In this document: one piece after another, positions 1-32,000 of the stretch
Layout of the letters: every line of letters begins with the position of its first letter
How positions within the stretch are numbered: the stretch's first letter is position 1
NCBI RefSeq assembly: GCF_030542965.1
Contig: NZ_JAUAOA010000002.1
Location: forward strand, 349,744 to 381,743
Reading direction: 5' to 3'
Length of the DNA: 32,000 nucleotides
From: Azotosporobacter soli
Lineage (GTDB): Bacteria; Bacillota; Negativicutes; SG130
Position numbers and translations under genes: made by a program
Notes under the pieces: model-generated
Database searches by the model: none
What the model saw: the letters and a program-made list of their open reading frames with translations, nothing else
What the model was told of the DNA's origin: nothing

Positions 1-648
1 CCCTTCGCGTACGTTCTTCATTCCCTGGCGCAGTTTTTCCGTCAGGTTTTGCAGCTGCGTCACGTCGCCCTGCAGTTTATCTCTTGTCTGCGTAAGCGAC
101 TCGACTTTGCCGTCCAGTTCCGCTTTCTCCGCACGCAGCGCGGCCATATCCGCCTGCGCTTTCTCATAACTAATCTTCGCGGCCTGATACTCGGCCTGCA
201 CCGCAGCCAGTTCTTTTTCGATGCGATTTCGCTGTTCCTGTACCGTCTGTAGTTCACCGCTGACTGCCTTCAGCTTATCGCTGGTCTCCTGCACTTTGGC
301 GGTCATCAAGGCATATTCTTCGCTTTTGGCCTTGAGTTCGGCATGGCTTTTTTCCAGCTCTTTGTTTTTTAACGCCACATCCTGACTAAGACCGGCCAGT
401 TCCGTTTTCAGTTTTTCCATCCCGAACAATGCCGTCCTGACATCCTGCGAGACAATCGTCAGCGCGCCCATCGTCGCGGCAACGATCAGAAAACCGCTGA
501 CAATCGTGATCAGCGTCGAGGTATGGCGCGGTCGCAGGCCGAGTACCGTAAGCTTACGCTTGCCAATTCGCGTCCCCAAGCGATCTCCGATATATGCGAT
601 AGCGCCGCCGGTCAAAGCCAGTACAGCAATCAATACGATTCCTTCCAT
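1..648 (-). CDS. DUF3084-like membrane-anchored coiled-coil protein (N-terminal 216 codons; 3' end runs off the window)
   Basis: Missing from the ORF track because it has no stop in the window. The minus-strand frame is open from ATG at 648 to base 1 (648 nt = 216 codons), with GGAAGGA 8 nt upstream. Translation starts MEGIVLIAVLALTGGAIAYIGDRLGTRIGKRKLTVLGLRPRHTSTLITIVSGFLIVAATMGAL, followed by a long coiled-coil-like KELEKSHAELKAKSEEYALMTAKVQETSDKLK... The N-terminal GDRxGxxxGKxxL..LRPRxT pattern is recalled from DUF3084 proteins. Confidence 0.55.
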   Translation of the reverse strand, partial: MEGIVLIAVLALTGGAIAYIGDRLGTRIGKRKLTVLGLRPRHTSTLITIVSGFLIVAATMGALTIVSQDVRTALFGMEKLKTELAGLSQDVALKNKELEKSHAELKAKSEEYALMTAKVQETSDKLKAVSGELQTVQEQRNRIEKELAAVQAEYQAAKISYEKAQADMAALRAEKAELDGKVESLTQTRDKLQGDVTQLQNLTEKLRQGMKNVREG

Positions 649-692
649 CCAATCCGTCCTTCCTTGCCGCAAAAATATTTTTTCAAACACCA

Positions 693-815
693 AGATCACA
701 AAGAAACAGCAACCGTTAGATCCCCTCTGTCGTCCTAGGAGGCTGAAACCGTCCGCATAAACTCTTTAGTCCTTCTTTTTGAACTTCGCGTCTTTGTGGT
801 TTAAAAATCACTCCC
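693..815. repeat. Degenerate third copy of the intergenic hairpin element (see 6696-6793 and 7673-7772)
   Basis: CACAAAGA (697-704) pairs with TCTTTGTG (791-798), extendable with wobbles. The right end CTTTGTGGTTTAAAAATCACTCCC aligns with CTTCGTGTTAAAACATCCCC and CTTCGTGTTGAAAATCCCG of the other two copies. The interior is not conserved. Confidence 0.3.
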
Positions 816-867
816 ATATAAAAAACGCAAAGGATACAGAATAGATTCTGCACGACCTTTGCGTTTT
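816..867 (-). terminator. Rho-independent terminator after the lptF/G-family gene
   Basis: On the minus strand, AAAACGCAAAGG (867-856) pairs with CCTTTGCGTTTT (833-822). An inner CAGAAT/ATTCTG stem sits in the loop, and a run of 6 U follows (820-825 on plus is AAAAAA). It lies 27 nt after the stop at 894. Confidence 0.6.
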
Positions 868-893
868 CCTGTTGCCTTCTCGATATTCTTATT

Positions 894-1982
894 TTAGCGT
901 GCCGCCTTACGCACCAACCAGGCACCGATCGAAACACCGATGATATTCGGCAGCCAGGCCGCCAGCGGCGCGGGAACCGCGCCCCCCTGACCGAGCGCGG
1001 TCGTCACCGTCATGATCGTGTAGTAGGCAAAAATAATGACGACGCTGAGGCCAAGACCGATCGAAGAGCTCGAACGGTTCGGCTGCAGACCGAGCGGCGT
1101 ACCGATCAGCGCGAAAACGAACGACGCCATCGGAATGGCCAGCCGTTGGTGCAGCTCGACCTCCTGCGTATCTGCCTTGACGTATTCGCTCTTCAGCACC
1201 TGGATGTGCTGTTTCAATTCGCGAATCGTCATCTCTTCCGGTTTCTTCTGCTCGCGCGAAATCGCAGCCGGCGTTTTATCGACCGGCATATTTTGCTTGT
1301 CAAACACTAACGTCCGGTTAATCGTGCCGAGCGAATCCATGTCATGAATCACGCCGTTGTACATCGTCCAATGATTATCCTGCCAGATGGCGCGCTCTGC
1401 GCTTTCGACGCGAACCAGACGGTCCCTGTCAAATTCCTGCATCGACACCGCATACATCGTACTGGTCTCTTCCTCATATTTTTTCGCATAGGTTAAACGC
1501 TGAATCTCACCGCCACGCACATCTTTGATCACAATGTGTTCCTGCGATTTTGGCGTTGTATTGTGTTCAATCTGGTTGCGCACAATATCATTATAGGCCG
1601 CATTCGACTGCGGCACGACGTTTTCACTGAAAAAGACCGAAAAGACGCTGACCGCGAACGCCACCGCGAAGACCGGCGCAGCCAAACGAAAAAAACTGAT
1701 GCCGCCGGAGCGCATCGCGGTAATTTCGTTCGAACCAGAAAGACGGCCGAATGCTAACAGTGAAGCTAAGAGCATCGACATCGGAAACGTCAGGACGATG
1801 ATGCTCGGCAGGCTGTAGACGAATAATTTGATGACCGCGCCGAGTTCCGCTCCGTATTTGGTCACATACTGTGCAATACGAAACAAAGTACTAGTACCGA
1901 TAAAAACGCTGGAAAAGGCGCAAATTCCGAAGAGGAACGGGCCTAATAATTCTTTGACAATATATTTGTCCAATATGCGCAT
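894..1982 (-). CDS. LPS export ABC transporter permease, LptF/LptG (YjgP/YjgQ) family
   Basis: 362-aa ORF with N-terminus MRILDKYIVKELLGPFLFGICAF. It has multiple TM segments flanking a large hydrophilic loop, as in YjgP/YjgQ permeases. It starts 11 nt downstream of lptB. Only one such gene is present in the window. Confidence 0.85.
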   Translation of the reverse strand: MRILDKYIVKELLGPFLFGICAFSSVFIGTSTLFRIAQYVTKYGAELGAVIKLFVYSLPSIIVLTFPMSMLLASLLAFGRLSGSNEITAMRSGGISFFRLAAPVFAVAFAVSVFSVFFSENVVPQSNAAYNDIVRNQIEHNTTPKSQEHIVIKDVRGGEIQRLTYAKKYEEETSTMYAVSMQEFDRDRLVRVESAERAIWQDNHWTMYNGVIHDMDSLGTINRTLVFDKQNMPVDKTPAAISREQKKPEEMTIRELKQHIQVLKSEYVKADTQEVELHQRLAIPMASFVFALIGTPLGLQPNRSSSSIGLGLSVVIIFAYYTIMTVTTALGQGGAVPAPLAAWLPNIIGVSIGAWLVRKAAR

Positions 1983-1992
1983 CGCTGTTCTC

Positions 1993-2712
1993 CTACAAGC
2001 TAAAGTTTTCCCCTAGATAAAATTTCTTGGCAATCTCGCTGCTGGCGATCGTTTCGGCGTCGCCTTCGATGAGGATCTTTCCTTCGTTCAAGATATAGGC
2101 CCGATCAACAATGCTCAAGGTCTCGCGCACATTGTGGTCGGTAATCAATACGCCGATGCCGCGCTGTTTCAAGTAGGCAATGATCGCCTGAATGTCAGCC
2201 ACCGCAATCGGATCGACGCCGGCAAACGGTTCGTCAAGCAAAATGAAATAGGGGTCTGTGGCTAGAGAACGTGCGATCTCAAGACGTCTACGCTCGCCGC
2301 CCGACAGTTGCGAGCCCAGGCGTTTTCTCACATGCGCGATGTGAAATTCGTCGAGCAGACTCTCTACTTTAGTGCGCCGTGCGGCCAACGGCATGTCGGT
2401 CGTTTCAAGGATCGCCATCAGGTTATCCTCGACGGAAAGTTTGCGAAAGACCGAAGGTTCCTGCGGCAAGTAGCCGATGCCAAAGCGCGAACGCTTGTAC
2501 ATTGGCATTTGCGTGACGTCTTCATCATTGATGATGATGCGCCCCTGGTTCGGCTGCTCCAAGCCGACGATCATGTAAAAGCTGGTCGTCTTGCCCGCGC
2601 CATTCGGCCCAAGCAAGCCGACGATCTCGCCGCGGTTAACCCGCAGGCTGACGCCGTCGACCACATTGCGCCCTTTATATGTCTTTACCAGTTCAAGGGT
2701 TTCTATATACAT
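1993..2712 (-). CDS. lptB: LPS export ABC transporter ATP-binding protein LptB
   Basis: Walker [13 protein letters not shown] signature LSGGERRR, Walker B ILLDEP, and a C-terminal FYLGENF tail typical of LptB. The ORF-track start at 2727 has no SD. ATG at 2712 has GAGGAA (2725-2720) 7 nt upstream, so I use 2712. Confidence 0.92.
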
Positions 2713-2741
2713 ACCTGTATTCCTCATTTAATTCAGTATTT

Positions 2742-2874
2742 TGGCTCGTGGCTCGTGGCTCGTGGCTCGTGGCTCGTGGCTCGTGGCTCGTGGCTCGTGG
2801 CTCGTGGCTCGTGGCTCGTGGCTCGTGGCTCGTGGCTCGTGGCTCGTGGCTCGTGGCTCGTGGCTCGTGGCTCG
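2742..2874. repeat. Perfect tandem heptanucleotide microsatellite, (TGGCTCG)x19 on plus / (CGAGCCA)x19 on the gene strand
   Basis: Counted directly: units start at 2742 + 7k, with 19 uninterrupted identical copies (133 nt). The tract lies between the lptA stop (2928) and the lptB start (2712). Confidence 0.97.
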
Positions 2875-2880
2875 TCAGGC

Positions 2881-2889
2881 ATTATACCA
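2881..2889 (-). promoter_or_regulatory. Extended -10 promoter-like element TGgTATAAT facing lptB
   Basis: The minus strand reads ...aacggctcaTGgTATAATgcctg immediately before the first heptamer unit. The best -35 at 17-nt spacing is only AGTACA (3/6). A start site would fall at the edge of the repeat tract. Confidence 0.3.
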
Positions 2890-2927
2890 TGAGCCGTTTG
2901 CCATGTACTATGAGCTATTTCCCGCCC

Positions 2928-3644
2928 CTACTCGTCCTTCGGTATCACGACGAGCTTGCTGCGACCTTGCGCATCCATCGCCTTGTCATCCATGTAGATC
3001 GTCAGGCTGTTGCCGGTCAGCGTGTTGCCGTCCTGTATCGCTCTGGCATTGCCGGTCAATACGGCGCGGCCTTCGCCTTTTTTACCGTAATAGACCGCAT
3101 GGTCGGAAACGGCATCGAGTTTGCGCGTCTCGCTGACGACATGGACGTTGCCGTCAATGACGACACGTTCTTCTTGTGTAAACGCTTCCAACCGATTGCC
3201 GGTAATCACGCCGTCAGCGGTGTCCATTCGCGCCCAGCCTTCGACCAGCGCATAGCCTTTGTCAGCATAGTAATCAATTTTTGGTCCGGCAAGCCGGTTT
3301 TCACCTTTCGTCAAAATCGGCTGCCCTGCCGCAATCAGGTGATTATTATCATAGCCGCGTACTTCTTCCGCAATTAACGTGGCATCTTCTTTGACAACTT
3401 TAACGCCGCCATGAATGTACGTTTCCTGCGTTTTGACGTTATATTCGGCCTGCGCGCCGGTCATCATCGATTTTCCTTGCACCAGCTTGACATTGCCAGT
3501 CGCGATCATGACGCCGCGCACCGAGTCGTATTCAATCGTATCGGCAACCAAGTCAATCGGCTCATTGCCCGCTGCCGCTGCGCCGCCCGATAAGCCAATC
3601 AGCAAACAAACCGCAAGTAGCGCGCTTTTCCACTGTCTTCTCAT
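2928..3644 (-). CDS. lptA: Periplasmic LPS transport protein, LptA/OstA-N family
   Basis: Signal peptide MRRQWKSALLAVCLLIGLSGGAAAAG, followed by OstA-like beta-jellyroll sequence (ADTIEYDSVRGVMIATGNVKLVQG..., repeated GN-V motifs). The start overlaps the lptC stop (ATGA at 3644-3641). At 238 aa it is longer than the E. coli LptA as I recall it. Confidence 0.8.
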   Translation of the reverse strand: MRRQWKSALLAVCLLIGLSGGAAAAGNEPIDLVADTIEYDSVRGVMIATGNVKLVQGKSMMTGAQAEYNVKTQETYIHGGVKVVKEDATLIAEEVRGYDNNHLIAAGQPILTKGENRLAGPKIDYYADKGYALVEGWARMDTADGVITGNRLEAFTQEERVVIDGNVHVVSETRKLDAVSDHAVYYGKKGEGRAVLTGNARAIQDGNTLTGNSLTIYMDDKAMDAQGRSKLVVIPKDE

Positions 3645-4192
3645 TTTGCTCCCCCTTTTACCACGTGGGCATTGCCCTGGACTTTTATTTTTTCCAGTTT
3701 TCCGTCCGTATCCAAACGATCGCCAGTCACGACTGTGTCTTCACGCGTCAGTTTAACTTGTCCTGTTGCCGTAAAGAGCCCGTCCTTCGCTTGCCAGTTG
3801 GCTTCCTGCGCGGTGAATGTCGCACCGTCGCTGGTTACCGCGTGCACGGATCCTTTTAGCGCGATATCTTTGCTGTTATGATCCATGTTTCCCTCTGGCG
3901 CGGTAAGCACGATCTGCGTGCCATTCTCCTGAAAAAAGGTCGCTTTGACGTTTTTCACGCGCAAATTGCTGCTGTCGACATCGATCTCAATCGTCTCCGC
4001 CGTGACCTGCCAGATTTTTCGTCCGTCTTTCTCTTCGGAGATCGTATTGCCTTCGTAAGTCAGAAAGGTCGGCGCCTTAGACGGCAACGCTTCTTTTTCC
4101 GCAGCCGGCGCTTCCGGCCTGAGAAAATAATAGATGCCCCAGGCCAAAAGTAAGACGATCGCGCAGCCAATCAGCCAGTTAGCTTTTTTCAT
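3641..4192 (-). CDS. lptC: LPS export system inner-membrane anchored protein LptC
   Basis: N-terminal TM anchor MKKANWLIGCAIVLLLAWGIYYF, then a beta-rich periplasmic domain. AGGAGGA SD is present. Its position directly upstream of lptA-lptB matches lptCAB operons. Confidence 0.75.
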   Translation of the reverse strand: MKKANWLIGCAIVLLLAWGIYYFLRPEAPAAEKEALPSKAPTFLTYEGNTISEEKDGRKIWQVTAETIEIDVDSSNLRVKNVKATFFQENGTQIVLTAPEGNMDHNSKDIALKGSVHAVTSDGATFTAQEANWQAKDGLFTATGQVKLTREDTVVTGDRLDTDGKLEKIKVQGNAHVVKGGAK

Positions 4193-5081
4193 TCTTTTCC
4201 TCCTGTGTCGACGCAGGCCGCGTCGCCCAGCGTTTTTGAAACCACAACCATTCGTCGGGAAATTCGCGGATCACTTGTTCTGTCAGCGTGGTCATCTCCT
4301 GCGTAAGGCGCAGCAAATCCGCTTCTTCTCCGTCCTGCTCCACGAAATATAACGGCGGCTGCACCAACACGCGGTGTCCTCCGCCTGGCTTGCGCACGAT
4401 GAAGACCGACACGACCGGCGCTTTGAAACGTCTGGCGAATACCGCCGGACCGCTCGGCGTCGAAGCCGGACAGGCAAAAAACTCCACGAACTGTCCGTCC
4501 ACTCCGGCATCCTGGTCGGCGACCAGACCGAGAATCTTCTTCTGCTTCAGCGCTCGCATCGCCCCCAGCATCTCGTTGGTGCCTTTTGCAAAAATCTCAA
4601 TACCGCTCCACTGGCGGTTTTCATTCAAAAAACGTGTCACCTGATCGTTTTCCTGCCGCCGGATGACGCTGGTCATCGGAAAACCGATGATCGACATCAC
4701 AGCGCCAAGCCATTCCCAGTTTCCCATATGCCCGGTCAGAAAAACGACGCCGTGCCCCTCGGCCAATGCCTCGTCCAAATAATGACGGTTCTCAATCGTG
4801 ATATGTTTCGCAATGAATTCCGGCGTCAACGCCGGGATATAAAGAACCTCCATGACGGTCTGTCCCAGTTTGGCGCACAGAGAAGCAATGATCGCCTGCG
4901 CCGCCTGCGGCGACAAATCCATCCGTTCTTGAATCTGACGCAAAGCGCGCTCGCGCTGTTTTTTCGCGATGCGATAGTATAATTTTCCGACTTGTGCCCC
5001 TATCGCCAAGACCCATGTATAAGGCAAGAGACAAACCAGTCTGCTTGCCATTTTCAAAAAATGATATTGCCATTGCCCCAC
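4179..5081 (-). CDS. Lipid A late (secondary) acyltransferase, LpxL/LpxM/HtrB family
   Basis: The catalytic HX4E motif is in TGHMGNWEWLG. It has an N-terminal membrane anchor and is about 300 aa. GTG start has AAGGAGG 8 nt upstream. Confidence 0.8.
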   Translation of the reverse strand: MGQWQYHFLKMASRLVCLLPYTWVLAIGAQVGKLYYRIAKKQRERALRQIQERMDLSPQAAQAIIASLCAKLGQTVMEVLYIPALTPEFIAKHITIENRHYLDEALAEGHGVVFLTGHMGNWEWLGAVMSIIGFPMTSVIRRQENDQVTRFLNENRQWSGIEIFAKGTNEMLGAMRALKQKKILGLVADQDAGVDGQFVEFFACPASTPSGPAVFARRFKAPVVSVFIVRKPGGGHRVLVQPPLYFVEQDGEEADLLRLTQEMTTLTEQVIREFPDEWLWFQKRWATRPASTQEEKNEKS

Positions 5082-5149
5082 AAATCGGGCCTCCTTACCA
5101 TGTTTTCCCCTGCGTTGCCGCTATTTATCGCCTAACCTTCCCGTCCGCA

Positions 5150-5692
5150 TTACTGACCGGCTTCGCTTTGGCTTTGCTGATAGTCGTTGACGATGTTCTC
5201 CCATTTGTTCTGCGCTTTCAAGATCAGTTCGACGACTTCTCTGACGGCGCCATGCCCACCAGCCTTGACCGTGACATAGTGCGCGACATCCTTGACTTCG
5301 AGCGCGGCATTCGAGACTGCGCAGGCAAGTCCGGCCCGGTGAACCGCGGGCAAGTCATTTAAGTCATCGCCGATATAGGCGATTTCCGCCAAGGGAATTT
5401 TGCATTCCTGCGCGATTTCCTCAAGCGCCGCCGCCTTATCGCTGCAGCCCTGACGAACGATTGAGATTGACAATTCCGCGGCCCGTTTCGCGACAATCTC
5501 ACTTTGCCGTCCGGTAATGATCGCGGTCTTCAAGCCGGCTTTGCCAGCGGCCGCTAAGCCCAGTCCGTCCTGGCTGTTAAACGCCTTGAAGACTTCGCCG
5601 CTTGCGCCGATAAAAATCCGACCGTCCGTCAAAACGCCGTCCACATCCATGACCAGCATCCGTATCCGTCTAACCCGTTCGCGTCTATCCAT
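5150..5692 (-). CDS. kdsC: 3-deoxy-D-manno-octulosonate 8-phosphate phosphatase KdsC
   Basis: HAD motif I MDVDGVLTDG, ...KAFNSQDG..., IITGR, and YIGDDLNDLP...GGHGAVREV, collinear with KdsC. It is 180 aa. Confidence 0.9.
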   Translation of the reverse strand: MDRRERVRRIRMLVMDVDGVLTDGRIFIGASGEVFKAFNSQDGLGLAAAGKAGLKTAIITGRQSEIVAKRAAELSISIVRQGCSDKAAALEEIAQECKIPLAEIAYIGDDLNDLPAVHRAGLACAVSNAALEVKDVAHYVTVKAGGHGAVREVVELILKAQNKWENIVNDYQQSQSEAGQ

Positions 5693-5693
5693 T

Positions 5694-6662
5694 TTACACC
5701 ACTCCTTGTCTAAGTAAATCCGTCAAGTGCAAGAGGCCGATCGCCTTGCCGTCCTGGTCCACCACCGGCAGCACCGTGATCGGGCGCGGCTGGTTCTTTT
5801 CCATGATATGAAGCGCCTGCGCCGCCAGTTTTTCCTGACTGATCGTCTTCGGCGTCTTCGTCATCAGCGTTGTGACGTTTTCATCGAGGAAACCGTGTCC
5901 TTTTTCCAAACCGCGCCGTATATCGCCGTCGGTGATCAGGCCCAACAAACGTCCCGTTTCGTCAACGACCGAGGTCGCGCCGAGTCCTTTGCCGGTTATG
6001 ACGAACAGCGCTTCCTTCACCGTCTTGTCCTGCGTAATCAATGGATTGCTCTCACCGCCATGCATCACGTTTTCCACGGTGAGCAGCAGTTTGCGTCCGA
6101 GTGCACCGCCAGGATGAAATAGGGCAAAATCCTGCGACGTGAATTTTCGCTCCGAAAGCAGCACTACCGCGAGCGCGTCTCCCATCGCAAGCGTCGCGGT
6201 CGTGCTGCTGGTCGGAGCCAGTCCGAGCGGACAGGCTTCTTTTTCGATCGCCACTTCCAGTACGATGTCGGCATTGCGCCCCATCGTCGAGTCCAGCCTG
6301 CCGCAGATCACGATGATCTTTGCACCGATCCGGCGCAAAGCCGGGAAAATACTGACGACTTCCTGCGTCTCGCCGCTGTAGGAGATTGCCAGTACGACAT
6401 CTTCGCTGGTCACCATGCCCAAATCGCCGTGAATCCCTTCCGCCGGATGGAGAAAAAAGGACGGCGTTCCGGTACTGGCCAGGGTTGCGGCAATCTTCTT
6501 GCCGATATGGCCGGACTTTCCCATCCCGGTGACGACGACGCGCCCGTTGCAGGCAAGCATCATCTTGACCGCCTCACTGAACTGCCCGTTCAGCGTGGGG
6601 ATCAGGTCCAAGATCGCCTTCGCTTCCATTTCCAATACGTTCCTCGCCTGTTCCAGTATCAT
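5694..6662 (-). CDS. kdsD: Arabinose-5-phosphate isomerase KdsD (SIS + tandem CBS domains)
   Basis: SIS motif VVVTGMGKSGHIGKKIAATLASTGTPSFFLHPAEGIHGDLG, with C-terminal CBS pair. The ORF track extends to 6704, but ATG at 6662 (MILEQARN...) has GGAGG (6676-6672) 9 nt upstream. Confidence 0.9.
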   Translation of the reverse strand: MILEQARNVLEMEAKAILDLIPTLNGQFSEAVKMMLACNGRVVVTGMGKSGHIGKKIAATLASTGTPSFFLHPAEGIHGDLGMVTSEDVVLAISYSGETQEVVSIFPALRRIGAKIIVICGRLDSTMGRNADIVLEVAIEKEACPLGLAPTSSTTATLAMGDALAVVLLSERKFTSQDFALFHPGGALGRKLLLTVENVMHGGESNPLITQDKTVKEALFVITGKGLGATSVVDETGRLLGLITDGDIRRGLEKGHGFLDENVTTLMTKTPKTISQEKLAAQALHIMEKNQPRPITVLPVVDQDGKAIGLLHLTDLLRQGVV

Positions 6663-6695
6663 TAGGAAAAACCTCCTTCTCAATTGTGTGTCAGG

Positions 6696-6793
6696 TTTCA
6701 ACACGAAGGCGCGAAAAATTGAAAGACACGAAGAAATTTAGATTTTAAAATTCCTTCCGCTCTTTCTTTTTTCTTCCTTTCTTCGTGTTAAAA
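6696..6793. repeat. About 100-nt imperfect hairpin element, copy A (kdsA-kdsD gap)
   Basis: AACACGAAG (6700-6708) pairs with CTTCGTGTT (6781-6789). Internal purine-rich left arm segments GAAAAA and GAAAGA pair with TTTTTC and TCTTTC on the right arm. It begins about 11 nt after the kdsA TAG stop. Confidence 0.7.
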
Positions 6794-6804
6794 CATCCCC
6801 ATCC

Positions 6805-7629
6805 CTATTTATGCTTGCGCGCAACGGCGTCGATAGCCTGGACATCTTTAAGCAGTTCTTCCAGTTGCTCGATATAGAGCATGTTCGGACCGTCAGACAA
6901 GGCCTCCGGCGGATTGTCGTGCACTTCGGTAAAGAGCACATCGATGCCCGTAGCGACCGCAGCCCTCGTTAGATAGGGAACGAATTCGCGCTGACCGCTC
7001 GAGGTGGTTCCTGCGCCGCCGGGTAGCTGCACGCAATGCGTCGCGTCAAAAACCACCGGATAACCCAAACCACGCATGATAGCCAGCGAGCGCATGTCGG
7101 TGACCAGGTTGTTATAGCCAAAGCTCGCACCGCGTTCGGTCAGGAGAATGTTTTCATTGCCCGCTTCGCGGATCTTGTCCACGACATTTTTCATATCCCA
7201 CGGTGCCAGGAACTGACCCTTTTTCACATTGACGACCTTGCCTGTCAGCGCTGCCTGATGGACCAAATCGGTTTGACGGCAGAGAAAAGCCGGAATTTGC
7301 AAAATATCAAGCACTTCTTTTGCCGCGTCAATCTGCGTCACTTCATGAATGTCGCTGACGATCGGCACCTGAAGTTCCTGCTTAATCGCCGCCAAAATAC
7401 GCAGCCCTTCTTCCAGGCCCGGTCCGCGAAAAGATTGGTACGAGGATCGGTTCGCTTTATCAAAGGAGGCTTTGAATATATAAGGCACGCCCAATTTAGC
7501 GGCGATCGCCTTGATTTCCCGGCCAATGCGCAGTGTGCGTTCCATGCCTTCAATCACGCAAGGTCCGGCGATCAGCGCAATCGGATTCTTGCCGCCGACG
7601 GTAATCGGTCCAATATTTACAGTATTCAT
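6805..7629 (-). CDS. kdsA: 3-deoxy-8-phosphooctulonate synthase KdsA
   Basis: 274 aa with [21 protein letters not shown] and [13 protein letters not shown] motifs typical of KdsA. Confidence 0.93.
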
Positions 7630-7672
7630 TGCGACACTTCCTTTTTCCTGTAATTTACTAAGTCAAAGCGGA

Positions 7673-7772
7673 TTCAACACGAAGAATCGAAAAACGAAAG
7701 AGGAAAAGATTTTATTCGTATAAAAAAGAACTTCTTCCTTTCTTTATTTTCTCTTCCCTTCTTCGTGTTGAA
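7673..7772. repeat. About 100-nt imperfect hairpin element, copy B (kdsB-kdsA gap)
   Basis: TTCAACACGAAG (7673-7684) is a perfect 12-bp inverted repeat with CTTCGTGTTGAA (7761-7772). The purine-rich left arm and pyrimidine-rich right arm match copy A. It begins about 12 nt after the kdsB TAG stop. Confidence 0.75.
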
Positions 7773-7784
7773 AATCCCGTCATG

Positions 7785-8513
7785 CTATCGATTATCCTGC
7801 AGCAATGCATTTACCGCCGCCAGGTCTTCCGGCGTATCGACGCCGATGAATTTTGCCTCGGTCGTCAGCACTTTGATGCGGTAGCCGTTCTCGAGCGCGC
7901 GCAATTGTTCGAGCGATTCGGTCTGTTCGAGCGGCGTCGGCGGCAGTGCAGCATAGCGCAGTAGAAATTCGCGCCGGTACGCATAGACGCCGACGTGTTT
8001 ATAAACAGGTTGCCCTGTCTTGTTCCGCGGGTACGGCAGTACCGAGCGGGAAAAGTACAGAGCGTAGTCATTCTGATCGGTAACGACTTTTACCGCATTC
8101 GGATTATCATATTCGTCTTCCGCCATCCGAGTCTTCATCGTTGCCATATTCAATTGCGGTTCCTTATGAAACGCGTCAGCCAACGCGTCAATAATCTCCG
8201 GCGCCAATAAAGGTTCATCGCCCTGAACATTAATCACGATATCAATGTCGCTGCGTCCTGCCAGCACTTCGGCCAAGCGGTCCGTACCGGTCGGATGATC
8301 GGGCGCAGTCATCACGACTCGTCCGCCAAACTTTTTTACCGCCGCTTCCACCAACGGATGATCGGTCGCGACCAGCACTTCATCCGGCGTATCTGCCAAA
8401 GAAGCTCGCTCGTAGACGTGTTGAATCATCGGTTTGCCGGCGATGTCCGCCAGCGGTTTTCCCGGCAAGCGCGTCGATGCGTAGCGCGCCGGAATCACGC
8501 AAAGAATTTTCAT
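7785..8513 (-). CDS. kdsB: 3-deoxy-manno-octulosonate cytidylyltransferase (CMP-Kdo synthetase) KdsB
   Basis: N-terminus MKILCVIPARYASTRLPGKPL and NVQGDEPL motif. It is 242 aa. Confidence 0.93.
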   Translation of the reverse strand: MKILCVIPARYASTRLPGKPLADIAGKPMIQHVYERASLADTPDEVLVATDHPLVEAAVKKFGGRVVMTAPDHPTGTDRLAEVLAGRSDIDIVINVQGDEPLLAPEIIDALADAFHKEPQLNMATMKTRMAEDEYDNPNAVKVVTDQNDYALYFSRSVLPYPRNKTGQPVYKHVGVYAYRREFLLRYAALPPTPLEQTESLEQLRALENGYRIKVLTTEAKFIGVDTPEDLAAVNALLQDNR

Positions 8514-8515
8514 CT

Positions 8516-9673
8516 TCAGCCTCTTTTCTTATCTTCAGCCATCCGGCCAATCATCGTCATGAATTCTGCATAGCCTTCCATGAAGCGAACCTCAATGCCA
8601 AGCACGTAAACCGGCAGCGGACGCTGCGAGTGGATGAATTCCGCCGGAATCTTAACCGCATCCTTTTCCGTTGTAATTAATGCGGTGGCGCCTTTGTCCA
8701 CAGCCTGCTCCATAATATACTGCATTTCCGCCATCGTATAGACATGATGATCCGGGTAACGGATCGCACAGACTTCCTTCGCTCCGATATCGGTGATCGT
8801 CTGTTCAAAGGAAGACGGATTGCCGATGCCGGAAAAAGCCATCACCGTCTTATCTTTAATCGCAGCCAGGTCGACCGGGTTATTGCGGAAATCACCATAC
8901 CAATCGGCCACTTCGACGAAGCACTTCGGTTTATGTACGCTTTCGACCACCAGCGCCGCCGGATTGTATTGTGTCGCAATTTCTCTAATATGGCCGCGCG
9001 CATCGTCGCTTGACTGATCGACCTTCGTCAGTAAAAACACCTGCGCGCGGTCCAGATTCTCGAGCGGTTCGCGCAACGTGCCGCGCGGCAAAATATAATT
9101 GTTGCCGAATACATTTAACGCGTCAATCAGCACAATGTCCAGATCGCGTTCCAGTTGCCAGTGCTGATACGCATCATCGAGAATGATGACGTCCGCATTA
9201 AAACGCGCCACCGCGTATTCACCGGTCTCGGTGCGGTTACGACCGATAATCACCGGTACGCCCGGCAAACTTTTGGCCAGTAGATACGCTTCGTCGCCCG
9301 CTTCGCTGACTGACATGTAGATCTTGCGCCCGTCCGAAACGACGCCGACATTGCCTTTCCAACCCGCACGATAACCGCGATTCAAAATGACGACGCGATA
9401 GCCGAGGTCACGAATAATCGAAGCCAAACGCTGCGCCGTCGGCGTCTTGCCGGTTCCGCCCACCGTGATATTTCCCAGACTGATCACCTTGCAGGCGAGG
9501 CGATGCCGTTTAAAAAAACCAATCCGATATAAGCACAGCGCCAGGCTTACGCTCCAGGCGTACAATACGGACATGCCATGCAAAATTCCCAGCAGCATTT
9601 TCGCTCCCGGGCCTGTCTGTTCACCATGTACCAATTGATATAGATAATTTTTTATCGCTTCCATCTGGCGCAT
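8516..9673 (-). CDS. lpxK: Tetraacyldisaccharide 4'-kinase LpxK
   Basis: P-loop SLGNITVGGTGKTP after an N-terminal membrane helix. The ILDDAYQH motif is also present. The ORF-track start 9676 is TTG, and the adjacent ATG at 9673 is used. Confidence 0.88.
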   Translation of the reverse strand: MRQMEAIKNYLYQLVHGEQTGPGAKMLLGILHGMSVLYAWSVSLALCLYRIGFFKRHRLACKVISLGNITVGGTGKTPTAQRLASIIRDLGYRVVILNRGYRAGWKGNVGVVSDGRKIYMSVSEAGDEAYLLAKSLPGVPVIIGRNRTETGEYAVARFNADVIILDDAYQHWQLERDLDIVLIDALNVFGNNYILPRGTLREPLENLDRAQVFLLTKVDQSSDDARGHIREIATQYNPAALVVESVHKPKCFVEVADWYGDFRNNPVDLAAIKDKTVMAFSGIGNPSSFEQTITDIGAKEVCAIRYPDHHVYTMAEMQYIMEQAVDKGATALITTEKDAVKIPAEFIHSQRPLPVYVLGIEVRFMEGYAEFMTMIGRMAEDKKRG

Positions 9674-9698
9674 CAAGGTTCCGCCTTTGTTTGTAGAT

Positions 9699-10997
9699 TT
9701 AGGAATTTTTGCCTTCCTTGGCTTCCATTATTTCTTGCAGGTGCTCGACGCTTTTACTCGCCGCGCCGCGGTTTTCGCCGATGATCTTCAGCGTTTCCGC
9801 CGCCATCGTTTCGCGCAGCGCCGAATCCTTCAAAAGTTCGAGCATTCGCTGCGCCAGCTCGCCGCCGTCATAGACGGTGACGCAGGCCTTGCGTCCGGAA
9901 AAGAGCGCATAACTGTCTTTAAAATTAAACATGTGCGGTCCGACAAGAATCGGTTTGCCATGCGCCGCCGGTTCCAGGATATTATGCCCGCCGTGCGAAA
10001 CCAGACTGCCGCCGACATAAACGATTTCACCGAGACTGTATACTTTACCCAACTCTCCGATCGTATCGAGCACGACGACGTCGACAACCCGGTCTTTCGT
10101 CAATACGGTTCGTTTATCCGCGCTAAAACCCATTTCACGCGCCATTTGCACCACTTCACCAGCGCGCATGATATCGCGCGGCGCTAAAATGATTCCGGCA
10201 TGCGGGAATTCTTTTTTCACCTGATAGAAAGCCTTCAGTAGCAGTTCTTCTTCGCCTTTATGGGTGCTGCCCGCCACCACGACCGGTCCGACCGTATCGA
10301 GACCCAACTCCTGTTCCAATGCCAGTTTTTCTTCCGGCAACGCTTCGGTATACGTTTGATCAAATTTTGTATTGCCCGTCACGAATACTTTACGCGGATC
10401 GGCGCCCAGGCGGATGATATATTGCGCATCAATCGTCGACTGCATGCAAAACCGGTCTACCGTATCGAGCATCTGCTGCAGCAAACCGCCCAAATAGCGA
10501 TAGCGTCCGACGCTTCGATCGCTGATTCGGCCATTGACCATCAGCACCGGGATGTTTTGTTGCCGCACACTGTAAAGAAAGTTCGGCCACAATTCCGTCT
10601 CGACCAATAAAAAGGCAGCCGGCAAAATCGCTTTCACCACCCGACGGCTCAGCCACGGCAGATCCAGCGGAAAGAAAACAATACTGTCCGCCGGAACGAT
10701 TCGCTTGGCCATCGCATAGCCGCTGGCCGTGACGACGGAAACAAGAATCGGGCGCGCCGGAAACTGACGGCGTATTTCCTTGACGATCGGACTGGCTGCG
10801 ACGATTTCGCCCACCGATGCCGCATGCAGCCAAATGCATTGTTTACCGGCAACCGGCGTCAAATCCTCCTCCGGCAAAAAACCAAAACTTTGCTTCAAAC
10901 GCCGCCCAAAGCCTGTTTCCCGAAACAACCGGAATAACAAGACCGGGATGGATACGAGCAACAACATGCTGACCAGCAGATTATATAAAATATGCAT
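9699..10997 (-). CDS. waaA: 3-deoxy-D-manno-octulosonic acid transferase WaaA (KdtA)
   Basis: N-terminal anchor, WLHAASVGE motif and a GT-B C-terminal half (GGSLVSHGGHNILEPAAHGKP). It is 432 aa. Confidence 0.9.
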   Translation of the reverse strand: MHILYNLLVSMLLLVSIPVLLFRLFRETGFGRRLKQSFGFLPEEDLTPVAGKQCIWLHAASVGEIVAASPIVKEIRRQFPARPILVSVVTASGYAMAKRIVPADSIVFFPLDLPWLSRRVVKAILPAAFLLVETELWPNFLYSVRQQNIPVLMVNGRISDRSVGRYRYLGGLLQQMLDTVDRFCMQSTIDAQYIIRLGADPRKVFVTGNTKFDQTYTEALPEEKLALEQELGLDTVGPVVVAGSTHKGEEELLLKAFYQVKKEFPHAGIILAPRDIMRAGEVVQMAREMGFSADKRTVLTKDRVVDVVVLDTIGELGKVYSLGEIVYVGGSLVSHGGHNILEPAAHGKPILVGPHMFNFKDSYALFSGRKACVTVYDGGELAQRMLELLKDSALRETMAAETLKIIGENRGAASKSVEHLQEIMEAKEGKNS

Positions 10998-11021
10998 TCT
11001 GTACCTTACCCCGTTATTGTC

Positions 11022-12758
11022 TTATTTTTCTTCGCTCTGCGCTTTAAACTGCACCTGATGCAGATTCGTATAGAGTCCCCCGGCTGCCAACAGTTCCTCG
11101 TGCGTTCCTTTTTCCACCAGTCGCCCTTTTTCCATGACGACGATTTGATCGGCCCGCTGCACCGTAGACAAGCGATGCGCGATGACAAAAGACGTTCGGC
11201 CGATCATTAGTTTATCGAGCGCCTCCTGTACGAGTTTTTCACTTTCCGTATCGAGCGCCGAGGTCGCTTCATCCAAAATCAGAATGCGCGGATTTTTCAA
11301 GATAGCCCGCGCGATCGAAATGCGCTGCCGCTGTCCGCCCGACAACTTAGAGCCGCGTTCGCCAATCTGCGTCTGATAGCCGTCCGTCATTTCACTGATA
11401 AACTCATGCGCATTTGCCGCCTTGGCGGCTGCAATGACTTCCGCTTCCTGCGCATCGAGACGCCCGTATAAGATATTTTCATAGACGGTGCCGTTGAAGA
11501 GCACCGTCTCTTGCGGTACAATGCCAATCTGTTCGCGCAGGGAGGCTACCGTCACGGTACGGATATCAACCCCGTCAATCTTAACACAGCCACCCGTAGG
11601 ATCGTAAAAACGCGGGATCAGATTGACCAGCGTCGTCTTGCCTGCGCCGCTTGGTCCGACAATCGCAACCATTTGCCCTGCCTGTGCCGCCAGATTCAAG
11701 TTACAAATCGCCGCTTCGCCGGTCTGATACGCGAAAGTCAAATCATGAAAGGCTACTTCGCCAATGGCGTCCGGCAGTACGGCTGCATCCGGCGCGTCTT
11801 CAATCTCCGGCTGCGTATCAAGGATGGAAAAAACACGGTCAGCCGCCGCCAACGCGCGTTGAATGTTGCCGTATACTCGGCTCAAACGCTTGATCGGGTT
11901 CGAAAGATTCACGACATAGGTTAAAAACGCAATCATCTCACCGGTCGTCAGACGATTCTCGATCACTTCTTTGCCGCCGTACCAAATAATAATCGTCACG
12001 CCGATCGCAGCGAGAAATTCGATGACCGGCGTTAGCGTCGCCATGATCTGCGAATTTTTCATGTTGGCACGGAAATTATGGTAATTTTCCGTGTTAAAAC
12101 GGCTGATCGCAAAGTCTTCCCGTGCAAACGATTTGATGACCCGGATCGCCGAAATACTTTCCTGCAAAACCGAGGTAATATCGGCAGCCCGCTCCTGCAC
12201 CTTGCGGCTCGAGTTGCGCAGTTTGCCGCCAAACACCTTGATCGCCTGCGCGATCAGCGGCAGTGTAATCAGCGTCAATAGCGACAGCTTCCAATCCAAA
12301 TAAAACATAAAGACCAACGACCCGATTAAGATCGAACCCTCGGTAACCAACTCGATCATGTTGTCGACAATGCCGCCCTGTACCGCAGCCACATCGTTCG
12401 TCACGTAGCTCATCAATTCTCCAGTCTGGCGTTGTTCATAAAAAGACAACGACAAACTTTGCAAGTGACGATATAACTTTTCCCGTAGATCAATAATCAC
12501 TTTTTGACCAATGTAGGACATCAGATAGGTCTGTCCGTAAAAGAAAATGCCGCGAAAGAAAAAGACTACGATAATGCCGATCGCAATCGTATTTAACGTA
12601 CTCATATCCTTACTGACCAAAACCTTGTCAATAACATCCTTCAAAATCCAGGGAACATAGAGATTCGCTCCGGCGGCCATGATGATGCAAACGATGGCAA
12701 CGGCCAAACGCAAATAATACGGTCTAATATATGCCAATAAACGCAGATAGGTTGCCAT
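11022..12758 (-). CDS. msbA: Lipid A / LPS-core flippase, MsbA-type ABC exporter (fused TMD-NBD)
   Basis: Six-TM exporter domain plus an NBD (Walker A GPSGAGKTT, LSGGQRQR, ILILDEATSALD). The MsbA assignment rests on family plus position between lpxB and waaA. Confidence 0.8.
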   Translation of the reverse strand: MATYLRLLAYIRPYYLRLAVAIVCIIMAAGANLYVPWILKDVIDKVLVSKDMSTLNTIAIGIIVVFFFRGIFFYGQTYLMSYIGQKVIIDLREKLYRHLQSLSLSFYEQRQTGELMSYVTNDVAAVQGGIVDNMIELVTEGSILIGSLVFMFYLDWKLSLLTLITLPLIAQAIKVFGGKLRNSSRKVQERAADITSVLQESISAIRVIKSFAREDFAISRFNTENYHNFRANMKNSQIMATLTPVIEFLAAIGVTIIIWYGGKEVIENRLTTGEMIAFLTYVVNLSNPIKRLSRVYGNIQRALAAADRVFSILDTQPEIEDAPDAAVLPDAIGEVAFHDLTFAYQTGEAAICNLNLAAQAGQMVAIVGPSGAGKTTLVNLIPRFYDPTGGCVKIDGVDIRTVTVASLREQIGIVPQETVLFNGTVYENILYGRLDAQEAEVIAAAKAANAHEFISEMTDGYQTQIGERGSKLSGGQRQRISIARAILKNPRILILDEATSALDTESEKLVQEALDKLMIGRTSFVIAHRLSTVQRADQIVVMEKGRLVEKGTHEELLAAGGLYTNLHQVQFKAQSEEK

Positions 12759-12770
12759 ATCGATCCTCCA

Positions 12771-13901
12771 TCAGCGGCCTTCGGCCACTGCTACTATTTC
12801 CTCCGCCACGCGCCTGACGGCGCCCGGTTCGCCCAGCCTACGCCTGACGTCGGCCATATCCTGCGCCAAGCGTTGCCGGTTTTCCGGTTCCAGCATGGCG
12901 CCTATTTCCTGCGCAATAACGGGTCCGCAAACCTGTTCCTGCAATAATTCCGGGATCACTTTGCGCCCGGCCACAATATTAGGCAGACTAATATGGGGAA
13001 TTCGCACCAGGCGTTTCCCCAACCAATACGTGATGGCCGCCATCTTATAGATCACAACACACGGCAAACCAAGCAGCGCCGCTTCCAATGTAACCGTTCC
13101 CGAAGCCGCAACCGCAGCATCGGCCATCTTCATTAAATCATAAGTACGCCCGTCTGTCAAAGTCACGGCAAGACGATGTTCTTGCAATTGTCGTTCAATC
13201 ATGGCGCGCGGAATCGTCGTCGCCACCGGCAAAAAGAAGCGGCAATTCCCGCGTCGCCGCTGCAGCTCTTCGGCGGCTTGCAACATCGACGGCAAAAGCT
13301 TTTCAATTTCCTGCTTGCGGCTGCCGGGCAATAATAAAATAGCCTCTTCCTGATCGCCAACGCCATATGCGGCGCGCAACTCTGCACGACTCTGCTCCGC
13401 TTTTACAATATCAAGCAGCGGATGACCGACAAAGGTCACCTTCGCACCCGCCTTGCGATAAGCCTCCGCTTCAAAAGGAAAAATCGCCGCAACGCGCGAC
13501 GCCACTTCCGCAACTTCTTTCGCTCGACCGGCGCCCCAGGCCCACACCGATGGGCTGATGTAGAAAACAACCGGAATGCCAAGCTTTTTGGCAATCTTCG
13601 CCAAGCGCACGTTAAAACCGGGATAATCGATGACGACCAATACATCCGGTCGCCGTTTCTGCATCGCCTGTTTCAAAAGATCGCGCACGCGAAACAGTTT
13701 CGGCAGATTACGCAGCACTTCTACCAGGCCCATAACGCCAAGCTCCGCGATGTCATATAAAATTTCAACGCCAGCCTGCGCCATCGCGCTTCCGCCCATG
13801 CCGAACAATTCGGCTGTCGGCTGCAGTTCTTTCAGCGCGGCCGCTACGCTGGCGCCATGCAAGTCACCTGACGCTTCACCGACCGAGATCATTATTTTCA
13901 T
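12771..13901 (-). CDS. lpxB: Lipid-A-disaccharide synthase LpxB
   Basis: MKIMISVGEASGDLHGA N-terminus, as in LpxB. The ORF-track start 13910 is GTG and lies within the SD. ATG at 13901 has GAGGTG 6 nt upstream. Confidence 0.9.
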   Translation of the reverse strand: MKIMISVGEASGDLHGASVAAALKELQPTAELFGMGGSAMAQAGVEILYDIAELGVMGLVEVLRNLPKLFRVRDLLKQAMQKRRPDVLVVIDYPGFNVRLAKIAKKLGIPVVFYISPSVWAWGAGRAKEVAEVASRVAAIFPFEAEAYRKAGAKVTFVGHPLLDIVKAEQSRAELRAAYGVGDQEEAILLLPGSRKQEIEKLLPSMLQAAEELQRRRGNCRFFLPVATTIPRAMIERQLQEHRLAVTLTDGRTYDLMKMADAAVAASGTVTLEAALLGLPCVVIYKMAAITYWLGKRLVRIPHISLPNIVAGRKVIPELLQEQVCGPVIAQEIGAMLEPENRQRLAQDMADVRRRLGEPGAVRRVAEEIVAVAEGR

Positions 13902-13931
13902 CGATTTCACCTCTTTTTGTTGGCTGTTAGC

Positions 13932-14004
13932 AGAACGGCTATTGGCTCGTGACTCGGAGCCCGAAGCTCAAAGCCGCCCCGCCCGTCCTGCCATGAGCCG
14001 TTCT
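13932..14004. repeat. GC-rich stem-loop region carrying single-copy versions of the motifs that flank or seed the heptamer tract
   Basis: AGAACGGCT (13932-13940) and AGCCGTTCT (13996-14004) form a perfect 9-bp inverted repeat. An inner hairpin GGCTCG/CGGAGCC spans 13944-13961. The region contains TTGGCTCGTG (13942-13951) and CCATGAGCCGTT (13991-14002), both identical to sequences at 2741-2750 and 2887-2898. Confidence 0.5.
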
Positions 14005-14017
14005 CCCTCTAGAAGAA

Positions 14018-14047
14018 ACAGAAGGCAGGTTTGCAACCTGCCGTCTT
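14018..14047 (-). terminator. Terminator-like hairpin after lpxI
   Basis: The minus strand reads GGCAGGT-tgcaa-ACCTGCC followed by TTCTGTTTCTTCT. The 7-bp stem begins 7 nt after the lpxI stop. Confidence 0.45.
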
Positions 14048-14048
14048 G

Positions 14049-14861
14049 TTATTGCTCATTCATCGCAACAATCGTTATATCATTTTCCGCCGCCAGCCTC
14101 AGTACTGTAGACCGGTCTACCAACAGGGTATGTCCGGCCTCCATTGCCAAGCTCTTAGCGCCCGCTTCGATCATCGCCTTTAGCGTCGCCGGACCGATTG
14201 CCGGTATGTCGAACCGATTGTCCTGCTGAGGCTTCGCCACCTTGACGACCGTCACCTCACCGCGGCCCAGACTACCGCCGCGCCGGATACAGGCATCGGT
14301 TCCTTCAATCGCTTCCACCGCTAAGACTGCCGCGTCCTTGACGACAACAGTCTGTCCGATGTCGAGTCCGCCAATCGCCTTGGCCATACGAAAACCATAA
14401 GTCATATCGGCCCGTTCTACTTTGCTCGGCTGACGCTCGGTCAATACGCCCGCTTCGGGCATCAACGGCTTAAGCAGCGCCGTTTGGTCAAGAACGCCAA
14501 TCCCTTCCATCGCCAGTCGTTTCACAAAGCCCAACATGATCGTATCGTCATTATGATCGGGCAGCAGGGCAAGCAATGCCTGCATCTCCTGATCCAGCGC
14601 CACGCCGCCGGAAAACATCAATTCCTTCGTGACTTTACCCAGCATCGTCACTTGCGTGACCTGGTTCAGCTTCAGATAATCAATAATCTGGCGCAGCTGT
14701 CCGACGCCGATTGCCGCAAACGCATGCGCCGCTTGCGCCAGTTCCGCATCCACGCCCGGCACGACGCCGACCGCAACGACCTTCGCTCCCATCCCCTGCG
14801 CCGCCTTGGTAAATTCAACCGGCAGTCGACCGACTCCGGCCAATAATCCTATGTTTAGCAT
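14049..14861 (-). CDS. lpxI: UDP-2,3-diacylglucosamine diphosphatase LpxI (DUF1009 family)
   Basis: N-terminus MLNIGLLAGVGRLPVEFTKAA and overall pattern recalled from LpxI/DUF1009. It sits between lpxA and lpxB, where lpxI is found in lpxH-lacking organisms. Confidence 0.8.
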   Translation of the reverse strand: MLNIGLLAGVGRLPVEFTKAAQGMGAKVVAVGVVPGVDAELAQAAHAFAAIGVGQLRQIIDYLKLNQVTQVTMLGKVTKELMFSGGVALDQEMQALLALLPDHNDDTIMLGFVKRLAMEGIGVLDQTALLKPLMPEAGVLTERQPSKVERADMTYGFRMAKAIGGLDIGQTVVVKDAAVLAVEAIEGTDACIRRGGSLGRGEVTVVKVAKPQQDNRFDIPAIGPATLKAMIEAGAKSLAMEAGHTLLVDRSTVLRLAAENDITIVAMNEQ

Positions 14862-14873
14862 TCAGCAGTCTCC

Positions 14874-15695
14874 TTATTCTTCACCGTCTCTGCGGCCGCG
14901 ACAAATCCCCCGCTCCGCGTTGCGTAAAAAACGTAAAAAATGTTCCACTTCCTCGCAAGAATCCAGTTCCTGTTCCATCATCGCGATCGCTTCCTGCAGT
15001 CTGAGGCCGGAACGGTACAAAATCCGGTAGGCTTTCTTCATGCTGCGACGCGCCGCCTCATTCATGCCGGAGCGCGACATGCCAACGTTATTCAGTCCAG
15101 CGACTCTTGCCGGACGACCATCAACAATGATAAACGGCGGCACATCTTGAACCACTTTGGACGCTCCGCCAATCATCGCGTTGCGACCAATTTTAACGAA
15201 CTGATGCACGCCGGCCAAACCGCCGATAACCGCGCGGTCTTCCAATACAACATGCCCCGCCAGCGTCGCCGCGTTGGACATGATGACATGGTTGCCGACA
15301 ACGCAATTGTGCGCCACATGCGTATAGGCCATCATCAGGCAGTGAGAACCGATGCGGGTCTCTTCGCCTTCGCCGGTCGCCCGGTTCACGGTGGCGCACT
15401 CTCTAATCTTGGTATGATCGCCGATAAAAACATAGCTCTTTTCGCCGGCGAATTTCAAATCCTGCGGATCCGCGCCAATCGTGGCACCCGGATAGATCAC
15501 ACAATTTTTGCCGATACTGGTCCAGCCTTCGATCACGACATGTGCGCTGATCTTTGTTTCATCACCAATCACGACATTTTCACCAATCACTGCGTACGGT
15601 CCGATTTCAACATCTTTCCCCAAACGGGCGCCCGGATGAATTACTGCCGTCTCATGTATCTTACGCAGAGTTACCACAACCTTTTCCGGTTTCAT
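14874..15695 (-). CDS. lpxA: Acyl-ACP--UDP-N-acetylglucosamine O-acyltransferase LpxA
   Basis: Left-handed beta-helix hexapeptide repeats (IHPGARLG, IGPYAVIG, IGDETKI...) followed by the LpxA helical C-terminal domain (GLNNVGMSRSG). It is 273 aa. Confidence 0.92.
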   Translation of the reverse strand: MKPEKVVVTLRKIHETAVIHPGARLGKDVEIGPYAVIGENVVIGDETKISAHVVIEGWTSIGKNCVIYPGATIGADPQDLKFAGEKSYVFIGDHTKIRECATVNRATGEGEETRIGSHCLMMAYTHVAHNCVVGNHVIMSNAATLAGHVVLEDRAVIGGLAGVHQFVKIGRNAMIGGASKVVQDVPPFIIVDGRPARVAGLNNVGMSRSGMNEAARRSMKKAYRILYRSGLRLQEAIAMMEQELDSCEEVEHFLRFLRNAERGICRGRRDGEE

Positions 15696-15741
15696 CTGCT
15701 CTTCATCTCCTCATACTACATATCTATTCACATCTACCTAT

Positions 15742-15756
15742 TATAGTCCGACTATA
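15742..15756. promoter_or_regulatory. Perfect 15-nt palindrome TATAGTC-C-GACTATA (candidate operator) overlapping a TATAAT on the gene strand
   Basis: Read directly in the AT-rich 154-nt fabZ-lpxA gap. The minus strand reads ...ctatatagtcggacTATAATaggtag. No good -35 is found at 17 nt. Confidence 0.35.
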
Positions 15757-15849
15757 TAGTCTAACTCTGACAAGATAAATTGCGTCAAAAATTCGCTTCT
15801 CATCACAATAACTCTGCTTTTCTTAATTTTAAAGCAACAATCCGCCTAT

Positions 15850-16284
15850 TTACTCTTTTTTTGTCGCCAAAGCGAACAAAAACTCACCTTGGGCAGCCAA
15901 TTGATCTTCTACGAAGGCCTGCGCAAACACTTTTCCGATTGCGCCTTTCAGTTTGGTCACTTCCGCTACCATGCGCACCTGGTCGCCAGGCACGACAGGA
16001 CGACGAAACTTCGCATTATCAATGCCGGCAAACAAAGCCAGTTTGCCGCGATTTTCATCCGGATACAGCATCGCGACGCCGCCAACCTGCGCCATCGCTT
16101 CGAGCAGCAGTACGCCCGGCATGACCGGGTGTCCGGGAAAATGCCCTTGGAAAAATTGTTCATTCGCAGTGACGTTCTTTATGCCAACCGCCCGCTTGAG
16201 CGGTTCCAGTTCAACAATTCGATCCACCAGCAAAAAAGGATAGCGGTGGGGGAGTATTTCTTGAATTTCTGTTACTGACAACAT
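15850..16284 (-). CDS. fabZ: 3-hydroxyacyl-ACP dehydratase FabZ
   Basis: [14 protein letters not shown] and [16 protein letters not shown] motifs. The ORF track extends to 16326 and overlaps lpxC. ATG at 16284 has AGGAG 8 nt upstream and leaves a 22-nt gap to the lpxC stop. Confidence 0.93.
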
Positions 16285-16306
16285 TGGCCTCACTCCTGTC
16301 TTTCGT

Positions 16307-17134
16307 TTATTCTTCTTCCTGTTCAATGTCCAGCAATTGCTTAGCCAACGCCGTGTTTAACGCGTGGCTCGACTTGACCGCGATGACATGGCCGCGCACA
16401 ATACCGGCCAGAGCCAGATCTCCGATGACGTCGAGCACCTTGTGGCGCACCAATTCATCGGTAAAGCGCGGTTCATTCACCGAACCGTTTTGATCGTACA
16501 CGACGGCATTTTCCAGACTGCCGCCCAACGCCAGTCCCTGCGCCTGCAGCGCTTCGATCTCATGCAAAAAACCAATCGTCCTTGCCTGCGCAATCTCCGC
16601 GACAAAGCTTTCCGGCGTAATGATGCAGTCAAAATATTGCACACCCAAAAACGGATGCGGATTCACCGAAGTGAAACTAATGCGCAGCCCGTCATAGGGG
16701 AGTATCGCGATAAACTTATCCGCATCGCGCACGATATATTCTTTGGCCACACGGCGCACCAAGCGGCGTTTCTTTTGTTCCCTGCTTCCTGCTCGCTCCA
16801 GCAGCTGCCAGAAAACAATGGCACTGCCGTCGGCAACCGGCGGTTCCGGCGACGAAATATCGACACGGCAATTATCGATGCCGAATACGCGCAGCGCGGC
16901 CAACAAATGTTCTACGGTAAAAACCTTAGCGGTTCCGTCTTCCAGTGTCGTTGCCCGCATCGTATCAGTCACTTGTGCAGCGCCCGCCGCAACGCAGGGC
17001 GCGTTCGACAAATCCGTGCGGCAAAATACGATCCCCGTATCTTCCGGCGCGGGATGCAGTTCAATGGTCACCGGCTGCCCCGAATGCAAGCCAATGCCTG
17101 TATAAGAAATGTGATTCGCTATTGTTTGCTGCAT
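16307..17134 (-). CDS. lpxC: UDP-3-O-acyl-N-acetylglucosamine deacetylase LpxC
   Basis: [17 protein letters not shown]-terminus, TVEHLLAAL, and [12 protein letters not shown] motifs. AGGAGGA SD is present. Confidence 0.93.
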
Positions 17135-17199
17135 GGGAATCCTCCTGCGGTAGTAACCTTTATCATTCTATACAATTCCCTGCCGCCGCGCAATCTTTT

Positions 17200-18069
17200 T
17201 TACTGCATTATTTCGTGCTTCCAGCGATTATGCAGCCAGAACCAGTCCTGCGGGTACGCTCGGATATGCGTTTCGATGATTTGCGTCAATTCTTGCGTCA
17301 CACGCTGAATGTCCGTTTCACGTTCTTCCGACCACTGCGGCATCAGCGGCGGATGAATGATGACATGATGGCATCCGTTTCCCTTGTCGACGATGAACGC
17401 CGGTACGATCGGCGTCTTTTTCATTCTTGCTAACGCGGCCGCACCGGGCGGTGCGGGTACGACGCGGCCAAAAAACGTTACAGGGTTTTCTATCCTACCG
17501 GAATCCTGATCCATCAAGAGGCCTATGATTTTGCCTTCGCCCAACAAACGGACCATGTCCCGCACGCCCGTCTTATACGTGACATGCATGCCAGCGCGCG
17601 TGCGATATTCGTTAATGAAGCGATCCATATCGCCGTTCGTTTGTTTTTGCACCACGGCCACGAGCGGAAAGCCGTGCAACGCCAGCGCCGCACCGAGCAA
17701 TTCCCAGTTACCGCTGTGCGCCGTCGCCAGCACGCAGCCTTGTCCCGCCTGCAGCGCCGCCTGCAAATGTTCTTCGCCTTCGAAGGTCAGTCGTTCATCG
17801 ACAACCTCGCGTTTCAAACCCGGCAATTCGAGCATTTCTAAAAACATCGGGCCGAAACGAATCGTACTTTCTTCATACACCTTCTCTGCCGCCCGTTCAT
17901 CCAGATTTAGGCTCCGTCCAATGTTTTCCAGCGCCATTCGTTTTCGCCAACCAGGTATCAGGCGCAGGCAAAGGCGGCCGATCAGCCGTCCCATTCCCAT
18001 TCGTATTCCAAGCGGCCATGCATTCGTAAACGCACTGATTCCTTTCACAAGCCAATATAACACAGCCAT
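17200..18069 (-). CDS. Second lipid A late acyltransferase, LpxL/LpxM/HtrB family
   Basis: HX4E motif in ATAHSGNWELLG. At 289 aa it has the same architecture as the 4179-5081 paralog, but the sequence is clearly divergent. Confidence 0.8.
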   Translation of the reverse strand: MAVLYWLVKGISAFTNAWPLGIRMGMGRLIGRLCLRLIPGWRKRMALENIGRSLNLDERAAEKVYEESTIRFGPMFLEMLELPGLKREVVDERLTFEGEEHLQAALQAGQGCVLATAHSGNWELLGAALALHGFPLVAVVQKQTNGDMDRFINEYRTRAGMHVTYKTGVRDMVRLLGEGKIIGLLMDQDSGRIENPVTFFGRVVPAPPGAAALARMKKTPIVPAFIVDKGNGCHHVIIHPPLMPQWSEERETDIQRVTQELTQIIETHIRAYPQDWFWLHNRWKHEIMQ

Positions 18070-18078
18070 CCCCCCATC

Positions 18079-18702
18079 CTACCAATTCAAAGTAACGCCG
18101 CCGTACCAGCGGTCATGCCCATAAGCAATTTGACTTTGCCAGCCATTTTGCCAGGCGGCTCGCAGACCGTACTGAAGGCCATGACCGTCAAAATCCGCAA
18201 CCGCGCGGAGCGTCGGCTGAGAGTTTGACGTCTTGCCTTTACTAAAGTGCGGCGGGTTAAGCACTTTTTCGATGCCGCCAAAGACGCCGTCAAAACGGCC
18301 GCTGCCCACGCCAAGGTGCAGGCGATAACCGCCTGGGAGAAATTTGCTGGCAACGCCATAGAGCGATCCGCCGCTTTCGGCGCCGATCGCCAGCCCCGGC
18401 GTCAAGACGGTTTCCGGCTGCAACGATAATTTCACACTGCTTTCTTCCTGCGTTGCCTGTCCCTGCGCAAAACGCCAGCCATGCGCCATTTCCCAGCCGC
18501 CGGGCAAGCCGACTGCCACGCTCTGTCTGCGCCAGCCATCACCCTGCCAAATGCCCAGATCGCCTTTCCCACTTGCCAGGACATCGGCCGAAGGCGATTC
18601 CAAGAGGCCGGTATCACCGTGCAGCGTCGGAGCGGTTTCGCCGCTCGCCGACCAAAAGCAGCAAGCGATCATTGCGCCGCATAGAATTGCTTTATACTTC
18701 AT
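18079..18702 (-). CDS. Small secreted beta-rich outer-membrane-type protein with YjbH-like motifs (function unknown)
   Basis: ATG at 18702 has AGGAG 5 nt upstream (the ORF track begins at 18723). Signal peptide is MKYKAILCGAMIACCFWSASG. GDTGLLESPSADVL and PGLAIGAESGGSLYGVASKF resemble the GGVGLLQTPTA and PQVAVGARDIGG...LVASK segments I recall from E. coli YjbH. The C-terminus ...WYGGVTLNW ends in an aromatic residue, as in OMP beta-signals. Confidence 0.5.
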   Translation of the reverse strand: MKYKAILCGAMIACCFWSASGETAPTLHGDTGLLESPSADVLASGKGDLGIWQGDGWRRQSVAVGLPGGWEMAHGWRFAQGQATQEESSVKLSLQPETVLTPGLAIGAESGGSLYGVASKFLPGGYRLHLGVGSGRFDGVFGGIEKVLNPPHFSKGKTSNSQPTLRAVADFDGHGLQYGLRAAWQNGWQSQIAYGHDRWYGGVTLNW

Positions 18703-18837
18703 CGTTGCTCCTTTATAAAACACTATTTTCGTTGGTCTTGCTAAAATTTAAGCGGAGTTCGTTAAAAAAATTTCAGCTGTCAAACCAAGCCTCTTCTCCC
18801 GCGCAGCTGACGCTTTTTTAGCAGACTCTTTTTATTA

Positions 18838-18868
18838 AAGTAAGGCCAACCGTAGGTTGGCCTTACTT
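18838..18868 (-). terminator. Strong stem-loop after lpxD (possible terminator or RNA-stabilising hairpin)
   Basis: 14-bp perfect stem AAGTAAGGCCAACC / GGTTGGCCTTACTT (18838-18851 / 18855-18868) with a 3-nt loop. The gene-strand tail is only TTTAATAAAAAG, a weak U tract. Confidence 0.4.
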
Positions 18869-18873
18869 GTTAT

Positions 18874-19899
18874 TCATTTTCTTTCTTCCAACGCCGCTAA
18901 TCTGGCTTCCAAATCTTTTAGCTTGCGCAGCGTATCCGGCAACCGCTTCACGGCCGCTTCCGAACGCAGCCATTCTTTATGGGGCCTGGCTGGAAAACCG
19001 GCACAAAACGAACCAGACGGAATATCGCTGATCGGCGCCGAACGGGCGGCAAACACGCAATTGTCTCCGATTGTCAGATGACCGGCGCTGCCCGCCTGCC
19101 CGGCAAAGGTCACATGATTGCCGATCTTAGCGCTGCCCGCGATTCCGGTCTGCGCCACAAGGAAACAATCTTCGCCAATGACTACATTGTGGGCCAAATG
19201 CACCAGGTTGTCAATCTTCGAACCGCGTCCGACGACTGTACTGCCGGTAGTGGCTCTGTCAAGCGTCGTATTCGCGCCGATTTCAACATCGTCCGCCAAA
19301 ACTACATTGCCAACCTGCGGCACTTTTTCATGCTTGCCGCCGACCGTGACAAAACCAAAGCCGTCACTGCCGATCACCGCACCGCTGTGAATCACGACCC
19401 GATCGCCAATTCGGCATTGATGGAGAACCGTCACGTTAGGATGCAAAAGGCAGTCCGTTCCGACAACCACGTCACGGCCCAGATAGCAGCCGGGATAAAT
19501 CACCGTATTGCTGCCGACGCACGCGCCGGCATCGATAACGGCATGCGCCATCACGGCGACATTTTCGCCGAGCAGAGCGGTCGGGTCAACCACGGCCGTT
19601 GCATGGATTCCTCTCTCAACTATGACTGGCGGCGTAAAAACCTTCAGCAGAGCCGTAAACGCCAGACGCGGGTTGGCGACGCGAATGGCAGGCTTGGCAA
19701 AGTCGCTGACGTCGGAGGCTACGAGCACTGCTAATGCGTCCGACTGCGCCGCCTTATCCAGATGCGGTGCAACGGCGAACGTGATGTCGCCTGCACCGGC
19801 ATCGGCAATATTCGTCGCGCCGCTTATGACAAGATCGCCGTAATCACCGAGCAGCTCGCCGTCTACCAATTGAGCGATCTCGCGTAATGTCTTTTCCAC
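18874..19899 (-). CDS. lpxD: UDP-3-O-acylglucosamine N-acyltransferase LpxD
   Basis: N-terminal uridine-binding domain (LREIAQLVDGEL...), long hexapeptide beta-helix, and C-terminal coiled helix (LRKLKDLEARLAALEE). GTG start has AGGGGGA upstream. Confidence 0.92.
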   Translation of the reverse strand: MEKTLREIAQLVDGELLGDYGDLVISGATNIADAGAGDITFAVAPHLDKAAQSDALAVLVASDVSDFAKPAIRVANPRLAFTALLKVFTPPVIVERGIHATAVVDPTALLGENVAVMAHAVIDAGACVGSNTVIYPGCYLGRDVVVGTDCLLHPNVTVLHQCRIGDRVVIHSGAVIGSDGFGFVTVGGKHEKVPQVGNVVLADDVEIGANTTLDRATTGSTVVGRGSKIDNLVHLAHNVVIGEDCFLVAQTGIAGSAKIGNHVTFAGQAGSAGHLTIGDNCVFAARSAPISDIPSGSFCAGFPARPHKEWLRSEAAVKRLPDTLRKLKDLEARLAALEERK

Positions 19900-19914
19900 C
19901 TTGGTTCCCCCTGG

Positions 19915-20322
19915 TTATTGCAGTTTTTTCAATACTTCGTCGGTTACGTCGACGCCGCCGGTAGCAACGCCGCCTTTATGCAGGATCACACCCAGTTTCT
20001 TATCTTTCGCCACTTCTTCCATCGCCTTGTTCAAGCTGGTGTCAAATTGGCCTTTTACATCCTGCTGCAGTTTGACAAATTCTCCATATGCCTGTTCCTG
20101 ACGTTTTTGAAATTCTTCCGGGCTCAAGCTGGCTTTCTCTTTATTCAACCCTTCTTCCAGCGCTGTCCCCTTCGTTTTCAATTGTTCCTGCAAATCCTTG
20201 ACCTTAGGGCTGTCCGTCATGACCTTGTTCATGTCAACGACGCCGACCGTCGCCGCGCCGCTGCAACCGCCCAATAATCCCATTACCAATACCATCAATA
20301 CTACCAAACCGATCCGTTTCAT
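19915..20322 (-). CDS. OmpH/Skp-family periplasmic chaperone, predicted lipoprotein
   Basis: Signal plus lipobox MKRIGLVVLMVLVMGLLGGC. The mature part follows the OmpH pattern (VGVVDMNKVMTDSPKVKDLQEQL ... KKLGVILHKGGV...DVTDEVLKKLQ). AAGGGAGG SD is present. Confidence 0.75.
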   Translation of the reverse strand: MKRIGLVVLMVLVMGLLGGCSGAATVGVVDMNKVMTDSPKVKDLQEQLKTKGTALEEGLNKEKASLSPEEFQKRQEQAYGEFVKLQQDVKGQFDTSLNKAMEEVAKDKKLGVILHKGGVATGGVDVTDEVLKKLQ

Positions 20323-20335
20323 TTGAATGCCTCCC

Positions 20336-21271
20336 TTATTGTTTTGCCATTTCGGCTATTATGCTGTCCGTCATATCAAGCGCGCTAACATTAACGCCAA
20401 TAAAACTCTGATTAAACACGACAGTAATGTTCTGCTTCTCTGCCGCCTTTGCCGTCGCCGTCTCAATCTCTCGCCGCATCCGGTTTTCAAGATCGCTCAG
20501 TTCTTTCTCTAGTGCGCTCAATTCTTGCAGCGCAGGGCTACTTGTTTCTTTAGAAGCGGCCTCGGGCAGCGTCTGGGGCTGGCTCGTATTCATCCTATCG
20601 TTCTGCCGGTATGATGCGTCGATTTCCTGCCTCGCCTGTCGTTCCAGCGTCGCCAATTCAGCGACCATCTTATTTTGCAGCGTCTGTTCACGTGCCTTTA
20701 ATTTAACGGCGCGCTCCTGTTTCAGCGCATTTACGGCCTGCTCATTCGCCGCCGCTTCTTCGGCGCTAAGCGCAAGCGTATTTGCCCGCAGCGTCAGATT
20801 AAAGAAACGTGCTTCCATCTCTTTATCCAGCTCCGCCTGATATGCTTTGGCTTCGCTTTCACCCTGCACGGAAAGGTGGCGTCTTCTGTCTTCGATTTTG
20901 CGCTGCCAGTCCGCTGCCAAGAGCGCTGCTTTGGCTTCGCCGCTGCCATCAGGCAAAGACGTTGCACGCGGCGGAGCCTCGGCCAGAGCAGGAGGCAGGT
21001 CGCCAAGCGCTTGCGCCATCCAGCGTCGGCCCTCCAGCACTTGTTTTTTCTTCGCATAGCTTTCATAAAGAGGATGTGCCTGCATCAACGCCGCTAAATC
21101 GGCAACCCCGATCGCAGGCGGCGATGGTTTTTCCTGCTTTCCACCACAGCCGGCCAAAAGAAGAAGCGATAGCATTAGCAATAATAAGCAATGAAAAATT
21201 CGTCTTATCGCGATGTTCCTCTCCTCCTTTAGCAACGGCAGTCTAGAAAAGAGACCGGGCTGGTCTTTCAC
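20336..21271 (-). CDS. Extended OmpH-like coiled-coil lipoprotein (start codon uncertain)
   Basis: Lipoprotein signal IAIRRIFHCLLLLMLSLLLLAGC. OmpH-like ends (IGVADLAALMQAHPLYESY ... KQNITVVFNQSFIGVNVSALDMTDSIIAEMAKQ) flank a long Ala/Glu/Gln/Arg-rich helical insert. The ORF-track start 21271 is a GTG inside a hairpin loop. A strong AAGGAGGAGAGG SD lies at 21218-21229, with only ATC (21214) at proper spacing. Confidence 0.6.
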   Translation of the reverse strand: MKDQPGLFSRLPLLKEERNIAIRRIFHCLLLLMLSLLLLAGCGGKQEKPSPPAIGVADLAALMQAHPLYESYAKKKQVLEGRRWMAQALGDLPPALAEAPPRATSLPDGSGEAKAALLAADWQRKIEDRRRHLSVQGESEAKAYQAELDKEMEARFFNLTLRANTLALSAEEAAANEQAVNALKQERAVKLKAREQTLQNKMVAELATLERQARQEIDASYRQNDRMNTSQPQTLPEAASKETSSPALQELSALEKELSDLENRMRREIETATAKAAEKQNITVVFNQSFIGVNVSALDMTDSIIAEMAKQ

Positions 21272-21281
21272 CGCCCGGCCC
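21245..21281 (-). terminator. Terminator-like hairpin between first and second OmpH genes
   Basis: The minus strand reads GGCCGGGC-(12-nt loop)-GCCCGGTC (one G.U pair) followed by TCTTTTCT. It lies 28 nt after the stop at 21309. Very little room remains for a new promoter, so it may act as an attenuator or stabiliser. Confidence 0.4.
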
Positions 21282-21308
21282 TACATCTGCTTCTTCTGTG
21301 CAGGCTTT

Positions 21309-21782
21309 TTATTTACCTGTGATCTTTTTCAGCACTTCTTCGGTGATATCTTGGCCGCCGTAAATGACATTGCTTTTATCAACAACCACAGTCAGGCCCT
21401 TCGCATCGGAAACGGCTTTGATCGCGCCATCGATCTTGTCATATACCGGCGCTACGAGTTCCTGGTGTTTTGCTTGCAACCGCTGTTGAATCTGTTGATA
21501 GTATTCTTGTTTTTCTTTGTCGTTCATCGCAGCGCTTTTTGCTTCAAAATCTTTTTTCGCTTGCTCAACTTCGGCTTTCATTGCTTCGTCTGCTTTAGCC
21601 ATATCCGGATGCTGCTGCACCAGCATTTGGTAGTTGACTACGCCAACGCTGGAATTACTACCGGCTGCTGCTGCATAACCTGTTCCGCTTTGCGAGAGGG
21701 CCAAGCCGACAATGCCTAAAACAAAAAACATCGCTACCGCTAACGACACCATTTTAACTTGCTTCTTATCAATTTTCATCAT
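21309..21782 (-). CDS. OmpH/Skp-family periplasmic chaperone
   Basis: ATG at 21782 has GAAGGAG 8 nt upstream (the ORF track extends to 21884 across the upstream stop). Signal peptide is MMKIDKKQVKMVSLAVAMFFVLGIVGLALSQSG. The rest follows the OmpH pattern (VGVVNYQMLVQQHPDMAKADEAMKAEVEQAKKDF ... KGLTVVVDKSNVIYGGQDITEEVLKKI). Confidence 0.8.
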   Translation of the reverse strand: MMKIDKKQVKMVSLAVAMFFVLGIVGLALSQSGTGYAAAAGSNSSVGVVNYQMLVQQHPDMAKADEAMKAEVEQAKKDFEAKSAAMNDKEKQEYYQQIQQRLQAKHQELVAPVYDKIDGAIKAVSDAKGLTVVVDKSNVIYGGQDITEEVLKKITGK

Positions 21783-21822
21783 GTTGAAAACTCCTTCTTT
21801 CCCTAACCAAATTTCTTTTTCC

Positions 21823-21851
21823 ATTATAGCAGGCGTGTTTTGGCAATTCAA
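21823..21851 (-). promoter_or_regulatory. Sigma-70-type promoter TTGAAT-17-TGcTATAAT upstream of the OmpH/Skp-lpxD block
   Basis: On the minus strand, TTGAAT is at 21851-21846, the 17-nt spacer follows, and TATAAT is at 21828-21823 preceded by TGc (extended -10). It starts 6 nt after the stop of the 423-aa gene and lies about 40 nt upstream of the skp ATG. Confidence 0.55.
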
Positions 21852-21856
21852 GGCTT

Positions 21857-23128
21857 TTATAAGACGCCAATCAGCCTGAGCCAATTTTCCTGCTTCGTGA
21901 ACACATATTCTACACTCAAAAATTCATGCAGCCGGTAGCGCAATCCCATTTCATAATCGCTGTTCTTAGGGTAGCGCTCTAAACGCAGTTGCCAACTATC
22001 GCTCAGATTTTGCCGCAGCCACCATTTCCCCTGCCTGTCGGAAAGCAGATATTGAAAACCAATATCCGTTTCCCGGCCAAAGTGATGGCTGACGCCGCCG
22101 CTGAATTTCCAAGTGAACGTAGTCGGATAAAAATCAACTTCGCCAAACAATTCCTCTTGTTTGTTCATCATTCGTCCGGCATGAAGACGCGCCGATGTGT
22201 TGTTCTCTTTGCGTCCCATATCGAGGTAGCCTTCAGCATTAATCTTGTAGCCGTCCGTTTTTGCCGTCAAATAAACATCGACCAGACTGCCTGGCTGAAG
22301 TTCGATCTGATACTGCAGATTATAACGCTTTGTCAGCGGCGCCTGCTCCGCTTTTTTCAACAGTCGCTGGACAAAATAATCGCGGTGCCGCGCAACCCAG
22401 CCCACCGGCAAGTTGCGCCAACTCGTAATTTCCTGCGCCAGTACCGGTTTCAAATCGAGCAGCAGCAAATTCGGCAGATTGGGCGAACGGATACTGATGC
22501 GGCTATCCTGCACCAATTGACCATTGGGAACCAACGTTATTTTGACGACGCTATGCGTTCCTGACGCAAGTTCTACTCCCAGCGTATATTCCGGCAATTG
22601 CAGCGCCGCACGATCCCTCAGCTCCGTCTTCGCAACTCCGATCGCCCAGTCTTCGCTGTCGACAGGCAGACCGACAAACAGATTACGCATGCCTTCCGTC
22701 AGTCCCGCCAAATCTTTCTCCAGCAAAGGTTGCAGTTCTTGCGGCAGGTTGCCGTAATCGAATTGCACATCAACTTGTTCGACGAGATCGCCCCACGGTG
22801 TGACCTGCATTCTGACCTGCATCTGACGTCCAGGTACAAGCTCAACCCGCTCGACTTCATAACCGAAGAGGACGCGCGTAAAGACTTCCTGCAAGACACG
22901 TTCATACTGTCCTTGCCGTTGCCTGATTTCTTCAACATTCTTGCCACTCAGCATTTGTCGCGTCACGGTAGCCAAGCTGTTTTCCAGCCGCGCTTGCAGC
23001 GCCGTCGCCAACGGATTGGCAGATGTCACCGCCACTTGAATATTCTCAACTCTCTCAATGCTTTGTCCCTGCACCGTTGGACAGCCAAACATTAGCAAGA
23101 GCAAGAGCACCATCAGCCGTTTAGTCAC
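21857..23128 (-). CDS. Uncharacterised secreted protein: three 90-residue alpha/beta repeat modules plus a beta-rich C-terminal domain
   Basis: GTG start has GGAGG 7 nt upstream. Signal sequence is MTKRLMVLLLLLMFGCPTVQG (possible lipobox FGC). The motif (V/I)EL-x-(P/S)G recurs at residues 95-100, 185-190 and 275-280. The last 130 aa or so contain alternating-pattern strands (FTWKFSGGVSHHF, DIGFQYLLS, WQLRLERY, YEMGLRYRL, LSVEYVF). Confidence 0.7.
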   Translation of the reverse strand: MTKRLMVLLLLLMFGCPTVQGQSIERVENIQVAVTSANPLATALQARLENSLATVTRQMLSGKNVEEIRQRQGQYERVLQEVFTRVLFGYEVERVELVPGRQMQVRMQVTPWGDLVEQVDVQFDYGNLPQELQPLLEKDLAGLTEGMRNLFVGLPVDSEDWAIGVAKTELRDRAALQLPEYTLGVELASGTHSVVKITLVPNGQLVQDSRISIRSPNLPNLLLLDLKPVLAQEITSWRNLPVGWVARHRDYFVQRLLKKAEQAPLTKRYNLQYQIELQPGSLVDVYLTAKTDGYKINAEGYLDMGRKENNTSARLHAGRMMNKQEELFGEVDFYPTTFTWKFSGGVSHHFGRETDIGFQYLLSDRQGKWWLRQNLSDSWQLRLERYPKNSDYEMGLRYRLHEFLSVEYVFTKQENWLRLIGVL

Positions 23129-23154
23129 GCTGCCGCCTCCATCTGCGGCCAGTC

Positions 23155-23180
23155 AAAAGCCAGGCCGTGGCCTGGCTTTT
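23155..23180 (-). terminator. Terminator-like hairpin after bamA
   Basis: The minus strand reads AAAAGCCAGGCC-ac-GGCCTGGCTTTT followed by G. It lies 12 nt after the bamA stop. The next gene's SD and GTG follow about 20 nt later. Confidence 0.5.
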
Positions 23181-23191
23181 CAACCGTTCGC

Positions 23192-25006
23192 CTAAAATTG
23201 TCCGCCAAAGCCAAATGTCGCCCGACCGCCCTTGCTGCCCCAGCCATAGTCAAGCTTGATCGGCCCCAGCATCGTATTCATCCGGATACCGCAGCCGATT
23301 GCGGTCTTCAGATCCGTCAACTGATAGCCTTCACCAGTCCATGCATTGCCGGCCTCGGCAAAGACGACGCCATGAATTTTCTTCATCAGCGGCATCCGGT
23401 ATTCGATTGTCGCGGCAAACATCTTGTTGCCTTTGAATTCATCATCCTTATAGGCGCGCAGACTCTCGCCGCCAAGCGCAAAGCGCTGGCTGTCCGGCAT
23501 CGATCCGGTCGCGTAGCCGAGCATGCCGCGTACCGCAATGATGTGGTCGCTGCCGACATCATAATATTTGCGGCCTTCTAAGCTGAACTTATTGAAATTA
23601 AAGTTGCCGCCCAAACCCTTGCCGGCGATCTCGACATTCGTCGTCAACATCGAACCGGTCGTCGCATTGAACACGTTGTCACGCGTATCAAAGACGCGGC
23701 TCAAAATCACGCTGCGCGTGGTGCCGAAGTTATCCTTCAAATATTGCTGATGCGCCGCCGTGCCATCGAGATAATTCTCACCCGACACATACTTGTTGTA
23801 GATGTCCTTGCGGCTTTTCAGCGTCACATAATAGCGGGTGTATTCGTTGACCGGACGTCCCAGCGTGATGTCCCAGCCCTTACGCTGCCGATCATAGGTG
23901 GAGCGGAAGTCGCCATTGTCGTTGTAATCGTCATAACGGTTCGTCATGTCATAAATACTGAAACTGAGTGATGTTTCCTTCTTGTCCATCCACGGATGCG
24001 TGTAACTGAATTCGTAATTGGCGCCGCTATTTGAATAACCGCCGATTTCCTTGTGGATCTTGACGCTGTCGCCGGTACCGCGGAAATTCTTGTCACCAAG
24101 CTCAATGATGCCGACCATGCCGTCAGAACTGCTGTAACCGGCGCCGATCGTGAACGTGCCTGTCTTTTGTTCGACGACCGTCGTCTCCATAACAACCGCA
24201 TTCGGCTCGCGTCCCGGAATCAGCTTCATATTCACATCTTCAAAGAAGCCGAGATTGTAGATTTTCTCCATGCTACGCTTGGCTTCTTTTGAATTGAACG
24301 GTTTGCCGACTTTATTCTTTATCTCGCGGGTAATGACGTGCTTCTTCGTTTTCTCATTGCCCTTAACCGTCAATTCTTCCAGCAGTCCTTCATTGATCGT
24401 GACGGTCAAGGTACCGTCTTTCGCCATATTGACGTCGCTGATCTTCGCCATGATATAGCCAGCGCTGCGATACACCTCTTCGATCGCCTTCGCATTTCCC
24501 GCCCACGTCTTCGAATTCAGCACCGCTCCGACCGGAACGGTGACTTGGCTTTCCAAGCGCGACGTCGTCACGACCGTGTTTCCTTTGATGACGACTTGTT
24601 TCAAAACAGGGTTTTCCATTACCCGGTAGACAACCTGGATTCCTTCCGGCACCTCTTTAAAATCGGCGGTCACGTCAAAAAAGTAACCCAAGTCATAAAT
24701 CGACTGCATATCCTGCTTGACGCGATCGGCAGTCAGTGCTTCGCCGACCTTCAATCGTATCGCATGCATGATCGTGTCGCTCGATACCGACATATTGCCT
24801 TCGACCGTCACGGACGTCATCTTTTTCCCGGTGATATTGATTGGTGCCGCCTGCACCGTGCTCTCCGTCGTAGGGGTCGCTACCGCTTCCGCCGCTCCCT
24901 GTTCCGGCGTCGCCGCATAACCGACCTGTCCTATCGTGCCCAGCGCCACCGCCATCCCCATTGCCAAATAAGCGGGCCGCCACCGATATTGTTTCCTCTT
25001 TTTCAT
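23192..25006 (-). CDS. bamA: Outer membrane protein assembly factor BamA (Omp85 family) with three POTRA domains
   Basis: A signal peptide and low-complexity linker precede three POTRA-like units, each opening with VTVEGN / VVIKGN / LTVKGN. The Omp85 barrel runs from TFTIGAGYSSSDG to a C-terminal ...GRATFGFGGQF ending in Phe. GAGGAGG SD is present. Confidence 0.92.
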   Translation of the reverse strand: MKKRKQYRWRPAYLAMGMAVALGTIGQVGYAATPEQGAAEAVATPTTESTVQAAPINITGKKMTSVTVEGNMSVSSDTIMHAIRLKVGEALTADRVKQDMQSIYDLGYFFDVTADFKEVPEGIQVVYRVMENPVLKQVVIKGNTVVTTSRLESQVTVPVGAVLNSKTWAGNAKAIEEVYRSAGYIMAKISDVNMAKDGTLTVTINEGLLEELTVKGNEKTKKHVITREIKNKVGKPFNSKEAKRSMEKIYNLGFFEDVNMKLIPGREPNAVVMETTVVEQKTGTFTIGAGYSSSDGMVGIIELGDKNFRGTGDSVKIHKEIGGYSNSGANYEFSYTHPWMDKKETSLSFSIYDMTNRYDDYNDNGDFRSTYDRQRKGWDITLGRPVNEYTRYYVTLKSRKDIYNKYVSGENYLDGTAAHQQYLKDNFGTTRSVILSRVFDTRDNVFNATTGSMLTTNVEIAGKGLGGNFNFNKFSLEGRKYYDVGSDHIIAVRGMLGYATGSMPDSQRFALGGESLRAYKDDEFKGNKMFAATIEYRMPLMKKIHGVVFAEAGNAWTGEGYQLTDLKTAIGCGIRMNTMLGPIKLDYGWGSKGGRATFGFGGQF

Positions 25007-25031
25007 GCATGTCCTCCTCGTCCTAATCCAT

Positions 25032-25550
25032 CTATTCTTTCGTGTTCTTTGTCTGACTGCGCAGCGACTTTCCAGCCGAGCGAACTAATTTTTGCATTTC
25101 ATCGGCAGAAACGACGTCTCTCGTCTCCATTGCCTCCGCCGGCGCTTCCGGCTTCACGCTCACGGCCGGCAGCGGCTGTACTGCGCTGACGACCGCTTTC
25201 GACTCTGCCTGCACCACCGTCGTCAAGACAGGGTCCGGCAGCGGCACAGCCGTCGCGCTCTCTGCTTGAGCAGCCGCCGGAGCGGGCAAGACGGCATGCG
25301 TTTCTTTGCCGTGTTCCGCGAAGGACCACCAGCCATAGCCGCCAATAATCAACAGCGTAATCAGCGCCGCAACGCGTCCGCCCCAGCCGGGCAACGCTCT
25401 TCCTGCCCTCCGGCCACTGACACGCTTCAGTTCCGCCTCCGCCAGCATCAGGTGCATTTTCGCTCTGACACCGTTTTTTTGATCCCATTCATCTTCTGCC
25501 CGGTGCAGCCAACGCTGGGCCGCCTGCAGGCCTTGTTTGAAATCCGCCAT
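25032..25550 (-). CDS. Single-pass membrane protein with anti-sigma-factor-like topology (function unknown)
   Basis: 172 aa. It has a helical N-domain (MADFKQGLQAAQRWLHRAEDEWDQKNGVRAKMHLMLAEAELKR), one TM (VAALITLLIIGGYGWWSF) and an Ala/Pro/Val-rich C-terminal tail. It is the next gene after the sigma factor, and its stop is 25 nt from the bamA ATG. Confidence 0.6.
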   Translation of the reverse strand: MADFKQGLQAAQRWLHRAEDEWDQKNGVRAKMHLMLAEAELKRVSGRRAGRALPGWGGRVAALITLLIIGGYGWWSFAEHGKETHAVLPAPAAAQAESATAVPLPDPVLTTVVQAESKAVVSAVQPLPAVSVKPEAPAEAMETRDVVSADEMQKLVRSAGKSLRSQTKNTKE

Positions 25551-25678
25551 ATCTTCACCCCGATGTTATTACATTCAGTCATGGCAGTTCTTTTTTCGCA
25601 GCGGATGGTCAACGATTATTCGCTACAAACGCTTTATTCCTCTCAAATCCTTTAAAATTCAAGCTTACTTTACTTCTT

Positions 25679-26311
25679 TCACCAATGTTGCATCAGACGC
25701 GACAGCATGCCGCGTACTCTGCGCACGCCCTGCTTTTGCAGGCGGTAGACATGCGACAGGCTGACTTCGAGCAAATCCGCCATTTCCTGCGGCATGCGAT
25801 CTTCGAGATAGACGCCGCTCAGCACCGCCTGCTCTTTGGCCGGTAGGCGTGCCACCGCTTCTTGCAGTTGAAGCGCGAGAAAATTCGCTTCCGCCTGTAC
25901 CGCAATCGCAGGCTCCGCATCAACCAGACGATCCAACAGATTATAGCCCTGCATTTGCAGTTCATCCGCCGAAATGACTTGCTCCTGATCTTCATCCTTA
26001 AGGAAATCGATCATGCGACCGCGGATGCGATGAATCGCATACAGGCTGAAGGCAACACCGCGCAGATGGTTATAGCCGTCGACCGCTTCCAGTAAGCCAA
26101 GCGTCCCCTCCTGCACCGTATCAAACCAGACTTCTTCCGCCAAGTTCCATTTGCTGAGCGCCTTAAAAACCAGCGGCTGATAACGTTCAACGATCTCTGC
26201 GCGCGCAGCCTGGTCACCCTCTTCCTTATAACGGTGCCAAAGAAGGCGTTCTTCTTCAAATTCAAGCAGCTTGATGCTATTCAATTCTTTCAGATACTGA
26301 CTTCGCTTCAT
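25679..26311 (-). CDS. Sigma-70 family RNA polymerase sigma factor, group 3 FliA/SigD/WhiG-like
   Basis: Region 2 reads YQPLVFKALSKW...VQEGTLGLLEAVDGYNHLRGVAFSLYAIHRIRGRMIDFLKDED. The region 4 HTH reads LPAKEQAVLSGVYLEDRMPQEMADLLEVSLSHVYRLQKQGVRRVRGML. ATG at 26311 lies 14 nt after the tamB stop and has a GGGAG SD (the ORF-track TTG at 26329 is rejected). Confidence 0.85.
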   Translation of the reverse strand: MKRSQYLKELNSIKLLEFEEERLLWHRYKEEGDQAARAEIVERYQPLVFKALSKWNLAEEVWFDTVQEGTLGLLEAVDGYNHLRGVAFSLYAIHRIRGRMIDFLKDEDQEQVISADELQMQGYNLLDRLVDAEPAIAVQAEANFLALQLQEAVARLPAKEQAVLSGVYLEDRMPQEMADLLEVSLSHVYRLQKQGVRRVRGMLSRLMQHW

Positions 26312-26325
26312 ATTCTTCTCCCGCC

Positions 26326-29300
26326 TCAAAACTTGAACCTGGCTTCAAAACCAAGCCACTTGCGCTTTTGATCATCCGTTGCCGCGATGACGCTGATCCG
26401 TCGCGTCAGGTCATAGCGCAGCGCCGCTTCATATGCCGAATAGCCGATCGCCATATTATAACTCACGAACAGTCGGTCATTGATGTATTTACCCAGTTGC
26501 AAATTGTATACTTCGCGATTATCGGTCGTTGTACCTTCTTTTTCAAAATAAGTCTTGCGCAAAATTTCACCTTTTGCGCCCTGGTTGATGCGAAATTGAT
26601 CAAGGCCGAATGCATTTCGGACATTTCCTTCCAGCTGGCCAAGAAATTTGGCCTGCAGTCCCGCGTTCAACAAACCTGAAACTTCATCGAAGCCGCTTCG
26701 ATCACGTACGTCACCCGTGCGGCCTCCCGCATTCAGCACCGCCATAATTTGCGCCTGGCTTAGCGCCGGTTCCGACGTCAGCTTGAAATCAAGTGCGCTG
26801 ACCGGCCCATTCACCGTAAGATCGACCGCCAGTTGCGGCAATTTCGCCTGCGCCGCTAAGCGAATCGTCGGTTCGAACGCGAACGGACGGTTGAAGTCGA
26901 CCGACCCTTCAAAAATTTTGAAAGTGGTGCTCAGATAATTGATCGTGCCGTTCATCACGCGCACCCGCCCGCTCGAAGAAGGCTCTTTCAGCGTTCCGCC
27001 AAAATGAAGTCTCCCGCGCGCCAGGATGTCATAGAAGAGTGGATGGTATGCCCTGACCCGGTTGCCGACCGCGATATTCAGGTCGAGGCCCAGGTCAAGA
27101 TTACTGGCGCCGAATTCCGGTACGCCCGGAACGGTGATCGTGTCCTGCTCAAAGATCAAATCCCCCGCCAAAAGCGGTATGCCGTTTTGTCCGGGGCGCA
27201 GCGTCAATTCGCCGCGCACGGGTCCGGTGAAGTACGCATGACGAATCAGCGGCGCATTTAGCTTTAATGCCAGGTCATAATCGCGCCAATGCCAGTCCTG
27301 CCAGCGCAGACTTCCATCCAACGCGATTGTTCCCGTTCCCAGTTTCGCACTAAGTTGATTCACCTTGACCACATCGTCAGCGACAGTAACGTTCATTATA
27401 ATATTTTCCAGCGGATCCTTAAAACCGGCAAATTTAAGTTTTCCACCGTTTACGCTTATGGCACCATTCATCTTTGGCGCATGCAACGTTCCTGTGATCG
27501 CAATTTCTCCCTGCGTCGCACCATCACCCCATTCCACTACCTTGGGCACAAGCAGCGGCAGAATACTAAGATTAGCATTGTCGAGTCGGCAACGCAAATC
27601 CATTTCAGATCCATTATCAGTGCCGCTACGGCCTTTCGGCGTCAATGCCGCCAACGGGATATTGCCGTAGGCGCTGGCCCGGTAAATTCCTTTGCGCAGC
27701 AAAACCTGATTCACTTGGATATTGCCTTTTTCCAAAATCAACAATCCATACAGCGAATCAAAAGTGGCTTCTTTGACGCCGCCGTCATTAATTTCAACCG
27801 ACATCGCTGCCTGTGGTTCTTGCGTCGTACCATTAACCTGCGCCGCAAATTGCAGCTTTCCTTTCAAATCCCAATCGCTTCCCAATAGCGCCGTTATGAT
27901 CCCTGCATCAATTCCTTGCCCGCCAATTTCAAGATTCAAAGGGCCATCAATCGCAGCGGTTCCTTGCGCTACAAGCGTCCCATTTCCTTGATGTGCTGTT
28001 AATTGGTTGATTTTCAAGACATTGTTTTCTAACGCCAGATTCAAGTCCACGCTCTCCAACGGATAATTTCGAATGCTGCCGTTTGTTAACTGACCGTCCA
28101 CCCAGACATCCGGTTGTTTGGCATGACCTGCGACACGAATCTCACCGGAAAGCTTACCTCGCAAATCGCGGTTCGACAATTGAAAAATCGGCATAATTCG
28201 TTCCAGTGTCAAATTTTTCAACTGTAAGCTGCCAAAAACGCTCTGATCTTTAAAATCGATTCCTCCGGTAAATACGCCCTGGCCTTCGCCCTGTTGAAAC
28301 GAAGCATCTGTAATATCCAGTTCATCATCAACAAATTTCATCTTGCCGCGTATATTCTGGATTGTTTCTTTGTCCAGCTGCAATCGCTCGGTTTGAAATT
28401 CTCCAGCAAATATTGGTTGCGCTGCAGTCCCTGTCAGCGTTCCACTGCAGGTTCCAATGCCGCTCACCGGATACGGATATTGAAACGGCAGACGGGCAAA
28501 ATCAAGATTATCCGCCGCTACCGCCAGATTAAGCTCTGCGCCGCGCGTCGTCTGACCGCTGACCCGGATCCGGGTGTTCAACGAGTCGATTTCGACGCCT
28601 TTCAGTTGCAGCTCCTGACCGCTAATTGAATAATCCCCTTCCGCACGTGCCACCAGGCGACCGCGAAAACTACCGTCACTCAGCTTGACGTGGCCACTGC
28701 CGTCGGGTCTCGCACGACTGCCGTGCAAAACGATCTCATTATCAATATTGCCGGTGATTTCTTCGCCCGGCAATAAAAACTTCACCACATTTTCCGCTCT
28801 TGCCTGTCGGCTGACAACGCGTAAATTCAACGGCCCATCGGCCGCGTAGCTGATTCGTCCGTCAACTCGGTGTTCCGCTGTCTTGTCACGTAGCAGCCAG
28901 TTATCAAGAGTCACGCCCTGCGCATCAAGGCGCAGTCCGCCCGTCGCCAATTGATACGGCTGCTTAAGCGCCGTACCGTCGTGCAGTGCGGCCGTTCCCG
29001 TCAACTGCCATTCCGGCAGACGACCGCTCAAGCGGCCGCTGAACGTCCCGTTGCCGCTGATTTCCGGGGTAAATCGCTCAAGCGGCAACTGGTTTCCCGC
29101 TAGCGCCATATCGATATTCTGCCGAGAAATCCGTCCCTGCCCGGTCACGCTGCCTTCGCCGATCTGCAGCGCCAACGCGTCCACTTCAACGTCATCACTA
29201 TTGCCCTGAAACGAAGACTGCAGCGCGTCGATTCGGATCCCCTGCAGAGAGATATCCTTCGCCCGCAAGGAAAGCGCATAACGCTGCGTCTTGCTGTCGA

Positions 29301-30477
29301 GCGTACCGCTCAGCGACGCCGCGCCGCCGAGCATCTCCGCCTCCGCCTGCGAAAGCGTCAGTTTTCCCTCCGCAAAGACGGCGCTGATCTTTACCTTCTC
29401 CGCCTGATACTGCTGCCAGTTCAATTGCGCCGCGCGAAGTTCGCCGCTGACCACCGGCTGATCGTATGCGCCTGCGATCGTTAGGTCGGCATCGACAAGC
29501 CCCGTAACCGGGCAAGCCGCCCAGAAACGGCTTATATCCGCCTGCTTTAGCGTAAGCGTACCGTTCAAGCGCGGTGCGCCTGTCGACCAGTCCGCCTGTC
29601 CATTCAGCTTTACCGCCTGTTCCATGACCTTGCCCGCCGCCACGGCATAAAGGCTGTGTTCGCTGAAGATGACGCGTCCGGCAACTTCTGAAACAGACCA
29701 CTCGCCAAACGTCGCCGCCCCTTCTTTGACAGCCGTTTCACCGGCAAATGTCCAGTGACCTTTGTTCCCGTTGAGTGTCAGCACCAAATCTTCAACCTGT
29801 CCGTTAACGCTCGCTACGTCATACTGACGCGGATAGAAAGGAGCATACTCTGCCAGATCAAGCCGCTTCGCCGTGAGCGTCATACCGCTTCGCCCCGAAG
29901 AGTGATAACGCCCGCTAAGCCTCACATCTTGCCCGGATACTTTGCCGTTAAAATCAAGCTGCAGCGCCGGGAGGTCCGCGCAATCTGCCGTACCGTTCAA
30001 CTCGTCAAGCATCCAAATCCGGCCCTGACTCTGCACTTCGATCTCCGCCAGATTTATTTGCACGACGCCGGAAAAACTTGATTTTTCCGCACGCTCTTTC
30101 TGCAACAACTTATCAATATTCCACGTGCCGTCCTGTTTCTGGCGCAGCCAAAGGCTCGGTTTTTCAAGCACGACGCTGCTCACCATCGCCAACGCAGGTT
30201 TTCCCTGCAAGATGCGCAGCGGATTTACACTCACCTTCAACTGGGGAACCGTCAGCAATTTTGCGTCGCCGTCCAAAACAGTTACGTCATTGGCGGCAAG
30301 GCTATTAAAGGAGGTTGCTTCCATCCTCCCGATCGTCACCGACATGCCGAGTTCCTCACTCAGACGGGCCGGCAGTTGTTCTTTTAATTCGGCAATCAAC
30401 GCTTTTCCCGATAAAAGCGCTGCGCCGATTATGAGCAAACTGAAGCTCAGCAGCAACCATTTCCATCTGTTTTTCAT
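26326..30477 (-). CDS. tamB: Translocation and assembly module protein TamB (AsmA-like, DUF490 C-terminus)
   Basis: 1383 aa with an N-terminal anchor MKNRWKWLLLSFSLLIIGAALL. The body is long, repetitive and beta-rich. The C-terminus LGKYINDRLFVSYNMAIG...LRYDLTRRISVIAATDDQKRKWLGFEARFKF is typical of TamB/DUF490. AGGAGGA SD is present. Confidence 0.88.
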   Translation of the reverse strand: MKNRWKWLLLSFSLLIIGAALLSGKALIAELKEQLPARLSEELGMSVTIGRMEATSFNSLAANDVTVLDGDAKLLTVPQLKVSVNPLRILQGKPALAMVSSVVLEKPSLWLRQKQDGTWNIDKLLQKERAEKSSFSGVVQINLAEIEVQSQGRIWMLDELNGTADCADLPALQLDFNGKVSGQDVRLSGRYHSSGRSGMTLTAKRLDLAEYAPFYPRQYDVASVNGQVEDLVLTLNGNKGHWTFAGETAVKEGAATFGEWSVSEVAGRVIFSEHSLYAVAAGKVMEQAVKLNGQADWSTGAPRLNGTLTLKQADISRFWAACPVTGLVDADLTIAGAYDQPVVSGELRAAQLNWQQYQAEKVKISAVFAEGKLTLSQAEAEMLGGAASLSGTLDSKTQRYALSLRAKDISLQGIRIDALQSSFQGNSDDVEVDALALQIGEGSVTGQGRISRQNIDMALAGNQLPLERFTPEISGNGTFSGRLSGRLPEWQLTGTAALHDGTALKQPYQLATGGLRLDAQGVTLDNWLLRDKTAEHRVDGRISYAADGPLNLRVVSRQARAENVVKFLLPGEEITGNIDNEIVLHGSRARPDGSGHVKLSDGSFRGRLVARAEGDYSISGQELQLKGVEIDSLNTRIRVSGQTTRGAELNLAVAADNLDFARLPFQYPYPVSGIGTCSGTLTGTAAQPIFAGEFQTERLQLDKETIQNIRGKMKFVDDELDITDASFQQGEGQGVFTGGIDFKDQSVFGSLQLKNLTLERIMPIFQLSNRDLRGKLSGEIRVAGHAKQPDVWVDGQLTNGSIRNYPLESVDLNLALENNVLKINQLTAHQGNGTLVAQGTAAIDGPLNLEIGGQGIDAGIITALLGSDWDLKGKLQFAAQVNGTTQEPQAAMSVEINDGGVKEATFDSLYGLLILEKGNIQVNQVLLRKGIYRASAYGNIPLAALTPKGRSGTDNGSEMDLRCRLDNANLSILPLLVPKVVEWGDGATQGEIAITGTLHAPKMNGAISVNGGKLKFAGFKDPLENIIMNVTVADDVVKVNQLSAKLGTGTIALDGSLRWQDWHWRDYDLALKLNAPLIRHAYFTGPVRGELTLRPGQNGIPLLAGDLIFEQDTITVPGVPEFGASNLDLGLDLNIAVGNRVRAYHPLFYDILARGRLHFGGTLKEPSSSGRVRVMNGTINYLSTTFKIFEGSVDFNRPFAFEPTIRLAAQAKLPQLAVDLTVNGPVSALDFKLTSEPALSQAQIMAVLNAGGRTGDVRDRSGFDEVSGLLNAGLQAKFLGQLEGNVRNAFGLDQFRINQGAKGEILRKTYFEKEGTTTDNREVYNLQLGKYINDRLFVSYNMAIGYSAYEAALRYDLTRRISVIAATDDQKRKWLGFEARFKF

Positions 30478-30575
30478 CGGTTTCCTCCTGAAGGGTATCA
30501 GGTATCATATTCTACGCGAAGGAACCCTTTCCTGCCATAGAGCTCGAATGTTCATAAAGCCGTAAGAATTGCAGG

Positions 30576-30612
30576 ATAAAAGAAAAAGCCGCGGATTTCT
30601 CCGCAGCTTTTC
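30576..30612 (-). terminator. Rho-independent terminator after tolC
   Basis: The minus strand reads AAAGCTGCGGA-gaaa-TCCGCGGCTTT (one G.U pair) followed by TTCTTTTAT. It lies 10 nt after the tolC stop. Confidence 0.6.
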
Positions 30613-30621
30613 ACCGATTGC

Positions 30622-31911
30622 TTAGTTTACCGCAATGCCCATCGCTTTTTCCAATTTGGCACGGCTCGTGTTGTAATCATAAAGCGCCTGGTAGTAGTTC
30701 GTCTTCGCCTGCGTCAGTGCAACCTGTGCATCAATGACGTCGATATTCGTTCCGACGCCGGCCATATAGCGGACTTGCGCGATCTTAAAGTCTTCTTCCG
30801 CTTTAGTAACCGCTACTTTACTGGTATCGATCCGCTTTTCCGCTTCGCGCAGACCGAGAAAGTTCTGACGCACTTCAAGCTGTACCGAATCTTTTGTCTG
30901 TTGCTCCAGCTGCAACGTCTTGTCAAACGCCTGCTGCGCTTTGCCGATATTCGCATTCGTGACGCCGGAATCAAAGGCGTTCCAATTCAACGTTGCCCCG
31001 ACAGACCAATTGCTATTTCCACTGCCCGGAAAATCCTTGTTATTCCAATCCTGCGTGCCAAAGACGGCGATTGTCGGCAGATGTCCGCCCTCCGCTGCCC
31101 TTTTGTTTTCCTTCGCGGCCTCTACGCCAAAAGCGGCCTGGATCACTTCCGGACGGTTCTTCAGAGAATAGTCGATGCAGGTATCGAGCGTCTTCTCATA
31201 AGGAAGATACTGCAATTCCTCTTTGACCGACAGTTCCGTGCCAAGCGGCAACCCAATCACGTTGTTCAGCGTGGAAATCGACAGGTCATAGGTGTTCTGC
31301 GCTTTGATCAGACTTTGCTGCGCATTGGCCAATTCCACTTCCGAGCGCAGCACATCAGACTTGGCAACCGTTCCAACTCCGTACTGCGCCTGAACATTCT
31401 TTAGATGAGCGGTCAGCTGATCGACCGATTCCTGCGCGACTTGCAACAGATTGCGCGCCTGCAAAATTCCGTAGTAGCCGTTTGTCGCATCCAGTTTGAT
31501 CTGCTGCATCGCCTTGGCCACGCCAAAATCCGCCGAACTATAGTTGGCCCGTGCAGCGCCGACTAAACCCTCTTTTTGTCCAAACGTATAGACGTTCCAA
31601 CCGAGTGAAAGCTTATTGTCAAATTTATTGGTCACATTGCCGCTCGTCGTAAGACTGTTGCCATGCGCCGCCGTATGCGTATAGCCGACCGAAGGCAGGA
31701 GCGCCCCTTCCGCGATCTTAATGCCGTATTGCGCCGACGCTTTGTCCTGAACAGCTATCTTAACCGTCGGATTATTCTGCAGCGCGAGTCGCACGCTGTC
31801 TTCGAGCGTCAATTCCGTAGGCGCCGCCTGAACCAGACTGGTCTGCCCAGCCAATAGAATGCCGACCAGCAACATATTCCAGCCACGCCGCCATTTTCGT
31901 TGTATTGTCAT
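30622..31911 (-). CDS. tolC: TolC-family outer membrane channel protein
   Basis: Signal peptide ...WNMLLVGILLAGQTSLVQA. It has two structural repeats of OEP-type helices and strands (LTLEDSVRLALQNNP..., ...QALYDYNTSRAKLEKAMG). ATG at 31911 has AAGGAGG 7 nt upstream (the ORF-track TTG at 31914 is rejected). Confidence 0.88.
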   Translation of the reverse strand: MTIQRKWRRGWNMLLVGILLAGQTSLVQAAPTELTLEDSVRLALQNNPTVKIAVQDKASAQYGIKIAEGALLPSVGYTHTAAHGNSLTTSGNVTNKFDNKLSLGWNVYTFGQKEGLVGAARANYSSADFGVAKAMQQIKLDATNGYYGILQARNLLQVAQESVDQLTAHLKNVQAQYGVGTVAKSDVLRSEVELANAQQSLIKAQNTYDLSISTLNNVIGLPLGTELSVKEELQYLPYEKTLDTCIDYSLKNRPEVIQAAFGVEAAKENKRAAEGGHLPTIAVFGTQDWNNKDFPGSGNSNWSVGATLNWNAFDSGVTNANIGKAQQAFDKTLQLEQQTKDSVQLEVRQNFLGLREAEKRIDTSKVAVTKAEEDFKIAQVRYMAGVGTNIDVIDAQVALTQAKTNYYQALYDYNTSRAKLEKAMGIAVN

Positions 31912-31951
31912 CAATAAACCTCCTTGACTAAATAGTCATTTTACTTTTCCC

Positions 31952-31980
31952 ATTATATTCATCTCATGAATCTCTGTCAA
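31952..31980 (-). promoter_or_regulatory. Consensus sigma-70 promoter TTGACA-17-TATAAT upstream of tolC, with a palindrome in the spacer
   Basis: On the minus strand, TTGACA is at 31980-31975, the spacer is exactly 17 nt, and TATAAT is at 31957-31952. The spacer contains ATTCAT-gag-ATGAAT (31957-31971). Confidence 0.65.
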
Positions 31981-32000
31981 ATAACGACGCTAAAAATTTT

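What the first reader, a model, noticed from the sequence alone, without database searches (positions are those of the whole stretch)
2728..2927. Perfect 19x heptanucleotide microsatellite forming the leader or inter-cistronic spacer in front of lptB
Nineteen uninterrupted identical copies of TGGCTCG (2742-2874; CGAGCCA on the gene strand) fill most of the 215-nt gap between the lptA stop and the lptB ATG. There are no decayed copies at either edge, which suggests a recent or actively maintained tract. The unit length is not a multiple of 3 and the tract is non-coding on the gene strand. Immediately upstream in the direction of transcription is an extended -10 element, TGgTATAAT (2889-2881). 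If that element is active, the tract would make up almost the whole 5' leader of an lptB-lptF/G transcript. If not, it is a long spacer inside an lptC-lptA-lptB message. Perfect short-unit tracts of this length are the classical substrate for slipped-strand mispairing in contingency loci. Those usually lie inside ORFs or between -35 and -10 elements. I cannot match a leader-located heptamer tract before the essential LPS-export ATPase to any described mechanism. The tract has no obvious self-complementarity, so as RNA it would be an unstructured C/A/G-rich platform. That could bind a protein or sRNA, or tune translational coupling by its length.
Basis: partly seen in the sequence, partly recalled or inferred. 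Interest (0 to 1): 0.72.

Follow-up and report, generated by a model that had tools for sequence, protein, structure and literature searches.

The report
Expanded heptamer repeat ahead of lptB
A perfect 19-copy 7-base repeat really does sit in the untranslated gap before an essential LPS-export gene of the soil bacterium Azotosporobacter soli, but it is a fast-evolving, slippage-prone repeat of a kind already known in bacteria, and it probably has at most a tuning effect on expression.

Summary
(TGGCTCG)19.1 is perfect at window 2742-2875 and fills 62% of the 215-nt lptA-lptB gap. The organism is Azotosporobacter soli (Negativicutes).

The tract is lineage-specific. Five relatives have lptA-lptB gaps of 22-253 nt (four sequences could be read) and none of those read has it. 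It belongs to a small module: GGCTSATGG, an extended -10 (TGnTAYAAT), 5 nt, then (NGAGCCA)n. The same module sits upstream of lpxB in the sister species, with a perfect 10.3 copies of AGAGCCA. In A. soli that lpxB copy survives only as a decayed period-7 relic that has lost the -10 box. So these arrays arise, expand and decay between sister species, and the lptB copy looks like a duplicate of the lpxB promoter and leader.

As RNA the tract is exceptionally unstructured (z = +4.3). This differs from the one well-studied leader heptamer, H. influenzae hmw, which needs a hairpin.

The unit itself is not special: three composition-matched control heptamers are equally common in viral contigs. Heptamers are already known as the commonest long-SSR class in bacteria.

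Verdict: a new member of a known kind. A selected copy-number rheostat on LptB2FG is possible (about 20%) but untested. One caveat: 134 nt equals 127 + 7, so 19 copies may be a floor set by the assembler.

The parts
2742..2875 (-). Perfect heptanucleotide array, (CGAGCCA)19.1 on the gene strand and TGGCTCG on the + strand. It is U-free as RNA.
   Evidence: TRF gives 100% matches and score 268. There are 19 two-unit matches against 0.38 expected. The RNA is unstructured.
2881..2889 (-). Extended -10-like element TGGTATAAT. The hexamer is 2886-2881, followed by 5 nt (GCCTG, 2880-2876), and the array then starts at A2875, which is the likely TSS region.
   Evidence: It is one of only 2 TGnTATAAT sites in both strands of the window. 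The sister module has the same geometry: TGTTACAAT, then GTTTG, then the array. There is no -35, and the two-hexamer scanner does not call it.
2887..2898 (-). 5' flank motif AACGGCTCATGG, shared exactly with the lpxI-lpxB gap. Its reverse complement is an imperfect copy (8 of 9) of about 1.3 repeat units.
   Evidence: There are exactly two perfect copies in the window, both intergenic and on the gene strand, plus one 1-mismatch hit. Expected count is 0.20.
2713..2741 (-). Retained ancestral 3' end of the spacer, containing the lptB SD GAGGA (2725-2721) upstream of ATG 2712.
   Evidence: Homology to the sister species resumes 17 nt before the ATG. See also the alignment of relatives.
2928..3644 (-). 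OstA/LptA-like gene upstream of the gap.
   Evidence: NCBIfam TIGR03002 and TIGR04409 give partial hits. Homologues are named LptA/OstA.
1993..2712 (-). lptB (LPS export ABC ATPase), the first gene downstream of the tract. A single lptF/G-like gene follows after 10 nt at 894-1982.
   Evidence: TIGR04406 at 373.8 bits, above the 240 cut-off. The protein is 100% identical in the sister species.
13919..13974 (-). Decayed heptamer array in the lpxI-lpxB gap: GCTTTGA GCTTCGG GCTCCGA GTCACGA GCCAATA GCCGTTC TGCTAAC AGCCAAC. It is orthologous to the sister's perfect (AGAGCCA)10.3 array and is now part of a stable hairpin.
   Evidence: Period-7 autocorrelation is 0.49, reached by 0 of 10,000 shuffles. 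It is the only other period-7 region in the window. See the alignments. The gap folds with z = -4.5.
13991..14002 (-). Second copy of AACGGCTCATGG, the 5' end of the module in the lpxI-lpxB gap. No -10 box follows it here.
14024..14042 (-). Terminator-like hairpin after lpxI, conserved in four lineages. It implies that a promoter must lie in the lpxI-lpxB gap.
   Evidence: The terminator scan calls it in the window and in L164. It is conserved in L165 and L166.

Best explanation
The tract is a genuine, recently expanded heptanucleotide simple-sequence repeat, of the long SSR class with 5-11-nt units.

Origin (inferred). It grew by strand slippage from a proto-repeat at the very start of a promoter-proximal leader. 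The founding module is GGCTSATGG, then TGnTAYAAT, 5 nt, then (NGAGCCA)n. It belonged to the lpxB promoter and leader in the Azotosporobacter ancestor. In A. soli a copy of it replaced the older lptA-lptB spacer.

Transcription (inferred). The array is transcribed, most likely from the TGGTATAAT box, with a start at about A2875. It forms nearly all of a roughly 160-nt, U-free leader of lptB-lptFG that is almost free of structure.

Effect (inferred). The effect is passive and quantitative. The array is a single-stranded spacer of variable length that leaves the SD open and uncouples lptB-lptFG from lptC-lptA. Copy number drifts by slippage, possibly promoted by transcription. The cell tolerates this and it is not an ON/OFF switch. 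Any tuning of expression is incidental.

Shown here: the sequence, its purity, the replacement of the spacer, the paralogous and orthologous copies, the predicted lack of RNA structure, and the fact that the unit is not special.

Inferred, not shown: promoter activity, the TSS, the direction of copying, and the neutrality of the tract.
For: - The array is perfect and has sharp edges.
- The spacer is non-homologous to the sister species from the lptA stop to 17 nt before the lptB ATG, while the flanking genes are about 89% identical at the nucleotide level.
- Relatives have lptA-lptB gaps of 22, 144, 153, 187 and 253 nt. The four that could be read carry other inserts and no heptamers.
- The sister lpxI-lpxB gap has a terminator, then GGCTGATGG, TGTTACAAT, GTTTG, and (AAGAGCC)10.3 at 100% purity.
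- The orthologous gap in the window keeps the 12-mer and a decayed period-7 relic.
- The more distant L166 has the terminator and CTGTTCTAAC but no array, and L165 has none either.
- The leader RNA is less structured than all 200 shuffles, z = +4.29. The sister's leader is also unstructured.
- Control heptameric triplets occur 9, 11 and 8 times in viral contigs, against 10 for CGAGCCA.
- Period 7 is the commonest period that is not a multiple of 3 in 847 kb of fetched loci, even without the searched unit, and those units are diverse.
- In other genomes the same-unit arrays sit in mixed intergenic contexts with unrelated flanks.
- Literature: heptamers are the most abundant long SSRs, which has been attributed to polymerase slippage. 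Orthologous arrays in Xanthomonas vary in length and sequence between close species, and no regulatory role was found there (PMC4679880, PMC4692102).
Against: - Two perfect arrays sit in the same orientation, right after a -10 box and 8-17 nt before the SD of essential LPS genes. That could reflect selection rather than tolerance.
- 100% purity over 19 units needs either a very recent origin or very frequent slippage.
- The array that lost its -10 box is the one that decayed. This fits function or transcription-dependent maintenance as well as it fits neutrality.
- There are no transcript data, population data or reporter data.
- Promoter activity rests on a -10 match with no -35.
Confidence: 0.6

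Rival explanations
1. Selected copy-number rheostat. The array is a contingency-type tuner of LptB2FG dosage, and its lpxB counterpart tunes lipid A synthesis. Slippage creates subpopulations with different leader lengths and therefore different mRNA stability or translation, as with hmw (ATCTTTC)n or uspA2 (AGAT)n.
For: - The array sits in a leader between a -10 box and the SD.
- The same geometry occurs at a second LPS gene in the sister species.
- The arrays are perfectly pure.
- There are precedents for 5'-UTR SSR rheostats (PMC12721329; uspA2 as cited in PMC4679880).
Against: - The target is an essential housekeeping machine, not a dispensable surface antigen (my own knowledge of Lpt).
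- The hmw mechanism needs a long hairpin, and none is predicted here.
- The lpxB array in A. soli was allowed to decay.
- The lptB array is absent from every relative whose gap could be read.
- This is a free-living soil bacterium, and in such organisms 5-11-nt LSSRs are thought to reflect expansion bias (Mrazek 2007, via PMC4679880).
- No population data exist.
Confidence: 0.2
2. Multivalent RNA platform. The U-free (GAG-N4)n leader is bound by an oligomeric RNA-binding protein (TRAP/HutP-like logic, triplets at a fixed spacing) or by an sRNA, and this co-regulates translation of lpxB and lptB.
For: - The GAGCCA core is identical in the two perfect arrays, and only the seventh base differs.
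- Both arrays end just upstream of an SD.
- The RNA is single-stranded.
Against: - Slippage alone explains why the units are identical.
- The decayed copy in A. soli does not preserve GAG.
- No candidate binding protein could be examined.
- The same unit is no commoner than the control heptamers.
- There are no Rfam matches even at E <= 1.
Confidence: 0.05
3. Polarity element. The untranslated, unstructured tract, which is richer in C than G, acts as a Rho loading (rut-like) site. It ends read-through from lptC-lptA, so lptB-lptFG depends on the internal promoter.
For: The unit has 3 C and 2 G and no U. The tract is 133 nt of unstructured, untranslated RNA with a CC dinucleotide every 7 nt (sequence).
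Against: - The sister's array (AGAGCCA) is not C-rich.
- Transcripts from the adjacent -10 box would carry the same site and be attenuated as well.
- Whether this organism has Rho, and how active it is, is unknown.
- There are no data.
Confidence: 0.05
4. Assembly product. Either the tract is not present in the organism, or, more plausibly, its length is an assembler's minimal traversal of a de Bruijn loop and the true tract is longer.
For: - The periodic run is 134 nt, which equals 127 + 7. That is exactly one pass round a period-7 loop at k = 127, the largest k in a widely used assembler (my own knowledge).
- The A. soli protein record comes from a 404-kb contig, which suggests a draft assembly.
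- Others report contigs breaking inside heptamer arrays (PMC4679880).
Against: - The flanks are unique and join cleanly to lptA and lptB.
- A related perfect array lies at an orthologous module in the sister genome, on a 3.75-Mb contig whose name is in long-read-assembler style.
- A decayed relic in the window itself shows that such arrays are native to this lineage.
- The resemblance to the Nextera adapter ...CCGAGCCCACGAGAC (my own knowledge) is only partial, and no adapter flanks are present.
- Complete absence of the tract is therefore very unlikely. Only the count is in doubt, and I put the chance that 19 is an underestimate at roughly 30%.
Confidence: 0.08
5. Small ORF. The tract encodes a 49-residue repeat peptide MPDEP(RATSHEP)n...KY (2882..2733, minus strand). 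This would be a leader peptide whose translation influences lptB.
For: The frame is open from the ATG at 2882 to a TGA 20 nt before the lptB ATG.
Against: - The ATG lies inside the -10 hexamer, so it would be missing from transcripts started there.
- No SD lies upstream of it.
- A change of one unit shifts the frame.
- The sister's array has no equivalent ORF context.
- Any 7-nt repeat without stop codons is open in all three frames.
Confidence: 0.02

Closest known systems
Long simple sequence repeats with 5-11-nt units, especially intergenic heptameric SSRs (Mrazek, Guo & Shah 2007, PMC1895974, as summarised in PMC4679880 and PMC4692102; Xanthomonas GGGAATC and Nostoc GGGGAYT arrays, PMC4692102)
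   Same: - A tandem heptamer array in non-coding DNA of a free-living bacterium.
- Perfect long arrays occur inside operons; Nostoc has 26x GGGGATT between pecE and pecF.
- Orthologous arrays differ in length and sequence between closely related species.
- No unit-specific function is evident.
- Heptamers are the dominant period; in my own fetched loci, period 7 is the top period that is not a multiple of 3.
   Different: - The unit is different: CGAGCCA has no G3+ runs, so it has no G-quadruplex potential of the Xanthomonas/Nostoc kind.
- Only two copies of the module can be seen, because only 32 kb is available.
- The array starts exactly 5 nt after a -10 box and was apparently copied together with it.
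Haemophilus influenzae hmw1A/hmw2A (ATCTTTC)n 5'-UTR phase-variable SSR (PMC12721329; PMC2424069)
   Same: - A heptanucleotide SSR between a promoter and a start codon.
- It is transcribed as part of the leader.
- Its length is expected to change by slippage.
- In hmw, transcription is needed for the repeat number to change. This fits the pattern here, where both perfect arrays have a -10 box and the decayed array has lost it.
   Different: - hmw needs a long hairpin between about 10 repeats and a G-rich arm, plus RNase III cleavage. The leader here is predicted to be structure-free (z = +4.29), with only a 9-nt imperfect complement in the 5' flank.
- The hmw target is a dispensable adhesin in a host-adapted pathogen. 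The target here is an essential LPS exporter in a soil anaerobe.
- No expression or population data exist for this tract.
Dispersed heptamer families: Beggiatoaceae/cyanobacterial TAACTGA repeats and cyanobacterial STRR heptamers (PMC4679880)
   Same: - Direct heptamer repeats on the sense strand a few nucleotides upstream of start codons, including those of essential genes.
- A scattered phylogenetic distribution.
- A proposed role as single-stranded RNA sites near the RBS.
   Different: - Those families have tens to hundreds of loci per genome and usually 2-6 copies per set. Here there are two loci in 32 kb and 19 copies.
- Related heptamers are rare in Beggiatoa, which suggests unit specificity there. 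My controls show no specificity for CGAGCCA.
Moraxella catarrhalis uspA2 (AGAT)n 5'-UTR repeat (Attia & Hansen 2006, as cited in PMC4679880)
   Same: An SSR in a 5'-UTR whose copy number (6-23) varies between strains and sets the expression level, acting as a rheostat rather than a switch.
   Different: The unit is a tetranucleotide, the gene encodes a surface virulence protein, and the effect has been shown by experiment.

Membership tests
Long SSR with 5-11-nt unit (heptameric intergenic SSR) | Head-to-tail iterations of one short unit, far longer than chance allows | tested here: met
   19.1 copies at 100% identity. There are 19 two-unit matches against 0.38 expected.
Long SSR with 5-11-nt unit (heptameric intergenic SSR) | Non-coding location | tested here: met
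   The tract lies between the lptA stop at 2928 and the lptB ATG at 2712. The only ORF through it lacks an SD and starts inside the -10 box.
Long SSR with 5-11-nt unit (heptameric intergenic SSR) | Length or sequence differs between close relatives (slippage dynamics) | tested here: met
   Between species the counts are 19 vs 0 copies at lptA-lptB, and a decayed relic vs 10.3 perfect copies at lpxI-lpxB. Variation within the species could not be tested.
Long SSR with 5-11-nt unit (heptameric intergenic SSR) | The unit sequence is not required to be special; there is a general bias towards heptamer expansion | tested here: met
   Composition-matched control heptamers give 9, 11 and 8 stretches against 10 in viral contigs. 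There are 133 other period-7 arrays with diverse units in the fetched loci.
SSR-mediated phase-variable contingency locus | High-frequency, reversible change of copy number within a population | not testable with these tools
   No second assembly or reads of A. soli could be found.
SSR-mediated phase-variable contingency locus | The SSR is placed where its length changes expression: in an ORF, between -35 and -10, or in the 5'-UTR | tested here: inconclusive
   The tract is downstream of a -10-like box and upstream of the SD. The TSS has not been mapped, and the scanner calls no promoter.
SSR-mediated phase-variable contingency locus | It controls a dispensable, environment-facing trait (surface antigen, restriction-modification system, adhesin) | tested here: not met
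   The downstream genes are lptB and lptF/G. They form the core LPS export ABC transporter, which is essential in model diderm bacteria (my own knowledge).
hmw-type 5'-UTR heptamer element (H. influenzae) | A heptanucleotide SSR transcribed within the 5'-UTR | tested here: inconclusive
   The geometry fits: a -10 box, 5 nt, then the array. There are no transcript data.
hmw-type 5'-UTR heptamer element (H. influenzae) | The repeats pair with a complementary arm to form a long, stable hairpin | tested here: not met
   The whole gap folds with z = +1.96. The putative leader has MFE -12.4 kcal/mol and z = +4.29, and its centroid is empty. Only a 9-nt flank complement matching 8 of 9 exists.
hmw-type 5'-UTR heptamer element (H. 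influenzae) | RNase III processing, and expression inversely proportional to repeat number | not testable with these tools
   This requires experiments.
Dispersed heptamer family (TAACTGA / STRR type) | The same heptamer repeated at many loci of one genome | tested here: inconclusive
   There are two loci, one perfect and one decayed, in the 32-kb window. The rest of the genome was not available.
Dispersed heptamer family (TAACTGA / STRR type) | The unit sequence is that of a described family | tested here: not met
   The unit CGAGCCA/TGGCTCG differs from TAACTGA, GGGAATC, GGGGAYT and the STRR units described in PMC4679880 and PMC4692102.
G-quadruplex-forming heptamer repeats (Xanthomonas/Nostoc) | G-runs of at least 3 in each unit | tested here: not met
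   The + strand unit TGGCTCG has only GG. The predicted DNA structure is a weak slipped hairpin.

The most novel reading that the evidence does not exclude
A lineage-specific 'promoter plus heptamer-leader' cassette (GGCTSATGG, TGnTAYAAT, 5 nt, (NGAGCCA)n) has been duplicated from lpxB to lptB in Azotosporobacter. It works as a slippage-driven, transcription-maintained rheostat on two essential steps of LPS biogenesis. That would give a diderm Firmicute heritable but reversible variation in outer-membrane assembly capacity, and it would do so through an unstructured leader, a mechanism different from the hairpin and RNase III route of hmw.
Probability: 0.2. Interest if true: 0.6.

Novelty: new member of a known kind. 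Interest (0 to 1): 0.38.

Why it matters
If the tract is only a tolerated expansion, its value is descriptive. In one small clade it documents the full life cycle of a bacterial heptamer SSR: birth in a leader, expansion to 10-19 perfect copies, copying to a second gene, and decay into a hairpin. It also shows that the spacer before an essential LPS exporter can be completely rewritten between species that are about 89% identical.

If copy number does tune lptB-lptFG, it would be a rare case of an SSR rheostat on an essential envelope machine in a non-pathogen. It would also work through an unstructured leader rather than a hairpin.

In practice, the tract is an obvious strain-typing marker and a likely trouble spot for short-read assembly.

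Tried and rejected
1. Special pan-bacterial heptamer family. (CGAGCCA)3 occurs in at least 120 stretches across many phyla, often at several loci per genome and even in low-GC genomes. I rejected the idea that this unit is special. Three composition-matched permuted heptamers are equally frequent in viral contigs, the flanks are unrelated, and the contexts are mixed.
2. Shared mobile element carrying the array across taxa. Rejected, because the flanks are not conserved outside Azotosporobacter.
3. Known RNA family or riboswitch in either gap. There are no Rfam matches at gathering thresholds or at E <= 1.
4. Canonical two-hexamer sigma-70 promoter. The scanner calls none in any of the gaps. 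The promoter argument rests on the extended -10 alone.
5. Sigma-54-type reading of TGGCA...: the -12 element does not fit (inspection only).
6. Population or strain variation. Exact-protein look-ups for LptA, LptFG and both LptB starts, and for the A. soli LpxB record, found no second assembly. Two metagenome scans, one with the tract-RBS junction and one with the module pattern, found nothing.
7. hmw-like hairpin. It is not predicted.
8. Coding repeat or leader peptide. Unlikely.
9. Adapter contamination. The resemblance to the Nextera sequence is partial only, the flanks are native, and homologous arrays exist in the sister genome.
10. Recombination breakpoint explaining why LptB is identical in the two species. 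Rejected, because nucleotide identity is about 89% on both sides of the gap.
Full report
**Observation.** The window carries one outstanding tandem repeat. It lies at 2742-2875 with period 7, 19.1 copies, 100% matches, no indels and unit TGGCTCG. A two-unit probe with up to two mismatches matches 19 times, against 0.38 expected from shuffles. The sequence on either side shows no decayed units.

All genes around it are on the minus strand and form a lipid A / Kdo / LPS-export cluster. It includes kdsB, kdsA, kdsD, kdsC, lpxL, lptC, an OstA/LptA-like gene (2928-3644), lptB (1993-2712) and one lptF/G-like permease (894-1982). Further upstream lie lpxK, waaA, msbA, lpxB, lpxI, lpxA, fabZ and lpxC. 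The lptB start is ATG 2712 with the SD GAGGA at 2725-2721. The gap is therefore 215 nt, and the tract takes up 62% of it.

**Organism.** The window's LpxB is 100% identical to a protein that NCBI names as Azotosporobacter soli. This species belongs to Negativicutes, Sporomusaceae. The nearest other genome is a metagenome-derived 3.75-Mb contig (ERZ21831019 ctg34058l; loci L001 and L164). It is about 89% identical to the window at the nucleotide level on both sides of the gap, and it encodes an identical LptB.

**The spacer is hypervariable and the tract is lineage-specific.** Homology between the window and the sister genome stops exactly at the lptA stop codon and resumes 17 nt before the lptB ATG. 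The orthologous gap has these lengths:
- 22 nt in a more distant relative (L005);
- 144 nt in L004;
- 153 nt in a contig whose DNA could not be fetched;
- 187 nt in L002/L003;
- 253 nt in the sister (L001).

The four gaps that could be read contain other inserts, mostly palindromic elements built on octamers, and none has the heptamer. The 19-copy tract was therefore gained, or expanded, after A. soli split from its sister.

**A second copy of the same module, and its ortholog.**
- The window has one other region with a period-7 signal, the lpxI-lpxB gap.
- After a terminator-like hairpin (14024-14042) this gap carries the same 12-mer, AACGGCTCATGG, that abuts the lptB tract. There are two exact copies in the window, against 0.2 expected.
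- Next comes a run of decayed heptamers: GCTTTGA GCTTCGG GCTCCGA GTCACGA GCCAATA GCCGTTC and so on.
- The period-7 autocorrelation of this run is 0.49, and 0 of 10,000 shuffles reach it. The run now forms part of a stable hairpin (z = -4.5).
- In the sister genome the orthologous gap reads: terminator, GGGAGAGTGGCTGATGG, AAC, TGTTACAAT, GTTTG, then (AAGAGCC)10.3 at 100% purity, then ATAAAAAAGAGG and the lpxB ATG.
- The geometry matches the lptB tract exactly. In the window it is TGG-TATAAT (2886-2881), GCCTG, then the array from A2875. In the sister it is TGT-TACAAT (1399-1404), GTTTG, then the array from A1410.
- A more distant lineage (L166) keeps the terminator and a related CTGTTCTAAC box but has no array. 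L165 has no array either.

My reading of this (inference) runs as follows. The box is the lpxB promoter, because a promoter is needed after the conserved terminator. A heptamer array arose at the start of that leader in the Azotosporobacter ancestor. It is pure in the sister and has decayed in A. soli, where the -10 box is also gone. A copy of the box plus array came to replace the lptA-lptB spacer in A. soli. The gap-1 copy shares the exact 12-mer and the C-type unit with A. soli's own gap 2. This points to an intragenomic origin.

**Is the -10 box a promoter?**
- For: TGnTATAAT occurs only twice in 64 kb, both times on the gene strand.
- For: it is homologous to a box at the same distance from the array in the sister, in a place where a promoter is expected.
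- For: by my inspection of the L002 gap sequence, that relative has a TGnTAAAAT about 45 nt upstream of the lptB ATG.
- Against: there is no -35, the two-hexamer scanner calls nothing, and there are no transcript data.

I put promoter activity at roughly 60-65%. If the box is active, transcription starts within the first bases of the array.

**Physical properties.**
- As RNA, the putative leader (2876-2700) has an MFE of only -12.4 kcal/mol over 177 nt. Its z-score is +4.29 and all 200 shuffles fold better.
- The whole gap gives z = +1.96.
- The sister's leader is also unstructured.
- The unit contains no U.
- As DNA, the TGGCTCG strand can form a weak slipped hairpin (-32.9 kcal/mol, z = -8.2). 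The CGAGCCA strand folds much less well (-15.8 kcal/mol, z = -2.2). This strand asymmetry is compatible with slippage intermediates.
- No Rfam family matches either gap, even at E <= 1.

These come from Acidobacteriota, Halomonadaceae, Amphritea, Longimicrobiales, Actinomycetota, Megasphaera, Dialister, Synergistales and others, often at several loci per genome. The longest other perfect run retrieved has 15.6 copies.

That looked like a pan-bacterial family, but three tests argue against it:
- The flanks are unrelated.
- The gene contexts are mixed.
- Three composition-matched permuted heptamers occur 9, 11 and 8 times in viral contigs, against 10 for the real unit.

In the 847 kb fetched, period 7 is the commonest period that is not a multiple of 3, even after removing the searched unit. 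There are 133 such arrays, against 49 with period 8, and their units are diverse. This agrees with the literature. [quoted passage not shown] Heptamer arrays in Xanthomonas and Nostoc sit between the same genes in related species but differ in length and sequence, and no regulatory role was found for them (PMC4692102).

**Mechanism.** My best-supported account, at about 0.6 confidence, is this. The tract is a slippage-generated heptamer SSR at the start of a promoter-proximal leader. It is transcribed as a long, single-stranded, U-free spacer that leaves the lptB SD accessible and uncouples lptB-lptFG from lptC-lptA. Its length drifts, and any effect on expression is quantitative and incidental.

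Both perfect arrays have a -10 box, and the decayed array has lost its box. With only three cases this is anecdotal. It does fit the experimental finding that transcription is required for changes in heptamer number at hmw (PMC12721329, section 28).

The main rival, at about 0.2, is a selected rheostat on LptB2FG dosage. The hmw mechanism itself is not met, because no hairpin is predicted. The minor rivals are a protein or sRNA binding platform, a Rho-loading site, a leader peptide, and assembly error.

**Assembly caveat.** The periodic run is 134 nt, which equals 127 + 7. That is exactly the length produced by one traversal of a period-7 loop at k = 127. The A. soli record appears to be a draft, with a 404-kb contig. 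I cannot see reads. I regard the tract's existence as secure, because related arrays occur in the sister genome and a relic lies in the window itself. The count of 19 may nevertheless be a lower bound, and I put the chance of that at about 30% (inference).

**Comparison and verdict.** The tract meets every defining feature of the long-SSR, heptameric intergenic repeat class that I could test. It fails the tested features of an hmw-type element (no hairpin) and of a classical contingency locus (the target is essential). The remaining features of those two families could not be tested.

I classify the tract as a new member of a known kind. The mildly interesting twist is that it travels with a promoter-like box and sits in front of two essential LPS genes in sister species. 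Interest is 0.38.

Noticed in passing
window 6701-6784, 7676-7764 and 775-805; L001 2763-2940; L004 229-263, 949-1005 and 3229-3290; L165 472-502: A family of palindromic, REP/MITE-like elements built from octamer repeats occupies many intergenic gaps of the LPS cluster across this clade. The units are ACACGAAG/TCTTCGTG and CACAAAGG/CTTTGTG. In the sister species and in L004 one of these elements fills the lptA-lptB gap.
   Followed up: partly
window 13911-14048 (minus strand): The lpxI-lpxB gap folds into a significantly stable structure (-61 kcal/mol, z = -4.5), made partly from decayed heptamer units. A former SSR appears to have become a hairpin directly upstream of the lpxB RBS.
   Followed up: partly
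window 30478-30621 (minus strand): The gap upstream of the 1383-aa gene contains GAGCTCTATGGCAGGAAAGGG. This resembles AACGGCTCATGGCAGGACGGG in the lpxI-lpxB gap at 16 of 21 positions. It may be a third relic of the module's 5' motif, or a shared regulatory site.
   Followed up: no
window 894-1982 (minus strand): Only one LptF/G-like permease gene follows lptB. It scores just under the curated cut-offs for both LptG (238.6 against 240) and LptF. This suggests a homodimeric LptB2(F/G)2 transporter in this diderm Firmicute.
   Followed up: no
window 1993-2712 compared with L001 3001-3720: LptB is 100% identical at the protein level between two genomes that are only about 89% identical at the nucleotide level, whereas LptA is 95% identical. 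LptB is under very strong purifying selection.
   Followed up: partly
window 21823-21831 (minus strand): This is the only other TGnTATAAT in the window. It has a good -35 (TTGAAT, 17-nt spacer) and lies inside the 5' end of the mechanically listed ORF 21309-21884. That ORF's real start is probably further downstream.
   Followed up: no
L032, L054, L098, L106, L111, L112, L121 (one Acidobacteriota MAG); L019, L021, L024, L038, L064 (one gammaproteobacterial MAG); L011, L016, L029, L057, L074 (one Longimicrobiales MAG); L008, L034, L079 (Megasphaera sp.): Some genomes carry (CGAGCCA)n, with n of at least 3, at three to seven separate loci. These are often mosaics with one-mismatch variants such as CGAACCA, CGAGCTA, CGAGTCA and CTAGCCA. 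My controls, which address overall frequency only, do not explain why the same unit recurs within one genome.
   Followed up: partly
L010 5572-5627 and L047 7713-7737 (Megasphaera): In Megasphaera the heptamer arrays lie immediately upstream of terminator-like hairpins with A and T runs. That is a 3'-UTR-like context, unlike the leader context in Azotosporobacter.
   Followed up: no
window 2742-2875: The periodic run is 134 nt, which equals 127 + 7. That is the length expected from a single traversal of a period-7 de Bruijn loop at k = 127, so the true copy number may be larger.
   Followed up: no
window 2733-2882 (minus strand): A 49-codon ORF, MPDEP(RATSHEP)n...KY, runs through the tract. 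Its ATG lies within the -10 hexamer and it has no SD.
   Followed up: yes

Follow-up and report, generated by a model that had tools for sequence, protein, structure and literature searches.

Two hairpins of about 100 nt in the kds operon of Azotosporobacter soli are, with near certainty, ordinary members of the dominant interspersed repeat of this genome and not elements specific to kds, and they are probably gene-less, REPIN/MITE-like foldback copies tied to a small nuclease of the GxxExxY family and carried as passengers on the kds transcript. The window, meaning the whole stretch of DNA analysed, comprises 32,000 nucleotides (positions 349744-381743 of contig C12) of a 3.78-Mb draft genome in 40 contigs (G000). 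Within it, kdsB, kdsA, and kdsD are part of a long LPS/outer-membrane gene cluster, and the two elements, referred to here as copies A and B, occupy the gaps between these genes. The features are as follows, in window coordinates:

7785-8513, minus strand: kdsB (CTP_transf_3, by Pfam), the context gene upstream of copy B
7668-7781, minus strand: copy B, gene-less foldback element in the kdsB-kdsA gap (sequence reading, folding, and clamp search)
6805-7629, minus strand: kdsA (Kdo-8-phosphate synthase, by Pfam), between copies A and B
6694-6801, minus strand: copy A, gene-less foldback element in the kdsA-kdsD gap (sequence reading, folding, and clamp search)
5694-6663/6704, minus strand: kdsD (SIS and CBS domains, by Pfam)
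684-815, strand unassigned: third element, degenerate (sequence reading, folding, and unit search)

An earlier note on this DNA had described the two kds-gap elements as hairpins in which a terminal clamp encloses a purine-rich and a pyrimidine-rich arm, and both sequence and folds confirm this description. The clamp of copy A is 9 bp long (AACACGAAG at 6700-6708 with CTTCGTGTT at 6781-6789), and that of copy B is 12 bp long (TTCAACACGAAG at 7673-7684 with CTTCGTGTTGAA at 7761-7772) and is flanked by outer CGGG/CCGC pairing. In both copies, the 5' arm is rich in purines and the 3' arm in pyrimidines, and the gene strand is predicted to fold at -39.5 kcal/mol for copy A (z -4.5 against shuffles) and at -36.3 kcal/mol for copy B (z -2.5). 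The loops consist of a few tens of bases, and neither copy contains an open reading frame, so that no nuclease gene lies in either loop. On the gene strand, the TAG stop codon (6805-6807 for copy A and 7785-7787 for copy B) is followed by GGGGATGTTTT, the outer segment of copy A, or by CGGGATTTTC in the case of copy B, and then by the element. The GGGAT(G)TTT sequence noted earlier in front of the two elements is present but is simply the outer part of the arm, and the reported start 11-12 nt after the stop codon is true of the kds gaps without being a trait of the family, whose members lie 16 to 436 nt from the upstream stop codon. The likely ATG of kdsD is at 6663, preceded by GAAGGAGG and about 20 nt downstream of copy A. 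A terminator scan of the gaps revealed no intrinsic terminator inside copy A or copy B, and the 3' flank is A-rich (GTTAAAA). As the note had supposed, the elements correspond to no named RNA family: Rfam yielded no match at the gathering score, and a loose threshold returned only chance miRNA-like hairpin matches of about 20 bits.

The search for further copies, which had been proposed as a check, placed both elements in a large family. Pairs of ACACGAAG and CTTCGTGT set 40-250 nt apart occur at 61 exact loci in the genome, and about 70 loci are obtained when one mismatch per side is allowed and purine/pyrimidine asymmetry of the arms is required; copies A and B appear in the genome-wide clamp list as C12:356444-356531 and C12:357420-357511, respectively. 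ACACGAAG is also the commonest inverted 8-mer pair in the genome at spacings of 30-160 nt, with 68 occurrences vs at most 22 for A-runs. Since this 8-mer ranks first and is found in 61 exact loci, the kds-gap hairpins are far beyond chance. True copies are intergenic, and they are clearly biased to the 3' ends of genes, with 41 in tandem, 26 in convergent, and 3 in divergent gaps, as compared with 1874, 398, and 398 such gaps genome-wide.

Each arm of a family member consists of an outer GGGGA..TTTT segment (GGGGA..TTTTAACACGAAG), a terminus (A)ACACGAAG, and additional 8-nt units with GAAG at their end. The family is of two sorts. A supplementary side hairpin, rich in G+C (GGGCCGAT..ATCGGCCC), is present in about 40 copies, and the remaining copies, including those in the window, have the outer GGGGA..TTTT segment, the clamp, and the GAAG-ending units in common and vary from copy to copy in their interiors. 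When the clamp is removed, 18 of 29 interiors of plain copies still fold better than shuffles (z < -2). A clear target-site duplication of fixed length was not found among the plain elements; the element at C12:171011 has a clean empty site in the related genome described below (TTTTA|ACAC), and the duplication at this single site is ambiguous. The most recently expanded form is a composite of 170-210 bp, which carries the ACACGAAG hairpin together with its own, unrelated outer inverted ends, and which duplicates whole terminator hairpins of variable length; no full-length parent of these outer ends is present in the draft assembly.

The third element in the window, which the earlier note had taken for a degenerate copy, is indeed a relative, located at 684-815. 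Its left units read ACACCAAG and ATCACAAAG, and at the right end CTTTGTGGTTTAAAAATCACTCCC forms a good half-site of the CCACAAAG type. The interior is non-palindromic and gains nothing over shuffles in folding (z -1.0 and +0.55), which marks the element as a degenerate relic. In its clamp, a G:C to A:T difference had been read as a compensatory change under selection on the paired structure; this is not borne out, as the third element belongs to a sister subfamily built of CACAAAG units, the same unit being repeated in opposite orientation in the two arms. The orthologous region in the related genome differs altogether, over a stretch of 1.9 kb.

A search for clamp pairs set further apart, aimed at a long clamp-bounded element, revealed one widely spaced pair (C12:269065-269603), located some 80 kb upstream of the window, with a small gene (C12:269120-269536) inside it. 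The other long clamp pairs were rejected as elements, each of them bracketing ordinary genes between two separate elements, and this cassette alone qualified. In a profile search of the genome, the enclosed gene is the single match to PF13366 (PDDEXK_3), and its product scores 133 bits against NCBIfam TIGR04256, "GxxExxY protein". Read on the gene strand, the 5' side of the cassette consists of GGGGAACCTTTT, AACACGAAG, AGGGGAAG, and a short G+C hairpin ahead of the gene, and the 3' side consists of a second hairpin followed by inverted units that end in CTTCGTGTTGAAAC. The cassette arms read GGGGAACCTTTTAACACGAAGAGGGGAAG and are the same as the arms of copies A and B. The two window copies carry the AACACGAAG termini and GAAG-ending units, and they fit the arm design of the class, namely short units arrayed in inverted orientation with AAC(C)RCNRAG as the terminus, as found around the GxxExxY gene; they are best regarded as gene-less derivatives of the cassette. 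The clamp is the sole part that the composite form has in common with this cassette.

Sixteen aligned Negativicutes homologues of the GxxExxY protein are invariant at E28, H30, G34-P35-G36, E39, Y42, E43, D78, E88, K90, Q102, and Y106, residues that supply the E...D...ExK core of PD-(D/E)XK enzymes together with a QxxxY motif. An AlphaFold (AF2) model of the protein has a mean pLDDT of 90, and its best matches among PDB structures are Cas4 SSO0001 (E 9e-4, TM 0.53-0.56 on the query) and lambda-exonuclease-like enzymes; a sequence search of the PDB gave no match. The predicted fold is that of a Cas4/RecB-like mini PD-(D/E)XK nuclease, and the catalytic motifs are intact. Cas4 and lambda exonuclease act on DNA ends. 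No known transposase domain was detected in the protein by NCBIfam/profile searches or by structure comparison. PDDEXK_3 was listed as a family of unknown function in a 2012 survey of the PD-(D/E)XK superfamily (PMC3424549). In the literature on Negativicutes REPs and on GxxExxY/PDDEXK_3, no description of a gene-repeat pairing was found, and as far as these searches reach, the pairing of the GxxExxY gene with hairpin repeats is not in print.

The association extends well beyond one genome. A strong PF13366 match is present in 19 of 201 sampled Negativicutes genomes, always exactly one in each, and short-unit arrays (8-10 nt) adjoin the gene in all 18 genomes in which the flanks were read, being inverted and on both sides in 17 of them. 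Among these 18, one genome whose units are unlike the others (G033) was counted as inverted by eye and not by scored match, and in another (G121) the locus is cut, leaving units visible downstream only; the flanks of the remaining gene-positive genome (G055) were left out. The arm unit varies by genome and includes CGAAG, CACAAAG, C(A/G)CAGAG, and others. When two clamp patterns were counted across the same 201 genomes, 17 of the 19 gene-positive genomes were repeat-rich, vs 5 of the 182 gene-negative genomes. The two gene-positive exceptions are G033, whose flank units the two patterns are unable to match, and G055; of the five repeat-rich genomes lacking a detected gene, one was searched minus 8 kb and two are incomplete. 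Close relatives differ in the same way: within one genus, G121 has both gene and repeats and three other genomes (G043, G074, and G116) have neither, and within one family, G078 and G090 have both and G051 has neither. The survey is given as counts and not as a probability because related genomes are not independent samples.

The GxxExxY gene keeps its neighbours within families, and it therefore looks vertically inherited and resident instead of hopping. In five genomes of another repeat-rich genus (g7), three unit types coexist with one nuclease gene; the arm type on the gene is always among the abundant types and never the sole type, and a one-to-one match between nuclease and unit type was accordingly rejected for these genomes. 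When species-representative genomes were scanned, 568 relatives of the protein were confirmed, spread over many phyla, and the best match was in a Pelosinus genome. Across phyla, an exact inverted match of at least 10 nt flanks the gene in 59 of 65 complete loci vs 13 of 65 displaced controls, and the terminus motif AAC(C/A)RC[ACG]RAG, inverted on both sides, occurs at 40 of 68 loci vs 0 among the controls. The AACACGAAG terminus of the window copies fits this cross-phylum motif.

The only other genome of the genus (G001), which has about 92% DNA identity to that of A. soli and is syntenic with contig C12 over 400 kb, reveals how cassette and repeats differ between sister species. It encodes a single GxxExxY protein, with 51% identity to the one in A. 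soli. Its cassette, placed in the adjacent gap across the same neighbouring gene, has arms of the CCACAAAG type and GCAGATA..TATCTGC side hairpins. Pairs of CCACAAAG and CTTTGTGG give 24 matches (about 21 loci) in the sister species vs 0 in A. soli, and ACACGAAG pairs give 20 matches (about 17 loci) vs the 61 loci of A. soli. The presence or absence of elements in orthologous gaps, another check that had been suggested, indicates turnover: of 19 A. soli elements on contig C12, 6 are conserved in the sister species, 9 are replaced by another type, 3 are absent, one of them leaving a clean empty site, and 1, the third element of the window, lies in a region that differs. Copy B is conserved at its orthologous site (C1:1303566-1303659), and the gap of copy A instead holds an element of the CCACAAAG type, about 170 nt long and longer than copy A. 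From the two cassette types, the CCACAAAG and ACACGAAG counts, and the replacements at the same gaps, it follows that the cassette type and the repeat population of the genome change together, partly at the very same gaps. The suggestion in the earlier note that the elements could be REP/MITE-like is thus upheld by the additional copies in the genome and by this turnover in a relative.

The six conserved orthologous pairs also bear on whether the paired structure itself is maintained. Among their predicted base pairs, 186 are unchanged, 12 half-compensated, 3 fully compensated, and 36 broken, and 40 of 281 unpaired positions have changed; copy B alone has 0 compensated, 2 half-compensated, and 3 broken pairs relative to its ortholog. 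On these counts, compensatory change is weak, stems change about as fast as loops, and the termini are unchanged. A conserved RNA structure accounts for this pattern less well than recognition of the ends does. In tandem gaps, 18 of 21 copies fold better on the transcribed strand. This bias was rejected as proof of selection at the RNA level, as strand-biased mutation predicts the same: G·U wobble pairing favours the strand richer in G and T, and mutation could thereby give the bias without selection.

These results make it very improbable that the hairpins are dedicated cis-regulatory RNA elements of the kds operon (mRNA stabilisers, RNase processing sites, or devices for differential expression) kept by selection. 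Such a role would suit their location within the operon, close behind stop codons, the folding bias of the transcribed strand, and the conservation of copy B in the sister species, as well as the unit-built hairpins found in the same kdsB-kdsA and kdsA-kdsD gaps in two other Negativicutes families, in one case with four in tandem. However, the genome has about 70 copies outside this operon, the sister species has a different type of repeat in the gap of copy A, the kds gaps of several other relatives are short and hold no element, 36 broken pairs stand against 3 compensated ones, neither a terminator signal nor an Rfam match was found, and the folding bias can come from mutation that enriches G and T on the coding or leading strand. 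The occupancy of the kds gaps looks like repeated use of any free gap and not like a conserved regulator. The finding probably matters little to the kds operon itself, and it serves as a warning for annotation that operon-gap hairpins of such repeats are not to be read as dedicated riboregulators.

Two further explanations accept that the hairpins are dispersed repeats and differ over the part played by the nuclease. It is unlikely that they are generic selfish palindromes of the REP/MITE kind, moved by another enzyme or by none, with a GxxExxY gene that is simply prone to lie in hairpin loops and is functionally unconnected with the dispersed copies. The coexistence of several unit types with one gene in each of the five g7 genomes, the repeat-rich genomes without a gene, the recent expansion of a composite with its own outer ends, and the 18 intact IS200-like Y1 transposase genes of A. 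soli all speak for this view; against it, the clamp bears no relation to the ends of the IS200-like copies, a single-copy Y1 gene of the RAYT type was not found in a PF01797 search of the genome, gene and repeats co-occur in 17 of 19 vs 5 of 182 genomes, the arm type changes with the cassette in the sister species, and the gene is framed in the same way in many phyla. It is quite unlikely that the repeats are recognition sites in a host system resembling Ssn/NTS, in which a site-specific and probably single-strand nuclease with a cellular role (DNA uptake, recombination, or defence) would act on them without copying them. The layout does correspond to that described for Ssn (PMC11893778), namely a small nuclease gene flanked by its own hairpin repeat, with many copies in genomes that have the gene; the gene is single-copy and syntenic within families, and the predicted fold is closest to Cas4 and lambda exonuclease. 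The fold, however, is PD-(D/E)XK instead of GIY-YIG, the motif differs too, and a host system alone does not explain the replacement of repeat types at the same gaps in sister species.

The preferred reading, in which the repeats are gene-less copies tied to the GxxExxY nuclease, has its own counterevidence: the lack of one-to-one specificity in the g7 genomes, where three unit types accompany a single nuclease gene; the five repeat-rich genomes without a detected gene; the roughly 17 ACACGAAG loci that the sister species keeps without a matching cassette; the synteny of the gene within families, which makes it look resident; the plain elements without a clear target-site duplication; and the non-independence of related genomes. 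A functional tie between repeats and nuclease is nevertheless quite likely. The nuclease would recognise the arm termini, probably as hairpin or single-stranded DNA, and cutting at the termini, followed by repair or copying, could lead to the repeats being spread, converted, or maintained. This specific mechanism, cutting at the arm ends and then copying or conversion, is rather less likely than not, and that the nuclease moves the repeats is something we only infer. The kds elements, for their part, would be passengers transcribed with kdsB-kdsA-kdsD that fold as RNA hairpins and exert at most incidental REP-like effects on the mRNA. A more far-reaching and rather doubtful proposal is that GxxExxY mini-nucleases and unit-array hairpins form a distinct partnership, in which a change of cassette drives genome-wide replacement of the repeats, some of it within the same gaps through copying or conversion set off by the nuclease; the kds elements might then be two snapshots of this process, copy B having been retained and copy A swapped in the sister species.

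Several known systems offer a comparison. Like MITEs, the elements have terminal inverted repeats and variable interiors, gene-less copies far outnumber the gene-carrying copy, and presence and absence differ between close species. MITEs have their repeats in common with an autonomous element that encodes a transposase, whereas the arms here are common to the GxxExxY cassette, whose protein has a predicted nuclease fold and which is without a known transposase; in addition, the gene copy is single and syntenic, and a fixed target-site duplication was not found for the plain elements.

A second comparison is with REP/REPIN-RAYT systems (REPtrons). The family consists of short extragenic palindromes in many copies, often arranged as inverted doublets that form long hairpins. 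As in REPtrons, copies number in the tens to hundreds and occupy operon gaps and the 3' ends of genes, a gene inherited vertically in one copy has its own repeat type on its flanks, and each species has repeat families of its own, with turnover at gaps that are themselves conserved. The protein, however, is here a PD-(D/E)XK mini-nuclease of predicted Cas4/RecB-like fold, whereas RAYT is an HUH Y1 transposase, and the arms are arrays of 8-10-nt units without a GTAG-headed REP, with the gene placed in the loop of the foldback. The 19 PF01797 matches in A. soli comprise 12 and 6 multi-copy IS200-like genes and one broken gene, and these were rejected as RAYT candidates, being multi-copy and having conserved ends unlike the clamp.

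Ssn proteins are GIY-YIG nucleases (cd10448) with NTS/SRM repeats, for which single-strand DNA cleavage and an effect on transformation have been shown by experiment (Chenal et al. 2025, PMC11893778). Both systems frame a small nuclease gene with hairpin repeats that are also dispersed in many copies, in both the presence of the gene tracks repeat abundance across phyla, and in both specificities diverge between homologues. They differ in fold, catalytic motif, and repeat sequence, and for GxxExxY nuclease activity is a prediction from sequence and model. The gene associated with the repeats is PF13366 and not GIY-YIG cd10448, and neither the clamp nor the units resemble in sequence the GTCATTGCGAG...GCAATC repeats beside a GIY-YIG gene of the sister species, repeats that stood in for the SRM motif in this comparison. 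That Ssn-like gene of the sister species is situated in the very gap that holds the GxxExxY cassette in A. soli.

The layout is that of REP/REPIN with RAYT and of NTS/SRM with Ssn: a small single-copy nuclease or transposase gene framed by its own scattered hairpin repeat. The family nevertheless falls outside both systems on the defining protein, because the Y1 genes of A. soli occur only in multi-copy IS200-like elements with unrelated ends and the cassette gene is not GIY-YIG. If the link is functional, it would give a role to PF13366, an abundant family of "unknown function" in many phyla, and would explain a large class of hairpin repeats found between genes in diderm Firmicutes and elsewhere; it could also be a source of new sequence- or structure-specific nucleases, and, after RAYT/REP and Ssn/NTS, it would represent a third, independently evolved design in which a small nuclease is paired with its own dispersed hairpin.

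The dispersed, gene-less hairpin family with the ACACGAAG clamp also occurs within a larger composite element of the genome under study (A. soli, G000), in which the ACACGAAG hairpin is enclosed by outer inverted ends of the composite's own (GAGACTGTCGACAA... / ...TTGTCTACACTCTG). The composite and the other features considered here are as follows.

G000:C12:188700-188960 (outside the window), composite element of 170-210 bp, with about 20 full copies elsewhere (e.g., C4:5476-5695)
G000:C1:439300-439950 (outside the window; example from L001-L008), IS200-like Y1 transposase gene, two families
Window 824-865, terminator-like hairpin adjoining the third, degenerate element, with stems AACGCAAAGG / CCTTTGCGTT
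G001:C1:1194042-1194167, conserved element, orthologue of G000:C12:231244-231360
L035:15535-16012 (= G001:C1:1225535-1226012), small GIY-YIG (Ssn-like) gene, in the G001 counterpart of the gap with the G000 GxxExxY cassette
G000:C12:269065-269603 (outside the window) and G001:C1:1226684-1227678, single GxxExxY nuclease genes

The composite resides at intrinsic terminators, and the entire terminator stem-loop is duplicated, with one copy on each side; the loops of the two hairpins differ, while their stems are often identical. Direct repeats ≥8 nt long flank 13 of 20 composite copies versus 1 of 20 controls, and a T-run follows the right terminator copy in 16/20 and the left copy in 0/20. The empty site in the sister species (G001) consists of a single hairpin. 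No parent of the composite was found in the G000 draft assembly. The two IS200-like families of this genome comprise 12 and 6 Y1 transposase gene copies with identical scores, many of which are located at contig ends, and the ends of both families are unrelated to the hairpin family.

The stems of the hairpin beside the third window element conform to AAC(C)RCNRAG, the arm-terminus motif of the GxxExxY cassette class, and a T-run comes after them; the resemblance may be coincidental, or the hairpin may represent a minimal element. The CATGCCT heptamer is present in about five tandem copies in the conserved G001 element, versus one in its G000 orthologue. The 564-nt kdsB–kdsA gap of G003 (L014), a genome from another Negativicutes family, is filled by a hairpin element of ~125 nt, present as four tandem copies and built from the units ACCACGAAG and TACGCAAAG.

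The single GxxExxY genes of G000 and G001 lie in adjacent gaps that flank the same conserved neighbour gene, and the gap that holds GxxExxY in one congener holds a gene-less element or another cassette in the other, in both directions. The two GxxExxY proteins are only 51% identical, compared with 97% for KdsA. In G001, the small GIY-YIG gene is adjoined by GTCATTGCGAG...GCAATC hairpin repeats and occupies the gap of the G000 GxxExxY cassette; therefore, one gap carries two different small-nuclease cassettes in two species, one of them Ssn-like.

Follow-up and report, generated by a model that had tools for sequence, protein, structure and literature searches.

A highly probable SonA orthologue beside bamA in Azotosporobacter soli, and its joint inheritance with SonB and a sigma factor in Negativicutes

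In Acetonema longum and further Negativicutes, the bamA operon encodes two conserved proteins, SonA and SonB, which were named in February 2026 (Beskrovnaya et al., Nat Commun 2026;17:2756, PMC13018214). A. longum SonA (UniProt F7NM22, 426 aa, with a 22-residue Sec signal that was removed in the construct) is described as combining three POTRA domains with a 10-stranded barrel, and SonB is F7NM24 (PMC13018214). The genes sonB, bamA, sonA and skp1 showed synteny in the 36 species examined, with sonA always between bamA and skp1, and both Son genes were absent from Veillonella parvula and Acidaminococcus fermentans (PMC13018214). A. longum BamA and SonA inserted spontaneously into liposomes, at 30 C, and the two were co-expressed and up-regulated in germination; a cross-linking co-immunoprecipitation with anti-BamA recovered a porin and an S55 peptidase and not SonA, and the presence of SonA was not tied to sporulation ability (PMC13018214). 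SonB was called a putative outer-membrane lipoprotein, yet a predicted transmembrane helix was also reported, and the sigma factor of the cluster is not mentioned (PMC13018214).

Three described systems come close to this arrangement. BamA and the other Omp85 proteins (PF01103 plus PF07244), which provide the best Foldseek matches of SonA, likewise carry periplasmic tandem POTRA-fold domains at the N-terminal side and an outer-membrane barrel at the C-terminal side, but the barrel of BamA has 16 strands and that of SonA 10, and the POTRA domains of BamA span about 75 residues as against 90 in the SonA modules. TamA has three POTRA domains in common with SonA, tamB lies nearby, and 8us1, 8us3 and 4qay are among the Foldseek matches; however, TamA is a 16-stranded barrel with TamB as its partner, whereas SonA is 10-stranded and without sequence relation to it, and TamB is kept where SonA is lost. 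FecA-FecR-FecI, and the sensing of outer-membrane proteins by RseA/sigma-E, resemble the locus in another way: here too a sigma factor would be inherited as one unit with a protein that crosses the inner membrane once (SonB) and a protein of the outer membrane (SonA). This is an analogy only, with no homology, and the trio has no TonB-dependent transducer.

The window, by which we mean the whole 32,000-nucleotide stretch of Azotosporobacter soli DNA that was analysed, contains tamB, a sigma factor gene, sonB, bamA, sonA, skp1, skp2, skp3 and lpxD, in this order (Table 1). The A. soli genome has sonA in one copy. The protein is 35 % identical over 400 residues (E 4e-92) to a SonA homologue of Negativicutes genome G051, which passes the homology cut-off used for SonA in PMC13018214 (E 1e-30, 25 % identity). 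The G051 homologue has 426 aa, counted from its second Met, and a 22-residue signal, and the BamA encoded next to it has 599 aa from ATG and a 29-residue signal; these boundaries are exactly those of the published A. longum constructs, 23-426 and 30-599. The G051 protein is probably the SonA of A. longum or of a close relative, a link made by matching lengths and signal boundaries and not by accession. Homology beyond the cut-off, bamA and skp1 as the flanking genes, sonB upstream of bamA, and the predicted fold of three domains and ten strands lead us to file the window gene as a SonA orthologue from another genus, an assignment of identity and architecture in which we are highly confident. 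With 423 aa against 426 in A. longum it is alike in signal, architecture and gene position. The initial annotation had offered the protein as a possible new architecture; this is superseded by the publication of family, architecture and synteny in February 2026 (PMC13018214), and the window gene adds nothing architectural.

Table 1. Positions of sonA, its parts and its neighbours in the window
Feature	Position	Strand	Basis and remarks
sonA coding sequence, 423 aa	21857..23128	-	ORF list and translation; stop 21857-21859; 74 full-length homologues
Signal peptide, residues 1-22, MTKRLMVLLLLLMFGCPTVQGQ	23063..23128	-	n/h/c regions read from sequence
POTRA-like module 1, residues 23-112	22793..23062	-	AF2 models, hhalign repeats, Foldseek
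POTRA-like module 2, residues 113-202	22523..22792	-	AF2, hhalign, Foldseek; conserved GLPVD..DW and LPEF
POTRA-like module 3, residues 203-292	22253..22522	-	AF2, hhalign, Foldseek; conserved RS..PN.LL and LPV.(F/W)V.RH
Predicted ten-stranded beta-barrel, residues 293-423	21860..22252	-	AF2 DSSP, pLDDT 82-95
Shine-Dalgarno GGAGG	23136..23140	-	7 nt ahead of sonA GTG; read from sequence
Stem-loop AAAAGCCAGG..CCTGGCTTTT, located between bamA stop and sonA	23155..23180	-	Read from sequence
skp1 (OmpH family)	21309..21782	-	Pfam OmpH 5e-19; synteny; directly downstream of sonA
bamA, 604 aa, three POTRA and Omp85 barrel	23192..25006	-	Pfam PF01103 1.4e-45, PF07244 x3; TIGR03303; directly upstream of sonA
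sonB orthologue, 172 aa	25032..25550	-	71/71 loci have it between the sigma gene and bamA; alignment; co-distributed with sonA
Small sigma-70-family factor, between tamB and sonB	25679..26329	-	Synteny, alignment, 308/401 genomes, lineage pattern as sonA

Repeat modules, predicted fold and barrel

A secreted protein with three repeats of exactly 90 residues, each in the beta-alpha-alpha-beta-beta order of POTRA domains, had been proposed from the letters of the sequence, and both parts of this description hold. The motif (V/I)EL-x-(P/S)G occurs as VELVPG at residues 95-100, VELASG at 185-190 and IELQPG at 275-280, with a period of exactly 90 residues. Pairwise alignment of single modules against shuffled sequences gives weak scores (z = 4.0, 0.6 and 4.6). 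Module profiles built from 82 orthologues, on the other hand, align in register by hhalign: A with B at 93 % (E 3e-7, positions 2-89 against 1-89), B with C at 92 % (E 6e-7) and A with C at 71 %. From this in-register profile alignment we conclude that the three modules are real, homologous repeats.

At residues 29-111, 118-201 and 208-291, an AlphaFold2 model of the whole protein (34-sequence alignment, pLDDT 88.3) shows the same kind of unit: a strand, then two helices that are partly kinked, then a beta-hairpin. In module 1 these elements are a strand at 29-36, helices at 42-60 and 65-86, and a hairpin at 90-98/102-111. Residues 23-292 were also folded without the barrel (pLDDT 90.0), and in both models DSSP gives the order beta-alpha-alpha-beta-beta in three of three modules. 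When residues 23-292 were searched with Foldseek, POTRA arrays accounted for all 50 matches listed (the best 50 of 68 significant), led by POTRA1-3 of Anabaena Omp85 (3mc8, E 1.2e-7, prob 1.00) and followed by the POTRAs of BamA, TamA and Toc75. The best 50 PDB matches of the whole model come from the Omp85 family alone (BamA, TamA, Toc75), with E values near 1e-10. Whole-array TM-scores against POTRA arrays are low, at 0.2-0.3, which we attribute to different inter-domain angles. The models thus support a POTRA fold for the SonA modules, at the level of the fold alone.

Sequence comparison gave a different picture. SonA has no significant match in Pfam and NCBIfam, where the POTRA profile (PF07244) and PF01103 yield nothing at E<=1, and sequence and profile searches of the PDB returned no match. 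We also compared the SonA profile by hhalign with the cognate BamA, whole and domain by domain, taking the window BamA alone and then a 78-sequence BamA profile; the probability was 4 % or less, with at most 1.1 % for each SonA module against BamA POTRA1-3 and 0.4 % for the SonA barrel against the BamA barrel. As a control, the POTRAs of BamA recover one another at 95-98 %. Since SonA shares no profile similarity with the POTRAs or the barrel of BamA, its POTRA likeness is one of fold only. The suggestion that the protein is related to Omp85 is therefore unsupported by sequence, given these profile probabilities, and the Foldseek matches stand for likeness of fold, not for relatedness.

The barrel is modelled with strands at residues 296-304, 311-320, 325-334, 339-350, 354-361, 366-374, 379-386, 391-399, 404-410 and 415-422; a weak, sub-threshold Pfam match of this region is to OMP_b-brl (E 0.05). 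Ten modelled strands and the missing PF01103 match agree with the earlier remark that the C-terminal part is too short for a 16-stranded Omp85 barrel, and the three POTRA units noted at the same time in the neighbouring BamA are found by Pfam. The protein ends in WLRLIGVL and so, as had been observed, in a non-aromatic residue; in the alignment, the consensus of the family reads WLRLIGNL and F is the last residue of some members, which makes the lack of an aromatic end a minor variation. Taken together, a Sec signal peptide, an outer-membrane anchor in the form of the 10-stranded C-terminal barrel, and three tandem periplasmic domains of POTRA fold are shown or predicted with high confidence for SonA.

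Distribution, and joint inheritance with SonB and the sigma factor

Searched exhaustively by HMM, a set of 1.84 billion representative proteins contains 389 clusters that match SonA at E<=1e-3, of which 168 reach E<=1e-30. Almost all of the full-length members listed have about 390-470 aa, and the remainder are fragments. Synteny with bamA, which the initial annotation had named as a check, was found throughout: as far as the contigs of the named genomes reach, the order tamB-sigma-sonB-bamA-sonA-skp1 is kept in 80 of 80 related loci, among them those of Sporomusa, Pelosinus, Lucifera, Anaerospora, Dendrosporobacter, Megasphaera, Phascolarctobacterium, Selenomonas, Anaerovibrio and Schwartzia. 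SonA members at 27-29 % identity lie on contigs of 67-72 % GC, in the order S55 peptidase, tamB, sigma, sonB-like, bamA, sonA, three skp, lpxD ... lpxC, fabZ, lpxA, lpxI. One of these high-GC proteins is encoded by a genome from a different phylum, in which 54 of 94 species have a match. The same gene block in a second, high-GC phylum suggests an old module.

Within the Negativicutes, SonA occurs in one copy in 311 of 401 genomes and in 94 of 110 genera, and is missing from all 40 genomes of one genus. We searched the same 401 genomes with profiles for SonB and for the cluster sigma factor. SonB was present in 308 of them at E<=1e-10, with ten further marginal matches (4e-6 to 3e-4) that all fall in SonA-negative genomes; the sigma factor was present in 308 at E<=1e-40, always as a single match. 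The tallies by family and genus nearly coincide: counts are identical for all three in family f6 (0/3), family f24 (20/61) and genus g24 (0/40), while in family f13 SonA and the sigma factor are each found in 80 of 99 genomes and SonB in 83 (three of them weak), and in family f18 the figures are 73 of 93 and 79 (six of them weak). The five discordant genomes identified from the tables (G031, G070, G076, G082 and G355) are all drafts of 90-450 contigs, 74-95 % complete. Sigma factor, SonB and SonA are thus kept or lost together in this Negativicutes sample, a pattern to be read with the fact that adjacent genes can be removed by a single deletion and that related genomes are not independent.

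The loci without the trio add to this. Three families supply four such genomes, in which bamA lies directly between tamB and skp1, with the sigma gene, sonB and sonA missing. Because the three were lost together while BamA, TamB and Skp were retained in these four loci, SonA appears less bound to an obligatory partnership with BamA or TamB than to SonB and the sigma factor. The phyletic pattern narrows the hypotheses and points to a module that regulates or senses, in preference to a fixed subunit of BAM or TAM.

What can be read from SonB is compatible with such a module. In the window SonB, a helical N-terminal part of about 60 hydrophilic residues is followed by basic residues and one hydrophobic helix, and then by a stretch rich in Pro and Ala and a C-terminal helix that is conserved (...EMQ.LVR.A...LR); neither a signal peptide nor a lipobox was found in its sequence and alignment. 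As predicted from these features, the layout is that of a single-pass inner-membrane anti-sigma-like protein and not of an outer-membrane lipoprotein. For the sigma factor, a high-GC orthologue has a Pfam Sigma70_r2 match.

Possible roles of SonA

Neither BamB-E nor TamA, LptE or the Lol pathway is known from diderm Firmicutes. Among the few lineage-specific proteins that their core bamA operon encodes is SonA, which bears on how these bacteria build an outer membrane. We tentatively propose, mainly from the phyletic co-occurrence and by analogy, that SonA is the outer-membrane arm of a sigma/SonB/SonA unit rather than an obligate BamA or TamB subunit. SonB would span the inner membrane once; its helical N-terminal part would lie in the cytoplasm and its conserved C-terminal helix, beyond a long Pro/Ala linker, in the periplasm. 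With its POTRA array, SonA could bind unfolded outer-membrane proteins (OMPs), the tail of SonB, or both, and the assembly state of OMPs would thereby be coupled to the cluster sigma factor; a direct chaperone or hand-over role of SonA towards BamA would also be compatible with this scheme. Orthology to SonA, with this mechanism as its tentative part, is the best explanation overall, and as a whole we hold it with good confidence. A narrower version, in which SonA would be an outer-membrane sensor and SonB an anti-sigma factor, the unit tuning transcription for outer-membrane biogenesis to the load of unfolded OMPs, is an unlikely one; if true, it would mean a functional counterpart of sigma-E/RseA made from unrelated parts, in diderm Firmicutes and in the second, high-GC phylum.

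The model put forward with the name sees SonA as a pioneer or auxiliary insertase, a self-inserting mini-BamA that enters protein-free membrane and helps BamA to start OMP assembly, for example during reconstruction of the outer membrane in the germinating spore (PMC13018214). Liposome insertion of the A. longum proteins at 30 C, their co-expression and rise in germination, the POTRA-plus-barrel architecture and the place of the gene between bamA and skp all favour it. Small barrels, however, commonly insert into liposomes spontaneously, SonA is present independently of sporulation ability, its 10-stranded barrel lacks Omp85 sequence features, and whole genera run BamA without SonA, so that we regard this model as rather unlikely. 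The possibility of a TamA-like partner of TamB, with the POTRA array docking the TamB C-terminus and anchoring a bridge across the envelope that would carry lipids or proteins, was raised in the same paper (PMC13018214). The absence of TamA from these genomes, the presence of tamB within the cluster, the three POTRA domains of TamA and the Foldseek matches to TamA and to its POTRA crystal structure would fit; yet TamB still lies beside bamA in four of the four SonA-less loci examined, SonA tracks SonB and the sigma factor instead, and BamA is the proposed partner of TamB in lineages without TamA (PMC5007114), which together leave a TamB-docking SonA very doubtful.

The initial annotation preferred a stable, lineage-specific BAM subunit that replaces BamB-E. 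That sonA adjoins bamA, with which it is probably co-transcribed, in bacteria that have no BamB-E, speaks for such a subunit, but the anti-BamA co-immunoprecipitation gave only the porin and the S55 peptidase, and BamA persists in the several lineages that have dispensed with SonA; we therefore consider it improbable and do not retain the gene as a BAM component. In a comparison with BamB-E-type proteins, SonA has neither a conserved lipobox Cys nor a Pfam or NCBIfam family match. Extremely improbable, finally, is an ordinary structural outer-membrane protein (a porin, tether or adhesin anchor) whose domains look like POTRAs and have no part in biogenesis. The missing similarity to any POTRA or Omp85 profile would agree with this, whereas all of the N-terminal Foldseek matches listed (best 50 of 68) are POTRA arrays, the place inside an outer-membrane biogenesis operon is kept across two phyla, and a barrel of ten strands in which charged residues are conserved makes an unpromising porin.

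Signals at the borders of sonA

The N-terminal signal is modelled by AlphaFold2 as a helix at residues 3-14 and a tail at 16-21 of low pLDDT. The letters MFGC at residues 13-16 raised the idea of a lipoprotein, which was ruled out: Cys16 is not conserved in the family alignment, and there is therefore no lipobox in SonA.

The gene starts with GTG, 63 nt after the bamA stop. The hairpin at 23155-23180 within this gap has a 10-bp stem and a short T run; it was not called by a simple terminator scan, and its sequence would allow the role of an attenuator, of a weak terminator or of a hairpin that stabilises the mRNA. Since bamA and sonA overlap by 28 nt in a high-GC relative, co-transcription of the two is likely the rule; it is likely in the window as well, where the hairpin may merely modulate it. 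On the other side of sonA, the listed open reading frame of skp1 starts at TTG 21884 and overlaps sonA, and its probable start is the ATG at 21782.

A sigma factor gene present or absent together with sonB and sonA

Across 401 Negativicutes genomes, the sigma factor gene is jointly present or absent with sonB and sonA (308, 308 and 311 positive genomes, respectively). In four loci all three are missing together while tamB, bamA and skp are retained. The sigma factor of the cluster goes unmentioned in the paper that named SonA and SonB (Beskrovnaya et al., Nat Commun 2026, PMC13018214), whose abstract describes SonB as an 'OM lipoprotein'. The SonB orthologue of the window carries neither a signal peptide nor a lipobox; together with the layout listed in the table, this is consistent with an inner-membrane, anti-sigma-like protein rather than an OM lipoprotein.

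Features of the cluster in local coordinates
Feature	Position	Strand	Description
Sigma factor gene	25679-26329	-	co-occurs with sonB (25032-25550) and sonA (21857-23128)
sonB orthologue	25032-25550	-	hydrophilic, helical N-terminal stretch of ~60 residues, then basic residues, a single transmembrane helix, Pro/Ala-rich linker, conserved C-terminal helix
Stem-loop	23155-23180	-	perfect 10-bp stem, AAAAGCCAGG / CCTGGCTTTT, and short T run
Promoter-like element	21851-21823	-	TTGAAT-17-TATAAT, TG upstream; in the sonA-skp1 gap, within 21783-21884
Middle Skp paralogue	20336-21271	-	311 aa, long coiled-coil form, lipoprotein-type signal (LLAGC)
Gly/Trp-rich secreted protein	18079-18723	-	214 aa; gene flanked by lpxD and an acyltransferase gene

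The same cluster in a high-GC phylum

The order tamB-sigma-sonB-bamA-sonA-skp-lpxD is also found on contigs of 67-72 % GC (loci L087, 8001-9320; L089; and L091-L096), which come from a different GTDB phylum from that of the window, with 54 of its 94 genomes positive. Upstream of tamB these clusters have a gene for an S55 (SpoIVB-like) peptidase, and bamA overlaps sonA by 28 nt.

Intergenic elements and neighbouring genes

The stem-loop follows the stop codon of bamA and precedes the ribosome-binding site of sonA, and could act as an attenuator or stabiliser within the operon. The listed skp1 ORF begins at a TTG (21884, -) and overlaps the end of sonA; the ATG at 21782 (-) is more likely the true start. 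The middle Skp paralogue matches OmpH only below threshold (E 6e-4), and was recovered in only part of the related loci (tblastn, E<=1e-5). The Gly/Trp-rich protein has a weak YjbH-like Pfam match at its N-terminus (E 0.003); given its C-terminal end, ...GVTLNW, it is probably a small OMP without family assignment.

What the first reader, a model, noticed from the sequence alone, without database searches (positions are those of the whole stretch)
25032..26311. Sigma-28-type sigma factor plus a single-pass membrane protein between tamB and bamA: candidate dedicated OM-biogenesis regulatory pair
The sigma gene starts 14 nt after the tamB stop, behind an SD, so it is almost certainly co-transcribed with tamB. 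Its region 2 (YAIHRIRGRMIDFLKDED) and region 4 (LPAKEQAVLSGVYLEDRMPQEMADLLEVSLSHVYRLQ) follow the FliA/SigD/WhiG group 3 pattern as I recall it (..RIRGxxxDxLR.., LxxxEQxVxxLxYxEExxxxEIxxxLxxSxSRxSQ). They do not follow the short ECF pattern. The next gene, 128 nt downstream, encodes a protein with a helical cytoplasmic N-domain, one TM and a low-complexity Ala/Pro-rich outside tail. That is the topology of membrane anti-sigma factors, but it has no HxxxCxxC motif and no FlgM resemblance. Its stop is 25 nt from the bamA ATG, which has GAGGAGG upstream, so it is coupled to bamA. Envelope-stress control in Proteobacteria uses the ECF pair RpoE/RseA. A flagellar-type sigma paralog wired into tamB and bamA would be a different solution, and I am not aware of a description of it.
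Basis: partly seen in the sequence, partly recalled or inferred. Interest (0 to 1): 0.72.

Follow-up and report, generated by a model that had tools for sequence, protein, structure and literature searches.

The report
Sigma factor wired into BamA operon
Between the outer-membrane assembly genes tamB and bamA of this diderm Firmicute sits a small, previously undiscussed sigma factor followed by the membrane protein SonB; the pair is kept at that spot in every related genome examined (absent in Veillonella parvula per the literature), and may be these bacteria's own outer-membrane control circuit, though that is untested.

Summary
Window 25679-26311 (-) encodes a 210-aa sigma-70-family protein starting 14 nt after tamB. 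Window 25032-25550 (-) encodes a 172-aa single-pass membrane protein ending 25 nt before bamA. The window is Azotosporobacter soli, in the outer-membrane/LPS gene cluster.

The sigma is not a FliA ortholog. It has sigma2 and sigma4 but no sigma3 domain. It scores 67-83 bits against FliA/WhiG/SigF models whose cut-offs are 190-343 bits. It is retained by non-motile, non-sporulating Mitsuokella. It belongs to a small discrete family: 66 clusters out of 1.84 billion representatives.

The order tamB-sigma-X-bamA-Y held in all 80 best genomic loci. It also held in Allisonella and in Synergistaceae-type contigs, although there tamB can be missing. Veillonella parvula has tamB and bamA adjacent and lacks the inserts.

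X is, by position, SonB, named in 2026 as a putative lipoprotein. Here it has no cysteine. It consists of a conserved cytoplasmic two-helix hairpin, one TM helix, a disordered Pro/Ala linker and a conserved C-terminal helix. It matches no known anti-sigma family, and sigma binding could not be tested.

A conserved non-housekeeping promoter-like motif (AGGAAG-N13-YGTCGAA) precedes tamB-sigma in Sporomusaceae-type loci.

Verdict: a real, conserved and apparently undescribed sigma. The anti-sigma and outer-membrane-regulon reading is plausible but unproven.

The parts
30622..31914 (-). TolC-like outer-membrane efflux protein gene, first gene of the conserved block
   Evidence: Pfam OEP, E 5e-70. 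It is found upstream of tamB in 71 of 80 loci. A perfect TTGACA-17-TATAAT lies at 31980-31952.
30583..30612 (-). Intrinsic terminator after tolC, separating it from the tamB-sigma unit
   Evidence: A 13-bp stem followed by a T-run, found by the terminator scan.
30510..30533 (-). Promoter-like motif AGGAAAG-N11-GTAGAA upstream of tamB. The family consensus is tAaAGGAAG-N13-YGT(C/A)GAA. It is a candidate promoter of the tamB-sigma unit.
   Evidence: It is present 34-112 nt upstream of tamB in 43 of 81 loci. It is the top PWM site in each of those loci. Which sigma reads it is inferred, not shown.
26326..30477 (-). tamB (1383 aa)
   Evidence: Pfam TamB, E 1e-52.
25679..26311 (-). 210-aa sigma-70-family factor built as sigma1.2(weak)-sigma2-linker-sigma4, with no sigma3 domain
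   Evidence: Pfam r2 and r4 match. Only the superfamily NCBIfam model is passed. The AF2 model shows two helical domains joined by a low-confidence linker at 121-139. Orthologs of 47-57% identity occur in 80 loci.
25551..25678 (-). Sigma-sonB intergenic region, probably holding an internal promoter for sonB-bamA
   Evidence: A spacer of 120-320 nt is present in the Negativicutes loci. A GGAyTATA box about 45 nt upstream of sonB is conserved in both families. The window's own copy is divergent, and no sigma70-type hit or terminator was found there. No Rfam family matches.
25032..25550 (-). SonB-family bitopic membrane protein: cytoplasmic two-helix hairpin (2-47), TM helix (57-84), disordered Pro/Ala linker (85-148) and conserved C-terminal helix (149-169). 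Candidate membrane-anchored partner or anti-sigma of the adjacent sigma.
   Evidence: AF2 model. Alignments. No Pfam or PDB family matches. An ORF of this plan lies between sigma and bamA in all loci examined. The N-terminal hairpin is homologous across phyla: hhalign probability 96%, E 1.4e-9.
23192..25006 (-). bamA (604 aa)
   Evidence: Pfam Omp85 and three POTRA domains.
21857..23128 (-). SonA-like protein (423 aa, no Pfam hit), always downstream of bamA
   Evidence: Found in 75 of 80 loci. Detectable by BLASTP in the distant loci, E 1e-6 to 1e-72. Named SonA in PMC13018214.
21309..21884 (-). skp/ompH chaperone gene, the end of the core block
   Evidence: Pfam OmpH, E 5e-19.

Best explanation
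The pair is a lineage-specific regulatory module built into the BAM/TAM operon of diderm Terrabacteria.

Shown:
- The 210-aa protein is a sigma-70-family factor of a small, discrete family.
- It looks like a group-3 (FliA/WhiG/SigF-like) sigma that has lost its sigma3 domain.
- Its gene always sits directly after tamB (or directly before sonB where tamB is elsewhere).
- The order sigma-sonB-bamA-sonA is kept from Sporomusaceae and Selenomonadaceae to Allisonella and to Synergistaceae-type contigs.

Inferred:
- SonB is the sigma's membrane-anchored partner. Its conserved cytoplasmic hairpin holds the sigma, in the manner of a short class-II anti-sigma domain.
- Its long disordered periplasmic linker and conserved basic C-terminal helix reach towards the outer membrane or BAM/TAM and report on its state.
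- Once released, the sigma raises transcription of the tamB-sigma unit from the conserved AGGAAG-N13-YGTCGAA promoter.
- Because most loci have no terminator after sigma, read-through also raises sonB-bamA-sonA-skp. More SonB then closes a negative feedback loop.
- A separate promoter with a housekeeping-like -10 box in the sigma-sonB spacer keeps basal bamA expression.
For: Sigma identity and architecture:
- Pfam finds r2 and r4.
- AF2 gives sigma2 plus sigma4 with no sigma3.
- The Foldseek top hits are group 1-3 sigmas: SigD, sigma32 and WhiG.

Discrete family:
- Only 66 of 1.84e9 representatives score E<=1e-30.
- Full-length single-stretch hits are 183-221 aa long. The two-stretch hits of 250-290 aa begin at about 105-110 bits, overlapping the lowest members.

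Synteny:
- 80 of 80 loci show tolC-tamB-sigma-sonB-bamA-sonA-skp.
- Allisonella shows the same order.
- So do unnamed Bacillota contigs.
- So does a Synergistaceae-cluster contig and its relatives, where the sigma-to-X gap is only 38-51 nt.

Co-absence: V. parvula has TamB = Vpar_0526 and BamA = Vpar_0527 (PMC5491611). It is also reported to lack SonA and SonB (PMC13018214).

SonB:
- The most conserved part is the predicted cytoplasmic hairpin.
- Positive residues lie on the N side of the TM helix.
- BamA co-IP in A. longum recovered no stable partner, so there is no support for SonB as a fixed BAM subunit (PMC13018214).

Promoter:
- The motif upstream of tamB is present in 43 loci and unique within each locus.
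- Its -10 part GTCGAAAT matches 6 of 8 positions of the sigma-28 -10 consensus GCCGATAT, which I cite from memory. This fits the FliA/WhiG-like region 2.4.
- Only about 8 to 10 of 75 loci have a terminator between sigma and sonB.
Against: - No sigma-SonB interaction was predicted or measured.
- SonB matches no anti-sigma family in Pfam or PDB.
- Its hairpin is only about 45 residues long.
- In Negativicutes the two genes are split by a 120-320-nt spacer with its own promoter-like elements. This is unusual for sigma/anti-sigma pairs.
- The tamB motif is missing in Selenomonas/Mitsuokella and in the distant loci, although the sigma's DNA-binding regions are conserved there.
- The motif also fits the sigma-H geometry (AGGAwww-N11-12-RnnGAAT), so another sigma may read it.
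- No second copy of the motif was found in 32 kb of outer-membrane/LPS genes. No regulon member is therefore identified.
- One family member (L208) lies outside any bamA context.
Confidence: 0.5

Rival explanations
1. The sigma is a genuine regulator linked to the outer-membrane cluster, but SonB is not its anti-sigma. SonB would instead be a structural or assembly factor: an inner-membrane-anchored, periplasm-spanning tether or accessory of BamA, SonA or TamB. The sigma would be controlled in some other way, such as by transcription only, by a soluble partner or by proteolysis.
For: - SonB is tightly coupled to bamA, with a median gap of about 22 nt.
- It has its own promoter region, separate from sigma, in Negativicutes.
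- It matches no anti-sigma family.
- PMC13018214 treats it as an outer-membrane-biogenesis factor co-expressed with BamA and SonA.
- There is a weak compositional match to the bitopic secretin-assembly factor GspB, E 2.7e-4 and far below cut-off.
Against: - The best-conserved part of SonB is the cytoplasmic hairpin, not the periplasmic part.
- Where checked, sigma and SonB are adjacent. No SonB-like gene was seen without the sigma, though one family member (L208) lacks a SonB neighbour.
- BamA co-IP did not recover SonB.
Confidence: 0.3
2. The sigma is a developmental factor under Spo0H (sigma-H) control. It rebuilds the outer membrane at sporulation or germination, rather than acting as a stress-responsive envelope sigma.
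For: - The tamB-sigma promoter motif fits the B. subtilis sigma-H consensus geometry (the consensus is from my own knowledge).
- BamA, SonA and SonB are up-regulated during germination in A. longum (PMC13018214).
- JGI annotates the orthologs as 'sporulation-specific sigma factor'.
Against: - The module is kept in non-sporulating Selenomonas, Mitsuokella and Allisonella and in Synergistaceae-type contigs.
- PMC13018214 reports that SonA/SonB presence does not correlate with sporulation.
- The base after GAA is not T-dominated (A17 C4 G12 T10), and GTC is strongly conserved. Both are atypical for sigma-H sites.
Confidence: 0.12
3. The sigma is simply the organism's FliA/SigD (flagellar sigma-28) that happens to lie here.
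For: - The best named HMM and PDB relatives are WhiG and FliA.
- Some records name the orthologs FliA.
- The region 2.4 motif RIRGxMxDxL is present.
Against: - It scores 67 bits against a cut-off of 189.6 for TIGR02479, and 73 against 201 for the FliA subfamily model.
- It has no sigma3 domain.
- No flagellar genes occur in 32 kb of window or in the 20-kb loci.
- It is retained in non-motile Mitsuokella multacida.
- The family is separate from the 250-290-aa FliA-like hits.
Confidence: 0.03

Closest known systems
RpoE (sigma-E) / RseA envelope-stress pair of Proteobacteria
   Same: Both pair an alternative sigma with a single-pass inner-membrane protein whose N-terminus faces the cytoplasm. 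Sigma-E is autoregulated and drives bamA, skp and lpt genes. Here the sigma is physically embedded among those same genes.
   Different: - RpoE is an ECF (group 4) sigma. This one is most similar to group 3 and gave Foldseek top hits among group 1-3 sigmas, with no ECF hit near the top.
- RseA has a defined anti-sigma domain. SonB has only a roughly 45-residue hairpin with no family match.
- rpoE-rseA are translationally coupled. Here a 128-nt spacer intervenes.
- Function here is untested.
FliA/FlgM and WhiG/RsiG (group 3 sigma-28 family)
   Same: These give the highest sequence similarity in regions 2 and 4 (PDB 6pfv and 6pmi, E about 1e-23). The region 2.4 motif is shared. The -10 part of the tamB motif resembles GCCGATAT.
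   Different: - No sigma3 domain.
- Far below the family cut-offs.
- No flagellar or developmental context.
- The partner is a membrane protein, not soluble FlgM or RsiG.
SonB / SonA of Acetonema longum (PMC13018214, Nat Commun 2026)
   Same: The positions and descriptions match. SonB is a protein with a TM helix lying immediately upstream of bamA. SonA lies immediately downstream. The order sonB-bamA-sonA-skp1 is syntenic across Negativicutes and absent in V. parvula.
   Different: - That paper calls SonB a putative outer-membrane lipoprotein and does not mention the upstream sigma.
- The window's SonB has no cysteine or signal peptide and is predicted to be an N-in bitopic inner-membrane protein.
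- Sequence identity to F7NM24 was not verified here.
Class II short anti-sigma domains (CnrY, NepR), recalled from knowledge
   Same: Both use a short two-helix cytoplasmic segment. In CnrY this segment is followed by a TM helix.
   Different: No sequence or profile similarity was shown. CnrY and NepR partner with ECF sigmas or PhyR. This is a resemblance only, not a tested relationship.
[quoted passage not shown]
   Same: Both embody the idea of an anti-sigma that reaches across the periplasm to the outer membrane to report on its state.
   Different: Dma proteins carry an outer-membrane beta-barrel. SonB has only a disordered linker and a terminal helix. No homology was tested.

Membership tests
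FliA/WhiG sigma-28 family (TIGR02479, NF005413, NF004935) | Score at or above the curated family cut-off | tested here: not met
   67.1 bits against 189.6, 72.9 against 201, and 83.4 against 343.
FliA/WhiG sigma-28 family | Three-domain architecture with a sigma3 domain between regions 2 and 4 | tested here: not met
   Only about 40 residues separate r2 (which ends near 108) from r4 (which starts near 147). AF2 shows a low-confidence linker there. WhiG and FliA align as two separate stretches with their sigma3 left unmatched.
FliA/WhiG sigma-28 family | Region 2.4 motif ..YAxxRIRGxMxDxL.. | tested here: met
   The window has YAIHRIRGRMIDFLK. The R95/G98/R99 columns are invariant in 28 orthologs, and the segment aligns to FliA and WhiG.
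FliA/WhiG sigma-28 family | Flagellar/chemotaxis (or developmental) gene context and regulon | tested here: not met
   The context is tolC-tamB / sonB-bamA in all loci. The sigma is present in non-motile M. multacida. The regulon itself is not testable here.
ECF (group 4) sigma factors | Two-domain sigma2-sigma4 architecture of about 170-220 aa | tested here: met
   The protein is 210 aa with sigma2 and sigma4 only.
ECF (group 4) sigma factors | Closest sequence and structure relatives are ECF sigmas | tested here: not met
   The best NCBIfam subfamily hits are WhiG, SigF, FliA and SigB/F/G. The first ECF model, SigW, reaches only E 1e-10. All top Foldseek and PDB hits are group 1-3. TIGR02937, which is passed, is a superfamily-level model.
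Membrane anti-sigma factors (ZAS/class I ASD, RskA, RsgI and similar) | Recognisable anti-sigma domain or HxxxCxxC zinc motif | tested here: not met
   There is no Cys in the 172-aa protein. No consistent Pfam hit appears in 22 family members at E<=1. No PDB relative scores E<0.1. One UniRef record names a Sporomusa ortholog 'Anti-sigma-W factor RsiW'; this is an automated name, not evidence.
Membrane anti-sigma factors | N-in single-pass topology with a cytoplasmic helical N-domain, encoded next to the sigma | tested here: met
   AF2 gives helices 2-25 and 29-47 and a TM helix at 57-84. Six K/R residues lie on the N side of the TM helix. The gene is adjacent to the sigma in every locus examined.
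Membrane anti-sigma factors | Binds and inhibits its cognate sigma | not testable with these tools
No multimer tool is available.
SonB (PMC13018214) | Gene immediately upstream of bamA with a TM helix, in the order sonB-bamA-sonA-skp | tested here: met
   The window gene order is shown, and the same order in 80 loci. Sequence comparison with F7NM24 was not done.
SonB (PMC13018214) | Outer-membrane lipoprotein, as labelled in the paper | tested here: not met
   The window ortholog has no signal peptide, lipobox or cysteine. The hydrophobic helix lies at residues 57-84, after a hydrophilic N-domain.

The most novel reading that the evidence does not exclude
Sigma-SonB is an ancient sigma/anti-sigma circuit physically coupled to BamA. 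It is shared by diderm Firmicutes and Synergistota and serves as their outer-membrane homeostasis response. It would be a functional analogue of sigma-E/RseA built from a group-3 sigma that lost sigma3. SonB would span the periplasm to sense BAM/TAM or outer-membrane state, and the module would drive tamB, bamA, sonA and skp.
Probability: 0.35. Interest if true: 0.8.

Novelty: new variant of a known kind. Interest (0 to 1): 0.66.

Why it matters
How diderm Firmicutes and other Terrabacteria regulate outer-membrane biogenesis is unknown. To my knowledge, no RpoE/RseA-type envelope-stress pair has been described for them.

A sigma factor kept between tamB and bamA across two phyla is the obvious candidate regulator. 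Its conserved partner SonB was recently named but has no assigned function. The module gives a concrete, testable entry point using binding assays, promoter fusions and regulon mapping.

It would also document a sigma architecture (group-3-like but lacking sigma3) that blurs the boundary between group 3 and ECF sigmas. Finally, it bears on the evolution of the ancestral BAM/TAM cluster, and on why Veillonella parvula, the genetic model, lost the module.

Tried and rejected
1. Co-folding sigma with SonB(1-58) as a linker fusion.
2. Regulon discovery by scanning metagenome contigs for AAAGGAAG-N11-12-YGTCGAAAT. None carried tamB, tolC or the sigma, and most lay inside ORFs, so it was uninformative.
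3. PWM scan of the window and all loci for further copies of the tamB motif. None lay in intergenic DNA. The second-best window hit, near position 239, is inside a coding region.
4. A sigma-H-like AGGAATA-N-GCGAAT site in the window's sigma-sonB spacer. It is not conserved even in the 94%-identical relative or in other loci, so it was rejected as chance.
5. An RNA element in the sigma-sonB spacer. The RNAalifold signal is weak (-6.6) and there is no Rfam match, so this was not pursued.
6. A general terminator between sigma and sonB. It is present in only about 8-10 of 75 loci and not in the window.
7. Pfam, NCBIfam and PDB searches for an anti-sigma domain in SonB. All were negative.
8. A precise -35/-10 assignment for the sonB promoter. 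Spacings to the candidate -35 (TGACCA or GGTCAA) do not fit a single model, so this is left open.
9. Supplementary tables of PMC13018214, to see whether the sigma is listed. They are not held.
10. Whether the genome has a separate fliA. This could not be checked with the available scans.
Full report
**1. What is in the window**

All genes of interest lie on the minus strand. Their order is:
- a TolC-like gene (30622-31914);
- tamB (26326-30477);
- a 210-aa sigma (25679-26311);
- a 172-aa protein (25032-25550);
- bamA (23192-25006);
- a 423-aa protein with no Pfam hit (21857-23128);
- two skp/ompH genes flanking a weakly OmpH-like 311-aa ORF;
- lpxD.

The rest of the window encodes lipid A, Kdo and Lpt genes. 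This is the outer-membrane/LPS cluster of diderm Firmicutes described in PMC5007114.

The 172-aa protein is 100% identical to a hypothetical protein of Azotosporobacter soli. This identifies the organism.

- 14 nt from the tamB stop to the sigma ATG;
- a 128-nt sigma-to-next-gene spacer;
- 25 nt to the bamA ATG, which sits behind GAGGAGG.

**2. The sigma**

Pfam finds Sigma70_r2 and Sigma70_r4, and only a sub-threshold region 1.2.

Among NCBIfam models only the superfamily model is passed. The best named models are WhiG (83 bits, cut-off 343), SigF (79, cut-off 261), FliA (73, cut-off 201) and FliA_WhiG (67, cut-off 189.6). All are missed by a wide margin.

A profile of 28 orthologs hits WhiG (6pfv) and E. 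coli FliA (6pmi) best among solved structures, at E about 1e-23. Those proteins align as two separate stretches, with their sigma3 left unmatched.

The AF2 model (pLDDT 79) shows a sigma2 domain at 3-106, a low-confidence linker and a sigma4 domain at 134-208. The best Foldseek matches are B. subtilis SigD, sigma32 and WhiG, not ECF sigmas.

The protein is nevertheless not a member of that family. It is best described as a group-3-like sigma that lacks the sigma3 domain.

A profile search of 1.84 billion representatives found only 66 clusters at E<=1e-30. Full-length, single-stretch hits of 183-221 aa run from 344 bits down to about 100 bits. Two-stretch hits of 250-290 aa, the FliA/SigF type, begin at about 105-110 bits and overlap the lowest of them. 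The family is therefore small and discrete.

**3. Synteny**

A scan of one genome per species found 287 genomes with a relative. The best 80 loci come from Sporomusa, Pelosinus, Propionispora, Dendrosporobacter, Lucifera, Selenomonas, Mitsuokella, Pectinatus, Propionispira and others.

All 80 carry the order tolC-tamB-sigma-sonB-bamA-sonA-skp...lpxD wherever the contig reaches that far. Five loci gave no tblastn hit for the small protein, and three of them (L061, L068, L071) were inspected in the alignment. In all loci where both sigma and bamA were located, an ORF of about 130-240 aa (mostly 170-236) lies between them.

The sigma is among the best-conserved proteins of the block. Median identity is 52%, against 32% for TamB and 31% for SonB. 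The tamB-to-sigma gap has a median of about 21 nt.

More distant family members keep the arrangement:
- an Allisonella histaminiformans cluster, which is true Veillonellaceae;
- unnamed Bacillota contigs;
- a contig whose sigma is in the same 90% cluster as a 'Synergistaceae bacterium' protein, with the order sigma-206 aa-bamA-434 aa-lpxD-lpxC-fabZ-lpxA;
- its relatives L207, L209 and L210.

In those distant loci the sigma-to-X gap is only 38-51 nt.

Three hits at or beyond the family's edge (L208, L211, L212) are not next to bamA.

In Veillonella parvula, TamB is Vpar_0526 and BamA is Vpar_0527, with Skp following directly (PMC5491611). That species is also reported to lack SonA and SonB (PMC13018214). 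Going by the consecutive locus tags in the literature, the three inserts appear to be absent from this locus together; the sigma's absence elsewhere in V. parvula was not checked.

Mitsuokella multacida is non-motile and non-spore-forming (PMC13518439), yet it has the module (L037, L075). This excludes a purely flagellar or purely sporulation role.

**4. The 172-aa protein**

By position and description this protein is SonB, and the 423-aa protein is SonA (PMC13018214). That paper reports the sonB-bamA-sonA-skp1 synteny and co-expression during germination. It labels SonB a putative outer-membrane lipoprotein. Its main text does not mention a sigma factor, and its supplements are not held. I did not verify sequence identity to A. 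longum F7NM24.

The family alignment and the AF2 model give a consistent plan:
- a conserved two-helix hairpin, with motifs ..RxWLxRAE.. and ..GELxLMLAQAEL..;
- a basic stretch;
- one TM helix;
- a variable, disordered Pro/Ala-rich segment;
- a conserved C-terminal helix, ..EMQKLxRxAGKSLRGQ.

The window protein has no cysteine and no signal peptide, so it cannot be a lipoprotein. The positive-inside rule places the hairpin in the cytoplasm.

No Pfam, NCBIfam or PDB family matches. This includes every anti-sigma domain.

The X proteins of the Synergistaceae-type and other distant loci share the plan. They are homologous in exactly the N-terminal hairpin (hhalign probability 96%, E 1.4e-9 over 44 columns).

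The cytoplasmic part is the most conserved, and the gene next to it is a conserved cytoplasmic protein. This is the main argument for a sigma-SonB partnership, and it is indirect. Co-folding was not possible. BamA co-IP in A. longum recovered no stable partner, which gives no support for SonB being a fixed BAM subunit.

**5. Cis elements**

*tolC.* A strong terminator follows tolC (30612-30583). A perfect sigma70-type promoter precedes it.

*Upstream of tamB.* Between the tolC terminator and tamB lies GCAGGAAAGGGTTCCTTCGCGTAGAATAT (about 30533-30510). The same motif, tAaAGGAAG-N13-YGT(C/A)GAA, occurs 34-112 nt upstream of tamB in 43 loci. These are the Sporomusaceae-type loci plus Propionispira. 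It is the top PWM site of each of those loci, far above any second site.

It is not a housekeeping promoter. Its geometry fits both sigma-28 sites (TAAA-N15-GCCGATAT) and sigma-H sites (AGGAwww-N11-12-RnnGAAT); I cite both consensus sequences from my own knowledge. Two features speak against sigma-H: GTC is strongly conserved before GAA (GT was fixed by the search pattern; C in 33 of 43), and the base after GAA is variable (A17 C4 G12 T10). Together with the FliA/WhiG-like region 2.4, they favour the local sigma. That would mean autoregulation, but this is inference.

The motif is absent in Selenomonas and Mitsuokella, where tamB follows tolC after 30-130 nt. It is also absent in the distant loci.

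*The sigma-sonB spacer.* It is 120-320 nt long in Negativicutes. A GGAyTATA box about 45 nt upstream of sonB is conserved in both families. GAT(A/T)AT-like boxes are also visible in the short spacers of distant loci.

Sporomusaceae add three further features:
- a perfect palindrome CCAGAATCTGG, which looks like a site for a dimeric regulator;
- TTCCCA-N17-TATAAT;
- a conserved TATAAT lying directly upstream of the ribosome-binding site.

I could not fit one -35/-10 model to all of these. The window's own spacer is divergent and has no sigma70-type hit.

Only about 8-10 of 75 loci have a terminator after sigma. Read-through from tamB-sigma into sonB-bamA is therefore usually possible.

**6. Mechanism proposed**

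*Shown.* A discrete sigma family lacking sigma3 is fixed between tamB and sonB-bamA-sonA. This holds across Negativicutes and in Synergistaceae-type contigs.

*Inferred.*
- SonB's cytoplasmic hairpin sequesters the sigma.
- Its periplasm-spanning tail and basic terminal helix sense the state of the outer membrane or BAM/TAM.
- Release activates the tamB-sigma promoter and, by read-through, sonB-bamA-sonA-skp.
- Newly made SonB restores inhibition.
- A separate internal promoter supplies basal bamA.

I put about 0.5 on this module reading as a whole and about 0.4 on the anti-sigma step specifically. The main rival (0.3) keeps the sigma as a regulator but makes SonB a structural BAM/TAM accessory. 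A germination or sigma-H cascade reading (0.12) and a plain FliA reading (0.03) are less likely.

**7. Novelty**

SonB, SonA and their synteny are published (2026). The sigma is not discussed in any paper I could find. Databases call it variously sigma-70 family, FliA, sigma-E or sporulation sigma.

Sigma/anti-sigma control of the envelope is a known kind of system. This would be a new variant of it, for three reasons:
- the sigma has a group-3-derived, two-domain architecture;
- the putative anti-sigma belongs to no known family;
- the module is physically embedded in the BAM/TAM operon and conserved across two phyla.

The extension to Synergistaceae rests on one named cluster and three unnamed contigs. 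It should be checked on complete genomes.

Noticed in passing
window 2742-2875: A perfect 7-nt tandem repeat (TGGCTCG on the + strand, CGAGCCA on the gene strand) of 19.1 copies fills most of the 200-nt spacer between the lptA-like gene (2928-3644) and the lptB-like ABC ATPase gene (1993-2727). Its length and perfection suggest a slippage-prone, possibly phase-variable spacer.
   Followed up: partly
window 6705-6804 and 7630-7784: Two copies of an imperfect palindromic repeat element of about 100 nt (ACACGAAGAA...TTCTTCGTGT, purine-rich centre). They lie in the spacers flanking the kdsA-like gene, and resemble REP elements or transcription attenuators.
   Followed up: partly
window 31938-31980 and about 31915-31935; loci L004, L008, L015, L023, L080 upstream of tolC: The tolC-like gene has a perfect TTGACA-17-TATAAT promoter. 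It is followed by a palindrome, ATGACTAnnTAGTCA, that is conserved in Sporomusaceae loci and looks like the operator of a TetR-type repressor.
   Followed up: no
L005, L008, L010, L023 and other loci, 60-75 nt upstream of sonB: A perfect palindrome, CCAGAATCTGG, is conserved in the sigma-sonB spacer of most Sporomusaceae. It is absent from the window and from Selenomonadaceae. This suggests a dimeric DNA-binding regulator acts on the sonB-bamA promoter in that family.
   Followed up: partly
L205:1924-3633; PMC13018214 section 12: A peptidase S55 (SpoIVB-like) gene lies directly upstream of tamB-sigma in one distant locus. In A. longum an S55-domain protein of the same cluster (F7NM31) was one of only two proteins that co-eluted with BamA. 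It is a possible site-1 protease candidate for SonB; this is pure speculation.
   Followed up: no
P0430 (Sporomusa silvacetica ortholog of the 172-aa protein): One UniRef record names this SonB ortholog 'Anti-sigma-W factor RsiW', while every other record listed with a name says hypothetical or putative membrane protein. No RsiW or zf-HC2 similarity was found by Pfam, so the name looks like an automated guess.
   Followed up: partly
L208:8001-8777: A 258-aa relative of the sigma (37% identity, 161 bits, N-terminal extension) from an unclassified '[bacterium]' MAG. It is annotated RpoS and lies outside any bamA/tamB context, next to TonB and glycosyltransferase genes. The family therefore also exists uncoupled from BamA.
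   Followed up: no
window 18079-18723: A 214-aa ORF with no Pfam hit and a signal-peptide-like N-terminus lies between lpxD and a lipid A acyltransferase gene. It is Gly/aromatic-rich and ends in ..GVTLNW, so it may be a small outer-membrane beta-barrel.
   Followed up: no
window 23129-23191: The bamA-sonA spacer contains a GC-rich hairpin (AAAAGCCAGGCCACGGCCTGGCTTTT) that was not scored by the terminator scan. It is a possible attenuator between bamA and sonA.
   Followed up: no
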